A stretch of 64,000 nt of DNA from positions 7,057 to 71,056 of IMG/VR virus record IMGVR_UViG_3300028602_000011, one strand, 5' to 3'. The position numbers and the translations under genes are program-made. Under the pieces are notes generated by a model. The model had not been told where the DNA came from. It did no database searches and worked only from the letters and a program-made list of their open reading frames with translations. This document shows positions 1 through 64,000 of the stretch, piece after piece; positions within the stretch are counted from its first letter, which is position 1, and every line of letters starts with the position of its first letter. The DNA is from a virus. Taxonomy: Duplodnaviria > Caudoviricetes.

Positions 1-1
1 T

Positions 2-505
2 TCTTCCATCCAGTCTGATTCTCCACATACCATAGCGGGCACCAGTAACTCACTTGGTAATCAAACCGGGAATGTGAATAGTGCAGATGGAACTCCGTTT
101 GTATCATATCGTGGCATTGAAAATCCATGGGGTAATTGCTATACGTGGTTAGATGGTTTTAATATTTACGATAGGCAGATATATGTAAATAATGATGAAA
201 CAACCTTTGTTGACGATACTGCAACTAACTATACAGTGTTGGGGGCAGCACTGCCATCTACCAATGGGTATATAAAACAAATTCAAAAGTTGGATAATAT
301 TGTCATACCTCTTACTACAGGCGGTACTTCTGGCGTGTTTGTTACGGATTACCTATATACGTCTACTGGTTGGCGCGTTGCGCGCGCGGGCGGTGCTGCT
401 TCTCTTGGGCTGTCTGCGGGGCTTGCCTATCTGACTCTGAGTGTTTCGTCGGCTGGTCGTACTCGTTCTTGTGGCGCGCGCTTGTCAAAAAAATATAGAA
501 TTTAA
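2..505 (+). CDS. DGR target protein, C-terminal C-type lectin (CLec)-fold domain; 5'-truncated by window edge
   Basis: Frame is open from nt 2. It contains YRGIENPWGNCYTWLDG and the terminal GWRVARAGG...GARL segment typical of phage DGR targets. The VR encodes the last ~44 aa. Confidence 0.88.
   Translation, partial: SSIQSDSPHTIAGTSNSLGNQTGNVNSADGTPFVSYRGIENPWGNCYTWLDGFNIYDRQIYVNNDETTFVDDTATNYTVLGAALPSTNGYIKQIQKLDNIVIPLTTGGTSGVFVTDYLYTSTGWRVARAGGAASLGLSAGLAYLTLSVSSAGRTRSCGARLSKKYRI
372..487 (+). repeat. DGR variable repeat (VR)
   Basis: 116-bp gap-free match to TR at offset 167. Over 374-487, 31 of 36 TR adenines are substituted and there is 1 non-A mismatch. Confidence 0.95.
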
Positions 506-538
506 AATATAAAACTTTGGTTAATATGTCATACCCAC

Positions 539-654
539 AGCACGTTGCGAACACAGGCAGTAATGCTTCTAATGTACTGAATGCAGGACTTACCTATCTG
601 AATCTGAATAATTCGTCAGCTAATCGTAATCGTAATTATGGCACACACTTATCA
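539..654 (+). ncRNA. DGR template repeat (TR), part of the DGR template RNA
   Basis: AAT/AAC-rich non-coding copy of the VR between the target stop codon and the RT. Confidence 0.95.
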
Positions 655-769
655 CCTAGTTACATAAAGTAACTTTGGCATATTGACCTTGCTAAAAACG
701 CAGAATATGATCCCCATATAAAGCTTGGTAGGTTTTTCAACTGAACAGCTTGGGGTAAGGTGACAAAAA

Positions 770-1732
770 ATGAAAACTCAGAAAAATATTTTTGATAATA
801 TTATATGTCTTGATAATTTAAATAAAGCACATTTAAAAGCAAGAAGAGGAAAAGCCCATTATAGGGATGTAAAATGGGTTAATATGAATTTAAATTATTC
901 TTTAAAGAAATTACATAAAATGTTATTACACCAACAATTTACTACGGCACCCTATATAGTAAGCACTGAAATGAAAGGCCCGAAGCTAAGAACAATACAC
1001 AAGTTACCATATTATCCAGATAGAATAGTTCAACATGCTATTGTGAATGTTTGTGGTCCTGTGTGGTGTAAGTCCTTTATAAGAGATACTTTTCAATCAA
1101 TTCCAGGGAGGGGTACTACGGATTGCTTTAAAAGAGTAAAAAAGGCAATTCAAGAAGATAAACCACATTTTGCTTTAAAATTAGATATTAAAAAATTTTA
1201 TCCATCTGTTAGAAATGAGTATTTACTCAACCCTAAAATATTTAGAATCAGTGATGAAAGGGCTTGGAATTTAATAAAAAATATCATTGAAAGTTTACCA
1301 GAATTACCTCTTGGTAATCATATAAGCCAATATGCTGGCAATCTTTTACTTTCTCCTATAGATTGGTATGCTAAACAAACTTTACAAATAAAATATTATT
1401 ATAGATATTGTGATGATATTGTTTTTTTAGGAAATAATAAAAAGAAACTTGTTAATTGGTTTTCTAAAATAAACCAAAAATTAAATCTTATTGACTTAGA
1501 ATTGCATGAAGAAATAAAAATAATTAATTTACAAAATGAATATCTTGATTTTGTTGGATATAGAATAAATCATAATAAAGTACTGTTAAGAAAAAGTTTG
1601 GCTAAAAATTTTATACATTCTTGTCGGCATAATTGTATTAGCGGGTTACCCTCTTATTGGGGATGGTTGAAACATGCTAATGCTAAAAATTTATGGTATA
1701 AAAACACAAGGAGTCTTCATGAAAACGAATAG
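770..1732 (+). CDS. DGR reverse transcriptase (320 aa)
   Basis: Motifs YYPDRIVQHA, LKLDIKKFYPS, LPLGNHISQ (DGR-type GxPxGNxxSQ), YRYCDD and DFVGY. Adjacent to a TR/VR pair. Confidence 0.95.
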   Translation: MKTQKNIFDNIICLDNLNKAHLKARRGKAHYRDVKWVNMNLNYSLKKLHKMLLHQQFTTAPYIVSTEMKGPKLRTIHKLPYYPDRIVQHAIVNVCGPVWCKSFIRDTFQSIPGRGTTDCFKRVKKAIQEDKPHFALKLDIKKFYPSVRNEYLLNPKIFRISDERAWNLIKNIIESLPELPLGNHISQYAGNLLLSPIDWYAKQTLQIKYYYRYCDDIVFLGNNKKKLVNWFSKINQKLNLIDLELHEEIKIINLQNEYLDFVGYRINHNKVLLRKSLAKNFIHSCRHNCISGLPSYWGWLKHANAKNLWYKNTRSLHENE

Positions 1733-2027
1733 TAATGCTATACTACCAGAATTTGAAACAAGGGGTCTTTATATGTTTGTTAATTTTAATGAAGAAATTA
1801 TCCCTGCTACTGCAGAAGAATCTGAAACATTCACTTATGATACGGCAAAATTTAGCAAATCAGCAACAAGAGCTGAACGTATAGAAGCAATAATTGCAAC
1901 TAAGTACCACACATACGGATCAGAGCTTGCCGCAATAAATAATACTGATGAAGACGCAAAAACTGAATATCTAGCGTTTCGAGAGCAGGCAAAAACTTTA
2001 GCAACTCGGTCTTTTTTGGAGGTATAA
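1719..2027 (+). CDS. Hypothetical protein (102 aa) overlapping the RT stop; candidate fibre-associated or DGR accessory protein
   Basis: ATG at 1719 preceded by GGAG; overlaps RT end by 14 nt. Confidence 0.6.
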   Translation: MKTNSNAILPEFETRGLYMFVNFNEEIIPATAEESETFTYDTAKFSKSATRAERIEAIIATKYHTYGSELAAINNTDEDAKTEYLAFREQAKTLATRSFLEV

Positions 2028-2125
2028 TGCAATACATAACTTTTGCAACAGAAGAAGCATTCAACATTTGGTACGCAACGATGAGAGTGGCCATGCCGAC
2101 AGAAGGAGAAGATGAAACTACTTAG
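2027..2125 (+). CDS. Small hypothetical protein (32 aa, MQYITFATEEAFNIWY...)
   Basis: GGAGGT SD and TAATG stop-start overlap; below the ORF-track size cutoff. Confidence 0.4.
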   Translation: MQYITFATEEAFNIWYATMRVAMPTEGEDETT

Positions 2126-2462
2126 CTTCATATTCCTCGTATTGCTCCTTTGTGCCTGCATGTCGCCAATTTCTTTCCATCCGGTGTGTAGACACAATGC
2201 GACATTCTGTGCGATCACTGCTGGGGATACCGTGCCTGTCAGGATTGTTCTGGGACACTATGGCAAAAACTGGCACGCGGAGGCACAAGGATTTATTGGT
2301 GAGAAATGGCAATGGCTGACTATGTATCATGGAGAGGTGGTCCCGACAGATAACGTATCCCCAAAATTCGTGCCGTTCTACTATTTTTCTGTTGAAAAAT
2401 TTGAAAAGGTGTCGTTCTATAAGAAAATGGATGCTATCAACAAAGAAGTAGGGTTTGAGTAA
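2112..2462 (+). CDS. Putative lipoprotein, unknown function
   Basis: Hydrophobic N-terminus ending in lipobox-like LLCA-C; GGAG SD. Confidence 0.55.
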   Translation: MKLLSFIFLVLLLCACMSPISFHPVCRHNATFCAITAGDTVPVRIVLGHYGKNWHAEAQGFIGEKWQWLTMYHGEVVPTDNVSPKFVPFYYFSVEKFEKVSFYKKMDAINKEVGFE

Positions 2463-2487
2463 TTATTTTTTGCATAGTTCATAACCA

Positions 2488-2892
2488 ATGGGCCTTGGAA
2501 GTACTTTTTACATATTAAGGGGGAAGTACGTGGAATTTACTTCTTTTATTTCTGCTGTGGAGGTATTATGGCCTGTATTTGTAGCGATTATTTTAACGAT
2601 GGCTTGGTTATTTCGACAATTGGGTGCTAAAATGACGCAAGAACAGTGTAATTTACTTCATGAAAAACAAGAACACAGTATTGCATCCTGTGTTAGTCAA
2701 CAAGAATGTAATCGGTGCCGGGAACAACAAAATAAGTACATCGCATTACAGGTTAGTCAAATAGAAGTGAACAATCGTAGAATAGAAACAACTCTAGCTG
2801 ATTTTAGGGCGGAAGTAAAAAAAGATTTATGTGATTTGCAGGTGTTAATTATTGACACCATAAAAACAAATATAAATACGAAGGAAAAATAG
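2488..2892 (+). CDS. Single-TM coiled-coil membrane protein (holin-like or hypothetical); start may be GTG 2530
   Basis: One hydrophobic segment (LWPVFVAIILTMAWLF) followed by a coiled coil. Confidence 0.5.
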   Translation: MGLGSTFYILRGKYVEFTSFISAVEVLWPVFVAIILTMAWLFRQLGAKMTQEQCNLLHEKQEHSIASCVSQQECNRCREQQNKYIALQVSQIEVNNRRIETTLADFRAEVKKDLCDLQVLIIDTIKTNINTKEK

Positions 2893-2893
2893 T

Positions 2894-4966
2894 ATGGGTG
2901 ATTCTAAAGCATATCGGTATGATCCAACTAAAACGCTGACCCTACGAACGCAATTTGTACGTGAAGTGAATAGGCGTTTTGGAGAAATCAAAACAGCTAT
3001 TCGACGGGCTGTGGTAGACAAAGATGTTTTTGGTTTAAAAGATCAGATACATACCAATGCATTAGATCTTCCTGCAGAAAAGGCGTATGCATTTAATAGA
3101 GACCCAGAAAAAGTAGCATTGTTTATGGAGTGGCTCGAAGAACAACAAAACAATGGTGTTCTTCATGTATCTTCGTTCAATCAATTGGGTACTGGTATTG
3201 AGCAAGTGTGGACTGCCAAATATATTTTATCAGCATACCAGCGCGGTATTTCTAGGGCGAGGCATGAGTGTATAAAGGCTGGGTACGCAGTACCCACCTT
3301 AGAGGAGTCAGGGGGCTTACTCGCAATATTTAACCAGCCATTCCACCTTGACCGTGTTGGGTTGCTTTACACACGCACGTACACAGAGTTAAAGGGAATT
3401 ACTGCGGCAATGGATCAGCAGATTTCTCGTACATTGGCTGATGGTATGGTTCAAGGATTAAATCCAAATACCATAGCGCGAAATTTGACTGAACGTGTAG
3501 ATGCCATTGGTATTAGTCGTGCTAGAACGCTAGCTCGAACAGAAGTGATACGGGCACATCATGGTGCTATGGTCCAAGAATACAGGAATTGGGGTATCGT
3601 TGGGGTGAAAGTAAAAGCAGAGTGGGTCACAGCCGGTGATGGTCGGGTGTGTCCACTTTGTGCCCCAATGGATGGTAAAGTGTTTACGATAGACGAGATA
3701 GAGAACAAAATTCCTGCTCACCCAAACTGTTTCTTAGATGCACAAACACTTATTTACACTTCAAATGGTTGGAAACCCATAGGGAAGATTGTTATTGGTG
3801 ATTTAGTTTTAACACATAAAGGTCGTTTTCGAAGAGTATATGCATTACCACGAAATAAAGGATTAGAAGGAACTACAAAATACACACGATTTCATATTCA
3901 AGGAATGGAAAATGGTGGTGTGTCTGTTACTTCCAACCATCCCGTCCAAGTAACAAAAGAAGGGTCTTCTTTATGTAGGTGGAAAGAGGCCGGCGATGTT
4001 ACTATGGATGATCAACTTTGTTTATTGGCGAATAAATGTCCTCGTTGTGGTAAATTGACACCATTCTTTAATAAATATTGTTCCCGATCCTGCCTCAGTC
4101 AAGATATTACAGATAAACAATGGGCAGATCCAAAACATAGACAAAACATGTCTAAAAAAGCTAGAGCACAAATGTATCGTGAATATTCTGATGGAACACG
4201 TGATAAAAATAAGGTAACAAAAGCCGCCAATGCTAGAATGCGTGAATTGGGAGCGCAAGGTAGATGCCCATTACAGAGAAAGGATGTTAGGGAGCTAATA
4301 AAAAAAGCAACCAATACACCAGAAATAAGAAAAGCTTCTTCTGAAAGAATGCTAAAAAACAATCCTATGTTTGACCCGGCCACACGAAAAAAAGCACGTA
4401 AATCTTTGTTGGATTTGTATAAAAATCACCCAGAAAAAAGATTAAATGCAAGAATGGCAAAGTTTCGTAAAAGTGGTAGAAAGACAGACATTGAAAAGAG
4501 AATGGCAAAATTATTAAATAAAATGGGGGTTGATTATGTATTTCAGTATCCTATTTTAAGGTATAATGCTGATTTTGCAATTCCAGCATTGAATATTGTA
4601 ATTGAATGTGATGGTGATTATTGGCATTCTTCTCCAGAAGCAAAAGCACGTGATGCAATACGACAAAAGGAGATTGAAAAAGAAGGTTGGCTTGTATTGC
4701 AATATTCGGGATCACGAATAAATAAATGCTTAAATGAAATCGAACAAGAATTATCCAGGGTAGTGCTCAACCATACAGGGCAATATGAATTTGTACCTGT
4801 TTCTATTAAGAAAATTGAACATCGTGTATTAGGAAAAAATAAACTTTTGTACAATTTAAGTGTAGAAGAAGATGAGTCGTATGTTGCAAAAGGAATGGTA
4901 GTACACAACTGTCGTTGCATTTCGATTCCTGTAAATGTTACACACGAAGATGAAGATAAAGAATAA
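2894..4966 (+). CDS. Head morphogenesis (SPP1 gp7 / Mu F-like) protein interrupted by an intein; ~296 aa after splicing
   Basis: RARTLARTEVIRAH, EWVTAGDGRVCPLC and the HPN^CRC motif split by a Hint domain. Confidence 0.88.
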   Translation: MGDSKAYRYDPTKTLTLRTQFVREVNRRFGEIKTAIRRAVVDKDVFGLKDQIHTNALDLPAEKAYAFNRDPEKVALFMEWLEEQQNNGVLHVSSFNQLGTGIEQVWTAKYILSAYQRGISRARHECIKAGYAVPTLEESGGLLAIFNQPFHLDRVGLLYTRTYTELKGITAAMDQQISRTLADGMVQGLNPNTIARNLTERVDAIGISRARTLARTEVIRAHHGAMVQEYRNWGIVGVKVKAEWVTAGDGRVCPLCAPMDGKVFTIDEIENKIPAHPNCFLDAQTLIYTSNGWKPIGKIVIGDLVLTHKGRFRRVYALPRNKGLEGTTKYTRFHIQGMENGGVSVTSNHPVQVTKEGSSLCRWKEAGDVTMDDQLCLLANKCPRCGKLTPFFNKYCSRSCLSQDITDKQWADPKHRQNMSKKARAQMYREYSDGTRDKNKVTKAANARMRELGAQGRCPLQRKDVRELIKKATNTPEIRKASSERMLKNNPMFDPATRKKARKSLLDLYKNHPEKRLNARMAKFRKSGRKTDIEKRMAKLLNKMGVDYVFQYPILRYNADFAIPALNIVIECDGDYWHSSPEAKARDAIRQKEIEKEGWLVLQYSGSRINKCLNEIEQELSRVVLNHTGQYEFVPVSIKKIEHRVLGKNKLLYNLSVEEDESYVAKGMVVHNCRCISIPVNVTHEDEDKE
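3728..4909 (+). mobile_element. Intein (394 aa) carrying a DUF559/Vsr-like endonuclease
   Basis: Begins CFLDAQTLIYT, ends YNLSVEEDESYVAKGMVVHN, followed by Cys. Contains the internal ADFAIPALNIVIECDGDYWH motif. Confidence 0.9.
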
Positions 4967-5017
4967 TTTTATCGTATTTTGCTTGACTTATTTGTATTTC
5001 ATATTATGTAATAAATC

Positions 5018-6493
5018 GTGGCTAATGAAATTGTAGGAGAAATCAATATGGTAATGACAATGAAAACATTTCCAGTAACTATCAACAGTGCTAATTACAC
5101 ACTACGCACTGAAAATTATATGGGTAGGCCACATTTGATTGCCCCTGTGATTTTGATGGTTCCTGGAGTGCATTGTGGCAGTAAAGGACCAGTCTTGTAC
5201 ACGGAGGAAGAACTTTCGAAGTATGCGTGTGCTTGGAATGGTCGTCCAGTACCCGTATTTCACCCAAAAGAAGGGGAAAATTTTGTATCTTGTAATTCCC
5301 CACATGTTATTGAAGAGAATTCGATTGGACATGTGTTCAATGCAGAATTTTCTGATGGTAAACTTAGGGGTGAGATATGGATTGATGAACAACAGGCTAA
5401 TCGTGTTTCCCCAGTAGCGTTATCTTATATCAGAAGTGGGCATAAGTTGGATGTTTCAACGGGTGTGTTTACTGAAGATGAAGAGGTAACAGGTACTTGG
5501 AACGGGGAAGAGTATATGGCGATTGCACACAATCTTAGACCTGACCACCTCGCAGTATTGCCTGATCAGAATGGTGCTTGTTCTTGGGCCGATGGTTGCG
5601 GTGTTCGGGCAAACCAAGAAGGAGGAGGGATGCAACGTACAAAGGGTACAAAAACACAAACCAAGAAACACCCAATTTTTTCTAATCTGGCTGTAAATGC
5701 TGATTATATGGAATTGGTTCGTCGGGCACGCAATCTTGTTGATAGTATGGATAATTGGGAATCGGAACCAAGCATCTCCAATTTTTTGGAGTCTGTAACG
5801 GATACAGAAATTATCTACACTATGAATTCTGGCCAGGATACGAAAACATATGCCAGCGATTATACTATTGCTGAAGATGGTGCGATGGTATTTTCTGGCG
5901 AGTTGCGTGAAGTTACAAAAGAAGTTACATATAAACAAATCAACAATAACCAAGACGCAGAAACAAACAACGAAACCGGAGGGAATATGGCCGCAAAAGA
6001 GAAAGTACAGAAATTGATTAGCAACAGTAACACGCAGTTCACTGAGAAAGATGTTGAATGGTTGGAAGGCTTGTCTGATTGCCAGCTTGAAAAAATGACT
6101 CCTATTCTTACCGACAACACCGCCGCAGATGCTGGTGTCGCTGACAAAAAAGTCACTGTAGTTACCAATACCGACACTGTTCAGGAAAATACCATGTCAG
6201 CTACACCAAAAACTGCAGAAGAGTTTCTCAATGCCCTTCCTGCAGACATGCGCGACCAGTTTTCACATGGTCTGAAATTGCATCAGGCACAGCGTAAACA
6301 CCACATTGAAGCCATTACCGGCAACAGTGATTTCACTCCGGAAATGTTGACCAATAAGGGAATGGATGAACTGGAAATTCTGGCAAAAGCATTGGCCAAG
6401 ACACCTGTGGTCGATTTTTCTGGTTTGGGTACTCCGGTTGTACATACATCTTTTGAGGAAGTAGACGTATTGCTCCCCACTGGTGTTGAGTAA
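5018..6493 (+). CDS. DUF2213-like prohead protease/scaffold protein (start may be ATG ~5048)
   Basis: GRPVPVFHP, LDVSTG and RPDHLAVLPDQNGACS motifs; position upstream of decoration and capsid genes. Confidence 0.75.
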   Translation: MANEIVGEINMVMTMKTFPVTINSANYTLRTENYMGRPHLIAPVILMVPGVHCGSKGPVLYTEEELSKYACAWNGRPVPVFHPKEGENFVSCNSPHVIEENSIGHVFNAEFSDGKLRGEIWIDEQQANRVSPVALSYIRSGHKLDVSTGVFTEDEEVTGTWNGEEYMAIAHNLRPDHLAVLPDQNGACSWADGCGVRANQEGGGMQRTKGTKTQTKKHPIFSNLAVNADYMELVRRARNLVDSMDNWESEPSISNFLESVTDTEIIYTMNSGQDTKTYASDYTIAEDGAMVFSGELREVTKEVTYKQINNNQDAETNNETGGNMAAKEKVQKLISNSNTQFTEKDVEWLEGLSDCQLEKMTPILTDNTAADAGVADKKVTVVTNTDTVQENTMSATPKTAEEFLNALPADMRDQFSHGLKLHQAQRKHHIEAITGNSDFTPEMLTNKGMDELEILAKALAKTPVVDFSGLGTPVVHTSFEEVDVLLPTGVE

Positions 6494-6546
6494 GTTTCAT
6501 TGTTTGTTTCTGCCAATAAATTTTAAAACATACGAGGATTTGAATT

Positions 6547-7005
6547 ATGGCGAAGAATACTGTTAAAGTCCGTTGCTACCTCAATATTATTGATGAGGAA
6601 AAGGCTGGTGGGGTTATTACTCCTGGGATGTTGGTTGTACTTGGTAGTGCTAATACAGTCATTGCACATGCCGCCGCCGGTGGAAATGTTGCTCCCAAGT
6701 TTGCCCTTGAAGACAATTTGCAGGGTAAGGGTGTTGATGACAATTATGCCTCCGGTGATATGGTTCAGAGTTGGACTCCCACTCGTGGTGATCGTGTTTA
6801 TGCTCTGCTCAAAGCAAGTTCTACCGCTGTTGCTATCGGTGATTTCCTGGAATCTGCTGGTAATGGCACCTTGCAGAAGCATGTAGCAGACGAAGTTTCT
6901 TCTGCTGGTGCTCTCACTTCCAATACAAATCAGATTGTCGCAATCGCCAAGGAAGCTGTTACTCCTGGTACTTCATCCGTTCGTTGTATTGTAGAAGTTA
7001 TTTAA
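6547..7005 (+). CDS. Head decoration/cement protein
   Basis: Small Ala/Gly-rich beta protein (ITPGMLV, IGDFLESAGNGTL) immediately before the major capsid gene. Confidence 0.65.
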   Translation: MAKNTVKVRCYLNIIDEEKAGGVITPGMLVVLGSANTVIAHAAAGGNVAPKFALEDNLQGKGVDDNYASGDMVQSWTPTRGDRVYALLKASSTAVAIGDFLESAGNGTLQKHVADEVSSAGALTSNTNQIVAIAKEAVTPGTSSVRCIVEVI

Positions 7006-7032
7006 TAACAATTTCATTGAAGGAGTACGTAT

Positions 7033-8121
7033 ATGCCAGTATCAATTGATTTTATCACTGCCAATGGTCAGGGTCAGGGAGAATTGGCCTCCCGTATTGC
7101 AAATGAAGGTTCTTTGAATGTCAATGCAATGCGCCCATATTTGAATCCCAAAGATGGCCGTAGTTATATTACGGTCTTCAATGGTGGCGATGCAAAAGAT
7201 GCCAAAAATTATAAAGCCCTCCCCATTACCGCCAATGCTACACTTCGCCGGGATGAGTGGAAATCGCTTGATTCTGCCGTTATGCGGATTGCTGAAGAGC
7301 GTCTGCGTGGTGTTGCCGATCTGAAAGCCGCAGGGCTGACGTACAATCTTGGTAATGGAATGGGTGCAACCGTTCTTGAATACCACGACATTTCCGATGC
7401 AATGGAAGCTCACATGTCCATGGACGGTGTGTCTCGTGGTAACAATGATGCACCCAAGTACGAAACCAATTACATGCCGCTTCCCATTGTTCATGCTGAC
7501 TATCAGCTGAATGAGCGTGTATTGCAGTCTTCTCGCCGCATGGGTAATCCTTTGGATACTACCCTTGCAGAGCGTGCAGGTCGTCGTGTTGCAGAAACCT
7601 TGGAAGACATGCTGTTTTCCAACAAGACTTACACCTACGGCGGTGGAACCATTTACAGTTATGTCAACCATCCTAACAGAAACAAAGTTACCCTCAGTGT
7701 GCATTGGGATGGTTCCGGTAAAACTGCCAAGGGTATTCTTGACGATTGCCTGGAAATGAAACAGGCTTCCATTGATGCAATGCATTATGGTCCTTGGATT
7801 ATCTATATCCCGACTGCGTATGAAACCGTCCTTGACGAAGATTACGACACTGCCGGAACATCCACCCAGACTATTAAGGAACGTATCCTGAAGATTTCTG
7901 GTATCAAGGACATTCGCGTTTCAGATAAGTTGGCTGCAAACAATATTGTCATGATTGAGCTGTCCAGTGATGTTGTTCGTTGGGTCAATGGTATGAACAT
8001 CCAGAATGTTCAGTGGTCCTCCGAAGGAAACCTTGTTCATAACTACAAAGTTATGACAATTCAGGTTCCTCAGATCCGTAGTGATCAGGAAGGCAATTCT
8101 GGTATTATTCACCTTGCATAA
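7033..8121 (+). CDS. Major capsid protein (HK97-fold)
   Basis: 362 aa, ANATLRRDEWKSLD, LPIVHADYQL and VMTIQVPQIRSD. Strong SD, followed by a terminator. Confidence 0.85.
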   Translation: MPVSIDFITANGQGQGELASRIANEGSLNVNAMRPYLNPKDGRSYITVFNGGDAKDAKNYKALPITANATLRRDEWKSLDSAVMRIAEERLRGVADLKAAGLTYNLGNGMGATVLEYHDISDAMEAHMSMDGVSRGNNDAPKYETNYMPLPIVHADYQLNERVLQSSRRMGNPLDTTLAERAGRRVAETLEDMLFSNKTYTYGGGTIYSYVNHPNRNKVTLSVHWDGSGKTAKGILDDCLEMKQASIDAMHYGPWIIYIPTAYETVLDEDYDTAGTSTQTIKERILKISGIKDIRVSDKLAANNIVMIELSSDVVRWVNGMNIQNVQWSSEGNLVHNYKVMTIQVPQIRSDQEGNSGIIHLA

Positions 8122-8133
8122 ACCATAAACTCG

Positions 8134-8164
8134 GCCCGGGATAAACAATCTCGGGCTTTTTTTT
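8134..8164 (+). terminator. Rho-independent terminator after the capsid gene
   Basis: GCCCGGGA-TAAACAA-TCTCGGGC stem followed by a T8 tract. Confidence 0.8.
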
Positions 8165-8175
8165 AGGAGTTTTTA

Positions 8176-8610
8176 ATGTCTAATATGAAAGCAGAGTGGG
8201 AAAACCTCGGCGGTGTTCTCAAGTTTCATGGAACGAAGATCCGTAAGGGTGATCATTTTATTGCGTATGAAGACGAAATTCCAAAGGGGTTTCGTGATGT
8301 AATTAAACTGATTGGGCCGGCGAAAGAAGAGATTGTTGAAGTACCGGAAGAAGATAAAGCAGAAATCAAAGAAATTGTTGCTGATGTTGCTGACGAAGTT
8401 GTGTCTGAAATGTCTGAAATTGAAAAAGAGTTGGTAGAAGCTGAATCTGAAATGCCAGTACGCAGAAATCCAGTTAAGGTGCCAAAATACAAACTCGAAA
8501 AAAAAGGTGGTTGGTATAACATCATTAACATAGCCACTGGTAAAAAAATGAATACTGCGGCATTGCGTAAAGACGATGCTGATGCGTTCTTGGCTAGTTT
8601 GGATCAATAA
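8176..8610 (+). CDS. Hypothetical virion-module protein with acidic linker
   Basis: GGAG SD; acidic central region between two short domains. Confidence 0.6.
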   Translation: MSNMKAEWENLGGVLKFHGTKIRKGDHFIAYEDEIPKGFRDVIKLIGPAKEEIVEVPEEDKAEIKEIVADVADEVVSEMSEIEKELVEAESEMPVRRNPVKVPKYKLEKKGGWYNIINIATGKKMNTAALRKDDADAFLASLDQ

Positions 8611-9320
8611 TGGTTTCCTCCTCTTGGAAGGTGCCTCCGCTTTGGGGAAATGATTCTTGTTGGATCATTGGCGGTGGCCCTTCCATATTAAAACAATTCA
8701 ATGTGCCAGATGATATTGCTCAGGCCATTCAAAAAAGGGAAGTGCCATTAAATACACTCTCCAAGTATATGGCACAAATTCATAATGATCATTGCATTGG
8801 TGTGAATACAGCATATTCTATAGGCACTTGGATTGATTTTAATTTTTTTGGGGATTTTAGTTGGTATTTAGCGCACGAAGAAAAATTACATAAACATCCA
8901 GGCACACCAGTATCTTGTAATGCTCGTTTCGAACATTCTTATTACGGTGTTAAATATTTACGAAAAGAAAAAAGATTTGGGTTATCAAATAAAAATGGTT
9001 TTGTTTGTTGGAATGGAAATAGTGGTGGTGCGGCAATAAATCTTGCTTTACACTTGGGCGTAAAAGAAATTAGGTTGCTTGGGTTTGATATGGATGTAGG
9101 TGCTAACCAGTACACACATTGGCATGGATATCATGAGGAGTTAGCGGCGTTACAACCAAAGGGCACTCCACGTAAGGGCACCAAACTCCCATACGAGCGT
9201 CACCTAAGATGTTTTAGCCGTATTGCAGAAGATGCTAAACGATTTAATATCCGTATTTTGAATTGTAATCCTGATAGCAAAATAACTGAATTTGAAAAAG
9301 TGTCTTTGGAGGAGTTGTGA
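8610..9320 (+). CDS. DUF115/MptE/Maf-like (sialyltransferase-fold) putative glycosyltransferase
   Basis: CWIIGGGPS, IGVN and NSGGAAINLALHLGVKEIRLLGFD motifs. Confidence 0.65.
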   Translation: MVSSSWKVPPLWGNDSCWIIGGGPSILKQFNVPDDIAQAIQKREVPLNTLSKYMAQIHNDHCIGVNTAYSIGTWIDFNFFGDFSWYLAHEEKLHKHPGTPVSCNARFEHSYYGVKYLRKEKRFGLSNKNGFVCWNGNSGGAAINLALHLGVKEIRLLGFDMDVGANQYTHWHGYHEELAALQPKGTPRKGTKLPYERHLRCFSRIAEDAKRFNIRILNCNPDSKITEFEKVSLEEL

Positions 9321-10012
9321 AAAGTCCTATCTTAATTACAGGTGCCGCTAGATCTGGGACATCTTTAGTCGCTGGCATTGTAAATTTATGTGGGGCTTTT
9401 GGTGGGAATTGTGTCGGTCCCAATAAATTTAATGCTAAAGGGATGTTCGAAAACCATGCAATCCGCCAGAATATTTTAAAGCCATACCTTGAATCACAAG
9501 GATACGATGCTTTGGGCCAATACCCACTCCCAAATACAAATGAATTGAGCATCCCCCAAGGTTTTAAAGATAGGGTTATGGCTTCTATAAAGAGTGAAGG
9601 GCTGGTAGAAGGCATGTCTTGGTTTTATAAGGGTGCTAAAATGTGTCAGATGTGGCCTGTTTGGAATTATGCTTTCCCTAATGCTAAATGGGTGATTGTG
9701 CGTAGAAGAACACCTGATATTGTTCGGTCCTGTGTACATACTGGGTTTATGAGGGCATTTTCCAATAAACAAAAACAAATCGCTGTTGGTGCCAACACGA
9801 TGGAAGAGGGTTGGTTGTGGTGGGTACGACAGCATGAAAAATATTTCGTAGATATGATACAAGCTGGTTTGAATTGCAAAGTAATCTGGCCAGAACGTAT
9901 GGTAGATGGTGATTATACACAGATGCATGAATTGATTGATTGGTTAGGTCTCGAATGGAATGGGGAAGTGTATAATTTCATTGAACCTAAATTATGGAGG
10001 GGTACTATATGA
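9317..10012 (+). CDS. Sulfotransferase-family protein
   Basis: N-terminal PILITGAARSGTS (5'-PSB loop) and AKWVIVRR..DIVRS (3'-PB-like) motifs. Confidence 0.7.
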   Translation: MKSPILITGAARSGTSLVAGIVNLCGAFGGNCVGPNKFNAKGMFENHAIRQNILKPYLESQGYDALGQYPLPNTNELSIPQGFKDRVMASIKSEGLVEGMSWFYKGAKMCQMWPVWNYAFPNAKWVIVRRRTPDIVRSCVHTGFMRAFSNKQKQIAVGANTMEEGWLWWVRQHEKYFVDMIQAGLNCKVIWPERMVDGDYTQMHELIDWLGLEWNGEVYNFIEPKLWRGTI

Positions 10013-10380
10013 GAACCAGTGCTACAGAAGTTGAAAAAATAATCGTAACAGGCTTGACTGAAGATGAAGTTGATTCGTATATTTTAAGTGCGAATACAAT
10101 GGTGACACAGGCTCTTGGTGATTCTGGTTTATCTGATAATGTACTAACTGAAATAGAAAAATGGCTTACTGCACATTTTATTGCATGCACACGAGTGCAA
10201 CAGGTTGCTGAAGGAACTGCTGGCCCTGCAAGTGTGAAGTACCAAGGCAAAACATATACGGGTATGTATGCTACATTCTATGGACAACAAGCCACTCTTA
10301 TGGATACAACGGGCACTCTAAAATCATTAGGTAGCAAAACGGCTTCTATGTATGCTGTTGGGAGTTTTGCAAATGGCTAA
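10009..10380 (+). CDS. Head-tail connector/adaptor
   Basis: IEKWLTAHF and TFYGQ motifs; position after the head genes. Confidence 0.7.
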   Translation: MRTSATEVEKIIVTGLTEDEVDSYILSANTMVTQALGDSGLSDNVLTEIEKWLTAHFIACTRVQQVAEGTAGPASVKYQGKTYTGMYATFYGQQATLMDTTGTLKSLGSKTASMYAVGSFANG

Positions 10381-10732
10381 TCCCTTACTTAATTTTATCG
10401 ATACTGTGTGTGTGCAAACTGCTGTGTATTGGGAACGAAAATCTTCAAATGGATATGGTGGTTTTACTTATGAAACTCCGGTTGAAATAAAATGCCGTTG
10501 GGATGCCAATTCTAAATTGGTGTTGAATGATAAAGGTGAGCAAGTTGTTATATCAGCTGAAATATTGGTAAATCAAGAATTAGATGTTGGTGGGTTGCTA
10601 TTTTTGGGAACACTGGACGATTTGGATTCTTCTTTGACGCATGAAGGGGTAGAAACACACCCAATAATTGCATTCCCAAAAAACCCATTATTCAAAAGTG
10701 CAACAGAATTCGTGAGAATGGCTTATGTCTAA
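10373..10732 (+). CDS. Head closure / head-tail joining protein
   Basis: QTAVYW...GYGG..YETPVEIKCRW; synteny. Confidence 0.65.
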   Translation: MANPLLNFIDTVCVQTAVYWERKSSNGYGGFTYETPVEIKCRWDANSKLVLNDKGEQVVISAEILVNQELDVGGLLFLGTLDDLDSSLTHEGVETHPIIAFPKNPLFKSATEFVRMAYV

Positions 10733-11210
10733 TCGCACTAGAGTTCGCGGCCTTGATAGATATGTTCGCCGCCTCAATAAAGAAATAAAGAAAATTGAAG
10801 GTGCTACTTTGGCCGGACTTATTAGTGCGGGTATTATTATTATTCGGTCAACAGAAAGAGATTCACCAGTTACACCAGTAGATACAGGCAATTTAAGAGC
10901 AAGTCGCTTTATGGTTACAGGAAGTGAAGTTAAATTTGGTTCTCGCCCACGATTTAAAACAGAAAATGCAGATAGGTTGCGTGCGGAACATAAAGCAACG
11001 ACACAAGGAAATATGGCGTTAGCAAAAATGATGAAACGCCCTGTTGTTATTCTTGGTTATTCTGCGTACTATGCAGCATACGTTCATGAAGCTGTTGGTG
11101 TTCAATTTAAACGGTCTGGTTCCGGTGCAAAGTTTTTTCAGTCTTCTATTCGCAAAAATACAAGTAAAATACTTGAAGCGATTAAAAAAGAGGTACAAAT
11201 CAAGATATGA
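10725..11210 (+). CDS. HK97 gp10-like tail completion/neck protein
   Basis: TPVDTGNLRAS, YAAYVHE and AKFF motifs. Confidence 0.8.
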   Translation: MSNRTRVRGLDRYVRRLNKEIKKIEGATLAGLISAGIIIIRSTERDSPVTPVDTGNLRASRFMVTGSEVKFGSRPRFKTENADRLRAEHKATTQGNMALAKMMKRPVVILGYSAYYAAYVHEAVGVQFKRSGSGAKFFQSSIRKNTSKILEAIKKEVQIKI

Positions 11211-11608
11211 ATGCTACCAGTATAGACATAAAAGACATGTTGCAGGATAACTTAACACTGGGATTGATTTTTGGTACTAATTTATTTGTCGGATACGAAC
11301 CAAATAAACCTGATTCCTGTGTAACTATTTACGATACACCGGGATTTCCTTGTGGTTTGGCCATGGACGGAGATACGGGTTATGAATATCCTGCTGTGCA
11401 AATATCAATTCGTTCTAGTGATTATGTAGAAGGGTTTAATATGGCACAGAGCATAAAAGAATTTTTACATGGTACAAACCATACCATAAGAAATAATGCA
11501 CAGTATCAGGTAATGAATTGCATGTGTGCACCATTTATGTTAAACAGGGATGAAAATAGGCGCGTGCGATTTGTAGTCAATTTTGATATACAGCGCAGTT
11601 CAATTTAA
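11207..11608 (+). CDS. Tail terminator / minor structural protein
   Basis: PDSCVTIYDTPG and YPAVQISIRS; immediately before the tail tube gene. Confidence 0.7.
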   Translation: MNATSIDIKDMLQDNLTLGLIFGTNLFVGYEPNKPDSCVTIYDTPGFPCGLAMDGDTGYEYPAVQISIRSSDYVEGFNMAQSIKEFLHGTNHTIRNNAQYQVMNCMCAPFMLNRDENRRVRFVVNFDIQRSSI

Positions 11609-11624
11609 TTAGGAGGATATATTT

Positions 11625-12059
11625 ATGGCAGTCGCAGGTGTTGGAACAAGTTTAAATCGATGGAGTGGTACGGCTTGGGAACAGCTTGGAGAAGTAACTG
11701 ATATCAGTGGTCCGGGTATGTCTCGTGCAACAATTGATACTACACATCTTGCTACAGAAGGCGGATATCGTACATTTATTACAGGTTTTCGGGATGCCGG
11801 TTCGTTGACATTCACCATGAACTTTAACCGTGACGCATACGATTTGCTCAAATCCGATTTTGAATCTGATGTAGCTGTTGCGTATGAAATGGTTCTGCCG
11901 GACGATGAGAAAACTTCATTTGAATTCAGTGGCTTGGTAACGGAGATTCCTCTTACGGTGCCCACGGATGATAAAATTTCTGTGGCTGTTACCATTAAAA
12001 TCAGTGGTGTTGTTACGGTCAATTCAGGTGCTGGTTCAGTGACGAATCCGGTTACGTAA
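11625..12059 (+). CDS. Major tail (tube) protein
   Basis: GEVTDISGPGMSRATIDTTHL and GFRDAGSLTFTMNF motifs. Confidence 0.85.
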   Translation: MAVAGVGTSLNRWSGTAWEQLGEVTDISGPGMSRATIDTTHLATEGGYRTFITGFRDAGSLTFTMNFNRDAYDLLKSDFESDVAVAYEMVLPDDEKTSFEFSGLVTEIPLTVPTDDKISVAVTIKISGVVTVNSGAGSVTNPVT

Positions 12060-12121
12060 GTAATTTTTAAGTCTGTCTTAATCATAGGCAGACTAAACCT
12101 ATTATTTTAAGGAGATTAATC

Positions 12122-12514
12122 ATGTCTATTGCTACTCTTACTCGTTCTGCTTTTATGGCTATTCCCACCCCCGAAGTTGAAACACATTATATTGAAGAAG
12201 TAGGCTGTGATGTTTGTTTTAAACAAATGACCGCACAAGAATTGGATTCATATGATTGGTCCTTGGTTAAGTTTGAAATAGACAAAGAAACGGGCATTGA
12301 AAATATCACCAGACGTACTGACAACACCAAAGCAAAATATCTTGTTCGTTGTTTGTGTGATGCAGATGGTGTGCGTTTGTTTACTGATGATGAATATCTG
12401 TTGCTTGGTCAGAAGCCTCCCAAAGTAATCAATGCACTTCATAAAAAAGCCCAGGAAGTGAATGGCATTATTGCTGGGAAACCAGCTGAAAAAAACTTAG
12501 ACACCGAGAAATAA
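12122..12514 (+). CDS. Tail assembly chaperone (gpG-like)
   Basis: Between tube and tape measure genes; ends at an A AAA AAC slippery site. Confidence 0.8.
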   Translation: MSIATLTRSAFMAIPTPEVETHYIEEVGCDVCFKQMTAQELDSYDWSLVKFEIDKETGIENITRRTDNTKAKYLVRCLCDADGVRLFTDDEYLLLGQKPPKVINALHKKAQEVNGIIAGKPAEKNLDTEK

Positions 12515-12855
12515 GAATATTTGCATTTCGATTATGCTTATCTCTCGGGTATCCCCATCCTGATTATTTATTGTCTGTATTAACAGCAAAGCAATTACAA
12601 GAATGGTTCGAATATTATGAAATAGAGCCGTTTGGTAGTGTGAATGAAGATGCTCAATCTGCATATACAAGACAAACAATAGCTGTTGCAAATGGTATGT
12701 CGAAGATTGATAAAAAACCATTTACAATATCAGATTGGTCTTTGTTGATGCCACAGAAAAAAAGTGAAAAGAAATCAGTTGGAAAAACAACAGATCAAAT
12801 AAAAGAAATCATGATGGCTGTAGCACAAGTTCAAAATAAAAAGAGGTCCAAATGA
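12490..12855 (+). CDS. -1 frameshift extension (gpT part of gpGT)
   Basis: The -1 frame is open from the slippery heptamer 12490-12496 (KKLRHREIRIFAFRLCLSLG...EWFEYYEIEPFG) to 12855. Confidence 0.8.
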   Translation, partial: KKLRHREIRIFAFRLCLSLGYPHPDYLLSVLTAKQLQEWFEYYEIEPFGSVNEDAQSAYTRQTIAVANGMSKIDKKPFTISDWSLLMPQKKSEKKSVGKTTDQIKEIMMAVAQVQNKKRSK

Positions 12856-15800
12856 ATATAGGCGAATTGACTGCGATGATTGGTGCGGATATTCGTGATT
12901 TAAAAACATCCGCCGCACAAGCAGAAAAAATCATGTCCGAGTATGCAAGGCATGTAGATAGAGAGCTTAAAAAATCGGACCAAGATTGGAAAACTTCTGC
13001 TACAGTTGTCAATACACAAACAAAGAAGATGCAATCTGACATTGAGCGCACTTCGACATCCTTGCAAAGTATGAAAAAACACGCATTAGGATTGCGAAGT
13101 GCGCTTTCTCTTATTGGGTCTGCTTTAGTTTTGAAAAATTTATTCGATGTAGGTAAAGAAGTATCTATGTTGAATATTTCGTTCGAAGCTGTTTTTGGAT
13201 CTGCCCAAAAAGCCGCATCTGAAATGGCGTATGTCAAAAAAGTTTCAGATGACATGGGTCAGAATCTATATGTTGTTGCAAAACAGTTCAAAGGATTGTC
13301 AGCCGCCGCCATGAATACCGTAATGGAGGGGCAGGGTGTACATGACATTTTCCGTGCTATTACAAAAGCATCTGCCAGTTTGGGATTGTCTTCATACGAA
13401 ACAGAAGGTGCTTTGTATGCTGTTCAGCAGATGATTTCAAAAGGTACAGTACAATCAGAAGAGTTACGTGGTCAGTTGGGTGAGCGTCTTCCCGGTGCTT
13501 TTAGAATGGCCGCAGAAGCAATGGGAATGACCCAAAAGGAATTGGGTAAAGCACTTGAAATGGGGCAAATCATGGCAACAGATTTGCTTCCCAAATTGGC
13601 TCGTGTGTTAGAATCTACATTTACTGGAAAAGTGTCTGCCGCTGTCGCCGCGAGTAACAAACTTGCAGAGGGTTGGAAGACACTTAGGTGGAATATAGCA
13701 AAGTCAGGTTTTTTAGAGGAAGCGGCGGGGAGTGTCATGGCACTGGCACAAAGTATGGACTCCCCAGCAATGCAAAGCTCTTTGGCAGAACTTGGTCAGG
13801 GGCTTGGTGATATGATTGGGCAGTTACGCCCGTTGATTCCTTTGGTTAGTAGTTTTACATCAGCTTTATCTGGTGTTGTTTCAGGTATTGCTAGTATCGG
13901 TACAGCATACGCCGCACTCCCATCAGAAATTACGGCTGGTGTTGGTACAGGGCTTATCATGCGTGTGTTATGTGGTTCAACCCCTGTTGCAATGGCTGTT
14001 GCAATGCTTGTGACTTTAGAAAAGTCAATGAAAGCTGTAAATGAACAAATAAAAAATGCAACTGCAGAAGGGTGGATATCACAGTGGGATTTTTCATTGC
14101 CCACGCTAAAAGAAATGACAAGTGTTATCAACAGATTGGCCACAGCATTAGAAAATTTAAGAAAGGCCGGAAAGGGTGATCGGGATTTAAATACGGGTGA
14201 AATAACTGCACAAGGTAAAATCAACGAAAACAAAGATCATATTGCAAATGCACGTGATAAATATGCTGGTACTTGGTCTCAATATGATGCTGAATTGCAA
14301 TTACAAGCTGATAGAGCAGATAAAGCATATACAGATGCAAAAAATAAACGTGCGGACGATATGTACTCGAAGTATTATGCGCATATCATTGCAATGGGTG
14401 AGGCATCTGCAGGGCTTACCAAGAAACAAATGGAAGACGAACGTAAATTTTACAAACAATTAGATATATTGCAGGGCACTTCCTATGAAAAAGAATTAAG
14501 AGCATTAAAGGCAGAAGAACAGTCCAATATTGGCAAACTGCAAAATGATTTAGCCGCACATGAAATGTTTTTGTTACAGAAACAAAAGCTGGATGATAAA
14601 TACAAGGAAAGCCGTGTGCTTTCTCCTGATATGTATTCTGCAGAAGAAAGCCGTGCGGCGGCATCAAATGTAATTAGTAATATGCCTGATTATGATATTA
14701 AGGTGGCCGCACACCAAGGAATCGATTTAGTAGCACTTCGAAAAGATTATGCAAAGCAAGCAGAATTAGATAAGAAAGCAGATGAAGCCAGAATTAAGGA
14801 GGCTAAAGTCGCACATGATGCAAAAATCGAGTTAGAATCTGATTGGTCTGATAAATATGTAACTGTTACTGCTACAACAACAGATAGAGCTTTATATTTT
14901 TTGAAAAAAGAATATGATGGCTATGCCAGTTTAACAGACCATAAAAAAGAAATAGCACAAGCATATGAAATTGAAAAACAAGCAATTCTGGATGCCGGTA
15001 ATGCTGAGGAAATTGCTAAAAAGAAACAGTTCTGGGAAACCCATGATAAACTGACGATGTCTTCATACCAGTACCAAAAACAAATATTAGATGCTGAGTA
15101 TGCTGAGTATTCTAAATATATTACAGATAAAACAGCATTAAATGAATTTTATAATGCTCGATTACAAGAATTACAAGTAAATGAATTAGAATTACAAAAA
15201 ACAGCATTGGATGGATTTGAAGATGGTTTGGAACAGGTAAGAAAAACGGCTGGTTGGACTTTTGATAATGTAAAATCCACAACAGTATCTGCTTTTTCAG
15301 GAATGACGGATGCTATTACAGATTTTTGTATGACTGGAAAGATTTCTTTTTCAGATTTTGCTGAAAGCATTATAAAAGATATGGTTAAGATGCAGATACA
15401 AGCTCAAGTAACTGCTCCGTTAGCTTCAGGACTTTCTTCTATAGCTGGTTCAATAGGAAATAGCCTTGTTAATGCTTACTACGGAAATGTCAGTGCTGTT
15501 GGTTCTGCTGGACCTTTGCCACAGGCAAAAGGAAATGTTTTCCAAAGTCCTTCCCTACACGAATACGCTAATACAGTCCAGACAAGTCCAAAGACGTTTG
15601 CTTTTGCAAATGGTGGGGTATTTGCTGAAGCTGGTCCTGAAGCTATCATGCCTCTAACAAAGGGATCTGATGGAAAACTTGGAGTGTATGCTTCAGGATC
15701 ATCTGGTGATACATATATTACGTATAATGTGGATGCGACAAACGCGCAAAGCGGAGTTGAGGAGGCTATCATAACGGCCTTGCAGGATTTGAACAATAAC

Positions 15801-15881
15801 TTGGAAAAAAGAGCACTTAAAGCTGTCGTTAGCGCGGCAAATCGTGGTGGTAATTTTGCAAAAGCTGTGGGGAGAACGTAA
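12852..15881 (+). CDS. Tape measure protein (1009 aa)
   Basis: SKGTVQSEELRGQLGE N-terminal tape-measure domain, long helical body, and AEAGPEAIMPL C-terminal motif. Confidence 0.92.
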   Translation: MNIGELTAMIGADIRDLKTSAAQAEKIMSEYARHVDRELKKSDQDWKTSATVVNTQTKKMQSDIERTSTSLQSMKKHALGLRSALSLIGSALVLKNLFDVGKEVSMLNISFEAVFGSAQKAASEMAYVKKVSDDMGQNLYVVAKQFKGLSAAAMNTVMEGQGVHDIFRAITKASASLGLSSYETEGALYAVQQMISKGTVQSEELRGQLGERLPGAFRMAAEAMGMTQKELGKALEMGQIMATDLLPKLARVLESTFTGKVSAAVAASNKLAEGWKTLRWNIAKSGFLEEAAGSVMALAQSMDSPAMQSSLAELGQGLGDMIGQLRPLIPLVSSFTSALSGVVSGIASIGTAYAALPSEITAGVGTGLIMRVLCGSTPVAMAVAMLVTLEKSMKAVNEQIKNATAEGWISQWDFSLPTLKEMTSVINRLATALENLRKAGKGDRDLNTGEITAQGKINENKDHIANARDKYAGTWSQYDAELQLQADRADKAYTDAKNKRADDMYSKYYAHIIAMGEASAGLTKKQMEDERKFYKQLDILQGTSYEKELRALKAEEQSNIGKLQNDLAAHEMFLLQKQKLDDKYKESRVLSPDMYSAEESRAAASNVISNMPDYDIKVAAHQGIDLVALRKDYAKQAELDKKADEARIKEAKVAHDAKIELESDWSDKYVTVTATTTDRALYFLKKEYDGYASLTDHKKEIAQAYEIEKQAILDAGNAEEIAKKKQFWETHDKLTMSSYQYQKQILDAEYAEYSKYITDKTALNEFYNARLQELQVNELELQKTALDGFEDGLEQVRKTAGWTFDNVKSTTVSAFSGMTDAITDFCMTGKISFSDFAESIIKDMVKMQIQAQVTAPLASGLSSIAGSIGNSLVNAYYGNVSAVGSAGPLPQAKGNVFQSPSLHEYANTVQTSPKTFAFANGGVFAEAGPEAIMPLTKGSDGKLGVYASGSSGDTYITYNVDATNAQSGVEEAIITALQDLNNNLEKRALKAVVSAANRGGNFAKAVGRT

Positions 15882-16504
15882 TGATTATATTAACATGGCC
15901 ATCTGATATGTATGTATCACAATTATCTTGGTATCTTGAATATAATACGACAACATTTACATCACCATTAACCAAATCAGTACAAACAATAGAAATGCCC
16001 GGTTCAAGATGGAAAGCTTCAGCAACAATAAAAAATTTAACAAGAGCACAATGGAATCCTTTTAGTGCTTTTTTATCATCATTGCGTGGGCAATCCGGTC
16101 GATTTTATTTTAGTCCTACAATGGGGGCAACTCCGATATATAATTTTACCCCTTCCAAGACGATAATAGTATCTGGTTCAGGGCAGACTGGAAATTCTCT
16201 TTTAACAACAGGTTGGGCGAGTAAATCTACGGTTTTACGAGCTGGGGATTATTTTAGTGTAGTAACACCAATAGGAAGAGAATTAAAACAAATAACTTCT
16301 GATGCTGTAAGTACTGATGCTGGTGCGGCTAACTTGACTTTTGTCCCTAATTTACGTAATAGTCCTATAGACGGAGCGGCTATAACTTTGGACTCTCCTT
16401 CATGCATTATGAAACTTGATGATGACGCGCAGACACAAGGAACATATACATCAGGACCGTTTGGGGCTTTTACTATATCAATGACAGAGGTTATATATGC
16501 GTAG
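15881..16504 (+). CDS. Distal tail protein
   Basis: Follows the tape measure gene; TFTSPLTKSVQT...GSRWKA. Confidence 0.7.
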   Translation: MIILTWPSDMYVSQLSWYLEYNTTTFTSPLTKSVQTIEMPGSRWKASATIKNLTRAQWNPFSAFLSSLRGQSGRFYFSPTMGATPIYNFTPSKTIIVSGSGQTGNSLLTTGWASKSTVLRAGDYFSVVTPIGRELKQITSDAVSTDAGAANLTFVPNLRNSPIDGAAITLDSPSCIMKLDDDAQTQGTYTSGPFGAFTISMTEVIYA

Positions 16505-17057
16505 TATATCAGATGATAGCAAGACGGCGGTTGCAAGTGATGTAGTTTATCCAATATATCTTGTTTATCTTGAAACAGGTACAGCTGGAGAAGAAATATA
16601 TTTGTCCTCGACGCCCTACGATATTGAATATAACGGAAACACGTTCCTAGGGGTCGGAACTCTTGGAAAAATTGGAGACATCACGGAAGGCTCGGAAATC
16701 CAAAGTTATAACTTAAATCTTACACTTTCGGGGATACCGAATAGCATTATCTTTGAAGCCTTTGAAACAACGATGCAGAATAAAGTCTGCAAAGTCTGGA
16801 TGGGGCTTTTAAATAGTGCCGGAGTTTTTGACGGTAATCCTGTGCTTATGTTTAGCGGGAAAACCGACACAATGGAGATTGAGCTAGGCGAAACGGCCAC
16901 GATTACCCTTAGTGCCGAATCAAGACTCGTTGATTGGGAGCGTGCTAGAACATCACTTTATACTGATGCCTCTCAGAAAAAGAACTGGCCGTCTGACAAA
17001 GGTTTTGAGTTCGTCGAGGCTACGTCTGAAGCCGAAATCATATGGGGGCAAGCATAA
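16497..17057 (+). CDS. Tail tip protein (gpL-like)
   Basis: FLGVGTLGKIGDITE and AESRLVDWER..Q...W motifs. Confidence 0.65.
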   Translation: MRSISDDSKTAVASDVVYPIYLVYLETGTAGEEIYLSSTPYDIEYNGNTFLGVGTLGKIGDITEGSEIQSYNLNLTLSGIPNSIIFEAFETTMQNKVCKVWMGLLNSAGVFDGNPVLMFSGKTDTMEIELGETATITLSAESRLVDWERARTSLYTDASQKKNWPSDKGFEFVEATSEAEIIWGQA

Positions 17058-17470
17058 TGAAAAGATATGAAAATTGGGAAATGTTTTTGTTCAAGGCCGT
17101 TGATAGGGAAAAGAAAAAACCTTTTTCTTACGGAACACATGACTGTGTTCTTTTAGCCTCTAGGCTTATAGAATCCATGACAGGGGAAGACATTGCAGCT
17201 CCTATGCGGGGGACATATACAACTGCACTCGGTGCTTTAAAGATCATGAAAAAGGAATATGGTGTAGATAATGTGTGTGATCTTGCTAGCTTATTTCTTC
17301 CTGAAATAGAGATAAAAAAAGCAAAGCGTGGGGATGTTATTTTTTATAAGGATGAGAAAAATCCAGTCGGAGCTTTGGGCGTAATCCTTGGAGAAAATGC
17401 TATCATTCCTTCAGATGATCATTGCATATATGTCCCGGTTTCTAAATGCCTACGGGCTTGGGTGGTTTAA
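17057..17470 (+). CDS. Tail tip assembly protein with NlpC/P60-like Cys/His remnant
   Basis: FSYGTHDCVLLA and AKRGDV motifs. Confidence 0.65.
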   Translation: MKRYENWEMFLFKAVDREKKKPFSYGTHDCVLLASRLIESMTGEDIAAPMRGTYTTALGALKIMKKEYGVDNVCDLASLFLPEIEIKKAKRGDVIFYKDEKNPVGALGVILGENAIIPSDDHCIYVPVSKCLRAWVV

Positions 17471-20400
17471 ATGGCATCTATAGTAATTGCTACAGTGGCG
17501 ACTCTTGCGGCGACAGTGGCGTCATCTTTGGTTGCAGGCACAATCATGTCTGCTATTGTTTACGCTGGTGTGATGGCTGGCGTTACGGCAATAGGCTATG
17601 CTATTTTTGGGCCAAATGCGGCAGATGCTGTGTCGGCAGTTTCGAGAACACCTGAAGATATACAACGGACTATTCAATCATCTACAGAATCGCGTAAAAT
17701 TGTATATGGTACGTCTAAAGTTGGTGGACCATTAATCCTTGCTTATAGTTCCGGGAGCCAGAATCAGTATCTACATCTTGTAGAAGCTCTTTGTGAAGGG
17801 CCGGTTAAAAGCATAGAAGAAATATGGTTTAACGACACACTTTCTACTGATTCAAGATGGCAAGCGGCTGGTGGTGGACACCGGACAGTATCATATACTG
17901 GTGAAACGGACCAACTTGCTGATGCAAATTTAGTTTCTGAATGTCCCGAATGGACAGATGACCATAGACTACGTGGCACGGCTTACATCTATACTAGACT
18001 CCACTACCAGCCTTTTGATCCAGACGGCGATGCAGACCAAGCCCTGGGTTCGGACGTATGGTGCAATGGTATTCCGACAATAACCGCCGTAGTAAAAGGA
18101 CGGAAGGTTTACGATCCTAGAGACTCAACCCAGGAAAAAAATAATCCTGATACCTGGACATGGAGTAGAAATCCTGTCCTTTGTATTCTTGATTACATCC
18201 GTGCTGGTAGTGCTGATATTGACTGGCCGACAAACGAAAATGGTGTTAAAATTCCTCCGTTCCGTGGCTTAGAAGCTCCTGACGCTGAAATAGATTGGGC
18301 AAACTGGGAAACTGGTGCTAATATTTGTGACGAAAGCATTACTTTCTCTGATGGCACGACCGGGGTACGCTACACACTAGACGGCGTTATCTATCTTGAT
18401 GCACAACCCTCCGCTATTATAGAACAAATGCTTACGACATGTGTCGGAAATATAGTATATGCTCAGGGTTTGTGGAGAATTTTTCCAGCGGCATACAAAA
18501 CCTCTGATTTTTCATTAACAAGTGATGACCTTCGGGATAGTATTAAAGTCCTTCCTTATAAGTCAAAAAGTGAATTATTCAACACAGTTAAGGGGACGTA
18601 TGCAAGTTCTGAGGCAAATTATGTTTCTACGGAATTTCCTACGGTTTCCGATGTTGGTCCTGTTGATGGTGATGAAACATATGAGGAGATAGATGGCGGT
18701 GTTGTTGAGACTTCCATTTCCCTCCCTTTTACATCTGATTATCGTATGGCCCAAAGGCTGGCAAAATTAGCCCTTAGAAAACAGCGGATATGTAAAGAAG
18801 TAACATTCCCGGCTAAACTTACAGCACTTCCAATTTCTGCCCAAAGCGTTATTGATCTTACGATTGACACCCTTGGATGGGCTGAAAAACCTTTCCGGGT
18901 TGTAAACTGGGCCTTAGCCGATTATGGTATTGATCTTACGCTCCAAGAGGAAAGCACAGATATTTATGCTTACACATCTGCAGAAGAAGTGGCTTCTACG
19001 AGTACAAACGCAGTAACGGTGCCCGACCCTTGGTATGTTGAACCTCCGACGAATTTAGCTTTTAGTGAAGAAAACTATGCTCTTTCTGGGAATGCTCTTT
19101 TGACATGGACAGTCTCAACAGATGCTTTCGTTGCTGGCTATAAAATACAAGTCAAAGGCAGTGCAGAAACAACGTGGTCTGAGCTAGTTTCTCGTATCCA
19201 GGCAAATAGATATAGTCTCACAAATCTTGGTGTCGGTGATTATTCTTTTAGAATACAAGCTATAAATACAATCGGGGCAACGTCTTCTTGGGTATCTGTT
19301 GACGGTAGTATTTCCATTCCACTTGTCATGGAGAGGGTGTCCGGCCTTGAGCTTTGGCAAGGTGAGGGTCTAGGTAATAAAACTGAGTTTACGGGGCAGG
19401 ATGCAAAATTTGTATGGCGTGCCGCTTCAAAAACACATAGTTATGATTTTGGTGAGGAACCTTTTGGTGGTGACTCAGGAGCTTTAGATACCTATTTTAA
19501 AGACTATGAAGTCAGGGTTGTTGACGTTGATTCCGGTTTAACTGTCAGGACAGAACACCCAACTACAAACTATTGGGAATACTCATATGAAAAGAACTTT
19601 GAAGACGGTTTAAGACGGGAATTTAAAGTAGAAGTTTATCAACGCGGAGATCAGAACCAGCTTTCATCGAGTGCTGCTTCATTAACCGTCAGTAATCCTG
19701 CACCAGATGCTTTGACTGGATTAAAAATTGACGCTAGCTATGGTACTATCTATATCCAGTTCACTTCTCCTGATGATAACGATTTTAAAGGTATTCTTAT
19801 ATGGCTATCCCAAACAAGTGGCTTTACACCTTCAACTGATAATCAAGTTTTTGACGGGATAGGAAATGCCGTCTCGATTTCAGGGCTTAACCAAGGGGAG
19901 ACTTACTATCTTCGTATTGCCGGATATGACGGTTTTGGCAAAGAAAATCTTAACACAAGTTCCGAAGTTGGCGTTGATACACTTAAAAATGACGTTGACA
20001 AAGAATATGTGGATGCTCAGGATGCATTTGTTAAAGCCCAAGCAGATAGTGCCGCGCAAACATATGCTAATGATCTAAATAATTTAGAACAAATAAGGGC
20101 AGATGCTTATGCAGATGGGATAGTGACTACAGCAGAGGCCAGGGCAATTGCTGCGGCACAAACAAAAGCAGATGCTGCACAGGTGGCGGCTGAAGCAACA
20201 GCTATTAGTTATACTGATACATTATCTACAGCAAATCTTTTAGTTAATGCTGATTTTTCTGGGGATGTACAGGTAGGGTGGTCATTCACCCAGGGGTCAG
20301 AAACTCAAACTATAACACCGTTTAAAGATCTTGATGGTTGGTTCCCTACTGGTGGGCACTGTTTATGTTTGATGACTGGAAATGCAGATACCAATTCTGA

Positions 20401-22285
20401 GCATTTTTGTGAAATGAGTTCAGATATGGTTCCTGTTGTAGTTGGAGAAAAATACGGGATATCCTGTTATACTGGGGCACATAGATGTAGAATTGCTGTT
20501 TTTATGTATTACTATGATTCCACTGGTGCTTATGCAGGGAACAGCGGTCTTGCATTTAATTCCACATTAGCGGGCGGACACAGCCTTTCAAACTATATAA
20601 GAATATTCGCCACTGGAACTATTCCAAGTGGAGCTAATCAAGTTAGAGCCATTCTGCGTAAATATTCTACAACTCCAGGAGAAGCTAATTCTTACGGATT
20701 TTTTGCTTATCCAATGCTCCAGCGTGTTACTGCTAGTCAAACAATCCCAAGTGCATGGTGTTCTGGAACGGGGTTGTCTCAACAATGGGCATACACCGGC
20801 ACCACTGAGTTTGATGGTGGGAATATTAGGGCAGATACAGTTACGGCTGTTGCCGTTGGTACTAATGAAATTATCACAAATACTGCTAACATCGCTAATG
20901 GTGTTATCGTATCAGCACATATTGGAGAGTTGCAAGTAACACAGGCAAAGATTGCAGATGCAGCCATTGATGAAGCAAAAATAGCAGATTTGGCTGTTAC
21001 AAATGCAAAGATAGATGATCTTGATGGGGCAAAAATCCATGCCGACTCGACAATAACAATAGGTGATGTTGCAGCCGGTAATTATTGTATGCTCACTGAT
21101 GGTGAGGTTAAAACATTCCGTTACCTGGAGAATCTGGCACGTCAGACTAAAGAACTAAAACAGTGGGAAGCTGGTTCCTGTGATAATGCTGATGCAAATG
21201 ATGCTAATTCAGCGTGGACTTATTTAACAGGGTATTACGAAACACAACCTTCCCTTTTCTTGACCCCTAAAACACTACAAACTGTCTATGATCGCACGGC
21301 TATTGGAAATCAGTTTTTAAATATGGACGTGTCAGTTATTGAGCTTGTCCCAGACCATACGAACCAATATCGTTTTAAAGCAAATGCTCGGTTAATTGAT
21401 GATGGTGGTGTTGGTAATGTTATTGTAAGCCAAACAACTACAAATACGTCAGCCACAGCAACATATTCATCTAGTACAATAACAACCCCGGCATTGGTTG
21501 TTGGAATTGCTGTCCATGCTACGTTCTCCTCATCTCACGGAACTGGTACGGATGGATTGTATTATATAAGAAAATTCCAATGGCGATTATACATTGACGA
21601 TGTTGCACAAACATGGTCAGCATGGTATGAATTAAATTCATTAAGCACAATGTCTTTAGATTCTAGCGTAACATCTTTAACTTCAAAGGCACATACTTTT
21701 AAGGTTGAGACAAGTTTTGCAGATTATGGGGGGACTTTTAATACTGGGACGGTTACTGAATATTCAACAAGTACTGCTTCTGTTAATGAAACCTTTATGA
21801 CTGATTATGTATCAACTACTAATCTTATTGATAAATCATTTAGTTTTACAGTACCTACTAAAACTTTATCTGGATGGACACTTAGTTCTATTAAATTAAC
21901 AGGCTCTCTTACAATATCTGTTAATAATACATCAGATTGGGGTATTACTGTAACTAATATTCGAATGTATATAGATTCTACTTTCATTGGTTATGATAGT
22001 TATGAGGGCAGCGCTGATCCAGTAACAAAAACAATGTCAATTAATAATCTTAGTTTAAGTGCAGGAACACATACAGCACATTTTAAATATCGTTGTAGTG
22101 AATCTCCTTCTATTCTTCGACATACAGCTAGTATGAGTGGGACATATACATATACATTTAGTAGACTTAAGCCAGGAACTACAGCAGTTGAAAATAAAAC
22201 AGTTGTAGTTTCATACGACTACACATTAGGTGCTATAAACGTGCTTTCAACAGGATCAGTTAATTATTTGGCATTAGGAGTTTAA
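17471..22285 (+). CDS. Central tail fibre / host specificity protein J-like (1604 aa)
   Basis: RKIVYG, LRGTAYIY, VKGRKVYDPR, WSRNPVLCILDY and YSFRIQAIN (FN3-like) motifs; AKIAD repeats; Ser/Thr-rich distal part. Confidence 0.85.
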   Translation: MASIVIATVATLAATVASSLVAGTIMSAIVYAGVMAGVTAIGYAIFGPNAADAVSAVSRTPEDIQRTIQSSTESRKIVYGTSKVGGPLILAYSSGSQNQYLHLVEALCEGPVKSIEEIWFNDTLSTDSRWQAAGGGHRTVSYTGETDQLADANLVSECPEWTDDHRLRGTAYIYTRLHYQPFDPDGDADQALGSDVWCNGIPTITAVVKGRKVYDPRDSTQEKNNPDTWTWSRNPVLCILDYIRAGSADIDWPTNENGVKIPPFRGLEAPDAEIDWANWETGANICDESITFSDGTTGVRYTLDGVIYLDAQPSAIIEQMLTTCVGNIVYAQGLWRIFPAAYKTSDFSLTSDDLRDSIKVLPYKSKSELFNTVKGTYASSEANYVSTEFPTVSDVGPVDGDETYEEIDGGVVETSISLPFTSDYRMAQRLAKLALRKQRICKEVTFPAKLTALPISAQSVIDLTIDTLGWAEKPFRVVNWALADYGIDLTLQEESTDIYAYTSAEEVASTSTNAVTVPDPWYVEPPTNLAFSEENYALSGNALLTWTVSTDAFVAGYKIQVKGSAETTWSELVSRIQANRYSLTNLGVGDYSFRIQAINTIGATSSWVSVDGSISIPLVMERVSGLELWQGEGLGNKTEFTGQDAKFVWRAASKTHSYDFGEEPFGGDSGALDTYFKDYEVRVVDVDSGLTVRTEHPTTNYWEYSYEKNFEDGLRREFKVEVYQRGDQNQLSSSAASLTVSNPAPDALTGLKIDASYGTIYIQFTSPDDNDFKGILIWLSQTSGFTPSTDNQVFDGIGNAVSISGLNQGETYYLRIAGYDGFGKENLNTSSEVGVDTLKNDVDKEYVDAQDAFVKAQADSAAQTYANDLNNLEQIRADAYADGIVTTAEARAIAAAQTKADAAQVAAEATAISYTDTLSTANLLVNADFSGDVQVGWSFTQGSETQTITPFKDLDGWFPTGGHCLCLMTGNADTNSEHFCEMSSDMVPVVVGEKYGISCYTGAHRCRIAVFMYYYDSTGAYAGNSGLAFNSTLAGGHSLSNYIRIFATGTIPSGANQVRAILRKYSTTPGEANSYGFFAYPMLQRVTASQTIPSAWCSGTGLSQQWAYTGTTEFDGGNIRADTVTAVAVGTNEIITNTANIANGVIVSAHIGELQVTQAKIADAAIDEAKIADLAVTNAKIDDLDGAKIHADSTITIGDVAAGNYCMLTDGEVKTFRYLENLARQTKELKQWEAGSCDNADANDANSAWTYLTGYYETQPSLFLTPKTLQTVYDRTAIGNQFLNMDVSVIELVPDHTNQYRFKANARLIDDGGVGNVIVSQTTTNTSATATYSSSTITTPALVVGIAVHATFSSSHGTGTDGLYYIRKFQWRLYIDDVAQTWSAWYELNSLSTMSLDSSVTSLTSKAHTFKVETSFADYGGTFNTGTVTEYSTSTASVNETFMTDYVSTTNLIDKSFSFTVPTKTLSGWTLSSIKLTGSLTISVNNTSDWGITVTNIRMYIDSTFIGYDSYEGSADPVTKTMSINNLSLSAGTHTAHFKYRCSESPSILRHTASMSGTYTYTFSRLKPGTTAVENKTVVVSYDYTLGAINVLSTGSVNYLALGV

Positions 22286-22288
22286 AAA

Positions 22289-22630
22289 ATGGCACAATAC
22301 AAAACAGGCACGGTTTCCGTTACTAATGGTTCACAAATAGTAACAGGGTTAGGAACATCTTGGCTGACGGAAGTAACAACCGGAGATATTTTAATAATCC
22401 TAGATGATGGGGTATGGTATGAAATAGCTTCTATTACTAATGATACAAGCCTGACACTTTCTGCAAATTATGCAGGAACAACAGGGAGTGGACTTACATA
22501 CGCTATAACAAGAGACTTTACATCACCGGATAATATTCCATACCCGGAAAAGGGTGATATTGAAACCACTGCAATCGTTAAGCGTGCAATTCTTACAATC
22601 CAATCATTAATTACAACTTTAAAAACATAA
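22289..22630 (+). CDS. Short tail-fibre N-terminal (anchor)-like protein
   Basis: YKTGTVSVTNGSQIVTGLGTSW...YEIASITNDTSLTL, typical of fibre N-termini, but only 113 aa. Confidence 0.6.
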   Translation: MAQYKTGTVSVTNGSQIVTGLGTSWLTEVTTGDILIILDDGVWYEIASITNDTSLTLSANYAGTTGSGLTYAITRDFTSPDNIPYPEKGDIETTAIVKRAILTIQSLITTLKT

Positions 22631-22680
22631 TTCCTCAAAAAACCTTAAAAGGGACTTTTTACGTTTTAAAAGGAGATCAT

Positions 22681-23136
22681 ATGTGTTGGACACCGTTACG
22701 TTATTTTCAAGAAGATGAATTTATGCCCGGAGCCGAAAAATCATCCAAGGAGATTCGTTTTCTTATTGATGATATTAGACAAGCATCTACGGATATAGCT
22801 AAAGATAAAAAAGATGTATCATGCATTATCCATTGCTGTTGGGCAGCTAAAGGGCATTCTGCAAAAAGCTATCATTATACCGGACAGGCTATTGATTTCC
22901 ATATAACGGGTGTACCGCTAATATTGCAGTATACAATCCTTACGAGTTTTAGGGGTATCGGTGCTTTGGGCTTTTACCCATACTGGCACCACCCCGGCTG
23001 GCATCTAGACATACGTCCCAATGATAGGCGGCTAGAGTGGTTATGCACAAAAATACAATCAGTGTATGAAACAAAACCACACTATAATTACGATTATGGA
23101 GCACATCTTATTATGCCATATCTTATAAATATGTGA
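22681..23136 (+). CDS. Endolysin, peptidase M15/YcbK-like
   Basis: SYHYTGQAIDF and GWHLDIR zinc-binding motifs; precedes the holin. Confidence 0.78.
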   Translation: MCWTPLRYFQEDEFMPGAEKSSKEIRFLIDDIRQASTDIAKDKKDVSCIIHCCWAAKGHSAKSYHYTGQAIDFHITGVPLILQYTILTSFRGIGALGFYPYWHHPGWHLDIRPNDRRLEWLCTKIQSVYETKPHYNYDYGAHLIMPYLINM

Positions 23137-23158
23137 ACAATTTTACTGGAGGTGTATT

Positions 23159-23377
23159 ATGGAAGAAAAGAAATGGTGGGCATCCCGCTCGATTTGGTCG
23201 CTGATTGTTGCGTTGGCTTGTGTTGTCGCCGGTATTTTTGGCGTAGATATTGACGAAGCCACAAAGGAAGCATTGCTCGATAATACGGTAGCTGTTGTAT
23301 CTGCCATTGGTGCTGTAGTTGGTATTATCAGTGGTGCCATTTTTAGGATGAAGGCTACTAAAACAATCAAGAAATAA
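23159..23377 (+). CDS. Holin
   Basis: 72 aa, KWWASRSIW, two TM segments and a basic C-terminus. Confidence 0.75.
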   Translation: MEEKKWWASRSIWSLIVALACVVAGIFGVDIDEATKEALLDNTVAVVSAIGAVVGIISGAIFRMKATKTIKK

Positions 23378-23378
23378 T

Positions 23379-23588
23379 ATGGGGAAATACGCTGAACTTT
23401 TCTTATTATTCGGTAGGATATATGAAAGTATCATGGCAACCATTAAGAATAAGAAAAAGCAATCTGTGGCGGATTCTATTACTGCTGATCCTGTTGATTG
23501 GAGTAATTCTCATTTTAACAGGGTGCCAGACGCAGATACCAGTAAAACCACCAATTCCAAACGGAATAGTGGTGGAGCGAATACCTAA
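23379..23588 (+). CDS. Putative i-spanin (Rz-like)
   Basis: N-terminal hydrophobic segment; overlapped out of frame by a lipoprotein gene. Confidence 0.5.
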   Translation: MGKYAELFLLFGRIYESIMATIKNKKKQSVADSITADPVDWSNSHFNRVPDADTSKTTNSKRNSGGANT

Positions 23589-23670
23589 TACAGATTATGT
23601 TCGGATGAAAGAAACACAATACGAAAACCTTATGCACTACATACATGAATTAGAATGTGGATATGAATAA
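23422..23670 (+). CDS. Putative o-spanin (Rz1-like lipoprotein)
   Basis: Hydrophobic stretch ending in lipobox LTG-C, then Pro-rich; overlaps the previous gene. The exact start is uncertain. Confidence 0.6.
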   Translation: MKVSWQPLRIRKSNLWRILLLLILLIGVILILTGCQTQIPVKPPIPNGIVVERIPNTDYVRMKETQYENLMHYIHELECGYE

Positions 23671-23715
23671 AAATGGTGGTCAGGATATAAGCAACATTCC
23701 TGGCCACCATTGTTT

Positions 23716-24333
23716 TTATAATTGTGTAACAATAGATTTTTCTTTCTTAATACTGACTTCAAAAACCCTATCTGCACCATCCATTATATCGTTTCTATCT
23801 GCTCGTTCATCACTGATTGTAATAATCTGCACACCTAATTCTTTAGATATAGCCTTCATCATCCCAATCGCATTTGAATTTTCAACCACACCTTTTAGGT
23901 GCTTGAATGGTTCGTCTAGAATTAAAACAGGTCTGGTGTGTGTTCCCATGCTCCAAGCCGATATACGCAATGCAAAGGAAGCAATATCTGCCGCACCATA
24001 CCCACTACTTGATAACGGGTCTATTTCCCGGCCACCCCGTTCAAACAATAAATCACATTCTGTTTTGTTTCTTCGTTCTTCAAACTTAACAACCATGGAA
24101 TATGGATTAGCAAAAACAGCATCTTGGGCTGATGTGACAACAGAAGCAAGTTGAAACTCGAGCTGTTTTTGTGTTTGTAAGGCAACAGCTTTTACAATAT
24201 CTTCTGCTTCTTCTAATTGTTTTACTGCGTTTTCTGCTTTTTTTAAATCGGCTGTGGTTTTTTCTATCTGCACAGTTACAGACCGTTCTTCCCCACGCCT
24301 ACGCTCATATTCTATTCGTAATCGATTAAGCAT
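23716..24333 (-). CDS. Rad50/SbcC-like ATPase, C-terminal half
   Basis: Coiled coil, degenerate signature (PLSSSGYG) and Walker B LILDEPF. Confidence 0.8.
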   Translation of the reverse strand: MLNRLRIEYERRRGEERSVTVQIEKTTADLKKAENAVKQLEEAEDIVKAVALQTQKQLEFQLASVVTSAQDAVFANPYSMVVKFEERRNKTECDLLFERGGREIDPLSSSGYGAADIASFALRISAWSMGTHTRPVLILDEPFKHLKGVVENSNAIGMMKAISKELGVQIITISDERADRNDIMDGADRVFEVSIKKEKSIVTQL

Positions 24334-24336
24334 TGT

Positions 24337-24570
24337 TTACTCCAAAAGGTCTTCAATCTGATTACATACTTTTTTAAATTCTTTTTCGATATTGCTTATT
24401 TGCTCTTCACAAATAACGAGTTGGGCTTCAGCATCTTTAACTGTAGCATATCCCAAATTTTTCAACTCTTTACGTTTGGATTTCAATTCGCCCTGCAACA
24501 TAGTTATTTTCTTTTCCTTTGTTGCTATATCCTTTTTCATATCCAATAGTTCTTTTGTAGTAAATACCAT
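24337..24570 (-). CDS. Small coiled-coil protein
   Basis: Heptad-rich 77 aa inside the Mre11/Rad50 cluster. Confidence 0.65.
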   Translation of the reverse strand: MVFTTKELLDMKKDIATKEKKITMLQGELKSKRKELKNLGYATVKDAEAQLVICEEQISNIEKEFKKVCNQIEDLLE

Positions 24571-24578
24571 TATTTCTC

Positions 24579-24767
24579 CTAAAAAGTAGGTTGTTGTGTT
24601 CTGGCTATAAATTCTAAATTAAGTGATGGTATTTCGGCTGGAACCACACTAAATACAATTCGAGTACAGCTATCACATAAATCATGCACAACACCATTCA
24701 ACTCAACATATCTCAATTTTGTAGGATCTACAGGTGTTATAATTACTACAGTATCTTCTTTCATCAT
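24579..24767 (-). CDS. Hypothetical protein
   Basis: Tightly packed ORF with GGAG SD. Confidence 0.5.
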   Translation of the reverse strand: MMKEDTVVIITPVDPTKLRYVELNGVVHDLCDSCTRIVFSVVPAEIPSLNLEFIARTQQPTF

Positions 24768-25639
24768 TTCTCCATACTATCATAAATGCATTGTTTGATT
24801 TCTTGGGCTGTGTTGTGTTGTTTAAAAAACATTTCTAGGTTATCTTCAAATTTTAGCTGTTTTCCAGTCTTGGCTTGTACGGACCGCATAAAAGCCGTGT
24901 ATCTTTGCTTTTTAGTGCGTTGTTGTTGCAAGTGTACCCTACTAATGCACCCGCTATTGTACGTTAAGATATGCCGCTTTATCGCATGCTGTTTTGCATT
25001 GTATAAATACACACACGGTTTACTTTTATACTGGTCAGCACTCATACGCAAAATGGACCCAGGATTCACCAAAATACGGCCTTGGTATTCTTCAGTAAAT
25101 GATTTGTGGTTGTGGCCAGTAACAATTAAATCGTACATTGGGTACTTTCTCAAAATCTGTTTGGCTGATAAATCAGTGCACCCCGGCCAAGGTTTTTTCC
25201 CTTTGAAAGTCATTACATGCCATAATAGGATTGAGCGGCCCTGAAAATTCAAACTCGCTTCATCGGGCTCCTGTCCCCAATGGCCACCCATAACAACATC
25301 CAAAGCACCAGCAACTTCTAACGTGTGTAAGGCTGTCTTATCAAACAAATCGAGATTATGCTGTGGCAAATCATGATTGCCATATACTGTCTTGAAATAT
25401 TGTTTAAATCCATAATCATCTAAAATGTGTAAAATAAATTGACTGATTAAACGAGGGGAGCCATTCCATTTATTAAATAAATCACCAGCGTGTAATATTG
25501 GTAAATTCAAAGCAACAATTTGAGCAACCTTGTTCCATTCAGCTTCCCATATATCGTCTGTTCTGCAAACTGGAGAATCTTCTCGCAAATGCCAATCTGC
25601 AGTAAGTATTAAATCTGCGTCGAATTGTTTTCTTTGCAT
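24764..25639 (-). CDS. Mre11/SbcD-like metallophosphoesterase nuclease
   Basis: ADWHL, AGDLF, GNHD, GHNH and NPGS motifs. Confidence 0.88.
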   Translation of the reverse strand: MQRKQFDADLILTADWHLREDSPVCRTDDIWEAEWNKVAQIVALNLPILHAGDLFNKWNGSPRLISQFILHILDDYGFKQYFKTVYGNHDLPQHNLDLFDKTALHTLEVAGALDVVMGGHWGQEPDEASLNFQGRSILLWHVMTFKGKKPWPGCTDLSAKQILRKYPMYDLIVTGHNHKSFTEEYQGRILVNPGSILRMSADQYKSKPCVYLYNAKQHAIKRHILTYNSGCISRVHLQQQRTKKQRYTAFMRSVQAKTGKQLKFEDNLEMFFKQHNTAQEIKQCIYDSMEK

Positions 25640-26679
25640 ATGATATTCTCACATAGTGGGCATATTTCAGGCATGCTATTTTTGAATTGTGTTTTAAGCA
25701 CACCCAATTCTGCAGTATACTTTTCCAATGCAATATCGATATTTTTTATTTGGTTGACTACTATTTCAAGATTGTTTTTGGTGGTTTCAGCCGTGCATAT
25801 TTGTGCATCCAACTCGAGTGCTTTCTCCAACAAATCACTATTTATAGAATCACTTTCTAATTCTGATATTGCTTCGATTATATCATTTATATCATCAAGA
25901 ACCATAATAATATCACTTTGTTTATTGACAAATACTTTATCGGCATTTAATAATTGCAATGCATCATTTACCAATTCTTTATGGGTAATGCTTTCTTTAT
26001 TTTTTTTGAGTATTGATAATGTGTAATGAATTTCAGCACAGGCTTTATTTATTTGGGAATACTGTGTTCTAATAGAATCTAATTCTTTTTCTAATACAGT
26101 AGCACGTTTTAATTCAGTTTCAGTTTCATCCAAATATTCGTACGATTGTAATTCATCATGTAACTCACCAAGATATGCTGTGCCTTTGGTAACATCTTGT
26201 GAAACACGGTGATATTTACTATGCAAATTGTGTATTGTTTCATCAATAATATCTAACGATGCTACTTTGTTTAGGTATTTCGCAACATCACCAGAACTAC
26301 TTTGCAATAAAAAGAAAGGGTCAATCTGTGTTTGTATATTCAAATCCCTATGCAATGCATGTGCGTTTAATATTTCTTCTGGTGGGTTTCTTCCGATTGC
26401 TTTAAACAGGGTATCATCTAATTTATAATGGTTTTCTGTTTTGGAGACTGTGCGTGTAATGCAACAATCATTCAATACCATTTTTACAGAACAATTTTCT
26501 TCTCCATTGGTTATAAATCCCCGTCCTAGTGGCCTATTGAACAAAGCCCACAACATACTTCGAAAAATTGCAGATTTCCCGGCATCAGTTGCACCAATAA
26601 TTACATTGACACCGGGATCAAAATCAATCTGCGTATGCTTATGGGACTGGAAGTTTTTTATTTCGAGTCCTTTTATCAT
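25609..26679 (-). CDS. Rad50/SbcC-like ATPase, N-terminal half ending in a zinc hook
   Basis: NFQSH, Walker A GATDAGKS, coiled coil and terminal CPLC. Confidence 0.85.
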   Translation of the reverse strand: MIKGLEIKNFQSHKHTQIDFDPGVNVIIGATDAGKSAIFRSMLWALFNRPLGRGFITNGEENCSVKMVLNDCCITRTVSKTENHYKLDDTLFKAIGRNPPEEILNAHALHRDLNIQTQIDPFFLLQSSSGDVAKYLNKVASLDIIDETIHNLHSKYHRVSQDVTKGTAYLGELHDELQSYEYLDETETELKRATVLEKELDSIRTQYSQINKACAEIHYTLSILKKNKESITHKELVNDALQLLNADKVFVNKQSDIIMVLDDINDIIEAISELESDSINSDLLEKALELDAQICTAETTKNNLEIVVNQIKNIDIALEKYTAELGVLKTQFKNSMPEICPLCENIICKENNSTQI

Positions 26680-26698
26680 ATTTCCTCTTCAGTTATTT

Positions 26699-26794
26699 TT
26701 AATCACATGCCAACCAATAACCAAGAGCAATTCCCACAACTACACCAACAATAAAACAACTCCATGCAATGAATATACTAGGTGGTACTATCAT
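26699..26794 (-). CDS. Small membrane peptide (31 aa, MIVPPSIFIAWSCFIVGVVVG...)
   Basis: GAGG SD; fills the intergenic gap; hydrophobic. Confidence 0.4.
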   Translation of the reverse strand: MIVPPSIFIAWSCFIVGVVVGIALGYWLACD

Positions 26795-26804
26795 AATATG
26801 CCTC

Positions 26805-26972
26805 TTAATCAGGTTGCAATATACACAAATCGTCTGCATAGTAATCTACGTCTTTTGAATATCCGCCCTTTAATCGTAATTTACGCCAACATGCTTTGCA
26901 CCTATGATCTGGTGTAACTTTCCCACAATCACAGCATCTGTGAATTGGTTTTCGCCACTTTGTTCTCCTCAT
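26805..26972 (-). CDS. Small Zn-finger protein (55 aa)
   Basis: CCDCGK...RCKAC; overlaps the thyX 3' end. Confidence 0.45.
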   Translation of the reverse strand: MRRTKWRKPIHRCCDCGKVTPDHRCKACWRKLRLKGGYSKDVDYYADDLCILQPD

Positions 26973-27615
26973 TCTCTTTGCCACGTTGAACTCCTTTAAT
27001 TTTAATGTCTTCAAAAAAAACAGGCATTCTTTTTTGAAAATCAAATAGAAGGGGTACCATAAGCTCTCGAATTTGTGGGTGTGCGGCTTGTGCTGTGCGT
27101 AATTTAAGAATATGCCGCCATTCTCTGATATTGGCAGTAACAACAATTTCAGTTTTTAAACTGTTTGGAAGAACACTTCTGGCTTGTTCAGGCTTGGCAC
27201 CATTTTCAAGCATTGCTAAATAGGTGTTCTCAGCCAAACGCATAGCCACTTCCCATAATCCATATTGTGTTGAATCCTTATTCCAAAAACAAGGACGAAT
27301 AAGAGTAATTTCATTACCAAATTTATCTTTGGAATAGTTGGCATATCTTGTACTTTCTTGGGAGAAGGAAGCTAATCGGTGACGTACAATTTCATGGGAT
27401 ATACCCCTGTCACAAATAAACCTAACGGATAAAGAATAATGTTCCAAAACAGATTCATGCCCAACAGTGATACATTGTTTAATACGACGAATATCATCTT
27501 CAAACCCTTTAGATTCTGATTTATAGCATGTTCTTGCCGCATCAGAACAACGAACAAGGGCGGCTAGATATTCCGGTTCCGACATTATTTTATATGAAGC
27601 ATCTATGATTTTCAA
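26929..27615 (-). CDS. thyX: Flavin-dependent thymidylate synthase (likely TTG start at 27615)
   Basis: HESVLEH and SHEIVRHRLASFSQESTRY signature. Confidence 0.95.
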   Translation of the reverse strand: MKIIDASYKIMSEPEYLAALVRCSDAARTCYKSESKGFEDDIRRIKQCITVGHESVLEHYSLSVRFICDRGISHEIVRHRLASFSQESTRYANYSKDKFGNEITLIRPCFWNKDSTQYGLWEVAMRLAENTYLAMLENGAKPEQARSVLPNSLKTEIVVTANIREWRHILKLRTAQAAHPQIRELMVPLLFDFQKRMPVFFEDIKIKGVQRGKENEENKVAKTNSQML

Positions 27616-27623
27616 AGTATCTC

Positions 27624-28178
27624 CTACCCAAATGGGCAATAATTTGCATCGTTTTGTGGATATCCCAAATACATGCATTGTTCAGATATACATTCTTCTT
27701 TTTCTAATCGTTTAGCTCTTGCCCTTTGCCCTTTTTTAATTTGTTCTGATTTTTTCTTGCTCTCAGCAGACATTAAATTCCTGTCTTTTATTCTGGTTCG
27801 TTTTACAGATTCTCTAACACCTTTTTTACGATTTATTTCAGCACATTCAGGACAACAAGTTTTTTGGTTTGCTTTACCTTTTGGAATATCAAATGGCTTA
27901 TTACAAACTTTGCATAACCTTCTTGTTTCATGCACGATTTTTCTTTCTTTTTTACGGTCCCTATATCGTTTATTTCTCCTCGCCCTAATTTTATATGCTT
28001 CTGTTCGTTGTATTTCTTCTTTCTGTATGGATGTTCCGTTTAATCCCAGTTTTCTACGTGCGTAGTATCGTGCATTTTGTTTCCTACGTGCACTTTTTTT
28101 ACATTCTTCTTTATCACATACACTATGATTATATGTACGTGCCTCAAAAAATTCATTACATTCTGTGCAAATAGCCAC
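27624..28178 (-). CDS. Basic Cys-rich hypothetical protein (duplicated CxxC...C modules)
   Basis: CTECNEFF...CDKEEC and CKVCNKPF...CCPEC. Confidence 0.6.
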   Translation of the reverse strand: MAICTECNEFFEARTYNHSVCDKEECKKSARRKQNARYYARRKLGLNGTSIQKEEIQRTEAYKIRARRNKRYRDRKKERKIVHETRRLCKVCNKPFDIPKGKANQKTCCPECAEINRKKGVRESVKRTRIKDRNLMSAESKKKSEQIKKGQRARAKRLEKEECISEQCMYLGYPQNDANYCPFG

Positions 28179-28189
28179 GATACCACTCC

Positions 28190-28732
28190 TTATTTAAACA
28201 TGGGGTATTTTTTATCTAAGTGTATTCTAGAAGTTGTTGTTCCTCGTTGCCCAACATACTTGCCATTATACAAAAACTCGACACCATACGTATATGCGAA
28301 TGTAAATTGGCAAATCGCAATACCACTATTAAGAACAATGGGGTTTGGTGATGCGTTAAATAATTCCAATGTAATTTGCCCACGAAATCCAGGGTCTATC
28401 CAACCAGCATTATGAATAAATAAACCGGCACGTCCTATAGATGATTTACCCTGTACCTCTGCAGACACATTAAATGGTATTTCGACATATTCTACTGTAC
28501 TGGCTAAACAAAATTCTTTTGGTTTCAGCGTGTATTGTGTAGCTGTTGGATAGGATATATAGGGGGTTTCGTCTCCCAATACAACAGGAACACCATGTAA
28601 ATCTTCAATATAAGAAAACCCCACAGCCAACGTACAATCATAACTTGCTGGCTGTAGGTGTTTCCGATTAAAAGAGTTAATCATACTCTGCTTTTCAATA
28701 AGCTCCCGAATAAATTTGCTACCCAATCGCAT
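28190..28732 (-). CDS. dcd: dCTP deaminase
   Basis: LQPASYD, GKSSIGRAGL, AGWIDPGFRGQITLEL and ICQF motifs. Confidence 0.93.
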   Translation of the reverse strand: MRLGSKFIRELIEKQSMINSFNRKHLQPASYDCTLAVGFSYIEDLHGVPVVLGDETPYISYPTATQYTLKPKEFCLASTVEYVEIPFNVSAEVQGKSSIGRAGLFIHNAGWIDPGFRGQITLELFNASPNPIVLNSGIAICQFTFAYTYGVEFLYNGKYVGQRGTTTSRIHLDKKYPMFK

Positions 28733-29133
28733 TATTTAGTCCTCTTCACAAAGTTTACACGAGCCTTTTTTCCAATCATATCAAAAAACAGCTTTGCGTC
28801 CATCACGACCAATTCTTCTACATTATTCTTCTTTATAACCAAAAGCCAATCTGTATTCGGTAAAGTATTAGTTTTGGCCTGTTTAATCCAAGCAGGAATG
28901 GACCATGTTTCCTGCCATTTACATTCTACAGAAAATGGAAACAATTTAAGCACATGTGATTCCATACGCACGTCAGTTCCATTCTGTCCCATGGGCCGGG
29001 ATTCTATAGGGCAATCTTCACCACTACTACCCCAATCATACCCTGTTACATGTGATATTTGTTCACAAACCCATTGTTGCAATCTTCTTCCTTTTGCCTT
29101 TGCCGACTGCACGCTTATTCTTTTCTTTGCCAA
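28732..29133 (-). CDS. PD-(D/E)xK nuclease, T5 D14/Holliday-junction-resolvase-like (TTG start)
   Basis: AKAKGRRLQQ, GTDV and FSVECK motifs. Confidence 0.7.
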   Translation of the reverse strand: MAKKRISVQSAKAKGRRLQQWVCEQISHVTGYDWGSSGEDCPIESRPMGQNGTDVRMESHVLKLFPFSVECKWQETWSIPAWIKQAKTNTLPNTDWLLVIKKNNVEELVVMDAKLFFDMIGKKARVNFVKRTK

Positions 29134-29962
29134 AATAAATCTCCCAGTCTTGGGCCATTGATTGCAACAGCCATTTTTTAAATCCAAATTCCTTAAACAT
29201 ATCCTCCAATGCCGCCACACTAAATTCATCTTGTTGCAAAGTTGGTGTTTCACATCCCGGTAAAGGTAATTTCACGAGCCATTCGTTTCTCTCAATTATT
29301 TTGGTGTTGTTTTGAATGTCTTGGTATTTTTTAGATGTTTCTTTTAATTCACCAAGCAAATATTTTATCGCCGTTTTCTCACCAACACCAACCACACCCG
29401 GCACGTTATCACTTGTGCATCCTGCAATTTGTTTTACCTGCACCCACTGGCTAGGGGTAACACCTTTATGCACCTGCATCCAAGTGATATCACGCTTAGA
29501 TCGCTCCTTAATGTTATATAAACACACACGGTCAGAAATAAGCTGTAACATATCATCATCAGAAGTAACAATTACTTGGTGGCATTCCCAATCCTGTGCA
29601 AGTACCGCCATAATATCATCACCCTCATACCCATCTTGAAAAAACACATTGTTGAAACCAATCTGAGGTAATATGTCAAATCGTAATTGGTTAAACTGTG
29701 CATAATCTTCAATGTCTTGTTGTGTTACTTCTTGTTCATCCCGTTTCTCTTTGTAAAATGGGTATCGGTCTTTGCGTATAGAATTATGATTATCCCATAC
29801 AAAAATAGTTTCACTTGGACGCAATATACGTGCCAAAAGAAACACCTGACTTAGAAACCCATAAATAACACCAGTAGATTTTCCTTGGTACATCATACTT
29901 CCAGTGGTGTGTCTTGCCTTATGGCATAAGAAATTACAATCAAGTACCATTATAGGTTGCAT
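29063..29962 (-). CDS. 5'-3' exonuclease / flap endonuclease (PolI N-terminal, T5 D15-like)
   Basis: VLDCN, YKEKR, EGDDI, TSDDDMLQL and GCTSDNVPGVVGVGEKTA motifs. Confidence 0.92.
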   Translation of the reverse strand: MQPIMVLDCNFLCHKARHTTGSMMYQGKSTGVIYGFLSQVFLLARILRPSETIFVWDNHNSIRKDRYPFYKEKRDEQEVTQQDIEDYAQFNQLRFDILPQIGFNNVFFQDGYEGDDIMAVLAQDWECHQVIVTSDDDMLQLISDRVCLYNIKERSKRDITWMQVHKGVTPSQWVQVKQIAGCTSDNVPGVVGVGEKTAIKYLLGELKETSKKYQDIQNNTKIIERNEWLVKLPLPGCETPTLQQDEFSVAALEDMFKEFGFKKWLLQSMAQDWEIYFGKEKNKRAVGKGKRKKIATMGL

Positions 29963-29963
29963 A

Positions 29964-31034
29964 CTACCTCTTTTTCTTTTTGCGAGATACCTCGAATTTC
30001 AACTCGATGGATTCCCACAGGTCAATAACAGCCTCTTTCAACTCGTGTTCAAGGCCACCCTTTTCTATAGCCGCAATCGCATCTTCTATAGATTTACCAA
30101 GGTTTTCATCACCAAGCACGTATGTCGTGGCTGTTGTATTTGACTTCAGGAATTTCAAATTAGCCCGAATGTCATCAATACCATAATCAAATACGATATT
30201 TAATGGGGCTGTGTGATAGGGTTTCCAAATGCTTGATTTGAATACTTCTACAATGGTTTCAATACCAATAATTCGAGTTACTTTTTTACCATGTAGTTTT
30301 AGTTCTTTCTTTATTTTGCTACCAGAAGAAAAGCGCAATCGTAAACTGGAATAAAAAGCAATCGATTCACCACCGGGGGTAACATACTTCTGTCCATAGG
30401 GACCAGCATTAGGATTTTGGCGTATCTGATTAGAACAGCACATGAGGTAATTTTTCTTGGGAATTATGCGAGTTGTTTTACGGCACTGTTCACTAAATTC
30501 TTTTGCACGGCGCATACCCATTTTATCCTCGTCTTCCATTTCCATCTTGGTTGACAAGGATGCAAGAGAATCAGTAAATATACCATGTACCTTTCCATTG
30601 TTCGGTGTTTCCCATGCTCTTATTGGTTTGAACACTTCAGGAACAGTATCTGGTGTATCATAATCTGTATCTGCAATGTCATAATCAAATATTCTTGCAA
30701 ATTGTTTGTTTAGGCGTGCCTCCGGATCCTTAAACATAACCATACCGCCTTGTCGCTGTACAGCTCCGGCCAGTTCGCACAGAAGCACTGTTTTACCGGC
30801 ACCACTTGGTCCAAAGGCTTCCATGAGGATACCGCCGGGGATACCGCCACCACGCACACGCCCACCACTAATCGCCAAATCCAATAAGGTACTGCCAGTG
30901 GAAATCATGGTTTCTATATTGCCGTCAAATTCTTTCTTTTCCTTGACTTCTTTTTTGACAGACATTTGATCACTTAATTTTTCTTTTTTTGGTCGTTTTG
31001 CAACTGCTAGTGATGCGTTTACTTTTCGTTTCAT
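29964..31034 (-). CDS. RecA/UvsX-like recombinase
   Basis: STGSTLLD, GPSGAGKT, DSLASL, NQIRQ and TPGGESIAFYSSLRL motifs. Confidence 0.92.
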   Translation of the reverse strand: MKRKVNASLAVAKRPKKEKLSDQMSVKKEVKEKKEFDGNIETMISTGSTLLDLAISGGRVRGGGIPGGILMEAFGPSGAGKTVLLCELAGAVQRQGGMVMFKDPEARLNKQFARIFDYDIADTDYDTPDTVPEVFKPIRAWETPNNGKVHGIFTDSLASLSTKMEMEDEDKMGMRRAKEFSEQCRKTTRIIPKKNYLMCCSNQIRQNPNAGPYGQKYVTPGGESIAFYSSLRLRFSSGSKIKKELKLHGKKVTRIIGIETIVEVFKSSIWKPYHTAPLNIVFDYGIDDIRANLKFLKSNTTATTYVLGDENLGKSIEDAIAAIEKGGLEHELKEAVIDLWESIELKFEVSRKKKKR

Positions 31035-31441
31035 AATTGACCAATCCCATAAAGATTTTCAAAGCGTTGAATAATTTTGTCGATGTATGGTACAGATATT
31101 CTTCGTTTCTTTAATACTAAACGAAGCTCCTGTTCATATTCACGAAACCTTTTATATCTAGTGCAATCACCCCAACCCAATTTACGTCTATTTGTGCGTA
31201 ACCGTTTTTTCCATTCCACAAAAGCACGATTAGCCAATATATTTAAAAGAATATCTTCATCTTCAAGCTCTCTTAAATGTTCTTTAAGCACGATTCGTAA
31301 ATAAGATGACTTACTTATATTTTTGGATAGACAAAGCAACGATAAATATTGATTAGCTTGTACGGGCATTGGCACCCGCACAAGCTGTTCACTCACCAAA
31401 TATTCATCGTTGTGTATGCTAAATGGTGAGTGCTTAGACAT
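31031..31441 (-). CDS. Hypothetical protein (possible ribbon-helix-helix-like N-terminus)
   Basis: Packed between SSB and RecA genes. Confidence 0.55.
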   Translation of the reverse strand: MSKHSPFSIHNDEYLVSEQLVRVPMPVQANQYLSLLCLSKNISKSSYLRIVLKEHLRELEDEDILLNILANRAFVEWKKRLRTNRRKLGWGDCTRYKRFREYEQELRLVLKKRRISVPYIDKIIQRFENLYGIGQL

Positions 31442-32746
31442 TTATGCTTCCTTTTGTTCTATGCACTCATCCCACATTTCACAATCGTCACATTCGTCAA
31501 AGTCTTCACAATCAGTTCCGAATGTGTGTCCATGTGGGCATTTACCGGCTTTCACTTTTTTACCAGCTTTGGGTTTCTCTTTTTTGGCTGGTTCTTCTGC
31601 AGGGGCTTTTTTGGCTGGTTTTTTCTTTCTGGTGGGCTTTGCTTTTCTTCCAGAACCCTTACAGGCTTTACATTCTTTACCCTTGGACGATTTACCAGTG
31701 CCACCACAGGCAATACAACGCTCTTCTTCAGGAATGTCAATTTCGTCCTCTTCCTCGTCCTCTTCCTCGTCCTCTTCGTCAATTTCTACTTCGTCTTCTT
31801 CATCATCCTCTTCGTCCTCTTCCTCGTCCTCTTCCTCGTCCTCTTCGTCAGTTTCTACTTCGTCTTCCTCTTCATCCTCTTCATCCTCTTCATCTTCCTC
31901 TTCGTCGTCTTCATCCTTATGCTCGTCTTTCAGACCAGTTTTCTTGCGTCTTGACGGTGTGGGTGTTTCTTCAACAGCATTGTTCTCGTCCTCGTCTTCC
32001 TCAACTTCCAGGAAAATGGCCTCGATTTCTTTGTACGTTTTCAAATCAAGGCAGGTATCCAAGCAAGGAATGTCTTCCAAAATGGATTCATCATACGGCT
32101 CTTTGCGTTCGACAAAATCAATACGGCTTGTATCAGCATATTTATTTTTGTCAAAAACTTCTGTTGAAAAACGTATACGAACAGAAAGCCCTTCTTTCAA
32201 ATCAGGAAATACACCGTAATCTTCTTCTTCAGCCAGCTCATCATTCAATTTGTCCTGAAACAAAAACTGACTCATATCCCAAATATATGGAATCTCTTCG
32301 TACTTCTTGTGCTTTTTGGGTATAACCACATACAGATTTCGGTTTGTTGGCTTTAGTGCTTTGATAGCCGGATCAGAATATTCCGCACCTTCTTTCAACA
32401 ACTTGGCCCTGTACTCACAAATAGGGCATTTCTTACCAACACTACCGGGGCAAACAATGGATGTTTTTTCAGCACCAATATTACGATGCAATTTGAAAGG
32501 TCTTTTATACCACTGAGTTCCGGGTACCGCGATTTCAGATGTTTTGTCTCTGTCAGGGTGGCATTTGTCTTCAACCACATAGGGCATGAAATCCAGGGTT
32601 ACTTTGCTTCCTGGTTCTTCCTTGAACATACTCACACCTTTGGGAAGTTTCAGATGCCCGTAACTGGCTCCCTGACTTTTCTGCTTCTTTGCATTGGCGG
32701 TAGTTGCTCCACGAAACTTGCTTACACTTTTTTTCTTCTTAGCCAT
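31442..32746 (-). CDS. ssDNA-binding protein (gp32-like) with acidic tract and Cys-rich tail; start MAKKKK at 32746
   Basis: IVCPGSVGKKCPICEY, RNLYVVI and DTSRIDF core, then ~75 aa Asp/Glu, then CIACGGTG...CKACKGSG. Confidence 0.75.
   Translation of the reverse strand: MAKKKKSVSKFRGATTANAKKQKSQGASYGHLKLPKGVSMFKEEPGSKVTLDFMPYVVEDKCHPDRDKTSEIAVPGTQWYKRPFKLHRNIGAEKTSIVCPGSVGKKCPICEYRAKLLKEGAEYSDPAIKALKPTNRNLYVVIPKKHKKYEEIPYIWDMSQFLFQDKLNDELAEEEDYGVFPDLKEGLSVRIRFSTEVFDKNKYADTSRIDFVERKEPYDESILEDIPCLDTCLDLKTYKEIEAIFLEVEEDEDENNAVEETPTPSRRKKTGLKDEHKDEDDEEEDEEDEEDEEEDEVETDEEDEEEDEEEDEEDDEEDEVEIDEEDEEEDEEEDEIDIPEEERCIACGGTGKSSKGKECKACKGSGRKAKPTRKKKPAKKAPAEEPAKKEKPKAGKKVKAGKCPHGHTFGTDCEDFDECDDCEMWDECIEQKEA
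31745..31920 (-). repeat. Low-complexity acidic-codon repeats including a ~69-bp (23-aa) tandem duplication
   Basis: EDEVETDEEDEEEDEEEDEEDDE followed by EDEVEIDEEDEEEDEEEDE. Confidence 0.8.
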
Positions 32747-32906
32747 GTTGTTCTTCCTTCCTTTCTTTTTCTGCGTTAAAGTGTTGTGCAAGAGCATTCA
32801 TTTTGCCTAATTGCCACGCTTTACTAATGAATACCAAATACACCGGGAATAAAACCAAGGCGATTAGGCAAAATAAAGCGAAACAAACTATTTGTGTTAC
32901 GTCCAT
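32739..32906 (-). CDS. Small single-TM protein (55 aa, MDVTQIVCFALF...)
   Basis: GAGG SD; fills the gap between neighbouring genes. Confidence 0.5.
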   Translation of the reverse strand: MDVTQIVCFALFCLIALVLFPVYLVFISKAWQLGKMNALAQHFNAEKERKEEQHG

Positions 32907-33323
32907 TTAATCCTCGTTTACAAAGTTTGCAGTATGAACACCATGAATAATATGATCACCATTCAAATTAGGTGCGAATATTCCCGTATTGTTTTCCGGT
33001 TTTATTGATCCTGCTACTAGCTTACCTCCATCAATTTGTGTGTGACGCAAATACAAAGAGAGAACAATGGACCCATAACAAATCATATCCAACAGGGTGT
33101 CTTCTAATTTCTCATCTTTAACAAGGGTTTTAGAACCATTTATCAAGTTGCAACAACGATTATACTTGTCTTGTAATCGAATAAAAGCACCTTTATATGG
33201 TTCTACACCAATACGTAAAGAACTCTCGAAATTGGATAGGCTTTCCTCAGTACCGGAATAATCATGGTCTTTAGCATTAAGCATGTTTTTTGCACGATCG
33301 AGTATTTCTAAACACCGTTTCAT
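32907..33323 (-). CDS. DUF1599 (nucleotide-modification-associated, MazG-like all-alpha) protein
   Basis: KDHDYS, IRLQDKYNR and EDTLLDMICY motifs. Confidence 0.7.
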   Translation of the reverse strand: MKRCLEILDRAKNMLNAKDHDYSGTEESLSNFESSLRIGVEPYKGAFIRLQDKYNRCCNLINGSKTLVKDEKLEDTLLDMICYGSIVLSLYLRHTQIDGGKLVAGSIKPENNTGIFAPNLNGDHIIHGVHTANFVNED

Positions 33324-33598
33324 TTACTAACATCCTTTGTTTGATTATTGACAATATACATAAAATCATTGGTAGCTAATTCTTTTATTGCAGTCATAAT
33401 GGTTTGATTTGCAAATTGGTGTGATAAAATGGGGTGTTCCATAATTTCCTCTGCATAAGCATGAAAAGCTGAAAAGGAACAACACATTATGCCAGTATAC
33501 GCCGTTATGATAGCACCCTCACGTTCGGTCATTTCTTTTTCTTCCTCGCAATTTTTACTTTGGAATTGCTTTGTTTGCTTTTTGCTTTCTTCTCCCAT
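33320..33598 (-). CDS. Conserved phage hypothetical protein (start probably MTERE)
   Basis: AIITAYTG..C..F..FH.YAE pattern. Confidence 0.55.
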   Translation of the reverse strand: MGEESKKQTKQFQSKNCEEEKEMTEREGAIITAYTGIMCCSFSAFHAYAEEIMEHPILSHQFANQTIMTAIKELATNDFMYIVNNQTKDVSK

Positions 33599-34020
33599 TC
33601 CTCATTCAAATCACGTGGAACGGAAGGACCAGCAAAATAAGAAGCACCATGCAACCGAACCAGATTCTCAAGTGCTGTTTTCTTTTGGTCAACTGCACGT
33701 ACTGCGGCTACGGCCATTTCATACTCGAATTTAGCATCAATATACTCCTGCTGGCATTCTTGGTATGTTTGTGATTCAATAACGGCATTGCCTACAACGG
33801 TTTCTGTAATTTTCTTCAGGCCAAACTTTTCAGGGTCCGAACGAATCTGCCTATCCAATCCGGCCTTACAAATTTCCAACTGTTCTTTTGTAAGGTCAAC
33901 ATCTTTTTTACACTGTGCCGCATGTTTGCAATAATCCCCCATCAACTTAGATTGTCTAACCCACTCAACATCTAATCCGTTTACATCGATGTCTATTGCA
34001 TCTTCATAATCTAAAGCCAT
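33529..34020 (-). CDS. UvsY-like recombination mediator
   Basis: All-helical; DIDVNGLDVEWVRQ and QKKTALENL; lies in the recombination cluster. Confidence 0.65.
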   Translation of the reverse strand: MALDYEDAIDIDVNGLDVEWVRQSKLMGDYCKHAAQCKKDVDLTKEQLEICKAGLDRQIRSDPEKFGLKKITETVVGNAVIESQTYQECQQEYIDAKFEYEMAVAAVRAVDQKKTALENLVRLHGASYFAGPSVPRDLNEEWEKKAKSKQSNSKVKIARKKKK

Positions 34021-34044
34021 ATTAAACCCCCATTGCTTTACACT

Positions 34045-34078
34045 ATTATATTATAATAGTGCGTTTTTATTTAGGGCA
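34045..34078 (-). promoter_or_regulatory. Phage promoter copy 1 (TGCCCTAAA-N19-TATAAT)
   Basis: Both boxes and the spacing are identical in four intergenic sites. Confidence 0.75.
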
Positions 34079-34091
34079 CATCACAAACTAA

Positions 34092-35000
34092 TTAACCATT
34101 AACAATACTGTAACAAGCAAACGTCAACCCAGGAAATCCTGTATTATAAAAAGGCTCTATAAATTCTTCCATAACAACAGCCGCATTATTATTCGTGCCC
34201 TTTAGCAATACAGCATTACAATATCCCAATACTGCACGGCGTATTCCCTCCGGGTCTTGCCCTTTAAGCCCACGCAGTACACCGGCTACCATTTTCCATG
34301 GAGACTTGCCTAAAAGGGCACGGCATAATTCAATTGTTTGGGATTGTATTTCTGCAGTTCGTTTTGCTACAGCTAATCTTTTGTCAGGCTCTACGTTTAA
34401 CACTTGTTCCAGTATTTGCAAAGCGTTTCGGCTATACCCCATACTATCAGTGATAATTTGTTCATAAATTGTTTTGGATAGTTTATCCCCTTCAGCTTTA
34501 ACAGTTCGCCGCAACAATGTTTTCATTTCCAAATCAGACAATGGAGATACATGAAATTGAGAACACCGGCCACGCAATGTCGGCAAAAGTTTTTCTGGTT
34601 CAGTTGTAGCAATAATGAAATACACATTGGCCGGAGTGTCTTCCAAAGGTTTCAACATTCCATTTTGTGCATCATTCGTCATTTTATGTGCTTCATCAAG
34701 CAACCAAACTTTGCAATCACCTTCGAGTGGGGCATAACGCATCTGCTTACGAATTTCCCGGCTGGTGTCAATTCCACGGAAGTCTGCCGTATTTACTTCT
34801 CTATAATCAGCATCAGCACACCCAAGTTCTTTAGCAACGATACGCCCCAAAGTGGTTTTCCCACACCCACTAGGGCCATCGAAAAGAAACACATGTGGTT
34901 TCTCTTTTTTAGTGAGCATATTTTTCAAGGAAGAAATAACTGTCTCATTCCCAACAACTTCATCAAATGTGCTAGGTCGATACTTTTTATACAATTCCAT
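34092..35000 (-). CDS. Clamp loader, DNA Pol III gamma/tau-like AAA+ ATPase
   Basis: KYRPSTFDEVVG, GPSGCGKTT, LLDEAH, KPLED and LRGRC motifs. Confidence 0.92.
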   Translation of the reverse strand: MELYKKYRPSTFDEVVGNETVISSLKNMLTKKEKPHVFLFDGPSGCGKTTLGRIVAKELGCADADYREVNTADFRGIDTSREIRKQMRYAPLEGDCKVWLLDEAHKMTNDAQNGMLKPLEDTPANVYFIIATTEPEKLLPTLRGRCSQFHVSPLSDLEMKTLLRRTVKAEGDKLSKTIYEQIITDSMGYSRNALQILEQVLNVEPDKRLAVAKRTAEIQSQTIELCRALLGKSPWKMVAGVLRGLKGQDPEGIRRAVLGYCNAVLLKGTNNNAAVVMEEFIEPFYNTGFPGLTFACYSIVNG

Positions 35001-35013
35001 TATTTACTCCTGT

Positions 35014-35256
35014 TTATAAATCCATAATAATTGTAACATCTTCTAAAACGTATTGATATGTGGGTTTCTCAGATGACATTGTTGTAGTTTCAATACTGCG
35101 TATATCTACAGTAATCATGCAAATAGGAATGGCTGTGCATTGTGTAAATCTATTCATAATTTTGTGTATTGCGTGTTGCATGTCAATCTCAGCCAGTCTT
35201 TTTATTTCACACAACTCTTCTACTTCCATTATTTCCTCCGTTTCAAAGTGTGGCAT
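35014..35256 (-). CDS. Hypothetical protein
   Basis: Packed ORF in the operon. Confidence 0.5.
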   Translation of the reverse strand: MPHFETEEIMEVEELCEIKRLAEIDMQHAIHKIMNRFTQCTAIPICMITVDIRSIETTTMSSEKPTYQYVLEDVTIIMDL

Positions 35257-35591
35257 TTTTTCACATTGCTTTGGTGCATTATTGTTTCTCTTTGAATTTT
35301 ACAAGGTTCCATTGCTTTGGTGAGTTGTATGCCTGTATACTGGCATTGAATAGGGATTAAAGAATCATGTGCATGTGTATAAGATATATTCGTTATTTTA
35401 ATCGTATGAAAATGATCCTCAATAATATCACCAATATTATATGGGTTGTGCATCATTGCATAAGCAATGAGGATTTTATTTCTTTCTTTTATATAACGTG
35501 TTTCTGTTTGTTTTAATAATTCTATTGTCTCTTCTTTAGTCATATCATATCTCCGGCAATGGGAAATGTTTTTTCTCTGACCAAGGGGCAT
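35229..35591 (-). CDS. Hypothetical protein (start probably MTKEET)
   Basis: Packed ORF in the operon. Confidence 0.5.
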   Translation of the reverse strand: MPLGQRKNISHCRRYDMTKEETIELLKQTETRYIKERNKILIAYAMMHNPYNIGDIIEDHFHTIKITNISYTHAHDSLIPIQCQYTGIQLTKAMEPCKIQRETIMHQSNVKKCHTLKRRK

Positions 35592-37500
35592 CTACATCAC
35601 AAATATCAGCATCAACAGTCAAAGGCACAATAATCCAATCCCAATGTTCTGCTAATTTTTTACAAGTTACCTCGACAACAGTCCGTGCCACATGTTCCAA
35701 CTCGTCTGGGTGTGTGTCTATAATAACAGCATCATGAATCTGATTTACAATACGGCTATCCCAATTCTCTTCAGCGGCAATTTTATTGATCGTTATAAAG
35801 GACCACAACAAACAATGAAAAGCAGAACCCTGTACCGGGTAATTGATTACTTCATTCTTACCCATTACCCCTTGGCATTTAAATCCGGTGAGTGTATTGA
35901 AATATCCATCCCTTTGATATTTAGCATGCCATTTTAATTTCCAAGCACCATATTCTCTAAAACGTACACCCCAAAAGTCTTCTTCAATGTTTTTCAGGTG
36001 TTGTTTAAATTTATCGTAAGAGGTGATTCCTTTGCTTATTAAGTGATCCCCAACTGTCATACCCTCTACGAAATCAACCCCGTATCCTTTGCGCCATTTG
36101 GTATGTGGTAACTGGCACCAAGTACACAGCCCATCCGTGTTATTCCCGTAATAGTCCCCGTAAAACTGTGGGAATATAAAACTGTTTTTAGTTGCGTTAC
36201 GTATTAGTTTATGTCCAGGGTATTTTGATTTATCATACCCATCCACCAAGAATATTTGTGCGGCAACATCACCATGCATATCAGCATGGTCTGATGTAAG
36301 GTACTTCAACATATTTTTATCTTTGTGGTAGCAATTTTTTAAAACTACACCAGCAGATGTAGCATAATTATGAATACCCTCCACATTTATATTGTAAACA
36401 TTCTCCCAGCCCATGAATTCTATTTTTACCACTTTATGATTATAAGTGGCTTTATATTCTTCCAAAGTTATATTATGTTCTAATTGCCTAGTACCATTAT
36501 TCAAATATATTTCACGGTAAACTGTACCATAATTAGACACACGCTTTCTTTTATAAAAAGGCATTAAACTTTCACCAATTTCTAAATCTGCTAATTTTTT
36601 ATACCCTTCTTTACGTGTTAAAAATTGGTGATCTTCTGTAGCCCTAATCACTTGGCCATTATCTAATGTAACACCCCACACACCCGTATTTCTTCTTGTA
36701 ATTCCACCCGAAGTTACTGGTGCTAATACAATGCGTTCTTCCTCTTGATTATATCCATAAACATACGTCTGTTCTCCATTGTTTACAGAATTGATTATAT
36801 CCAAAATTGTTCTACTTCCAGTGCTTGTTTCTAATAATGTATCTCCAGTCACACATGCGGCAATCGAAACTTCCAAGGCACCGAAATCAATCTCGATTAA
36901 CTGGTGCCCCGGCCTTGGGAAAATAGCTCGCCGACAGATCTTCATTGCTTCTTTGTCACGCTTGGGGATGTTTTGTAAATTAGGAGAGTTGGAACTTGAA
37001 CGATATGTACGCACTGTATGCAAATTGAGAAATGGGTGTATGTACCCGTTCACTTGTTCCCGAAGGAAAGCGTCTAGGTACGTATCCCGTATTTTTTGCA
37101 GTTTCTTAATATCCAAAATATACATCAATTCTGGAATATCTTTGGCTATTGTTATAAGGGATTCGTTATCTGTTGACCCTGTTTGTACAGCGTCCGGATC
37201 TTTTTTACCACCACCAGTCATTTTAGGTGGTTTAATTCCTTTAATCTTATACAGCATATGGGCTAATTGTTGCCCAGAATTGAAGTTGGTCTTCTCGCCA
37301 AATTGCTTTTTCCAATCTTTTATAAGGTCAGAAGAATTTAACTTTTCCTGTGCACGTGCTATTTTACGATCTATATGTTTCTTTTTCTTATTACAATAAT
37401 CAACATCAATTCGCATTCCATTTTGTTCAGCATGGGAGAAAGCTATTGTACCTTCATGCATTAAATTGTATGCATCTAGTGTTGTTGGCTGCATGCCCAT
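35545..37500 (-). CDS. DNA polymerase family A, polymerase domain, with intein
   Basis: TYRSSSNSPNLQNIP, motif A IEIDFGALE, motif B KNSFIFPQFYG, NYPVQGSA and motif C QIHD. Confidence 0.92.
   Translation of the reverse strand: MGMQPTTLDAYNLMHEGTIAFSHAEQNGMRIDVDYCNKKKKHIDRKIARAQEKLNSSDLIKDWKKQFGEKTNFNSGQQLAHMLYKIKGIKPPKMTGGGKKDPDAVQTGSTDNESLITIAKDIPELMYILDIKKLQKIRDTYLDAFLREQVNGYIHPFLNLHTVRTYRSSSNSPNLQNIPKRDKEAMKICRRAIFPRPGHQLIEIDFGALEVSIAACVTGDTLLETSTGSRTILDIINSVNNGEQTYVYGYNQEEERIVLAPVTSGGITRRNTGVWGVTLDNGQVIRATEDHQFLTRKEGYKKLADLEIGESLMPFYKRKRVSNYGTVYREIYLNNGTRQLEHNITLEEYKATYNHKVVKIEFMGWENVYNINVEGIHNYATSAGVVLKNCYHKDKNMLKYLTSDHADMHGDVAAQIFLVDGYDKSKYPGHKLIRNATKNSFIFPQFYGDYYGNNTDGLCTWCQLPHTKWRKGYGVDFVEGMTVGDHLISKGITSYDKFKQHLKNIEEDFWGVRFREYGAWKLKWHAKYQRDGYFNTLTGFKCQGVMGKNEVINYPVQGSAFHCLLWSFITINKIAAEENWDSRIVNQIHDAVIIDTHPDELEHVARTVVEVTCKKLAEHWDWIIVPLTVDADICDVDAPWSEKKHFPLPEI
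36334..36855 (-). mobile_element. Mini-intein (174 aa) in PolA
   Basis: Begins CVTGDT, has a TEDH block B, ends VYNINVEGIHNYATSAGVVLKN before Cys. No endonuclease motif. Confidence 0.88.
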
Positions 37501-38741
37501 CCCCCATCTATTGGATATTCATACCCAAGTTGTTTCATTTGTATTAAAGCTAATTTGAATTCCAACAAGGCATCCATCCCACAATATGTAAGCAATTCCC
37601 TTTCAGAATATTTTTCTATGAATTCATAAATCCTATTTTTAGAATTAGCATTTTTTGGGTCTATTCCCTTTAAATACGGGTTTATATCACTATCATAATC
37701 AGCAATACCAAAGTATATATATGCTTGGAATTTTAGACTTAGTATCCCCGGTCTATTATCGATAACATGCCCACCAATAAGTGTATCCCATATCCAGGGT
37801 TTTATACGTGTTCCAATGCGAACAAGGCTCCATGATTCTTCAAATTTCATGTTGGCCGCCATCTTACCACAATTTGCACTTTGTAGGTACTGGCCAAACA
37901 ATGCCCTATCTCTTTTCTTTTTAGGCATCATGAACGAAAATACTTTATCAGGAGCAACAGCGACAGCACAACACACAATACGATGTCCTCGTGCATGCGG
38001 TTTCAACCCAGTTGTTTCGTAATCTAAACAAGTTAAAGGCCAATAACCTAACCGTAACTTATCGAACAATGTTTGTAACTCGTTTGGGTCCGTAACATAT
38101 TCTATTTGGGATTGCTCATGTGGGAAGTTGGGGAATGGTATATCCACATGGGCAAGAGCATTTTCCAAATCCATTTCCCATATTTTTCGTACTTCTGGAT
38201 ACTGGCTTTGCCTATCTACAAATGACGGGTGAAACACAGGGCATATCCACGTATTTAATTCTCGATCTGGGATGCAAAACCCGCGCCATTTATTTATACC
38301 CCCTAAATCCTTCTTCCACTGTGCACCAATAACTGAATTAACTGCACTGGTGCCAAACAACATAATCACATGTGGTTTATTCTTTTTAATTGTTTTGAAC
38401 ACATTTTTTCTACAACATTGTATTTCATACGGTTTGGGTGTTTCACCATTATAACAACAAACAGAATTTGTATTCAAACAATCTTTATCAAGGTCAATTC
38501 CCAATTTTTTGTATGCTTGTCGAAGTGTTCTACCCGCCTTGCCTTTCCAGTGTTTTCCATGCAGGTCTTCCATATCCCCAGGAGCTTCACCAATATTCAA
38601 AATGCCCTTGGCAAAGCCCCCGGAGGGTTCCATTTTAGGAGAATCAGCATGCTTATACAAACCACAGGAAACACAGGAATACGTTTTACCATCAGGGCGG
38701 GATTCACTCTTAACTTCTGCGGAGCTAAAAAATCCCTTCAT
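37476..38741 (-). CDS. Family-4 uracil-DNA-glycosylase-like domain fused to 3'-5' exonuclease (N-terminal half of a SPO1-type PolA)
   Basis: CVSCGL, IGEAPG and FHPS (UDG4), then LDYETTG, NMKFE, WDTL and YCGMD (ExoI-III). Confidence 0.85.
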   Translation of the reverse strand: MKGFFSSAEVKSESRPDGKTYSCVSCGLYKHADSPKMEPSGGFAKGILNIGEAPGDMEDLHGKHWKGKAGRTLRQAYKKLGIDLDKDCLNTNSVCCYNGETPKPYEIQCCRKNVFKTIKKNKPHVIMLFGTSAVNSVIGAQWKKDLGGINKWRGFCIPDRELNTWICPVFHPSFVDRQSQYPEVRKIWEMDLENALAHVDIPFPNFPHEQSQIEYVTDPNELQTLFDKLRLGYWPLTCLDYETTGLKPHARGHRIVCCAVAVAPDKVFSFMMPKKKRDRALFGQYLQSANCGKMAANMKFEESWSLVRIGTRIKPWIWDTLIGGHVIDNRPGILSLKFQAYIYFGIADYDSDINPYLKGIDPKNANSKNRIYEFIEKYSERELLTYCGMDALLEFKLALIQMKQLGYEYPIDGGWACSQQH

Positions 38742-38743
38742 CC

Positions 38744-39763
38744 CTATTCCTCACTCGCCATAAGTACAACAACATGATCCCATTTCTTACCAGAAAACTT
38801 CATACGGTTTTTACCAACAATACATTTCGTAAGGCGGGAATAAATGGAACCCAAAAAGGTAGGATTGACAGAGAACGAATATGGTGTGTCCTTGTATTTC
38901 ATATTTGTTTGTTCTTCAAACCAACCATTCTCAGCTTCAGCCCTAATTGAGAACCGATTGTCTTTCATGGTAATAATTACAAACTCGTCAAGGAAATGGT
39001 CCCGTTTGGAAAACACAGAAGCCTTGTCCAAAATCTCCTTCAGCGTTTTGGGTAGCATTACTGCCTTTCCTTTCAACTCGAGGAAGTTATCGATATCTGG
39101 AAATGCGTCTTCAAATATACGACAAGAAAATACACTCCCATCATCACACTTAAAATGTATCCATCCATGCCCATGCCGAATCTGCAGAACATTATACTGC
39201 AATAAAGCATGAACCGAATTGTGTGGTATAAGGAAATCAGGCACAGGCATTTCCATACCCATATTGTAGCGGGTAAGGCGGAAGTTATCAGAGGATTCTA
39301 CACACCCATCTTTACGGACATGCACACAAGTTAGTATAGGCTTGCTCATATCCCGGGAGCAGGAAAACATAACAAACTCGAGAGCTTTCAACAGCTCTTT
39401 ACCATCCACATCATGCCACCCACCTTTAGTCGATATTTCATCCAAAGGTAGTTTCATATCGGTCTGCAGAGTGATGCCAGCTTTCGCCCTGCCAGCTTTC
39501 ACAATAATTTCACTGCCCGTAATAGACAGATCAACTTCGTCCTTATTCATCTTTTTCAAGATATTGTAAAATTCAGTTGCCTTTACAACCCCACGAATAT
39601 CCAACCCTTCGATGGGGAACCGTACAGATATTTCATCATTGTATGTAACAACGAAACCATCCATAAAAGCAAATGAATCTGTTTGCTCGATAATATCCTT
39701 TTTGGATAATCCCGGGCGCACAATATCCAAAATCGCAATCAGTTTATTTTTGTCAATCTTCAT
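38744..39763 (-). CDS. Sliding clamp, DNA Pol III beta-like
   Basis: 339 aa three-domain size; SRDMSKPILTCVHV, ESSDNFRL, FPDI and SVNPTFL. Confidence 0.75.
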   Translation of the reverse strand: MKIDKNKLIAILDIVRPGLSKKDIIEQTDSFAFMDGFVVTYNDEISVRFPIEGLDIRGVVKATEFYNILKKMNKDEVDLSITGSEIIVKAGRAKAGITLQTDMKLPLDEISTKGGWHDVDGKELLKALEFVMFSCSRDMSKPILTCVHVRKDGCVESSDNFRLTRYNMGMEMPVPDFLIPHNSVHALLQYNVLQIRHGHGWIHFKCDDGSVFSCRIFEDAFPDIDNFLELKGKAVMLPKTLKEILDKASVFSKRDHFLDEFVIITMKDNRFSIRAEAENGWFEEQTNMKYKDTPYSFSVNPTFLGSIYSRLTKCIVGKNRMKFSGKKWDHVVVLMASEE

Positions 39764-39778
39764 GCCAACTCCTGTTGG

Positions 39779-40783
39779 TTACAGGCCAAATCCAAACAAC
39801 TGCTTCTTACGTGTAAATCTCCATGGATATGGTGGCATAGCATTCTGCAAATCTATAAAGTATACTGAATTGAGAGTATCACGCATAATATAGCTATTCC
39901 GCAACCCTGATTCTACAATAGTCTCAACCACCCGCATCTTCATTTCTTCACGCTTTGCACCAACCCACTTTTCATTCTCCTGCAATTTGTATGTTCTCGG
40001 TTCTTTTCTGTATGTGGAAGAACCTATATTACATCCTTTTGCAGTAACATACTCTTCAAATTCAATCTTTTCGTTTATGCTTAATTCTTCATAATGTACT
40101 GCGGTAGCCTTGGGATTTATAACAGAAAGGGAAATCTTGTATGGTCTACGTGTGTAACACCATTCCCCATTGACACGGTATGGTACGAATACATGCCCAT
40201 TACGTGCCGTCATAATCCAACTCGTGCTGTCCACTGAATACCAAGGGTAACGCCACATGAGTGAAAAGTTGGTCAATCCAAACCCATGTAAGCGTACCAG
40301 TGGCCACCCATCTTTATCTGTTATGTGTTGTGACCATAGGTGGTCCAAATAAGGAGTAAGGCACTTATCTTTAACGACAAGCCCACCCATTGCTATGTAG
40401 TCTTCACCACTGTCCATGTACCTATGCAACCATTTAAAATCCTCTCCCATGTGGAATACTGGTATAGGATTCAAACCGGCCTTTTTCATCTTCACATGAT
40501 TTTTCCAAGTACCCTCTGCATCCCCAATCACATCTAAGTTTGCATACACTTCTAATCGGTCTTGGTACTCAGTCAAAAAAGCAATGTAATTATCAATATT
40601 GATTTCTTCACCTTTGGCTTTAGCACTAAAGGCACCACTATCGATAAATATACGCACTTTGTTTTTCAGGTCTAATTTCAGTGAAGAAACATCGTTCCCA
40701 TCATAGCAATAATAAAAAGAGTGAAGACGGTATGCGCCCTCACTCTCCTCGCGCACTTTATTACCCGCACGGTAAATTATCAC
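39779..40783 (-). CDS. dpdA: DpdA, TGT-like deazaguanine DNA transglycosylase
   Basis: [32 protein letters not shown] and SVDSTSW motifs; adjacent to folE/queC. Confidence 0.85.
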
Positions 40784-41349
40784 TTAATAAGACTCATGAA
40801 TTCATTGCGGGTGGATTGGTTGTCCAGAAAAGCACCTTTCATAGATGCCGTAACCATCATGCTATTCTGTTTGGAACAGCCACGCATCCTCATGCACATG
40901 TGCTGTGCTTCAATCACACAAGCGGCACCAGCGCAACCAACTTCTTCCATAAGAAAATCAGTAATCTGTTCGCACAGCCTTTCCTGGATTTGCAACCGTC
41001 GTGCATAAATATCAACCAATCTAGCCAGCTTGGAAATTCCCAACACACGACCATCATTACCAGGAATATATGCTACATGGGCTTTGCCAAAGAAAGGCAA
41101 CATGTGATGCTCACACATACTGTACACTTCGATTGCTTTCAAAATAACCATACCATCATATGTTTCAGCACCAAAGGAGGTAATCATATCCTTTGGGTTT
41201 TTACCGTACCCACAATACAATTCCTTCCAACTTTTGCGAATACGTTTGGGGGTATCTACCAAGCCTTCCCGATGTGGATTTTCGCCCAGATAACGTAATT
41301 GTGCTTTAATCCCCTCTTCAATATCCATTTCTGCAAAATCCAAAGGCAT
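40780..41349 (-). CDS. folE: GTP cyclohydrolase I
   Basis: [35 protein letters not shown] and HMCMRMRG. Confidence 0.96.
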
Positions 41350-41351
41350 TT

Positions 41352-42023
41352 TTATTCTCCTATAATTTGTTTTCGAAGTAAACAGTTATCACATTTGCCA
41401 CATGCCGGAACAAAATAGCAGGAGTGCGTTTTAGCAAAGTCCACATCCAATGTGCATCCAAATTGGTACACATCCCGCTTGTCCCAATGTCGTTCATAAA
41501 ATGGTGCACGTATCCTTGTTTGGTAGGACAACCCAACACCAGTAAGCATATTCATCATATCAACGAACTGCGGGGAATTATCGCCGGTCATAAGTTTGTA
41601 TGTTCTGCGTTTTTGCCATTCTTCCTTCCCGTACAAATAACCAACAAGCAACTCGTCAATCTTATGTGCAGAACAGTATGCAAGGGCATAGGCAATCATA
41701 ATCATGTTGCGGCCTTCAACAAAAGTTTCTTCATACCGCAACTTATCCCAATCACCAAGCGGGTCTTCCTCGTGGGAAACATAGCCGGGGGTAAACAACC
41801 CTTCTCCCTTTTTCTGCCAAGGAAACACAGGCATTTCCAGTATATCAATCTGCAACCCACCGAGTACGTGTGCATGGTGTGTAAGCAACTCGACTTGTTT
41901 GCTAAAAGCATCCTGCCCATAATTCGTTGTAAGAATTAGTGGCTTATCACCGCGCTTTACTTGTTCATACATAAGCACAGTCGAATCCATTCCACCAGTC
42001 GCCATTATTGCTGTTTTATGCAT
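41352..42023 (-). CDS. queC: QueC-family ATPase, paralog 1
   Basis: ATGGMDS, VEGRN and [15 protein letters not shown] (Zn site). Confidence 0.8.
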
Positions 42024-42718
42024 TCTGCAATCTCCTTTAATTCTTGGGGTGCACGGCCTTTAATAATACTCTGTGCATAAAAATCTGTTAAATCTTTTCT
42101 GGGATCAGCATCCATCATATCACGAACAAAAACACCTAACTGTGCATCAGCATAGCAAGCCGCAACATATTTTCGAAGGCATGATCTACATACACCACAA
42201 CCATGATCTGTACCGGCATAACAGCTTTTTGAATCAGCCAACAAATTTTTCGTTGCATATAAGCCAAACTGATCTATATATTTCTTTATGAGTTGGCCTT
42301 TGGATTTGTGTTTGAACGGCATGAATACTTCATGTTGGCCGGGGTGGTGTACCTTATCAACATCCAAAGCAAAGTAATTAAACAACCCTTCCATCTGGGC
42401 TTTAAAAACATAGTCTTTGTCTTTGGTGGTATCACCAGCGGTAAAGGCGAAATAAATTTGGTTGCTGTATTGTGCGCCAATAATGGCCAGCATGTGATTT
42501 CTGAAAGGGAGAATTTTGTTGCCAAGTTCAAATTGGCATAGGGGAAGGTCTACTTTTTTGATACCAGTAAAAGCATAGGAATCAATAAACTTTTCTTCTT
42601 GTACATTTTCCTGGGTGCCAAGACGTACAAACAAGCATTCACGATCTTCAAAACTGTATAAGTGTTTAAGCATTAACGAATCTAATCCACCACTGAACAA
42701 TAAGATTCTATCGGCCAT
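42005..42718 (-). CDS. queC: QueC-family ATPase, paralog 2
   Basis: LFSGGLDS, LPFRN and KSCYAGTDHGCGVCRSC. Confidence 0.78.
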   Translation of the reverse strand: MADRILLFSGGLDSLMLKHLYSFEDRECLFVRLGTQENVQEEKFIDSYAFTGIKKVDLPLCQFELGNKILPFRNHMLAIIGAQYSNQIYFAFTAGDTTKDKDYVFKAQMEGLFNYFALDVDKVHHPGQHEVFMPFKHKSKGQLIKKYIDQFGLYATKNLLADSKSCYAGTDHGCGVCRSCLRKYVAACYADAQLGVFVRDMMDADPRKDLTDFYAQSIIKGRAPQELKEIAECIKQQ

Positions 42719-42951
42719 TGCAATCCACCTTGATTTTTATCGTCTATATAAACATCCGCCCGAAGCTTATCCATTACTAAAGCATGGTATTTTATACCGG
42801 CTCGATGTAATTCATCCTCGGTCTCTTTTCGTATGGAACAAGAACGGGCTGTATGTATCACAATAAAGTTATCCTTGTTTTCATACAGCCCGTTTACTCT
42901 ATCCGGGTGGGACAATGCTGTCCCATCCAGATCAATCGCGATTACATTCAT
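42682..42951 (-). CDS. Minimal HAD-superfamily phosphatase-like protein
   Basis: IAIDLDGT, HTAR and K..ADVYIDD motifs. Confidence 0.7.
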   Translation of the reverse strand: MNVIAIDLDGTALSHPDRVNGLYENKDNFIVIHTARSCSIRKETEDELHRAGIKYHALVMDKLRADVYIDDKNQGGLQWPIESYCSVVD

Positions 42952-42952
42952 G

Positions 42953-43771
42953 TTACTTCAGCTTTGGGTCATTAACTCCAAGCTCTCCGTAGGCACGTTC
43001 GTATGTCTTCATACGGTACTCAGCCCACTTCAAATCTTTACCGGCGACTTCTGCCAGTTTAGCGGTGATCTTTGCACGCTTCTGGCCAGCTTTGATAGCT
43101 GTGCGAATCACGTCAGTCTGGTTTACACCGGGGGTGGCCGAGACAGTGCCCTTTTTGCCATTCTTGATTTTGGCGGGAGTGGCTGGCTGTTCCAATTTGG
43201 ATACACGCCACATTTCGGGCTTCAGCTCGCGAGGACCGGCCAGACCCTGAAATGTGTCAAGCTTCTTGCGAAGCAACTTAAATTCAGCATGTTTCATACA
43301 AAGGTCTTTGAGGTCTTTCAGCTTCTTGGTGCACTGGAGGATTTCAGAAAGGGTCTTTTCTACTTCAGGCTCGGGATCTTCTTCTTCCTCGTCTTCCTCA
43401 ACATCTTCTTCTTCAACTGATCCCTCTTCATCATCAGTGCCCTTTTCCTCTTCCTCTTTGTCTTCTTCATCTGCACCCTCATCGTCTTCGTCTTCGTCTT
43501 CGTCTTCTTCTTCGTCCTCGTCCTCAACTACAGGGGCTTCGTCTTCGTCCTCGTCCTCAGCCCCTGTACGAAAAGCGGCTTCCAGCTCTTCCAATACATC
43601 CCAAGTGCTGTCTTCAAATTCGTCGCTCTCGGGATCAATCAGACTACCAGCCTGTTTAATAAGGGATATTAATTTCTGTACGGGCTTGGTGAGATCGATT
43701 GCAGGGTCAAGACCAAGTTCAGTATTCAATTCTTTTGCCGCCGCTACCAGTGCCTTCTTTTTAAGAGCCAT
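42953..43771 (-). CDS. Acidic protein with a C-terminal domain shared with ORF 58936-59577
   Basis: Central Asp/Glu tract; C-terminal GVNQT...RMKTYERAYG. Confidence 0.7.
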   Translation of the reverse strand: MALKKKALVAAAKELNTELGLDPAIDLTKPVQKLISLIKQAGSLIDPESDEFEDSTWDVLEELEAAFRTGAEDEDEDEAPVVEDEDEEEDEDEDEDDEGADEEDKEEEEKGTDDEEGSVEEEDVEEDEEEEDPEPEVEKTLSEILQCTKKLKDLKDLCMKHAEFKLLRKKLDTFQGLAGPRELKPEMWRVSKLEQPATPAKIKNGKKGTVSATPGVNQTDVIRTAIKAGQKRAKITAKLAEVAGKDLKWAEYRMKTYERAYGELGVNDPKLK

Positions 43772-43802
43772 TGTTTCCTCCTGATTAGGAATGGTCTATT
43801 TG

Positions 43803-44147
43803 TTAGTGTTGCCGTACATTAAGATTTAAGTTTTCACATGTCAAGGTTTCTTCATAAATTATTTGTAAAATCTTGTTTCTTGTAACATTACCAAGTAAAA
43901 CCTCTTTCTTAAAATAACGCAATTTCTTTTTGGTATTAGTGACATACCGTTTATTGTTTCGTAGGGTAGCAAAGTCCATCGTAGTTTCCATACAAAGCAA
44001 ATACCAACGAACTAAAGTATCTCTGGACCAGTACGGCATAGTGATTGGGCAAAGACATAATAAACAAGCACAACATTGTTTTTCGTCCTTTACTACCATG
44101 CCATTTAATAAAATGTCATCGTCCAATATACCCGTATTGCTGTCCAT
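43803..44147 (-). CDS. Hypothetical protein
   Basis: Directly downstream of promoter copy 2. Confidence 0.55.
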   Translation of the reverse strand: MDSNTGILDDDILLNGMVVKDEKQCCACLLCLCPITMPYWSRDTLVRWYLLCMETTMDFATLRNNKRYVTNTKKKLRYFKKEVLLGNVTRNKILQIIYEETLTCENLNLNVRQH

Positions 44148-44167
44148 GTGTGTAACCCCTTTAATAT

Positions 44168-44201
44168 ATTATATTGCCATCGGTGCGTTTGGTTTAGGGC
44201 A
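44168..44201 (-). promoter_or_regulatory. Phage promoter copy 2 (TGCCCTAAA-N19-TATAAT)
   Basis: Same boxes and spacing as the other three copies. Confidence 0.75.
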
Positions 44202-45843
44202 AATTTAAAAATTTATGTAATTGGGTATTCACCATCACGCAATCTTCCATATGCTCTGTGCAAATCAAATTCAATATATCTGCATAGGAGATTAACTCCC
44301 CTTTTGTAATGATTGGAGATATTGCAAAGGTGCAGTCAGGAAAATATTCATGCTGTCGTCGTATTTCCTTGAGTATTTGTGGTAATTGCTTACGTGATTC
44401 TACTGCATATTTAATCACGGTGTGCGAATTACCCATAACTATAGAATGCCGAGCATAAAATGTTTTCTCCGATTCGTCCAAAAACAATTTGCGATCAATT
44501 ACCCAAGAAATATGTCTGGTACCAGCAAAACAGCATAATGAGCCTTCAATTTCTAAAGAGCCATTAGTTTCTACCTGCACCTTTAGATTTTTGTGTAGCA
44601 AAGTGTTGAGTAACCGTGTTAGCATGGGTTTCTGTATGAGTGGTTCACCACCAGTGATAAGCACCTTATCAGACTTGATATATGGCAGTATATCATCGAT
44701 GCTCATAAGATACAGACATCCTGTGGATATGGACTGTTTTGTATCACAATTATGTACCCACATATTATCAACCAAATAAGAATTATATGGGAAACATGAT
44801 AAATTGTATACTAATAAAGGTTTTGGTCTGGTCGATGGTGGAAAAGAATTTCGATCAATTTTTTTGGTTGCTTCAACTACAAAACCATTTTGTGCTTGCA
44901 TCTCTTTTCCATCAGTACGTGAACCATTCCAAAAATTAAAACCAGTTGCATGTAAAGAATAATGGCAAGATTCACAAACAACTTGTAGATTATTTTTTGC
45001 ATCATTTTTATTATCACCATCTATATGATGCACATCCAAGCCAATACCATTATTCTTTTTACAAGGAATTGAATCTGGAAAATATTTTCCACAAATGGCA
45101 CAGTGTTGTATCTGTCTATTGGTTACTTGTTTTTTTAAAGCCTCATAATTTTTTTGTGCACCACCTTTCCAATTACCATTTTTTGCACCAGAATTACCAA
45201 CACTTATTTTTTCACGTACTTTCATTTTTTGAATATCTGTTAATGTATCCCATGCACAAATGTATGTTCCTTCTTTTTTCTTTTTTAATACAGCCTTAGA
45301 AATAGCGGTACCAACTTTTTTATAATCTGTGTTTTTTGTTGATTTAGCACATACTTCTGGATCGTGCATTGGGTTTTCTAATTGCTTTTGTAATGATATT
45401 TTTTGTTGGAATGTTGCATGAAGAATCAAATCACCAACCACTAATTCATCTGCACGTCGTATTCCTTTGGTAGTAAAAAATGGGTGTTCTTCAGTTACAA
45501 AATATAAAGTACCATCAATTCTAATTTGCAACCAAGAATCAACTTCTCTTTTAATAACTCGTGAAACTGTAGTTTCAACCAAATTTTTATCAGCATCAAA
45601 GGTCATTAAATTATCACCAACAGTGACATCCGTAATTTTTTTATTCTTGTGTCTTGATAATATGATTCTTGGGATGCGTCTACCTGCACGAACCCCAAAA
45701 CACCAAGGGCATTTTAAATTGCAACCCTGTAATCGAATGAATGTAACCACAGAACCTTGTGGGAAGGCACCACCAACCTCCCCACTAATCGAAGTAAATA
45801 TTTCATTTACATTCAACGAATCTTCCATATTTACATACCCCAT
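44194..45843 (-). CDS. queE: 7-carboxy-7-deazaguanine synthase (radical SAM) interrupted by an intein; ~231 aa spliced
   Basis: EIFTSISGE, FIRLQGCNLKCPW^CDT, ITGGEPL and VETNG. Confidence 0.9.
   Translation of the reverse strand: MGYVNMEDSLNVNEIFTSISGEVGGAFPQGSVVTFIRLQGCNLKCPWCFGVRAGRRIPRIILSRHKNKKITDVTVGDNLMTFDADKNLVETTVSRVIKREVDSWLQIRIDGTLYFVTEEHPFFTTKGIRRADELVVGDLILHATFQQKISLQKQLENPMHDPEVCAKSTKNTDYKKVGTAISKAVLKKKKEGTYICAWDTLTDIQKMKVREKISVGNSGAKNGNWKGGAQKNYEALKKQVTNRQIQHCAICGKYFPDSIPCKKNNGIGLDVHHIDGDNKNDAKNNLQVVCESCHYSLHATGFNFWNGSRTDGKEMQAQNGFVVEATKKIDRNSFPPSTRPKPLLVYNLSCFPYNSYLVDNMWVHNCDTKQSISTGCLYLMSIDDILPYIKSDKVLITGGEPLIQKPMLTRLLNTLLHKNLKVQVETNGSLEIEGSLCCFAGTRHISWVIDRKLFLDESEKTFYARHSIVMGNSHTVIKYAVESRKQLPQILKEIRRQHEYFPDCTFAISPIITKGELISYADILNLICTEHMEDCVMVNTQLHKFLNLP
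44749..45702 (-). mobile_element. Intein (318 aa) with HNH endonuclease
   Basis: Begins at Cys after CPW, has a TEEH block B and CAIC...VHHIDG...NNL..VCESCH, ends VYNLSC.PYNSYLVDNMWVHN before Cys. Confidence 0.9.
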
Positions 45844-46232
45844 TCTGCATAACTCGTTGGTGTTTCGTACAAACGCACTTTTTCGATTTGCATATTTGGA
45901 TTCAGCACTTTCGGCAATGCAACCTCAGCTAACCAAATAACCATCATTTCTGCTGTTGGGCAATCAGCAGGGAATCCATGCATCAAACCAACTGCGGAAA
46001 TTTCATTCAGGCATTTATGATCCAAATTTTCCAGTACATAATTAGTAGATTCCTTCAAATCTGCAAAATCAATCACCATGCCATTTTTATCCAATCTGGA
46101 AACAGATATGCCGATTTGCAATTTATACGTGTGCCCATGCAGATTATGACATTTTCCCTTATGCAATGGGAGAAAATGTGCGGAATCAAACGTAAATTCT
46201 TTCACAACCATTACTTTATTCATCAGTGCCAC
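45831..46232 (-). CDS. queD: 6-carboxy-tetrahydropterin synthase
   Basis: FDSAHFL, CHNLHGHTY, DFADLK, LDH, PTAE and LYETPTS. Confidence 0.95.
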   Translation of the reverse strand: MALMNKVMVVKEFTFDSAHFLPLHKGKCHNLHGHTYKLQIGISVSRLDKNGMVIDFADLKESTNYVLENLDHKCLNEISAVGLMHGFPADCPTAEMMVIWLAEVALPKVLNPNMQIEKVRLYETPTSYAEWGM

Positions 46233-46482
46233 CTTCCAGTTCTTTCAGTTCTTTCATTACATTATGGCCACGGCCAGACATGTACGGTGCTTGCATCTTG
46301 TACATACGCCGACGCAATTTGCGAAACTGTTCATCAATGTGCTTGATTTTGATATCACCAACACGTTCCTGCGGGTACTTTTCCTTGATGATTTCAGCCA
46401 CCTTTTCCGGGGTAATGTATTCTTCATAATGGGCCAGCAAGTGATTCAGAACCAAAAACGAACATTCTTTGTGTGTAGACAT
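46216..46482 (-). CDS. Hypothetical protein
   Basis: GGAG SD; overlaps the queD start. Confidence 0.55.
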   Translation of the reverse strand: MSTHKECSFLVLNHLLAHYEEYITPEKVAEIIKEKYPQERVGDIKIKHIDEQFRKLRRRMYKMQAPYMSGRGHNVMKELKELEGGTDE

Positions 46483-46506
46483 GATTTAAACTCCTAGGGA
46501 AGAGGG

Positions 46507-46956
46507 TTAAATTACGGGATTTTTGTTTGTATTAGTATATTCTTCATATCCTATATATGGAAGACATTGATTCCATGAACCTATAGGGGTTTTAAATGTA
46601 AATGGCGCATCATCTGTAAAAGTTTTTTCCATGCCTAAATAAACATTTGCACGCCATCCATCATCATCATTATCTCTTACTAAACAACCATCACCAATTT
46701 TCATACAAATACAAACTGTAGGATAATCAATTGGCTCTGGTTTTGGTAGATTTACAAAATACTCTAAGTCTACATTCACTATTCGGCGGCCTGTGGGCTT
46801 TGTTATGAAACAGCCAGTAAAGGGCACATTAACTTCTGTTTCAGATTCAATACTCAACGAACCCTCAATATGCTCAACATCTTCCTCTTCGAGTGTATCT
46901 AAACACTCTCTAAGGAAAGATATTGTTTTCTCTTTGTCTTTTAAGTCTATTCGCAT
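46507..46956 (-). CDS. Hypothetical protein (start MRIDLK)
   Basis: GGAG SD before ATG 46956. Confidence 0.55.
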   Translation of the reverse strand: MRIDLKDKEKTISFLRECLDTLEEEDVEHIEGSLSIESETEVNVPFTGCFITKPTGRRIVNVDLEYFVNLPKPEPIDYPTVCICMKIGDGCLVRDNDDDGWRANVYLGMEKTFTDDAPFTFKTPIGSWNQCLPYIGYEEYTNTNKNPVI

Positions 46957-47122
46957 AATTTCTCCTTTCCTCCTTTTCTTTTTTATAGTAATCTTCCAAT
47001 CTATTTGCGGCGGCCAGCATACATATTTGCGTTGGTTCATCATTATACACATAACGAACATGTTCCCGTAATACATCTATAATCACATCTGTGCTTTGTG
47101 TAAATAATGGATGCTTACTCAT
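46910..47122 (-). CDS. Hypothetical protein
   Basis: GGAG SD; 70 aa. Confidence 0.45.
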   Translation of the reverse strand: MSKHPLFTQSTDVIIDVLREHVRYVYNDEPTQICMLAAANRLEDYYKKEKEERRNYANRLKRQRENNIFP

Positions 47123-47316
47123 TTGATGCTCTCCACAGGAGTATTTATTAGAAATTTAGTGCCCGTCTGTTCCGGGCTGTCAAGGGGTATTTTCTTATAT
47201 GGTATTTTGCTTTTTCTTTACGACCGCGCATGATACCCCTAATATTAGTAAATCTATTTCATCGCATGCCTCCTTTTTGCTGTGGTTGCATAAAATAAAC
47301 AATTTGTTTGTACTTT

Positions 47317-47350
47317 ATTATATTACTATCAGTGCATTTTGTTTAGGGCA
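47317..47350 (-). promoter_or_regulatory. Phage promoter copy 3 (TGCCCTAAA-N19-TATAAT)
   Basis: Same boxes and spacing as the other three copies. Confidence 0.75.
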
Positions 47351-47459
47351 AATCTAAAAATAATTTACAATTTTTATAATCCCCCATATCTTAATTGTGT
47401 CTTTATTTTTATTGCTAGCCTAAAACCTGTATGGGTTTACTTACTTGCGCCTAACCTCT

Positions 47460-48986
47460 TTAAAGATAGCTACCAAGAAAGGGTCTACCCATTTGCAACC
47501 GCTGTAAAATTTTGCATTGGTTAGCCGCATTAAAGTCACCATCTCGTACAACCAACTCGTTCAGCCGCATAATCCCAATCTGTTTTTCACGCTCTGTTTG
47601 ATTCAAACCATACATGGCTGTGACATGGGCATACTTTCGTTTATCTTCAGAAAAGTTACTCTTATTCAGTGTGTCCTGTTCGTACGATGCGGCGTCTGCC
47701 TGTGTTGCTGTGATATACAATGCATGTCTTTCTTGGGACATACGACGTAAACTTTTCCACCGCTGATTTTGTTGGTTTCTAAAGTCCATCATCATTCCTG
47801 GAACAATCTCCGGTCCCATAATATCAGCATAATCAAGCAAACAAATATCAGGTATGAATCCTTCACGTTCCAACAAATCGAGTTGGGATCCCATTATATG
47901 CGTATTCAATGTATCGTTGGGGTATGTTACGAGTTTGAATTGCTTACTGTATTTTTTACGAAAGGCTTTCATTTTCTTATAAGCATACTTCCAAGTCAAC
48001 ACAGGAACAGGTGGACGCCACTTAATCCATGGAACGATTTTAGCATGCTGGCAATTTCGGCATGGTATATAGTCTGGAAATTCTTTTGCTTTCTCAACAA
48101 GCTGTTCCATCGTTATTTTACTAAACTTCTCATCTTCCAATTCTTCAAAGATACCAAAATCACATTCCCTATCTTTGCTTCTACAAGAATCGTTTTGGTT
48201 GTACATGCAATCAATAACGGGGATGTACATGCCCTTGCAATACTTTTCTTTATCAGATCGCTTGGAAAAGTAAATACCCATTCTGCGTAACTGCTCTTTT
48301 TCAGACATATCACCAGCCTGAAAAAACACGACATTGGAACCGGACATGATTCCACGCACAGCCAACTCGAGCAACATAAAAGTTTTACCACGTTTCTCCG
48401 GACCTAATAACGCAACAAAGCCCCCGCGAACTAATTGGTCATTCCAAAACTGACCAAGAGCTCGGGGGAACTTAATAAGTGGTTCCGATTTTTGTTGGAA
48501 GGCTTCCTTTAGTGCCATTGGTGATTTGAAAGGGTCAATGGCCTTAGAAACTTCTGTGGCAGGGGTTTTGAAATTGCTAGCAATGCTTTTCGCTTCACCA
48601 ACATCACCCTTTTCTAAATTGTCATTTATGTCTGCTGCAAACTGTGCAACATTCTGTTTATCGAAATATTCTTTGGTTTGATCCAGTAGGTAATCAGCAT
48701 TGAATTGTTTACGCTCATATTCATCAGACAAGCCTTCCAAGATTTCTTCTATATCTTGTGCTTGTTCTTTCTGCAACTTAGGTAAGTGTGCAGTGAATAT
48801 GTCTTCAATATGGATTCCGGGGGCTTTTTTATACTTGCGGTAGTGTTCGACACACCAAGAGATAATTTGCTTTGCTACGGATGCTTCGATGTATGCTGGG
48901 TCATACACGTCTATGATTTGAGATACGTAAGCATCTGAGATTATAAATCCAGTAACTATTCTACGTTCAATAAATTTGTCAGACAT
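47460..48986 (-). CDS. Replicative helicase, DnaB/SF4-like (start MSDKF at 48986)
   Basis: LLGPEKRGKT, FFQAGDMS, LLDYADIM, YITATQ and FSEDKRK. Confidence 0.85.
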   Translation of the reverse strand: MSDKFIERRIVTGFIISDAYVSQIIDVYDPAYIEASVAKQIISWCVEHYRKYKKAPGIHIEDIFTAHLPKLQKEQAQDIEEILEGLSDEYERKQFNADYLLDQTKEYFDKQNVAQFAADINDNLEKGDVGEAKSIASNFKTPATEVSKAIDPFKSPMALKEAFQQKSEPLIKFPRALGQFWNDQLVRGGFVALLGPEKRGKTFMLLELAVRGIMSGSNVVFFQAGDMSEKEQLRRMGIYFSKRSDKEKYCKGMYIPVIDCMYNQNDSCRSKDRECDFGIFEELEDEKFSKITMEQLVEKAKEFPDYIPCRNCQHAKIVPWIKWRPPVPVLTWKYAYKKMKAFRKKYSKQFKLVTYPNDTLNTHIMGSQLDLLEREGFIPDICLLDYADIMGPEIVPGMMMDFRNQQNQRWKSLRRMSQERHALYITATQADAASYEQDTLNKSNFSEDKRKYAHVTAMYGLNQTEREKQIGIMRLNELVVRDGDFNAANQCKILQRLQMGRPFLGSYL

Positions 48987-49276
48987 TGTGTAATTATCTC
49001 CGTAAAATAAAGGGTGGGGAAGAGCTTGTCTATCCCCAGCCCTTTTGTTCACATGGCATCTAGCACGAATGTGGTGGTGTTTTCTATGTAAGAAATAACT
49101 AGGGTGGGTGCCATGTGTCCCTAGATTGGTACATCTCCGATGCGCTTTTCGATATGGGAGTACAAGGAACAAGCAATACAGCAAATCTTCTACTATGTAC
49201 ACCCATATCGAAAAGCGCATCGTAATACCAATCTAAATTACAAACATCATAAATCAAATCGATATAAAACATAATC

Positions 49277-49474
49277 TTATTCCTCTGTAGGAACCTCTGA
49301 AACATCTGAAATAATACAAACTAGATATGCTTTATACATTTTCACAATGGAACCGGCAATGGTTTCAAAAAAAACATGTTCCGGTGTTTCCAGGTCAGGT
49401 CTTTCTCTTGCTACAAATGCAAATTCACGAGCTGTTGTCACAATCAATAATTCTGAAAAACCAATATTACTCAT
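49277..49474 (-). CDS. Hypothetical protein
   Basis: Overlaps the DnaC-like stop (ATGA-type coupling). Confidence 0.45.
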   Translation of the reverse strand: MSNIGFSELLIVTTAREFAFVARERPDLETPEHVFFETIAGSIVKMYKAYLVCIISDVSEVPTEE

Positions 49475-50097
49475 ATTAAGCTCCGTTTATCAGTTCCACT
49501 CAAAGTACAAATATCACACATCCCACAAATACGGGAAACAATCCTATCATCTTCCCATTTGTCTGATAATTCATCGAGTGTTTTATTGGAAGTTATGATT
49601 GTTGCTTTCTTGTAAGAATAGCGGTGGTCAATAATCATGTGAAATACTTGTAACACCCAATCACTGCTTTTTTCAACCCCCAAATCATCTATTACCAGCA
49701 AGTCCACATCACACAGCAGGTCAATCAACTCTTTTTCGTTTTTGGTAGGGCAATCATAACATTGCCGCAATTCAAACAAAATCTGTGTGGCTGTGTAAAA
49801 TTCAAAATCTTTTGGACCAACACGATGTATGTATCTTTCATGCATTGTTTCCAATACAAGATTTGCGGCCATTGTGGTTTTTCCTGTTCCCGCTGGCCCG
49901 GTAAAAAATACGCCATCACCCTTTTGTATTAAATCAAGGTGTTTTGCAGATGTTGATATTTCTATGTCTTCAAGAGATTCACGAACACGGGGTGGAAACT
50001 TATTCAGTGTGGGTTGCACAGTCCATCGTTTCTCACGCATACAAAACTCACACAGTGTGCGTTCGTAGTCATTACCACATACAGGACAAATAGGCAT
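49471..50097 (-). CDS. DnaC/IstB-like helicase loader ATPase
   Basis: N-terminal CPVC..CEFC, GPAGTGKT, LLVIDDLG, TIITSN and SRI. Confidence 0.9.
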   Translation of the reverse strand: MPICPVCGNDYERTLCEFCMREKRWTVQPTLNKFPPRVRESLEDIEISTSAKHLDLIQKGDGVFFTGPAGTGKTTMAANLVLETMHERYIHRVGPKDFEFYTATQILFELRQCYDCPTKNEKELIDLLCDVDLLVIDDLGVEKSSDWVLQVFHMIIDHRYSYKKATIITSNKTLDELSDKWEDDRIVSRICGMCDICTLSGTDKRSLI

Positions 50098-50139
50098 TTT
50101 GGCTCCTTGGTTAGGGCGTGGTGCGTTGTTGCTATGCTT

Positions 50140-50173
50140 ATTATATTACCATCCGCCCGTTTGGTTTAGGGCA
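50140..50173 (-). promoter_or_regulatory. Phage promoter copy 4 (TGCCCTAAA-N19-TATAAT)
   Basis: Same boxes and spacing as the other three copies. Confidence 0.75.
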
Positions 50174-50192
50174 AATCTAAAAATAATTTATT

Positions 50193-51611
50193 TTATGTTT
50201 TATCTGGTGTTCTGCCCTCTGAAAAGGTTCCATCTGGATTCACTATTGTGCATTTTAGATTTGAATACTTGGCACGTATTTGTTTCTTGGTAAGACCAGT
50301 AATCAGTTTATTACCACCACCATCTCTTTCAATGGCTGATTCAAGGTTTGGGAATTTTGTGCGTAAGGAAACACCAGACAAAATTACAGGCACATATTTC
50401 TCACCAATATTTTCAGCATACCAATCAAGTGCTTTTTCTATGCGTGCAACATCATCATTGTAATCACCACACAGCCGCCTGATATGCTCTCCCCAAGAAT
50501 TTTGTTGGTTGGCTGGTATTTTTCGTTTCTGGTGGGTGCCAATAATTTCAGCCAGCTTTTTTGCCAATGTAGAATATTTTGGATCTTGTTTAGCTTTTGG
50601 TTTTCTAGTTGGCATAACTTCTTGGTTTTTGGTTAGTACAACTTCTTGTTTTTTGGTCTCACAAATTTTTCGATTAATTTTACAATAGTTATTAGTAATA
50701 TTAAAATATAGTATATTAGTATTTATATATATGTCCAAACATGCAAAAATTGTAATTTTCACACTTTTGTGTAATTTTTCGATTAATTTTACACTATCTT
50801 CCTCCCAATAATTATTAGAAATTACCATATAATTCAATGGAACAACCAGTGACTTTGTTTTTTTGCTATAAATGGTACCCGTTTTTAATTTGTCACCCAA
50901 AATTACGGGGTTTTTTTGCCTACAACTTTTTTTATAGATTACGGGTTCTGGGGTAAGATTGGGACCCATATTGCTATATCTTCTATTTATCTGAAGACCC
51001 TGTAAAACAAAATTCACAATACCCATAATCTGTTTTCGATCTTCCTTAGATTCACTTGGATTTAAATCAGGCAAAACCCCTGTATCTACCATATACAAAA
51101 TCAGTGCTTTTATGCATTTTTTTGTTTCTCTTTGTTTCTTAATCTCCAGTGTATTTTCAGAAAATGCCATTACAACAATATCGATAATCAGCCTTAATAT
51201 TTCTATTCGTTTTGGTAAATTTGTGTATTCTTCAAGCATAGCCATTACATAATTATTGTCGATTATGTTTAATAATGCAAGCATTGCATTCTTATTTACA
51301 CGAATATATTCTCTATTTGATCCACCTTTATATGCATTATCTATAATTCCAAGGTCCCTTGTTTGCTTTTTATTTCTAGCAAGAACATGTTTGGAAAAAT
51401 AGAAAGTTCTCATTATTTTTTCATGATTTATTTTTACAAATCCTTTTTTATCTACTGCTTTTTTATGTACTTGTTCATTGTATTGTTTGGTCACAGCATA
51501 AATATATACTGATAATTCACAACCCAAACAACTCAATAGATTATTACTAATCGATATATTTTCACGGGTTGGATCTATACGATTACAAATAAATGTTATT
51601 TCCTCTTCCAT
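50193..51611 (-). CDS. Putative replication initiator / replisome organiser
   Basis: Upstream of the DnaC-like gene; wHTH-like N-terminus and a C-terminal LDWY...ILSGVSLRTKF pattern. Confidence 0.55.
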   Translation of the reverse strand: MEEEITFICNRIDPTRENISISNNLLSCLGCELSVYIYAVTKQYNEQVHKKAVDKKGFVKINHEKIMRTFYFSKHVLARNKKQTRDLGIIDNAYKGGSNREYIRVNKNAMLALLNIIDNNYVMAMLEEYTNLPKRIEILRLIIDIVVMAFSENTLEIKKQRETKKCIKALILYMVDTGVLPDLNPSESKEDRKQIMGIVNFVLQGLQINRRYSNMGPNLTPEPVIYKKSCRQKNPVILGDKLKTGTIYSKKTKSLVVPLNYMVISNNYWEEDSVKLIEKLHKSVKITIFACLDIYINTNILYFNITNNYCKINRKICETKKQEVVLTKNQEVMPTRKPKAKQDPKYSTLAKKLAEIIGTHQKRKIPANQQNSWGEHIRRLCGDYNDDVARIEKALDWYAENIGEKYVPVILSGVSLRTKFPNLESAIERDGGGNKLITGLTKKQIRAKYSNLKCTIVNPDGTFSEGRTPDKT

Positions 51612-51613
51612 AA

Positions 51614-52039
51614 TTATTCACCCAATGGATCTGTGTAAATTACGGGTTTATTATCGTAATATGCGATTCTTTCTTGGTTTATTTTGTAGTATCTTCGAAA
51701 GCATTGTGCAATTTTACTGCCCTTTCTATGGGAAATAATCAGCTCGGCCACTTGTGCAATTTTACGATATTTTCGTATTATATACACAGAATCGTTTAAA
51801 TAATAATTCAGTTTGTTGTATTTAATTGTGAAGAAACCATCTGCATCTATCGTACCATTCTCTTTTGCACGTTCGGATTCTCTTTCCAATACTGCTACAA
51901 ATACTGCAACTCCCGGGCCATACGTGTTTATGATTCTGGTTCGAACATTCAAAGTTTTCTCTTTAAAAATATCAATTGCCATAGTATTCCCCTTTGTTGG
52001 TATGTGTGCAAAAAACAAGTATACACACATACCAAACAT
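51614..52039 (-). CDS. Hypothetical protein, possible winged-helix
   Basis: DADGFF..K and YYKIN patterns; next to the iteron-like repeats. Confidence 0.55.
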   Translation of the reverse strand: MFGMCVYLFFAHIPTKGNTMAIDIFKEKTLNVRTRIINTYGPGVAVFVAVLERESERAKENGTIDADGFFTIKYNKLNYYLNDSVYIIRKYRKIAQVAELIISHRKGSKIAQCFRRYYKINQERIAYYDNKPVIYTDPLGE

Positions 52040-52068
52040 TCACAATAGGTTTTTTTATTTAAGTGGGA

Positions 52069-52130
52069 TTCAACTCGAGGTAGATTTCAACTCGAGGTAG
52101 ATTTCAACTCGAGGTAGATTTCAACTCGAG
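52069..52130 (+). repeat. Tandem 17-bp repeat TTCAACTCGAGGTAGAT (3 full + 1 partial); iteron-like
   Basis: Copies start at 52069, 52086, 52103 and 52120. Confidence 0.9.
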
Positions 52131-52138
52131 TGGGTTTA

Positions 52139-53032
52139 CTAGAAAAGGTCTGCAAGTATCGCGTTTGCTTCCCTCTGGGGCATACTTCCAGGGTCGTTCT
52201 CTATGGGCACGAGTATGGCCTCTTTTCCCCGCAAGAGTATGTCCGCCATTAACTTCCGTGCTTGTTTTTGTGCCTGTGGTTCGAAGTCAAACGCAATAAA
52301 CACTCGATCAAATAATTTACTGAGCCATCGAGCTTGAGAAAGTGTGTAGTCGATTCCAAACACACCGACGGCTTTAATTCCAAATCTCCAGACATCTGTA
52401 ATGCCCTCGACAACAATGGCTGACTTGCCACATGCTTCGATATTACCATACAGAATACTTTGGTGGAGTATTTCTTCTCTGTGCTTGGGACATGCCAGAT
52501 ATTTCATTTTATGCTTTCCAGTAATGTCCCTCGCTTGAAATGATACTTGGCGTCCTTGCCAAGAAATAGGTGCAAGTACCCTGTGGCTGTAATTTATATT
52601 GTCTAGCAAAGATACAGGGCCAGTCCCTAGAACACCCCAAACTTTTTCTATTTCGTCTGGGTCATATAGCCGTTTTTCTAGGTATTTACGGTGTCGAGCG
52701 GCCATTTTTCCACAATCACTTGGCAGTTTGTGAGGGCTAAATTTTATTACTTTGTTTTGTGGCTTTGTTGTGCTCTTGCCCTTGTATTGCCTAGCAATAT
52801 TTCTTGCTTCACTACTGGAAATATTCAGTAGCTTTGCAATAGATGCAATTTCAGGATGCCAACCACATCGCCAACAATACCACTGACCAGTATCCAAATT
52901 ATTGCCGAGATGAAGTCCAGGATTTCCCGCGCAGAAGCAACAACTCATATTCACCCAACCGGGACGACAATGCTTATGTCCTTCCGTTTGGTAAGGGATA
53001 TTATAGTCTTGCAAGAATTTAATTACGTCCAT
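52139..53032 (-). CDS. DNA primase (Zn finger + TOPRIM)
   Basis: CCFC..H, YCWRCG, SFQAR, IVVEGITD and AFDFE. Confidence 0.88.
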   Translation of the reverse strand: MDVIKFLQDYNIPYQTEGHKHCRPGWVNMSCCFCAGNPGLHLGNNLDTGQWYCWRCGWHPEIASIAKLLNISSSEARNIARQYKGKSTTKPQNKVIKFSPHKLPSDCGKMAARHRKYLEKRLYDPDEIEKVWGVLGTGPVSLLDNINYSHRVLAPISWQGRQVSFQARDITGKHKMKYLACPKHREEILHQSILYGNIEACGKSAIVVEGITDVWRFGIKAVGVFGIDYTLSQARWLSKLFDRVFIAFDFEPQAQKQARKLMADILLRGKEAILVPIENDPGSMPQREANAILADLF

Positions 53033-53369
53033 TCTTTATTTCCCAATAGCATTTGCAAGCATTATGATGTGCTTTACGTGATGCACAATCGTTTTTATAT
53101 TTGCAATCGATACAAGAAGAGCAATCGATGTATGGGCGTTTCCATTTATCATAAATTCTAAATGCTGTGCAATATTCTGGGGGGAATGGCATGTGGCCGG
53201 CGAAGAAGCCCCACGGTGGTTCACTTCTAAATATTTTGGTGCGTATCTTCTGTTTGGGAATCGTTTGTATATTCTCATTGGTGCTAATGCGTCTGGTTGT
53301 TACTGTTTTTATTTCAGGGGTGGCCACTTTCTTTGATTTACGTCTCATCATAACTGGTTTCTTGCCCAC
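53019..53369 (-). CDS. Hypothetical Cys-rich protein
   Basis: CSSCIDC...C motif. Confidence 0.5.
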   Translation of the reverse strand: MGKKPVMMRRKSKKVATPEIKTVTTRRISTNENIQTIPKQKIRTKIFRSEPPWGFFAGHMPFPPEYCTAFRIYDKWKRPYIDCSSCIDCKYKNDCASRKAHHNACKCYWEIKNGRN

Positions 53370-53386
53370 AATTCCTCCCTCCTAGT

Positions 53387-53875
53387 TTATTTGTTTTTAT
53401 ATTGCTCTATTCTTTCTTTTAGTCCCCAAATGCGCATCGTTCCAAGTCTAGCAATTAGGAATTTATCGGGGTCTGTGAATTTGTATGGTGTTTTGTTGCT
53501 ACGAGGTTTCCTTATAATTTCACAGTGTTTTTTTTGATCAATTAAAATAATACCGGCTTTATCTGGGATGTGTTTTATACAGTGTCTTAGATAAGTAGGA
53601 ATTGCGAAATATAAATTTTTTATTTTGTGGTCATTGTGTTTATGTAGTTTTTTTTTATCTGCAATCAAGTCGCTTTTGCTAATTTTAATTTCTATTTCAG
53701 TTGCATACCCTGCTGGAGAAAGAAGTAATAAATCACATTCATGATTAAACATTCCCCAACTAATATTTGGTACAATTACATTTGTACGAAAATTAAAATA
53801 TCTTGCTAAAGCTATTTCTATATCGACACATTTTAATTTTGTGTATTTTTGTGTTTTTCTTGATAAAATACCCAC
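53387..53875 (-). CDS. MmcB-like PD-(D/E)xK nuclease-family protein
   Basis: ECDLL, EIEIKISKSD and LYFAIP. Confidence 0.7.
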   Translation of the reverse strand: MGILSRKTQKYTKLKCVDIEIALARYFNFRTNVIVPNISWGMFNHECDLLLLSPAGYATEIEIKISKSDLIADKKKLHKHNDHKIKNLYFAIPTYLRHCIKHIPDKAGIILIDQKKHCEIIRKPRSNKTPYKFTDPDKFLIARLGTMRIWGLKERIEQYKNK

Positions 53876-53885
53876 GTACTTCCTC

Positions 53886-54380
53886 CTAGTTTATAGCGTC
53901 TTTAATTTCGTCAAAACTATTCCAAATCCTACTCCAGGACCAACCAACTTCACGTAATTTACGATATACATGCCCTCTGCTTTTCTTGGGCTTACCCATC
54001 TCAAAAAAATCAAGTGGGTTGGTCAAAATCAGTTCTATAATAAAACGAGAATCGGGACTCAACTGCATTATTGCTTCTTTAAAACCGTAAATTCTTTCAG
54101 GTGTGTGGTAATAAATAGGTTCATACACATCAGTGCCATCTTCTAATTCATAATCTCCGGAAATATGTATTTGCTTATTACAATACATTAACATCGCATT
54201 TTTGAACACAATAAACAAGAAGGTACTTTTTTTAATTCCTTTGCTTGAATCCCACTTATCTTTTTTCTCGTAATAAGCAATAAAAGCAACGGAGGCCAGA
54301 TCATCCACGGAACATCCTGTGGTACTGGCAATTCCCCATGCCAGTTTGTATATCATGCCGGTGTAGTTTTCGATTTGCAA
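53886..54380 (-). CDS. Sigma-factor-like protein
   Basis: MIYKLAW...DDLAS.AF...WDSSKG.K.STF pattern of sigma region 2. Confidence 0.65.
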   Translation of the reverse strand: MQIENYTGMIYKLAWGIASTTGCSVDDLASVAFIAYYEKKDKWDSSKGIKKSTFLFIVFKNAMLMYCNKQIHISGDYELEDGTDVYEPIYYHTPERIYGFKEAIMQLSPDSRFIIELILTNPLDFFEMGKPKKSRGHVYRKLREVGWSWSRIWNSFDEIKDAIN

Positions 54381-56438
54381 TTACTTATCCTCGTATTGTT
54401 TCAACAATTCAGCCAACATTGACCCTTCGTCCACAACCTGACCATCTACAACAGCTTCAATCACTTTGCGTTTTTCATCTATTAGTGTAGCTATTGTTTC
54501 TTCAATAGTGTGTTCAGCCAGTAAATAATACACATTAACACAATCAGCCTCCTGACCAATTCTATAAATTCTATCTTCAGCTTGGTCATGTACCATGGGT
54601 GTCCATCCCAATTCTACAAAGGCAAGGGCACTGGCCGCAGTGAGTGTAATTCCCACTCCAGCCGCTTGGATATTACCAACAAACAAACGCACATCAGGAT
54701 TATTTTGAAAAGCATCTACTGCCTCCTGTCTTTTATTCGTGGATACGGAACCATCTATTTTCACAGCAACCTTTTCAAACTTTGTCATAATTTTGGAAAT
54801 AGTTTCTTTGTGTACACCGAACACAACTAACTTGTTCCCTGTTTCTAGGTAATCTTCAATCCATGTAATTATCTGTAACATCTTACCTTGCACAGCCAGT
54901 TGTTTTAGATAATTGATTTTTACAAGGTGTTCTGCGCTGGTGGCTTTCGCCGCCGCTACAGCACCTTTAGTCTGCTTCACCCAAGCAATAAAATCCTTTT
55001 CAGCAACACCATATCGAGCCTGTGCCGCATCGTCTAAATTCATGGGTATTACGGATCGAATTTTTGGTGGTAGGTCTTTCAGCACGTCAACCTTTTTTCT
55101 CCTAATCATAATTGACTGCAACTTATCATGTAGTTCTTCTACGTTGGAACTGCCTGTGTAGTCCCACCCAAATCCATTGTATTCTGCCGCACAATACCTC
55201 TTGCCATACTGGAATTTACTACCCACTAAACTCTTGTTGATAAGGGCAATCATATTATACAACTCGATAGGTCTATTCTCAATGGGTGTACCAGTTAATC
55301 CAATAATATGATCGACAGCTTTTCGTAATTTCTTTACGGCTTTAGTCTGTGCCGTTTGGTCGTTCTTAATCTTGTGTGCTTCATCAAGTATGCACACTTT
55401 CGGTTTGTACTTGATTATGTCATCGACCCATCCTGACCCTTTTATTTCTTGCTTCTTTGCTCCTTTGGCAGGAACCACCCAGGAGTTTCTAAGGATATCA
55501 TAATTTATAATCAGGATATCACCAGTCAGCCGTTCTTTTACTTTACGGCCAGACAAAATCTGTACGTTGTTTTTCAGCTTTGACCATTTATGAAATTCCC
55601 TACGCCAATTCAGTTTTAATGAACTTGGTACTACGATTACCGCTGGCCGTAATTCAGGATGCAATTCTAACCATGCAATCGCTTGGATGGTTTTTCCCAA
55701 ACCCATGTCATCCCCAATAATGGCATTACCTTCAGTTTGTTCCAAAAATTCAACGCCCTGCTGTTGGTACGCAAACAAAGGTATATGTGCCAAACCTTCC
55801 CGCTGTTTTACCTGCGACACAGGGGCACTCTTGACCGCTTGGCGTGCCTGTAGGCTTTGCCCAACCCTAAACCCCAAACGTGCAAACGTCGCAATGTTTT
55901 TCTTAGAAAACGGCACTACCCAATATTTTTCATCTGGCACGTACTTACGCCCATCAATCTCCTTCACAATTTGCACTATTTCTGCATCGTATGCAAAGGC
56001 TACTTTGATCTTCCCACCAACCAAAGAAATTTCATTCTCTATTTTTGGTGGAGTGTTTTGTTCGACAGGTGCTTCAATCACTTCATCTGTATCGTACTCT
56101 GCTTGAATTACTGTTTTTGGAAACCATCCGTGTACTTGTATTTCGACAACCTTCTTCCGTATCTCCGGTATGGCTCCCATTTTAAAATCAGCATCCGCTA
56201 TTCCCAAACAACGTCCGGCACAAATAGGACCAATCCCAGCTCGTTTGGAAATAGGGTTTGTGAGTGTTCTACCACACATCATACAACGACAGATGTGAGG
56301 CTTAATCACATCCATCGTTCCATGTCCATGCAATAAAACAGCACGGTCTGTTTCACGAACTTTTACAGCAGCAAAGATACGAATAATGCCTTTGCTCTCT
56401 GCAAAACTTCGTTTAATTTTGTATATTTTGGTTTCCAT
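54381..56438 (-). CDS. SNF2-family helicase with N-terminal Zn module and HARP-like domain
   Basis: DDMGLGKT, LDEAH, LTGTPIEN, GVGITL and QAEDRIYRIGQ; N-terminal CMMCGRTL...GIGPIC. Confidence 0.9.
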   Translation of the reverse strand: METKIYKIKRSFAESKGIIRIFAAVKVRETDRAVLLHGHGTMDVIKPHICRCMMCGRTLTNPISKRAGIGPICAGRCLGIADADFKMGAIPEIRKKVVEIQVHGWFPKTVIQAEYDTDEVIEAPVEQNTPPKIENEISLVGGKIKVAFAYDAEIVQIVKEIDGRKYVPDEKYWVVPFSKKNIATFARLGFRVGQSLQARQAVKSAPVSQVKQREGLAHIPLFAYQQQGVEFLEQTEGNAIIGDDMGLGKTIQAIAWLELHPELRPAVIVVPSSLKLNWRREFHKWSKLKNNVQILSGRKVKERLTGDILIINYDILRNSWVVPAKGAKKQEIKGSGWVDDIIKYKPKVCILDEAHKIKNDQTAQTKAVKKLRKAVDHIIGLTGTPIENRPIELYNMIALINKSLVGSKFQYGKRYCAAEYNGFGWDYTGSSNVEELHDKLQSIMIRRKKVDVLKDLPPKIRSVIPMNLDDAAQARYGVAEKDFIAWVKQTKGAVAAAKATSAEHLVKINYLKQLAVQGKMLQIITWIEDYLETGNKLVVFGVHKETISKIMTKFEKVAVKIDGSVSTNKRQEAVDAFQNNPDVRLFVGNIQAAGVGITLTAASALAFVELGWTPMVHDQAEDRIYRIGQEADCVNVYYLLAEHTIEETIATLIDEKRKVIEAVVDGQVVDEGSMLAELLKQYEDK

Positions 56439-56456
56439 CTAAACTCCGTTGAGATT

Positions 56457-56762
56457 TTACCATAAGTCACCACCTTCGAATATTTTATCTAACTGTGTTT
56501 GAATTACACGTTTTTCGTTCAAAGTAAACTCGATACCGCATGCCCAAGCATAATTCGCGTCCATGCCTTTTCCAATTACAGGGATTGGAAACACACGCAC
56601 TTCTAATTCTCCATGTGTTGTATCGACATAACAGCTATGGTCAATACATCTATTGTTTATGCTGTTTGCCATTGCTAGGCTTTTTGTTTCGTTAATAACG
56701 TCCTGTAGAGTCATGGGCACCACCGTTAGAAGTAAAGGGGCACAAGGCAGTATACCTTGCAC
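56457..56762 (-). CDS. Hypothetical protein
   Basis: ORF in the small-gene region; start uncertain. Confidence 0.45.
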   Translation of the reverse strand: MQGILPCAPLLLTVVPMTLQDVINETKSLAMANSINNRCIDHSCYVDTTHGELEVRVFPIPVIGKGMDANYAWACGIEFTLNEKRVIQTQLDKIFEGGDLW

Positions 56763-56771
56763 CCCTTTCGG

Positions 56772-57140
56772 TTATGAGGATAATTTTACACCTAATGCTT
56801 GAGCCAAGGTTGGGAGCACCCTTCCTTGTTCTTCTGGGGACATTTTTCTAAGCGTATCCTCTATGCGTCGGCGGATTGTTATAGTGGATATTTCAATAGT
56901 ACGTTCAGCAACTTCACCAGTACGCAATACTGTAATTATGCCTTCATGATTAAGGTTGTAATTTACCAATGTTTGCCTATTTGTTTCTAGGTCAAAGAAA
57001 TCTACCAACACACTATCATAAACCAAAGCATCCCCACGGGTAAATTCAAGACAAATGCTTTTTGCTTCTGGCTCGAATCCACTGTGCTGTAGGTCAAAGA
57101 ATATTGCAAAAAACAACATATCATCAGTTTTCAGTATCAT
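56772..57140 (-). CDS. Hypothetical protein
   Basis: AGGAG SD. Confidence 0.55.
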   Translation of the reverse strand: MILKTDDMLFFAIFFDLQHSGFEPEAKSICLEFTRGDALVYDSVLVDFFDLETNRQTLVNYNLNHEGIITVLRTGEVAERTIEISTITIRRRIEDTLRKMSPEEQGRVLPTLAQALGVKLSS

Positions 57141-57235
57141 ATATATCTCCTATTTACGTATATCTTTAAACAACCAAATAATAATTCCTGCAATAACAAT
57201 AATTCCCATGAGGTTTTCTAATTCCATACACCCCA

Positions 57236-57418
57236 TTAGATTAGTTCCATTATGTAATCAGGTTCCAAACCAAAATACTCTTCACAGATGTTCTCCGCGC
57301 TTTCCATGTCCCCATCTGCAAGGTAGTCCTGCAAAGCGGCTCTTGCCTCATCAATGAGTTCACAGGCTTCTTCATTGGACATACCATCTCTTTCCATCAA
57401 AATTCGTCTAATTGCCAT
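57236..57418 (-). CDS. Small acidic phage protein (MAIRRILMERDG...)
   Basis: AAGGAG SD and shared AATCA leader. Confidence 0.6.
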   Translation of the reverse strand: MAIRRILMERDGMSNEEACELIDEARAALQDYLADGDMESAENICEEYFGLEPDYIMELI

Positions 57419-57511
57419 GGTCATTCTCCTTTTCTGTGCCCGTAGGCGTTGATTGGCATAAACACTACCATTTGAAAGGGGGAAAGACAATCCCCCATTC
57501 TTCTGTATTGT

Positions 57512-57913
57512 TTACTGTACGGTGATAGTAAAAATTGCCACCGGCATAATCACCTCGGGATCATCAGCATTTTCATCCAGACCCTCAAAGAATTCTTTGT
57601 ATGGGGTTTCGTTTTCATGCCCCTTAATCTTTTCAAGAAGTTGGTCCATAATATCATCCAACTCCTCATTTACCATATCAGTCCCCATTCCCATCATGGT
57701 GGCTGTGCTACAAATTGCTTCATACTGGTCTGATATCTCCCCACCAATCATGTCCACCATTTCTCTTCTGGTGGTTTCTGGTCCGGGGTATGTGGTAAGC
57801 ATCACACCGGGGGTTCCCTGAAAATAACAGGGGTACATGATGCCGTGCTCTGTAAATAACAATTCTAAACTAACCATTTTAGTTCCCATAATTCCTCCTA
57901 CCATTCCTGACAT
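57512..57913 (-). CDS. Hypothetical protein
   Basis: GGAGG SD before MGTKM. Confidence 0.55.
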   Translation of the reverse strand: MSGMVGGIMGTKMVSLELLFTEHGIMYPCYFQGTPGVMLTTYPGPETTRREMVDMIGGEISDQYEAICSTATMMGMGTDMVNEELDDIMDQLLEKIKGHENETPYKEFFEGLDENADDPEVIMPVAIFTITVQ

Positions 57914-58383
57914 TTACTCGCTGTAACTCGAGCCTTTGCCAACCCCAATTTCAACTGTGGGTATTTTTCAAAATCTTCATCTTTAAAATTTAATGCATCT
58001 ATTGTGTCTTGTGCATCAAATGTAATGCAATATTCATGGTTGTTTAGTTCATATACAAACATCTGGTATATGAATCCAGTGCCCTTTGTATCTGCTTCAA
58101 CAGCCTCAACCATTTCTAAATCTTGCCTTTGTATCAATTCTACCCATGCCGGGGCATCTGTTCTTCTGATGTAACCACCACCATGAATGCTAACTAGGCA
58201 TTTTTTATCCTCTTTGGTGAATCCCAATGTAGCCAACCCTTCTTCAAACTGCGCATTGGAGAAAGCAAAGAACATTGGGAATGCTTCAATTTCTTCTCTG
58301 TGCCGCTGTTTCATTTCCAAATACTTATTCATGCTCCCTCCAGTTAATATATTCATGCCATTGTTCATCCGTGCAATGCACAC
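57898..58383 (-). CDS. Conserved phage protein (start probably MNKYLEM)
   Basis: FPMFFAFSNAQF...GGGY...YELNNHEY. Confidence 0.6.
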   Translation of the reverse strand: MCIARMNNGMNILTGGSMNKYLEMKQRHREEIEAFPMFFAFSNAQFEEGLATLGFTKEDKKCLVSIHGGGYIRRTDAPAWVELIQRQDLEMVEAVEADTKGTGFIYQMFVYELNNHEYCITFDAQDTIDALNFKDEDFEKYPQLKLGLAKARVTASKCQEW

Positions 58384-58579
58384 TAGGGTGAATCCTTTTC
58401 ATATCTATGCGCTTATCTACGCATGATATGGTGTTTCCTTCCTGCCAATGCCTATCATCAAAACAGCTTTCACGTACTGGCATTGTGCCACAGTAATCGT
58501 ACGTCAGGCCATTTACTGCATCATAATAATAATCAGCCATTACATCCCTCCCATTATTACGGCTCTCAACTCGAGCCAC
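58325..58579 (-). CDS. Hypothetical protein (start probably MADYYY)
   Basis: GGGAGG SD. Confidence 0.45.
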   Translation of the reverse strand: MARVESRNNGRDVMADYYYDAVNGLTYDYCGTMPVRESCFDDRHWQEGNTISCVDKRIDMKRIHPSVHCTDEQWHEYINWREHE

Positions 58580-58854
58580 CCATGTTGAATCACCACCAAT
58601 TCTACGTAATCATCTGGACCCAATACTACGGTTCCTTCATATATGTATGCTCTGTCCATTGGGTTGAAATCACCCTTATTCATATGGCATACGTGGATAC
58701 AATCAAATTCCCCAATATATCCGGGCATGCTGTCTTTGCCCTGCCAAATCTTGTTCCGCCTGAGTACCACCTTGTGTTGAAAAATACTTATGGCACCCAT
58801 TGTCTTACTCCGCCAAACATATCCTCTAGCCATGCGTTCCTCCTGGGTTTGCAT
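58540..58854 (-). CDS. Hypothetical protein
   Basis: Packed ORF. Confidence 0.45.
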   Translation of the reverse strand: MQTQEERMARGYVWRSKTMGAISIFQHKVVLRRNKIWQGKDSMPGYIGEFDCIHVCHMNKGDFNPMDRAYIYEGTVVLGPDDYVELVVIQHGWLELRAVIMGGM

Positions 58855-58935
58855 TGCTTTTCAAAGATTGTGTACCCTATGCACACACCCTTAATCAAAG
58901 CAAGGGGAATAGGTTTTACCCTACTCCCCTATATA

Positions 58936-59577
58936 TTATTCAGTTGTAGGAACCATTGCTCCCTTTTCTCTGCGATCTTCCTTTTCCTCCCGTCTGTTTT
59001 CTACGGGGCATACTTCCGGCATGTGCGGGTCTGCATTTCCGAGAGGTCCATACGCCCTCTCGTATGTAGTCATTCTCTGCTTGGCCCATGTCTTGTTCCG
59101 ACCATATACTTTAGCCAGATTTGCAATGATGGTCTCCCGGTTCCACAATAAGGCTATGCTCTGCCTAATTGTGGTGGTCTGGTTCACACCCTGCACTCGT
59201 CCCTTACCCATTCCCAAACCCAATCCTTCGGCTCGAGGCTTAGGCTTGCTTTCTGTGGTCTTGGTGCGAATTGCCAGCACTTCCTTCGCTGACCAAACTT
59301 CTGCCCATGCACAGTACACGTTCAAACATTCAATCAAACCCTTTGGAGTTTCTTTCAAATCTCCAATATCAATTAGGTCGGTCAACATTGAATCGAGACC
59401 AAAACCGGCTTCAATAAGTTTGTTAATGAGGCGTGCTGTGGACAGCTTCTTGTGGGATTTGTTGGGAAATAACTTATCACAGAACGCAATAAGGTTAGCT
59501 CTGGTTTCACCCGCTTCGGGGTTATTGAGCATTTCTGCCATTTCAATTGCTTCTACGCTTTGCTGTGTCTTTGCCAT
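58936..59577 (-). CDS. Hypothetical protein with a C-terminal domain shared with ORF 42953-43771
   Basis: GVNQT...RMTTYERAYG; AAGGAG SD and AATCA leader. Confidence 0.7.
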   Translation of the reverse strand: MAKTQQSVEAIEMAEMLNNPEAGETRANLIAFCDKLFPNKSHKKLSTARLINKLIEAGFGLDSMLTDLIDIGDLKETPKGLIECLNVYCAWAEVWSAKEVLAIRTKTTESKPKPRAEGLGLGMGKGRVQGVNQTTTIRQSIALLWNRETIIANLAKVYGRNKTWAKQRMTTYERAYGPLGNADPHMPEVCPVENRREEKEDRREKGAMVPTTE

Positions 59578-59711
59578 TTTATAACTCCTTGTCTTTGCCC
59601 GTAATGGGCGTTGATTGGCGTGTATATATACTGCCCTGCTAACAAATATAAAGTAACCTAGCTAAAAACTAATCGCAAGTAAAAAATGTGATAACTGCAA
59701 ATAAAATTATT

Positions 59712-59942
59712 CTAACGCATAATATAATAATCGTGGGGATCAACTTCAGTTCCATTGAGAAAGTAACGATGCCCAAATTCCCACTCAACCTTCACAATCT
59801 CTCCAATCTCTAATTTACTCAACTCCCGGGCACCAAACACATCACTAGCAATAGGATGATGGATGCCATTGAATGTTTTCACATGTCCGTTTATTGTGGA
59901 CATATTCGTATTTTTTAAATAGGGTACTTTTTTTCTGGCCAT
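59712..59942 (-). CDS. Hypothetical protein
   Basis: AAGGAG SD, TAATG coupling. Confidence 0.55.
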   Translation of the reverse strand: MARKKVPYLKNTNMSTINGHVKTFNGIHHPIASDVFGARELSKLEIGEIVKVEWEFGHRYFLNGTEVDPHDYYIMR

Positions 59943-60271
59943 TACATCTCCTTGAATGTTTCTGCATATTTCATGATTGGTGCCATGTATTTTTCGATGT
60001 TTGTGGTATAATCAGCAATAACATCGTAACCATCATTTCCCATTACAAAGAGAATCCAACCACGCTCATTTCCTTTTTTAATAATCAATTCTGCTTCATC
60101 TAAATCTCTAATCAAATTAAACAACTTGGTAATGCTTCTTGAATTGTGGATGTATTCGACAGTACACCCAAATCCATGCGTGTAAATCAATTCACGCAAA
60201 CATCTGTGAATGATTTTGTTTTCGATTTTGATACACCTTTCAACCATTTTTACTTGTTCTGGAGTAGCCAT
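59942..60271 (-). CDS. Hypothetical protein
   Basis: AAGGAG SD. Confidence 0.6.
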   Translation of the reverse strand: MATPEQVKMVERCIKIENKIIHRCLRELIYTHGFGCTVEYIHNSRSITKLFNLIRDLDEAELIIKKGNERGWILFVMGNDGYDVIADYTTNIEKYMAPIMKYAETFKEM

Positions 60272-60280
60272 GTATTCTCC

Positions 60281-60511
60281 TTATTTGTTTATGGCGATAC
60301 GAAATTTAGAAATACGGTATATTGTATCTAAATTAACAATATGTAATTCGTCAAAGCTGTGTTCAATGCAAAACATAACAGCGTCTTCCAATCTATCCCA
60401 GGGTTCATGCAATGGGTCTGATTTGGTATTGGGTGCTCCAAGAGTATTGCAAGGATACTGAGTATATTCCCCATCTTTTTTCACTGTTGAACAAATTATT
60501 ACATTGTCCAT
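60281..60511 (-). CDS. Hypothetical protein
   Basis: GAGGAG SD. Confidence 0.55.
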   Translation of the reverse strand: MDNVIICSTVKKDGEYTQYPCNTLGAPNTKSDPLHEPWDRLEDAVMFCIEHSFDELHIVNLDTIYRISKFRIAINK

Positions 60512-60948
60512 ATAGCCTGCTCCTCTTTTTCTTTTCTTACTTTTTCTTCCATTGCCGCTGTAATTTTTCGTGCTTCTTTACGGGCTTTGTATTCTTCACC
60601 AACATTGGTATCCAATATCTTAACTGCTAATGAAATGCCACTGTACCCACCAAATCTTCCTACTGTAGAAATAATGTAATTTGGATATCTTTCTTGTAGG
60701 GTTTGGATGATTTTAGTCAGCCTTTGAAACGTGAATAATTTTTTATTCTTTTGGTTATTTTTAATTATCTGTCCACATGTAGGACAATATTCTGCTCCAG
60801 GATATAAATGGTAATACTTAATTCGACGGCCATAACCACGAACATCTGCATAACGCTCACACCAACAAATTCCATTTCCTTTTAAATAGACCTCTATATC
60901 TAATAATGCTATTTTTTGTTCTTCTGTCATGGGCTGGTACTTTTTCAT
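60499..60948 (-). CDS. Hypothetical protein with CPTC motif
   Basis: GAGG SD, TAATG coupling. Confidence 0.55.
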   Translation of the reverse strand: MKKYQPMTEEQKIALLDIEVYLKGNGICWCERYADVRGYGRRIKYYHLYPGAEYCPTCGQIIKNNQKNKKLFTFQRLTKIIQTLQERYPNYIISTVGRFGGYSGISLAVKILDTNVGEEYKARKEARKITAAMEEKVRKEKEEQAIWTM

Positions 60949-61136
60949 TATTTAACCTCTTCAATAAGGTATTCACCAACTGTGTTTCCGTTGGTGTCCC
61001 GAATAATTCCTTCCAACTCTTCATACCGCATATGTATAGCCGCATCTTCGAGGGCACATGCTACGTCATTAGCATGTTTCATGGTGTCATTACCCAATGT
61101 GATTTTCAACACAAACTGATTTGCGCAATTTGCCAT
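60948..61136 (-). CDS. Hypothetical protein (IRDTNGNTVG motif)
   Basis: GAGGAG SD. Confidence 0.6.
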   Translation of the reverse strand: MANCANQFVLKITLGNDTMKHANDVACALEDAAIHMRYEELEGIIRDTNGNTVGEYLIEEVK

Positions 61137-61304
61137 TTTTAAATCTCCTCTTATTGTGCGTTTTTATAGGACGATACAAGTCCGTTTATTTCTGCCCTAA
61201 CCAATACCCATTTATAACATGCCACAAATACTATCACAAGTGATACTTGGCAAATTCACATGAGTATTTTTATTTGTTTACCCTATATAAAGGTAATGGG
61301 CCTC

Positions 61305-61404
61305 TTCAACTCGAGTGGTGTTGCTTTCAACTCGAGGCTTCAACTCGAGTGGTTCTATATTCAACTCGAGGCTTCAACTCGAGTGGTGTTGCTTTCAACT
61401 CGAG
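61305..61404 (+). repeat. Six TTCAACTCGAG copies at alternating 21/13-bp spacing (34-bp period)
   Basis: Copies start at 61305, 61326, 61339, 61360, 61373 and 61394. Confidence 0.9.
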
Positions 61405-61426
61405 TGGTTCTGCTCTGTATTCCTTT

Positions 61427-61487
61427 TTCTTGGTTTTCATTCTTCAATAGTATTCCTCCTAGTTATTCTTGGTTTTCATTCTTCAAT
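61427..61487 (+). repeat. 22-bp direct repeat TTCTTGGTTTTCATTCTTCAAT x2
   Basis: Copies at 61427-61448 and 61466-61487. Confidence 0.85.
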
Positions 61488-61521
61488 TTTCAAAGAACGC
61501 AAGATATGAATAGCATTAGTC

Positions 61522-61557
61522 GAAGTGGGTTAGCATTCGTAATCACCAACCCACTTC
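61522..61557 (-). promoter_or_regulatory. GAAGUGGG stem-loop element A
   Basis: 10-bp perfect stem 7 nt after the stop of ORF 61565-61987. Confidence 0.7.
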
Positions 61558-61564
61558 TTCAATA

Positions 61565-61987
61565 CTATTCTACAGGACCAAAATGTTTATCGAAATACTC
61601 TTCTGGGGTCATACGTCCAATATATATGGCTTTCTGTGCTATACTGTCAGCACTCTCCATATCTAAAAAAATCTCCGTGAGCTTTTCATCGGACAATCCC
61701 GGCCATCTTTTAGCCGCCCAGAATTTCGGGTGGTAACTCTCTCCAAAGTGGTGCAAACACATCACTTGACACACTGTCTCCCATGTAAAATCATCTTCGT
61801 CCCAGAAATAAATGGGCAAGCCATAACTTCCAGGCTTTGAATCTACAATGTACTTCGCCATGGTTTTCCAAATCACTGGGTGCATATCTTTCCAATTAGG
61901 GCACCCAAATTCCTTACCAATGGTAGATACAATATTTTCCCAAGGCAATTCATTGATGTCGTTATCGAAGTTGCTGTGCTGTGCCAT
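61565..61987 (-). CDS. Early-region hypothetical protein (MAQHSNF...)
   Basis: AAGGAG SD with shared leader. Confidence 0.6.
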   Translation of the reverse strand: MAQHSNFDNDINELPWENIVSTIGKEFGCPNWKDMHPVIWKTMAKYIVDSKPGSYGLPIYFWDEDDFTWETVCQVMCLHHFGESYHPKFWAAKRWPGLSDEKLTEIFLDMESADSIAQKAIYIGRMTPEEYFDKHFGPVE

Positions 61988-62002
61988 GGTTAATCTCCTT
62001 TT

Positions 62003-62078
62003 CTTTTGCTTTGCCATGATTGGCGGTGCAATGGTGAATACCACTGTTCGAAGTAAGGTGGCATAGCCACCCCACTTC
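62003..62078 (-). promoter_or_regulatory. Stem-loop element B plus conserved leader
   Basis: GAAGUGGGGUGGC-UAU-GCCACCUUACUUC; a 27-bp block (62003-62029) is identical to 62924-62950. Confidence 0.75.
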
Positions 62079-62085
62079 TTATGTG

Positions 62086-62331
62086 TTATTCGAAATGATC
62101 CATTTCTTTTTGAACTAATGCTTTAATTATTTCTATATCACCTTTAATTACGGTGATTTTTACTGTGCCATCTTCATTGGAAAATGTAGTAACCCAAATA
62201 TTCTTGCCATCTTCCGTTTGGCAGATTGTACTAAATGATGTTAGTTCACCAAACCCAGTTTCTAAAAATAGTCCGGTGCCATAACATAGAGTGTTGTTAG
62301 CCTGTGCGATTTGAATTGCTGTGTTTGCCAT
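62086..62331 (-). CDS. Early-region hypothetical protein
   Basis: AAGGAG SD with shared leader. Confidence 0.6.
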   Translation of the reverse strand: MANTAIQIAQANNTLCYGTGLFLETGFGELTSFSTICQTEDGKNIWVTTFSNEDGTVKITVIKGDIEIIKALVQKEMDHFE

Positions 62332-62416
62332 GGTTAATCTCCTTTTTTTGCTGTGCTGGGCGTGATTGCCCTTGTTGCCTTGCTACCATATACCAGTATA
62401 ATAAAAATACCTACAT

Positions 62417-62458
62417 CACAACGTAAATACCTGTATTCTTGGGAGTATTTACGTTGTG
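62417..62458. repeat. Perfect 14-bp inverted repeat CACAACGTAAATAC / GTATTTACGTTGTG
   Basis: Arms at 62417-62430 and 62445-62458, just after the stop of ORF 62470-62766. Confidence 0.85.
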
Positions 62459-62469
62459 TGTAATTATTT

Positions 62470-62766
62470 TTATTCCTTGCAAAGTTCCATCAATGCAAGG
62501 TTGATACCACTATCAATTCCCGGGCCGCTAATCGGCACAACAGTTCGAACTTCCCTGTCAAGCCCGGAGGGTTTCTTGATAATATTTCCGTGCAACAGTT
62601 GAACCGTACAAATACCCTCACCAGTAATGGTAAGAATAATGTGTTGATTCGTGCCAATGTTTCTAAACACCATAACTCTGGGAGAATTAAAAACAATACT
62701 CCAACCATTCGGCATAGCCATTTCAAGGCTATTGCCATTGTATCTCAAAAAGGGATTCTTATGCAT
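62470..62766 (-). CDS. Early-region hypothetical protein (MHKNPF...)
   Basis: GAGGAGG SD; overlaps the upstream stop. Confidence 0.55.
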   Translation of the reverse strand: MHKNPFLRYNGNSLEMAMPNGWSIVFNSPRVMVFRNIGTNQHIILTITGEGICTVQLLHGNIIKKPSGLDREVRTVVPISGPGIDSGINLALMELCKE

Positions 62767-62914
62767 TGCCCACCTCCTCTTCGTTATCCATACCGTCAAA
62801 AAACTCGAAGTATAATTCTTCAAGCTGTAATGCTTCGTCCCAACTGGCATCACGTTCAAAAGACACCATATCCCCAGTTCTTAATGCCTGTACGTATTCT
62901 TGACTAATACTCAT
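62759..62914 (-). CDS. Early-region small acidic protein (MSISQEY...)
   Basis: AAGGAGG SD with shared leader. Confidence 0.55.
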   Translation of the reverse strand: MSISQEYVQALRTGDMVSFERDASWDEALQLEELYFEFFDGMDNEEEVGNA

Positions 62915-62923
62915 ATCAACCTC

Positions 62924-62998
62924 CTTTTGCTTTGCCATGATTGGCGGTGCTGTGTAGAATACCACTGTTTGAAATGGGCTAGTACCCTAACCCACTTC
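62924..62998 (-). promoter_or_regulatory. Stem-loop element C plus conserved leader
   Basis: GAAGUGGGUUAG-GGUA-CUAGCCCAUUUC; leader shared with element B. Confidence 0.75.
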
Positions 62999-63010
62999 TG
63001 CAGTATTATT

Positions 63011-63199
63011 CTATTTCACCACCATAAAGTCTTCAATGGTCTGTTCTGACCATTTTTTCATCCAATTACCTACGAAACATGCTGGGCTTACCATGCTCTG
63101 CTCGAAATATGTTTCCCAAGCAATAACCGCTTGAGTGTATGAGCACTTAGTTACGGACATAAACGCTTTTACGTGAAAATTACTAAACTTGTCAGCCAT
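63011..63199 (-). CDS. Early-region hypothetical protein (MADKFSN...)
   Basis: AAGGAG SD with shared leader. Confidence 0.6.
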   Translation of the reverse strand: MADKFSNFHVKAFMSVTKCSYTQAVIAWETYFEQSMVSPACFVGNWMKKWSEQTIEDFMVVK

Positions 63200-63375
63200 G
63201 GTTAATCTCCTTTTTTTTGCTGTGCTTTGGCTTGATTGCCTTTGCACCTTACTTGTACCGTACCAATACCCTATAAAGCCAAACGTCACAACATTATACG
63301 GCAAAAAATATGGGACTATTTGCAGGTTATACCATAATAATTATTCAACCAAAAAAAGCCCAGCCAGGTAAAAAC

Positions 63376-63485
63376 TTCAACTCGAGGGCTATGCTCGAGG
63401 GTATTCAAACTACTCAACTCGAGGGCTATGCTCGATGGTATTCGAATATGGTAGCTCGAGTAAATCCCTCGAGGGTATTCGATAT
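63376..63485 (+). repeat. TCGA-rich cluster with a duplicated TCAACTCGAGGGCTATGCTCGA(G/T)GGTATTC unit (37-bp period)
   Basis: Units at 63377-63406 and 63414-63443, plus further CTCGAG/TTCGA sites. Confidence 0.8.
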
Positions 63486-63631
63486 ATGTATTCGATAATA
63501 ACCCTTGAAATAAAATTCACCCAGTATATTCGAATAAAAATACCAGCCACCAAAACATTCTTATTATTTGGCTGAATAACCAAATAGGGTAATAATGGTA
63601 AATTCACCAAATACATTCCCAAGTAAAAGAC

Positions 63632-63669
63632 AAAAAAATAGTGGGCCACCATATTCGGTAACCCACTTC
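63632..63669 (-). terminator. Stem-loop element D, probable intrinsic terminator
   Basis: AGUGGGUUACC-GAAUAU-GGUGGCCCACU followed by AUUUUUU on the minus strand. Confidence 0.7.
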
Positions 63670-63675
63670 TTTTTT

Positions 63676-63771
63676 TTAATGTTGTGCCATGAATGTAAAA
63701 AACAAAACCAACCCAATCATTTCAAGGCAAACTATCGCTGCCATAATATCCATTTTAGTTTTCTTTTTCAT
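63676..63771 (-). CDS. Small single-TM peptide (31 aa, MKKKTKMDIMAAIVCLEMIGLVLFF...)
   Basis: AAGGAG SD; stem-loop D follows its stop. Confidence 0.45.
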   Translation of the reverse strand: MKKKTKMDIMAAIVCLEMIGLVLFFTFMAQH

Positions 63772-63873
63772 TTTATTTGCTCCTTGGTTTCAACTCGAAG
63801 GGTTTTTCAACTCGAGTGGTTTTACTGGCTGTCCACTATTCAGGTAACACAGGGCACTTTTTTGTGTTACTGG

Positions 63874-64000
63874 TGCCAAAACAAATCACATGCCAAAACA
63901 AATCACATGCCAAAACAAATCACATGCCAAAACAAATCACATGCCAAAACAAATCACATGCCAAAACAAATCACATGCCAAAACAAATCACATGCCAAAA
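63874..64000 (+). repeat. Perfect tandem 17-bp repeat TGCCAAAACAAATCACA, at least 7.5 copies, runs off window end
   Basis: Copies start at 63874, 63891, 63908, 63925, 63942, 63959, 63976 and 63993. Confidence 0.95.

Follow-up and report, generated by a model that had tools for sequence, protein, structure and literature searches.

Gene content and organization of the locus

The window analysed here, a stretch of 64,000 nucleotides, belongs to a phage genome of 71 kb (71,056 bp) that has terminal repeats and a completeness rated at 100%. The genes of interest all lie on the minus strand and mostly overlap or abut, giving the cluster an operon-like layout: queD, queE, a 114-aa ORF, a gene for an acidic 272-aa protein, a HAD-like ORF, QueC-B, QueC-A, folE and dpdA. 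The original prediction had listed queD, queE, the HAD-like ORF, two queC genes, folE and dpdA; their coordinates and shared orientation are borne out, as is the identity of each named gene. It had overlooked two ORFs between queE and the HAD-like ORF (43803-44147 and 42953-43771) and, within queE, a 318-aa HNH intein that we found by alignment. Profile searches with QueF, DUF5591 (ArcS), GATase_6 and GATase_7 gave no match across the whole 71,056-bp genome, so that the earlier statement on the absence of QueF, ArcS and glutamine amidotransferase genes extends to the complete genome. Likewise, no further tailoring enzyme was found among the approximately 40 ORFs scanned.

Genes for base synthesis and insertion

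The first gene, queD (45831..46232, minus strand; 133 aa), encodes a predicted 6-carboxytetrahydropterin synthase with matches to Pfam PTPS (1.6e-34), phrog_2389 and TIGR03367, the last at 95.3 bits (cut-off 89.25). The next, queE (44194..45843, minus strand), encodes a predicted radical-SAM 7-carboxy-7-deazaguanine (CDG) synthase (TIGR03963, 7.7e-27; phrog_2076, 7.1e-24; additional Intein_splicing and HNH matches). Its length of 549 aa is explained by the HNH-endonuclease intein (44749..45702, minus strand; QueE aa 48-365), which interrupts the radical-SAM CxxxCxxC motif immediately ahead of the third Cys. This intein is recognized by an alignment gap, by its predicted boundary (a terminal HN followed by Cys) and by matches to PF14890, PF01844 and HNH PHROGs, and the QueE exteins are collinear end to end with the intein-free QueE of two relatives (L005 and L012). 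Further along, folE (40780..41349, minus strand; 189 aa) encodes a predicted GTP cyclohydrolase I (PF01227, 7.8e-70). The last gene, dpdA (39779..40783, minus strand; 334 aa), has no Pfam match in the profile search; from its match to phrog_887 (9e-50) and its identity to the DpdA of phages 9g and CAjan (40-41%), a gene for a DpdA1-like DNA 7-deazaguanine transglycosylase is present. Identity to the Rosebush protein is 35%, sequence comparison with CP220 and GR11A gave no match, and tblastn with dpdA matched 241 phage records.

The locus thereby encodes predicted FolE, QueD and QueE together with DpdA, the combination by which phage 7-deazaguanine DNA modification systems are recognized. From what is established for these well-characterised families, FolE, QueD and QueE (once the intein has spliced out) would convert GTP to CDG, and the DpdA1-type transglycosylase would exchange the finished base into DNA. 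In phages 9g and CAjan, insertion of preQ0 by transglycosylases of the DpdA1 type has been demonstrated (PMC6884629).

Neighbouring small ORFs

Directly upstream of QueC-B lies an ORF of 89 aa (42682..42951, minus strand) for a minimal HAD-type phosphatase-like protein with a DxDGT motif (phrog_1238, 5.6e-11; NF046079, 6.5e-05). It always holds this position within the lineage of the source phage, and the synteny is kept in 21 loci, including L026/L027, L039 and L040; in the L070/L071 cluster an HAD-like ORF is present but QueC-B is not adjacent to it. The acidic 272-aa protein (42953..43771, minus strand) has a helical domain at its N-terminal side, then a long linker rich in Asp/Glu, and ends in a basic C-domain that is conserved. 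It has no Pfam or NCBIfam match, and its orthologs occupy the same position in 12 loci (L005-L007, L010-L013, L015, L017, L018, L039 and L040), with an N-terminus that varies across the alignment. The 114-aa ORF (43803..44147, minus strand) has no family match and is clearly shared only with the closest relatives, L005 and L006, besides one weak match (3e-05) in L015.

Two non-canonical QueC proteins

QueC-B (42005..42718, minus strand; 237 aa) and QueC-A (41352..42023, minus strand; 223 aa) are predicted PP-loop ATPases on the basis of PF06508 matches, family alignments, the tree and AF2 models; from their distribution they are proposed here as the primary CDG-processing enzyme and an accessory enzyme, respectively. 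The two genes are neighbours with a 19-nt overlap. QueC-A scores 96.4 bits against PF06508 and QueC-B 33.1 bits (cut-off 22), with a match that spans the C-terminal half only; against TIGR00364 they reach 82.9 and 21.7 bits, both below the equivalog cut-off of 150.3. BLASTP between the two gives E=0.05, and only profile-profile alignment (hhalign) joins them, with 96.9% probability at 18% identity, which agrees with their earlier description as otherwise dissimilar. Judged from these alignments and the tree, QueC-A and QueC-B are paralogs of ancient origin, each belonging to a different non-canonical clade that is restricted to phages.

QueC-B carries SGGLDS, IPxRN, GDTTKDKD in place of YPDC, a CGxCRSC zinc site and a C-terminal helical extension of about 50 aa; QueC-A carries ATGGMDS (TGGMDS), a retained YGQ, ExRN, TGDN in place of YPDC, an EW insertion and a retained zinc site. 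The SGGxDS-type PP-loop and the C(x)nCxxCxxC zinc site of canonical QueC are found in both, and the PP-loop and C-terminal Cys cluster noted originally are confirmed, with four C-terminal Cys in each protein. Across the alignments of both families the PP-loop, the four zinc cysteines and R99/N100/D133/K165/Y189 (E. coli numbering) are invariant. With these core catalytic residues intact neither QueC looks dead, and both look active.

In E. coli QueC the essential residues are Y35, R99, Y131 and Y189 (PMC13329287). QueC-A keeps Y35, R99 and Y189 and has Thr at position 131; QueC-B keeps R99 and Y189, with Met/Leu/Thr at position 35 and Thr at position 131. The replacement of YPDC is family-wide, by TGDN in QueC-A and T(K/R)DK in QueC-B, and removes the essential stacking Tyr. 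The Y35xQxHxxE pocket is altered differently in the two families: H39 is gone from both, and QueC-B retains E42 as well as the Pro of PxRN. Having lost both Tyr that are essential in E. coli QueC, QueC-B is on paper the worse candidate for an ordinary preQ0 synthase. The original prediction had assumed that one of the copies was an ordinary QueC; this assumption fails, since both proteins stay below the TIGR00364 cut-off and have lost YPDC.

The AF2 model of QueC-B (pLDDT 94) has QueC and Cap9 as its best PDB matches, and that of QueC-A (pLDDT 94.2) has Cap9 as its top match (9nto_B, E 6.4e-11, TM 0.84 by target). The residues corresponding to D133 and R99 hold the deazaguanine in the Cap9 structure; as both are retained, a 7-deazaguanine substrate is likely for both QueCs. 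Their invariance also tells against a reading in which one paralog is non-catalytic or a PP-loop ATPase with another substrate, for instance a nucleotide handled together with the HAD phosphatase. Such a role would fit the C-terminal confinement of the Pfam match of QueC-B, the Lys-rich motif that replaces its YPDC and its tight linkage to the HAD-like ORF, but there are clusters encoding FolE, QueD, QueE and DpdA in which no QueC other than QueC-B is present, and we consider the reading improbable. We grant just as little to protein deazaguanylation, in which QueC-A (or QueC-B) would attach CDG at the N-terminus of a protein of the phage or its host, perhaps as counter-defence. A protein amine is indeed accepted by this fold, as Cap9 and QatC demonstrate, and Cap9 is the best structural match of QueC-A; a high target-normalised TM is expected, however, because Cap9 is a minimal QueC fold. 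The PADLOC Cap9-type and QatC models score weakly, a CD-NTase or QatB-like partner is absent, and members of the A clade are located in 7-deazaguanine gene clusters. Alignment of the 272-aa protein, the sole conserved non-enzyme protein of the cluster, revealed no conserved target for conjugation, its N-terminus being variable.

Distribution and phylogeny

The HAD–QueC-B–QueC-A block is kept in about 18 viral contigs, with identities of 34-55% for QueC-B and 47-73% for QueC-A. The QueC-B clade (support 95* in the tree) is phage-restricted and usually found beside dpdA, which it adjoins in L001, L019, L026-L029, L041, L059 and L070/71. Although it is the weaker Pfam QueC match of the two paralogs, QueC-B is the copy that occurs on its own elsewhere: nothing else matches PF06508 in Phage NCTB, in Bacteroides phage BS162P1 or in two viral genomes rated 100% complete (196 and 102 kb). 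On the syntenic contig L040 the order is QueD-QueE-acidic-HAD-QueC-B-FolE-DpdA without QueC-A, and the solo members L016 and L020 nest among the paired ones in the tree; in L070/71 QueC-B is paired with a 509-aa Gat-QueC. Standing alone is no proof of preQ0 synthesis, because a host QueC could supply preQ0.

No member of the QueC-A superclade was found without a second QueC in the IMG/VR loci, in eight other viral loci or in Vibrio phages GR11A and GR7B. In IMG/VR all 16 of 16 QueC-A loci lie on contigs that also carry QueC-B, a canonical QueC is present in 8/8 of the other viral loci of the superclade, and 68/80 sampled loci have one canonical QueC only. Much of the co-occurrence comes from one viral lineage, within which shared ancestry inflates the counts. 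L059 combines one A-like and one B-like QueC. Monophyly of the A-superclade has an SH-aLRT of 94 in a quick tree with several long branches. As to its settings, dpdA was detected in the source phage, L059 and L063, with ArcS2-like proteins, QueF or other que genes elsewhere; the occurrence of QueF in some loci and ArcS2-like proteins in others argues against a single fixed terminal product such as G+. Our literature search found no paper describing the QueC-A or QueC-B clade, and a recent survey of QueC-family enzymes (Libby et al. 2026, PMC13329287) does not cover viral clades.

These distributions bear on two other readings of the pair. The paralogs might be redundant isozymes, both turning CDG into preQ0 and merely boosting flux or suiting different conditions, so that the DNA would contain only dPreQ0, perhaps with traces of dADG. 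This is consistent with the PP-loop, zinc site and deazaguanine-contacting Asp and Arg kept in both, with a DpdA of the type that inserts preQ0 in 9g and CAjan (PMC6884629) and with the lack of another tailoring enzyme among the ORFs scanned. Redundancy would not, however, be expected to keep the pair together over a divergence to 18% identity, with each family conserving its own remodelling of the nucleophile pocket and YPDC motif, and it leaves unexplained why phages already equipped with a fully canonical QueC gain an A-type protein; we regard it as unlikely. Less probable still is an obligate relay or heterodimer, in which one paralog would convert CDG to its amide ADG and the other dehydrate ADG to preQ0, jointly equalling one canonical QueC. 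The overlapping genes fit such a scheme, as does the incomplete canonical signature of each paralog (Y35 is kept by QueC-A, E42 and the Pro of PxRN by QueC-B), and Cap9, a member of the QueC family, forms a homodimer at the core of its complex. The structure of B. subtilis QueC is dimeric too. Yet QueC-B occurs without QueC-A in L040, L016/L020, L026-L029 and in complete genomes, and the partners of A-superclade members include complete canonical QueCs, for which no helper is needed; a fused B-A protein was not found among longer proteins, which is weak evidence.

Proposed division of labour and its significance

The original reasoning, that one QueC suffices and the second is distinct, no longer starts from an ordinary copy, but it gains from the ancient paralogy, the conserved pairing, the fact that QueC-A never occurs alone and the intact core residues: the second QueC probably has a distinct role. 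From their distribution we infer that two non-canonical QueC ATP-pyrophosphatases act between CDG synthesis and DpdA and share the work. QueC-B would take the primary QueC role by adenylating the CDG carboxylate on the way to the base used by DpdA, most likely preQ0 or ADG. QueC-A would then carry out a second, likewise ATP-dependent step on the carboxyl or amide at C7 and give a further derivative. Candidates for it are a G+-like amidine, formed with no glutaminase domain involved, and an N-substituted 7-carboxamide of the kind made by RoyL-type ligases. The locus, read with this division of labour as a complete phage operon for replacing DNA guanines with a 7-deazaguanine, is best explained in this way, and we give the explanation as a whole about an even chance.

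That two very different non-standard QueCs occur together, one capable of standing alone elsewhere and the other always accompanied, suggests that an undescribed DNA base may be made. More tentatively, and in our estimate rather less likely than not, the QueC-A superclade (possibly also QueC-B) could be a new family of deazapurine ligases in phages. These would join adenylated CDG or ADG to a nucleophile that differs from the usual one, yielding a base outside the eight described. The usual route runs through ammonia and then dehydration. If the ligase proposal holds, the source lineage and cultured phages such as GR11A and GR7B would carry an undescribed 7-deazaguanine DNA base. This could be an N-substituted 7-carboxamide, or else an amidine formed with no involvement of Gat, ArcS or QueF-L.

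Phage 7-deazaguanine bases block restriction enzymes, and each of the eight derivatives known is tied to a specific tailoring enzyme. The QueC-B clade replaces canonical QueC beside DpdA, while the QueC-A clade is an add-on to another QueC; both have a remodelled version of the pocket that selects the nucleophile in related enzymes, and this makes them concrete candidates for a ninth derivative or for a new route to a known one. Cultured carriers are available for the A clade (GR11A and GR7B) and for the B clade (Bacteroides phage BS162P1). Even if the DNA carries only dPreQ0, the essential residues of E. coli QueC would still be shown not to be universal.

Comparison with known systems

The source phage shares its pathway logic and gene set with the dPreQ0/dG+ systems of the Queuovirinae, and FolE, QueD and QueE are clear orthologs. 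Escherichia phage CAjan (FolE-QueD-QueE-QueC-DpdA1) has one canonical QueC with 251 bits to PF06508, and Enterobacteria phage 9g has the same set with a single Gat-QueC, whose QueC domain falls in a separate small clade of our tree; the source phage lacks a Gat domain and has instead two stand-alone non-canonical QueCs, which score 96 and 33 bits. With canonical QueC (PF06508 cluster 1, PMC13329287) both paralogs share the fold (best PDB matches 3bl5 and 2pg3), the SGGxDS-type PP-loop, the four-Cys zinc site, the RN motif, K165 and Y189, but YPDC and H39 are lost in both, Y35 in QueC-B, and they form separate clades. An assignment of either paralog to canonical QueC (EC 6.3.4.20) was rejected, as both score below 150.3 against TIGR00364 and depart from the signature YxQxHxxE, VPxRN, YPDC.

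Membership of Gat-QueC, QatC or Cap9, which the original prediction had raised for comparison, is not supported by domains, PADLOC scores or motifs. For Gat-QueC (G+ synthase) the proteins are too short, at 223 and 237 aa, and lack the N-terminal class-II GATase fusion. Cap9 of type IV CBASS (about 185 aa, with Y/FxQ and YxDC, encoded beside a CD-NTase) is a minimal QueC with high fold similarity to QueC-A, but its length, motifs and partners differ: YxDC is absent from both paralogs and the cluster has no CD-NTase. PADLOC PDLC00911, which is named 'QueC' and which we took as the Cap9-type model from its length of 190 positions, gave 26 and 50 bits, with a partial match for QueC-A. QatC is larger (about 400 aa, extended at both the N- and the C-terminus), has motifs of its own and is encoded with qatA, qatB and qatD; it is unlike either paralog (PADLOC 14.6 bits on the PP-loop only; Foldseek TM 0.27-0.45). 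Both Cap9 and QatC are repurposed QueC scaffolds that ligate CDG to a protein N-terminus, using an amine other than ammonia. RoyL, a QueC homolog of the Streptomyces roseomycin pathway, attaches amino acids to adenylated CDG; its amine pocket is formed by the YxxxHxxE residues Tyr41/His45/Glu48, and small amines can replace ammonia (bioRxiv 10.64898/2026.04.15.718813). By this description RoyL keeps Tyr41, His45 and Glu48, whereas the His equivalent is absent in both paralogs, and RoyL belongs to secondary-metabolite clusters without dpdA, unlike the source phage.

The cultured Vibrio phages vB_VcorM_GR11A and GR7B, for which our literature search found no DNA-modification data, have two adjacent annotated QueC genes, one of which is a member of the A-superclade (27% identity to QueC-A, 1.6e-17). 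Their clusters also encode a DUF5591 (ArcS2-like) protein, a lysine-2,3-aminomutase-like radical SAM enzyme and a GNAT, and the partner of the A-clade protein is a fully canonical QueC, where the source phage has QueC-B.

Genome setting and gene content of the 7-deazaguanine cluster

The source record is 71,056 bp long with direct terminal repeats, is rated 100% complete, and contributes its bases 7057-71056 to the window; a search for a near-identical phage record found none. From ca. 24 kb onwards the genes are encoded on the minus strand, and family scans assign them to a module for replication and nucleotide metabolism that includes an intein-bearing family A DNA polymerase, a UDG-like protein, a sliding clamp and its loader, RecA, FEN, an SbcCD-like pair, ThyX, a protein resembling dCTP deaminase, an SNF2 helicase, a DnaC-like loader, and a sigma-factor-like protein. 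The polymerase ORF (35545-37500, minus strand) matches the intein family PF14890 (1.8e-12) at residues 230-389; the ORF after it (37476-38741, listed with this minus-strand ORF) encodes the UDG-superfamily protein, and a sigma-70 region-2-like protein lies at 53886-54380 (minus strand).

The gene list of the original prediction is borne out by the ORF listing and family scans, with all genes on the minus strand: queD (45831-46232; PTPS, 1.6e-34; TIGR03367, score above the cut-off); queE (44194-45843; QueE models); an 89-aa HAD-like ORF (42682-42951; phrog_1238, 5.6e-11); QueC-B (42005-42718; SGGLDS; PF06508, 33.1 bits); QueC-A (41352-42023; ATGGMDS; PF06508, 96.4 bits); folE (40780-41349; 7.8e-70); and dpdA (39779-40783; phrog_887, 9e-50). 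Two further minus-strand ORFs were missing from that list, one of 114 aa (43803-44147) and one encoding an acidic protein of 272 aa (42953-43771). The DpdA shares 40-41% identity with DpdA1 from phages 9g and CAjan, and 35% with the Rosebush enzyme; as a query it found no match in CP220 or GR11A. DpdL, a QueD paralog according to the literature, was rejected as an explanation, the QueD of the window scoring above the QueD cut-off. The reported absence of QueF, ArcS, and glutamine amidotransferase genes from the window extends to the complete genome, where QueF, DUF5591 (the ArcS core), GATase_6, and GATase_7 gave zero matches in searches that were positive for control genomes. Nor did Pfam scans of some 40 ORFs reveal a methyltransferase, glycosyltransferase, aminotransferase, or second radical SAM enzyme.

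The queE product (549 aa) is interrupted by an intein of 318 aa that carries an HNH endonuclease domain and was delimited by alignment with intein-free QueE (residues 48-365; 44749-45702, minus strand). This intein begins with Cys, ends in His-Asn followed by Cys, and is inserted directly ahead of the third Cys in the radical-SAM motif CxxxCxxC; its exteins are collinear end to end with the intein-free QueE of L005 and L012 (L-numbers denote viral or metagenomic loci carrying QueC-like genes). Since the intein is missing from QueE of every related contig examined, it looks like a recent invasion. With queE so interrupted, the pathway would depend on protein splicing. Counting the polymerase, at least two genes of this genome bear an intein. 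Our literature search on QueE inteins returned nothing usable.

Two divergent QueC-family proteins

The two QueCs had been called otherwise dissimilar, and BLASTP indeed relates them only at E=0.05; they are joined solely by profile-profile comparison (96.9% probability, 18% identity). By these measures, QueC-A and QueC-B are ancient paralogs. The predicted fold of both is that of QueC, judging from AlphaFold2 models with a pLDDT of 94.0 for QueC-B and 94.2 for QueC-A. The QueC-B model is closest to QueC of B. subtilis and Erwinia and to Cap9 (TM 0.57-0.71), and the QueC-A model to Cap9 (target-normalised TM 0.84), followed by QueC; QatC, TilS, LarE, and GMP synthetase are farther from both models. 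Cap9 and QatC join 7-carboxy-7-deazaguanine (CDG) to a protein N-terminus. Membership of the paralogs in the Cap9 or QatC subfamily was ruled out by PADLOC scores.

By score and by motif, neither phage protein is a canonical QueC. Against PF06508 they reach 96 (QueC-A) and 33 bits (QueC-B), compared with 156-251 for the known phage QueCs of CAjan, 9g, and CP220, and both fall far below the TIGR00364 equivalog cut-off. The canonical signature comprises SGGxDS, YxQxHxxE, VPxRN, YPDC, K165, and the zinc cysteines, and E. coli QueC is killed by Y35A, R99A, Y131A, and Y189A (Libby et al. 2026, PMC13329287). We aligned these motifs in E. coli QueC, six phage QueCs, 15 QueC-A relatives, and 23 QueC-B relatives (E. 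coli numbering). The QueC-A family has TGGxDS in the PP-loop, keeps Y35, and carries His or Gln at Q37, Ala/Val/Thr at H39, (I/V)ExRN for VPxRN, and TGDN for YPDC, together with a conserved insertion containing an invariant Glu-Trp. The QueC-B family has SGGxDS, replaces Y35 by Met/Leu/Thr (Ile in solo members), Q37 by Thr, and H39 by Glu or Asp, reads IPxRN, and has T(K/R)DK for YPDC inside an invariant GDTTKDKD motif; a helical C-terminal extension of about 50 aa follows. Both families keep K165, Y189, and the four cysteines.

In the Cap9-CdnD crystal structure, Asp117 holds the deazaguanine, which is stacked between Tyr115 and Arg86; by motif correspondence (YxDC/YPDC and RN/VPxRN) these residues equal E. 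coli D133, Y131, and R99. As neither the Asp nor the Arg varies in either phage family, a 7-deazaguanine is likely the substrate of QueC-A and QueC-B alike. One stacking face is gone in both families by comparison with Cap9. In the Streptomyces QueC homolog RoyL, which joins amino acids to adenylated CDG, the incoming amine is contacted by Tyr41, His45, and Glu48 (bioRxiv 10.64898/2026.04.15.718813). From their spacing we equate these residues with the YxQxHxxE motif, the most-altered one in both paralogs, with changes that differ between them.

In the public gene call, QueC-A (P0075) has 212 aa, 11 fewer than the 223-aa ORF, which would put its start inside the PP-loop; homologs support the full-length start. 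The QueC* of Campylobacter phage CP220 was rejected as a model for either paralog, because it retains FPDC and clusters with the canonical enzymes.

A quick IQ-TREE analysis of 82 sequences has several long branches and an arbitrary root, and was therefore used only for the following groupings. QueC-A falls in an A-superclade of 39 rows (SH-aLRT 94); the QueC-B types make up another clade, of 17 rows (support 95), with the solo members L016 and L020 nested among paired ones; the canonical clade holds QueC of E. coli, CAjan, Dp-1, Rosebush, Sonali, and CP220; and the Gat-QueC domain of 9g is a small clade alone.

Distribution of the two families

A search of 5.8 billion proteins gave 74 QueC-B clusters (35-56% identity), all metagenomic or viral, and in the ESM Atlas QueC-B lies within virus-dominated clusters. 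Among 185,579 species genomes it occurs in three MAG contigs only, of which at least two (L039, L040) carry the phage cluster; in the third (L041), QueC-B adjoins dpdA. IMG/VR yielded 25 QueC-B loci. Comparison of six-frame ORFs with the proteins of the window located the block HAD–QueC-B–QueC-A in L005-L015, L017, L018, L023-L025, and L039, usually set within queD–queE–acidic protein–HAD–QueC-B–QueC-A–folE–dpdA–clamp; the truncated contig L022 starts with QueC-B–QueC-A. The dpdA gene appears as two consecutive ORFs in L008 (11324-13289, separated by a short clamp-like fragment) and L025 (1975-3860), which could reflect duplication, insertion, or an assembly problem.

The QueC-A family comprises at least 124 clusters (46-73% identity), and its profile recovered 16 IMG/VR loci, each with QueC-B on the same contig (16/16); much of this co-occurrence comes from one viral lineage, and flanks of 8-10 kb were examined. 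The more distant QueC-B types are the only QueC of their loci (L026/L027, L028, L029, L041, L016, L020/L021, Bacteroides phage BS162P1, and Phage NCTB), as in L026/L027 with FolE-HAD-QueC-B-DpdA plus QueD and QueE. In whole-record searches, BS162P1, NCTB, and two viral genomes of 100% completeness (196 kb and 102 kb) each had just one PF06508 gene. L040 keeps full synteny with just 38 bp separating QueC-B from folE, so that there is no QueC-A there. Among longer proteins no HAD-QueC or B-A fusion was found, which is weak evidence.

A minimal HAD-type phosphatase-like ORF lies almost always directly upstream of QueC-B (window, L005-L027, L039, L040, L070), even in distant clusters without QueC-A (L026/L027). 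We know of no step in the 7-deazaguanine pathway that requires a phosphatase. Twelve related loci conserve the acidic 272-aa protein within the cluster. Its N-domain is helical, its linker long and rich in Asp/Glu, and its basic C-terminal domain, which is conserved, contains the motif QTDxIR...YExxYG; the protein matches no family. It was rejected as a deazaguanylation target, its N-terminus not being conserved.

With phmmer against 1.84 billion representatives, 1134 QueC-A relatives were found, only 10 of them below 1e-30. Beyond these lies a broad tier at 28-37% identity, in which YPDC is likewise missing and the zinc motif often reads SCEF(Y/F)PxCGxCxQC; in the tree it joins QueC-A in the A-superclade. 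For the locus search the broad A-clade alignment was too divergent and a narrower one worked; one protein, P0221, gave no viral locus. Three clade HMMs were used to type every QueC-like ORF in a further 80 IMG/VR loci: 68 have one canonical QueC, eight an A-superclade member, always with a canonical QueC (8/8), two a Gat-QueC with a B-clade member, and two multiple canonical copies. Paired phage QueCs or A and B clades are not described in PMC6884629, PMC10516641, PMC13329287, or a 2026 deazapurine genome-mining preprint, within an incomplete coverage of the literature; in the 2026 QueC-family survey (PMC13329287), viruses appear only in the taxonomic-distribution figure.

Proposed roles and comparison with other phage systems

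These distributions would be most simply explained by one primary QueC per cluster, canonical or B-type, converting CDG to the base inserted by DpdA, and by optional second enzymes acting at C7 (Gat-QueC, QueF, ArcS2, or an A-clade protein). In the present phage the primary role would fall to QueC-B and the accessory one to QueC-A, a division of labour to which we give an even chance. Less likely, though possible, are two redundant enzymes, an obligate relay between them, protein deazaguanylation, or a substrate other than a deazaguanine. Phages without a canonical copy may be complemented by host QueC. The QueC fold would adenylate the C7 carboxylate (or amide oxygen) for nucleophile attack or elimination, and with this chemistry QueC-A could make an amidine or N-substituted amide. 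That the phage carries a new DNA base seems to us rather doubtful.

L070/L071 represent Gat-QueC phages that retain a B-clade QueC: the QueC-B-type gene and a 509-aa Gat-QueC lie directly upstream of dpdA, in a cluster (ca. 1.4-10.6 kb) of the order QueD-QueE-FolE-HAD-(second radical SAM ORF)-Gat-QueC-QueC-B-type-DpdA. In L059, A-like and B-like QueCs flank an ORF of no assigned function between queE and dpdA. The neighbours of the A clade vary between loci: L060-L062 have canonical QueC – methyltransferase – DUF5591 (ArcS2-like) – A-clade, and L086, L087, and L098 have adjacent A-clade and canonical QueCs in either order with QueF beside the pair. The cultured Vibrio phages vB_VcorM_GR11A and GR7B likewise combine an A-clade QueC (gene 52, 27% identical to QueC-A) with a fully canonical one (gene 53) and DUF5591 (gene 54), near a lysine-2,3-aminomutase-like radical SAM enzyme and a GNAT protein; in GR11A (L058, MT366761, 49.8-57.9 kb) three large proteins without assigned function are also close by. 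Literature searches on the DNA modification of BS162P1, GR11A, and GR7B found nothing usable; from its gene content the GR11A locus looks like an uncharacterised hypermodification cluster. The A clade thus stands beside different terminal enzymes, QueF in some phages and ArcS2 in others, which argues against a single obvious product.
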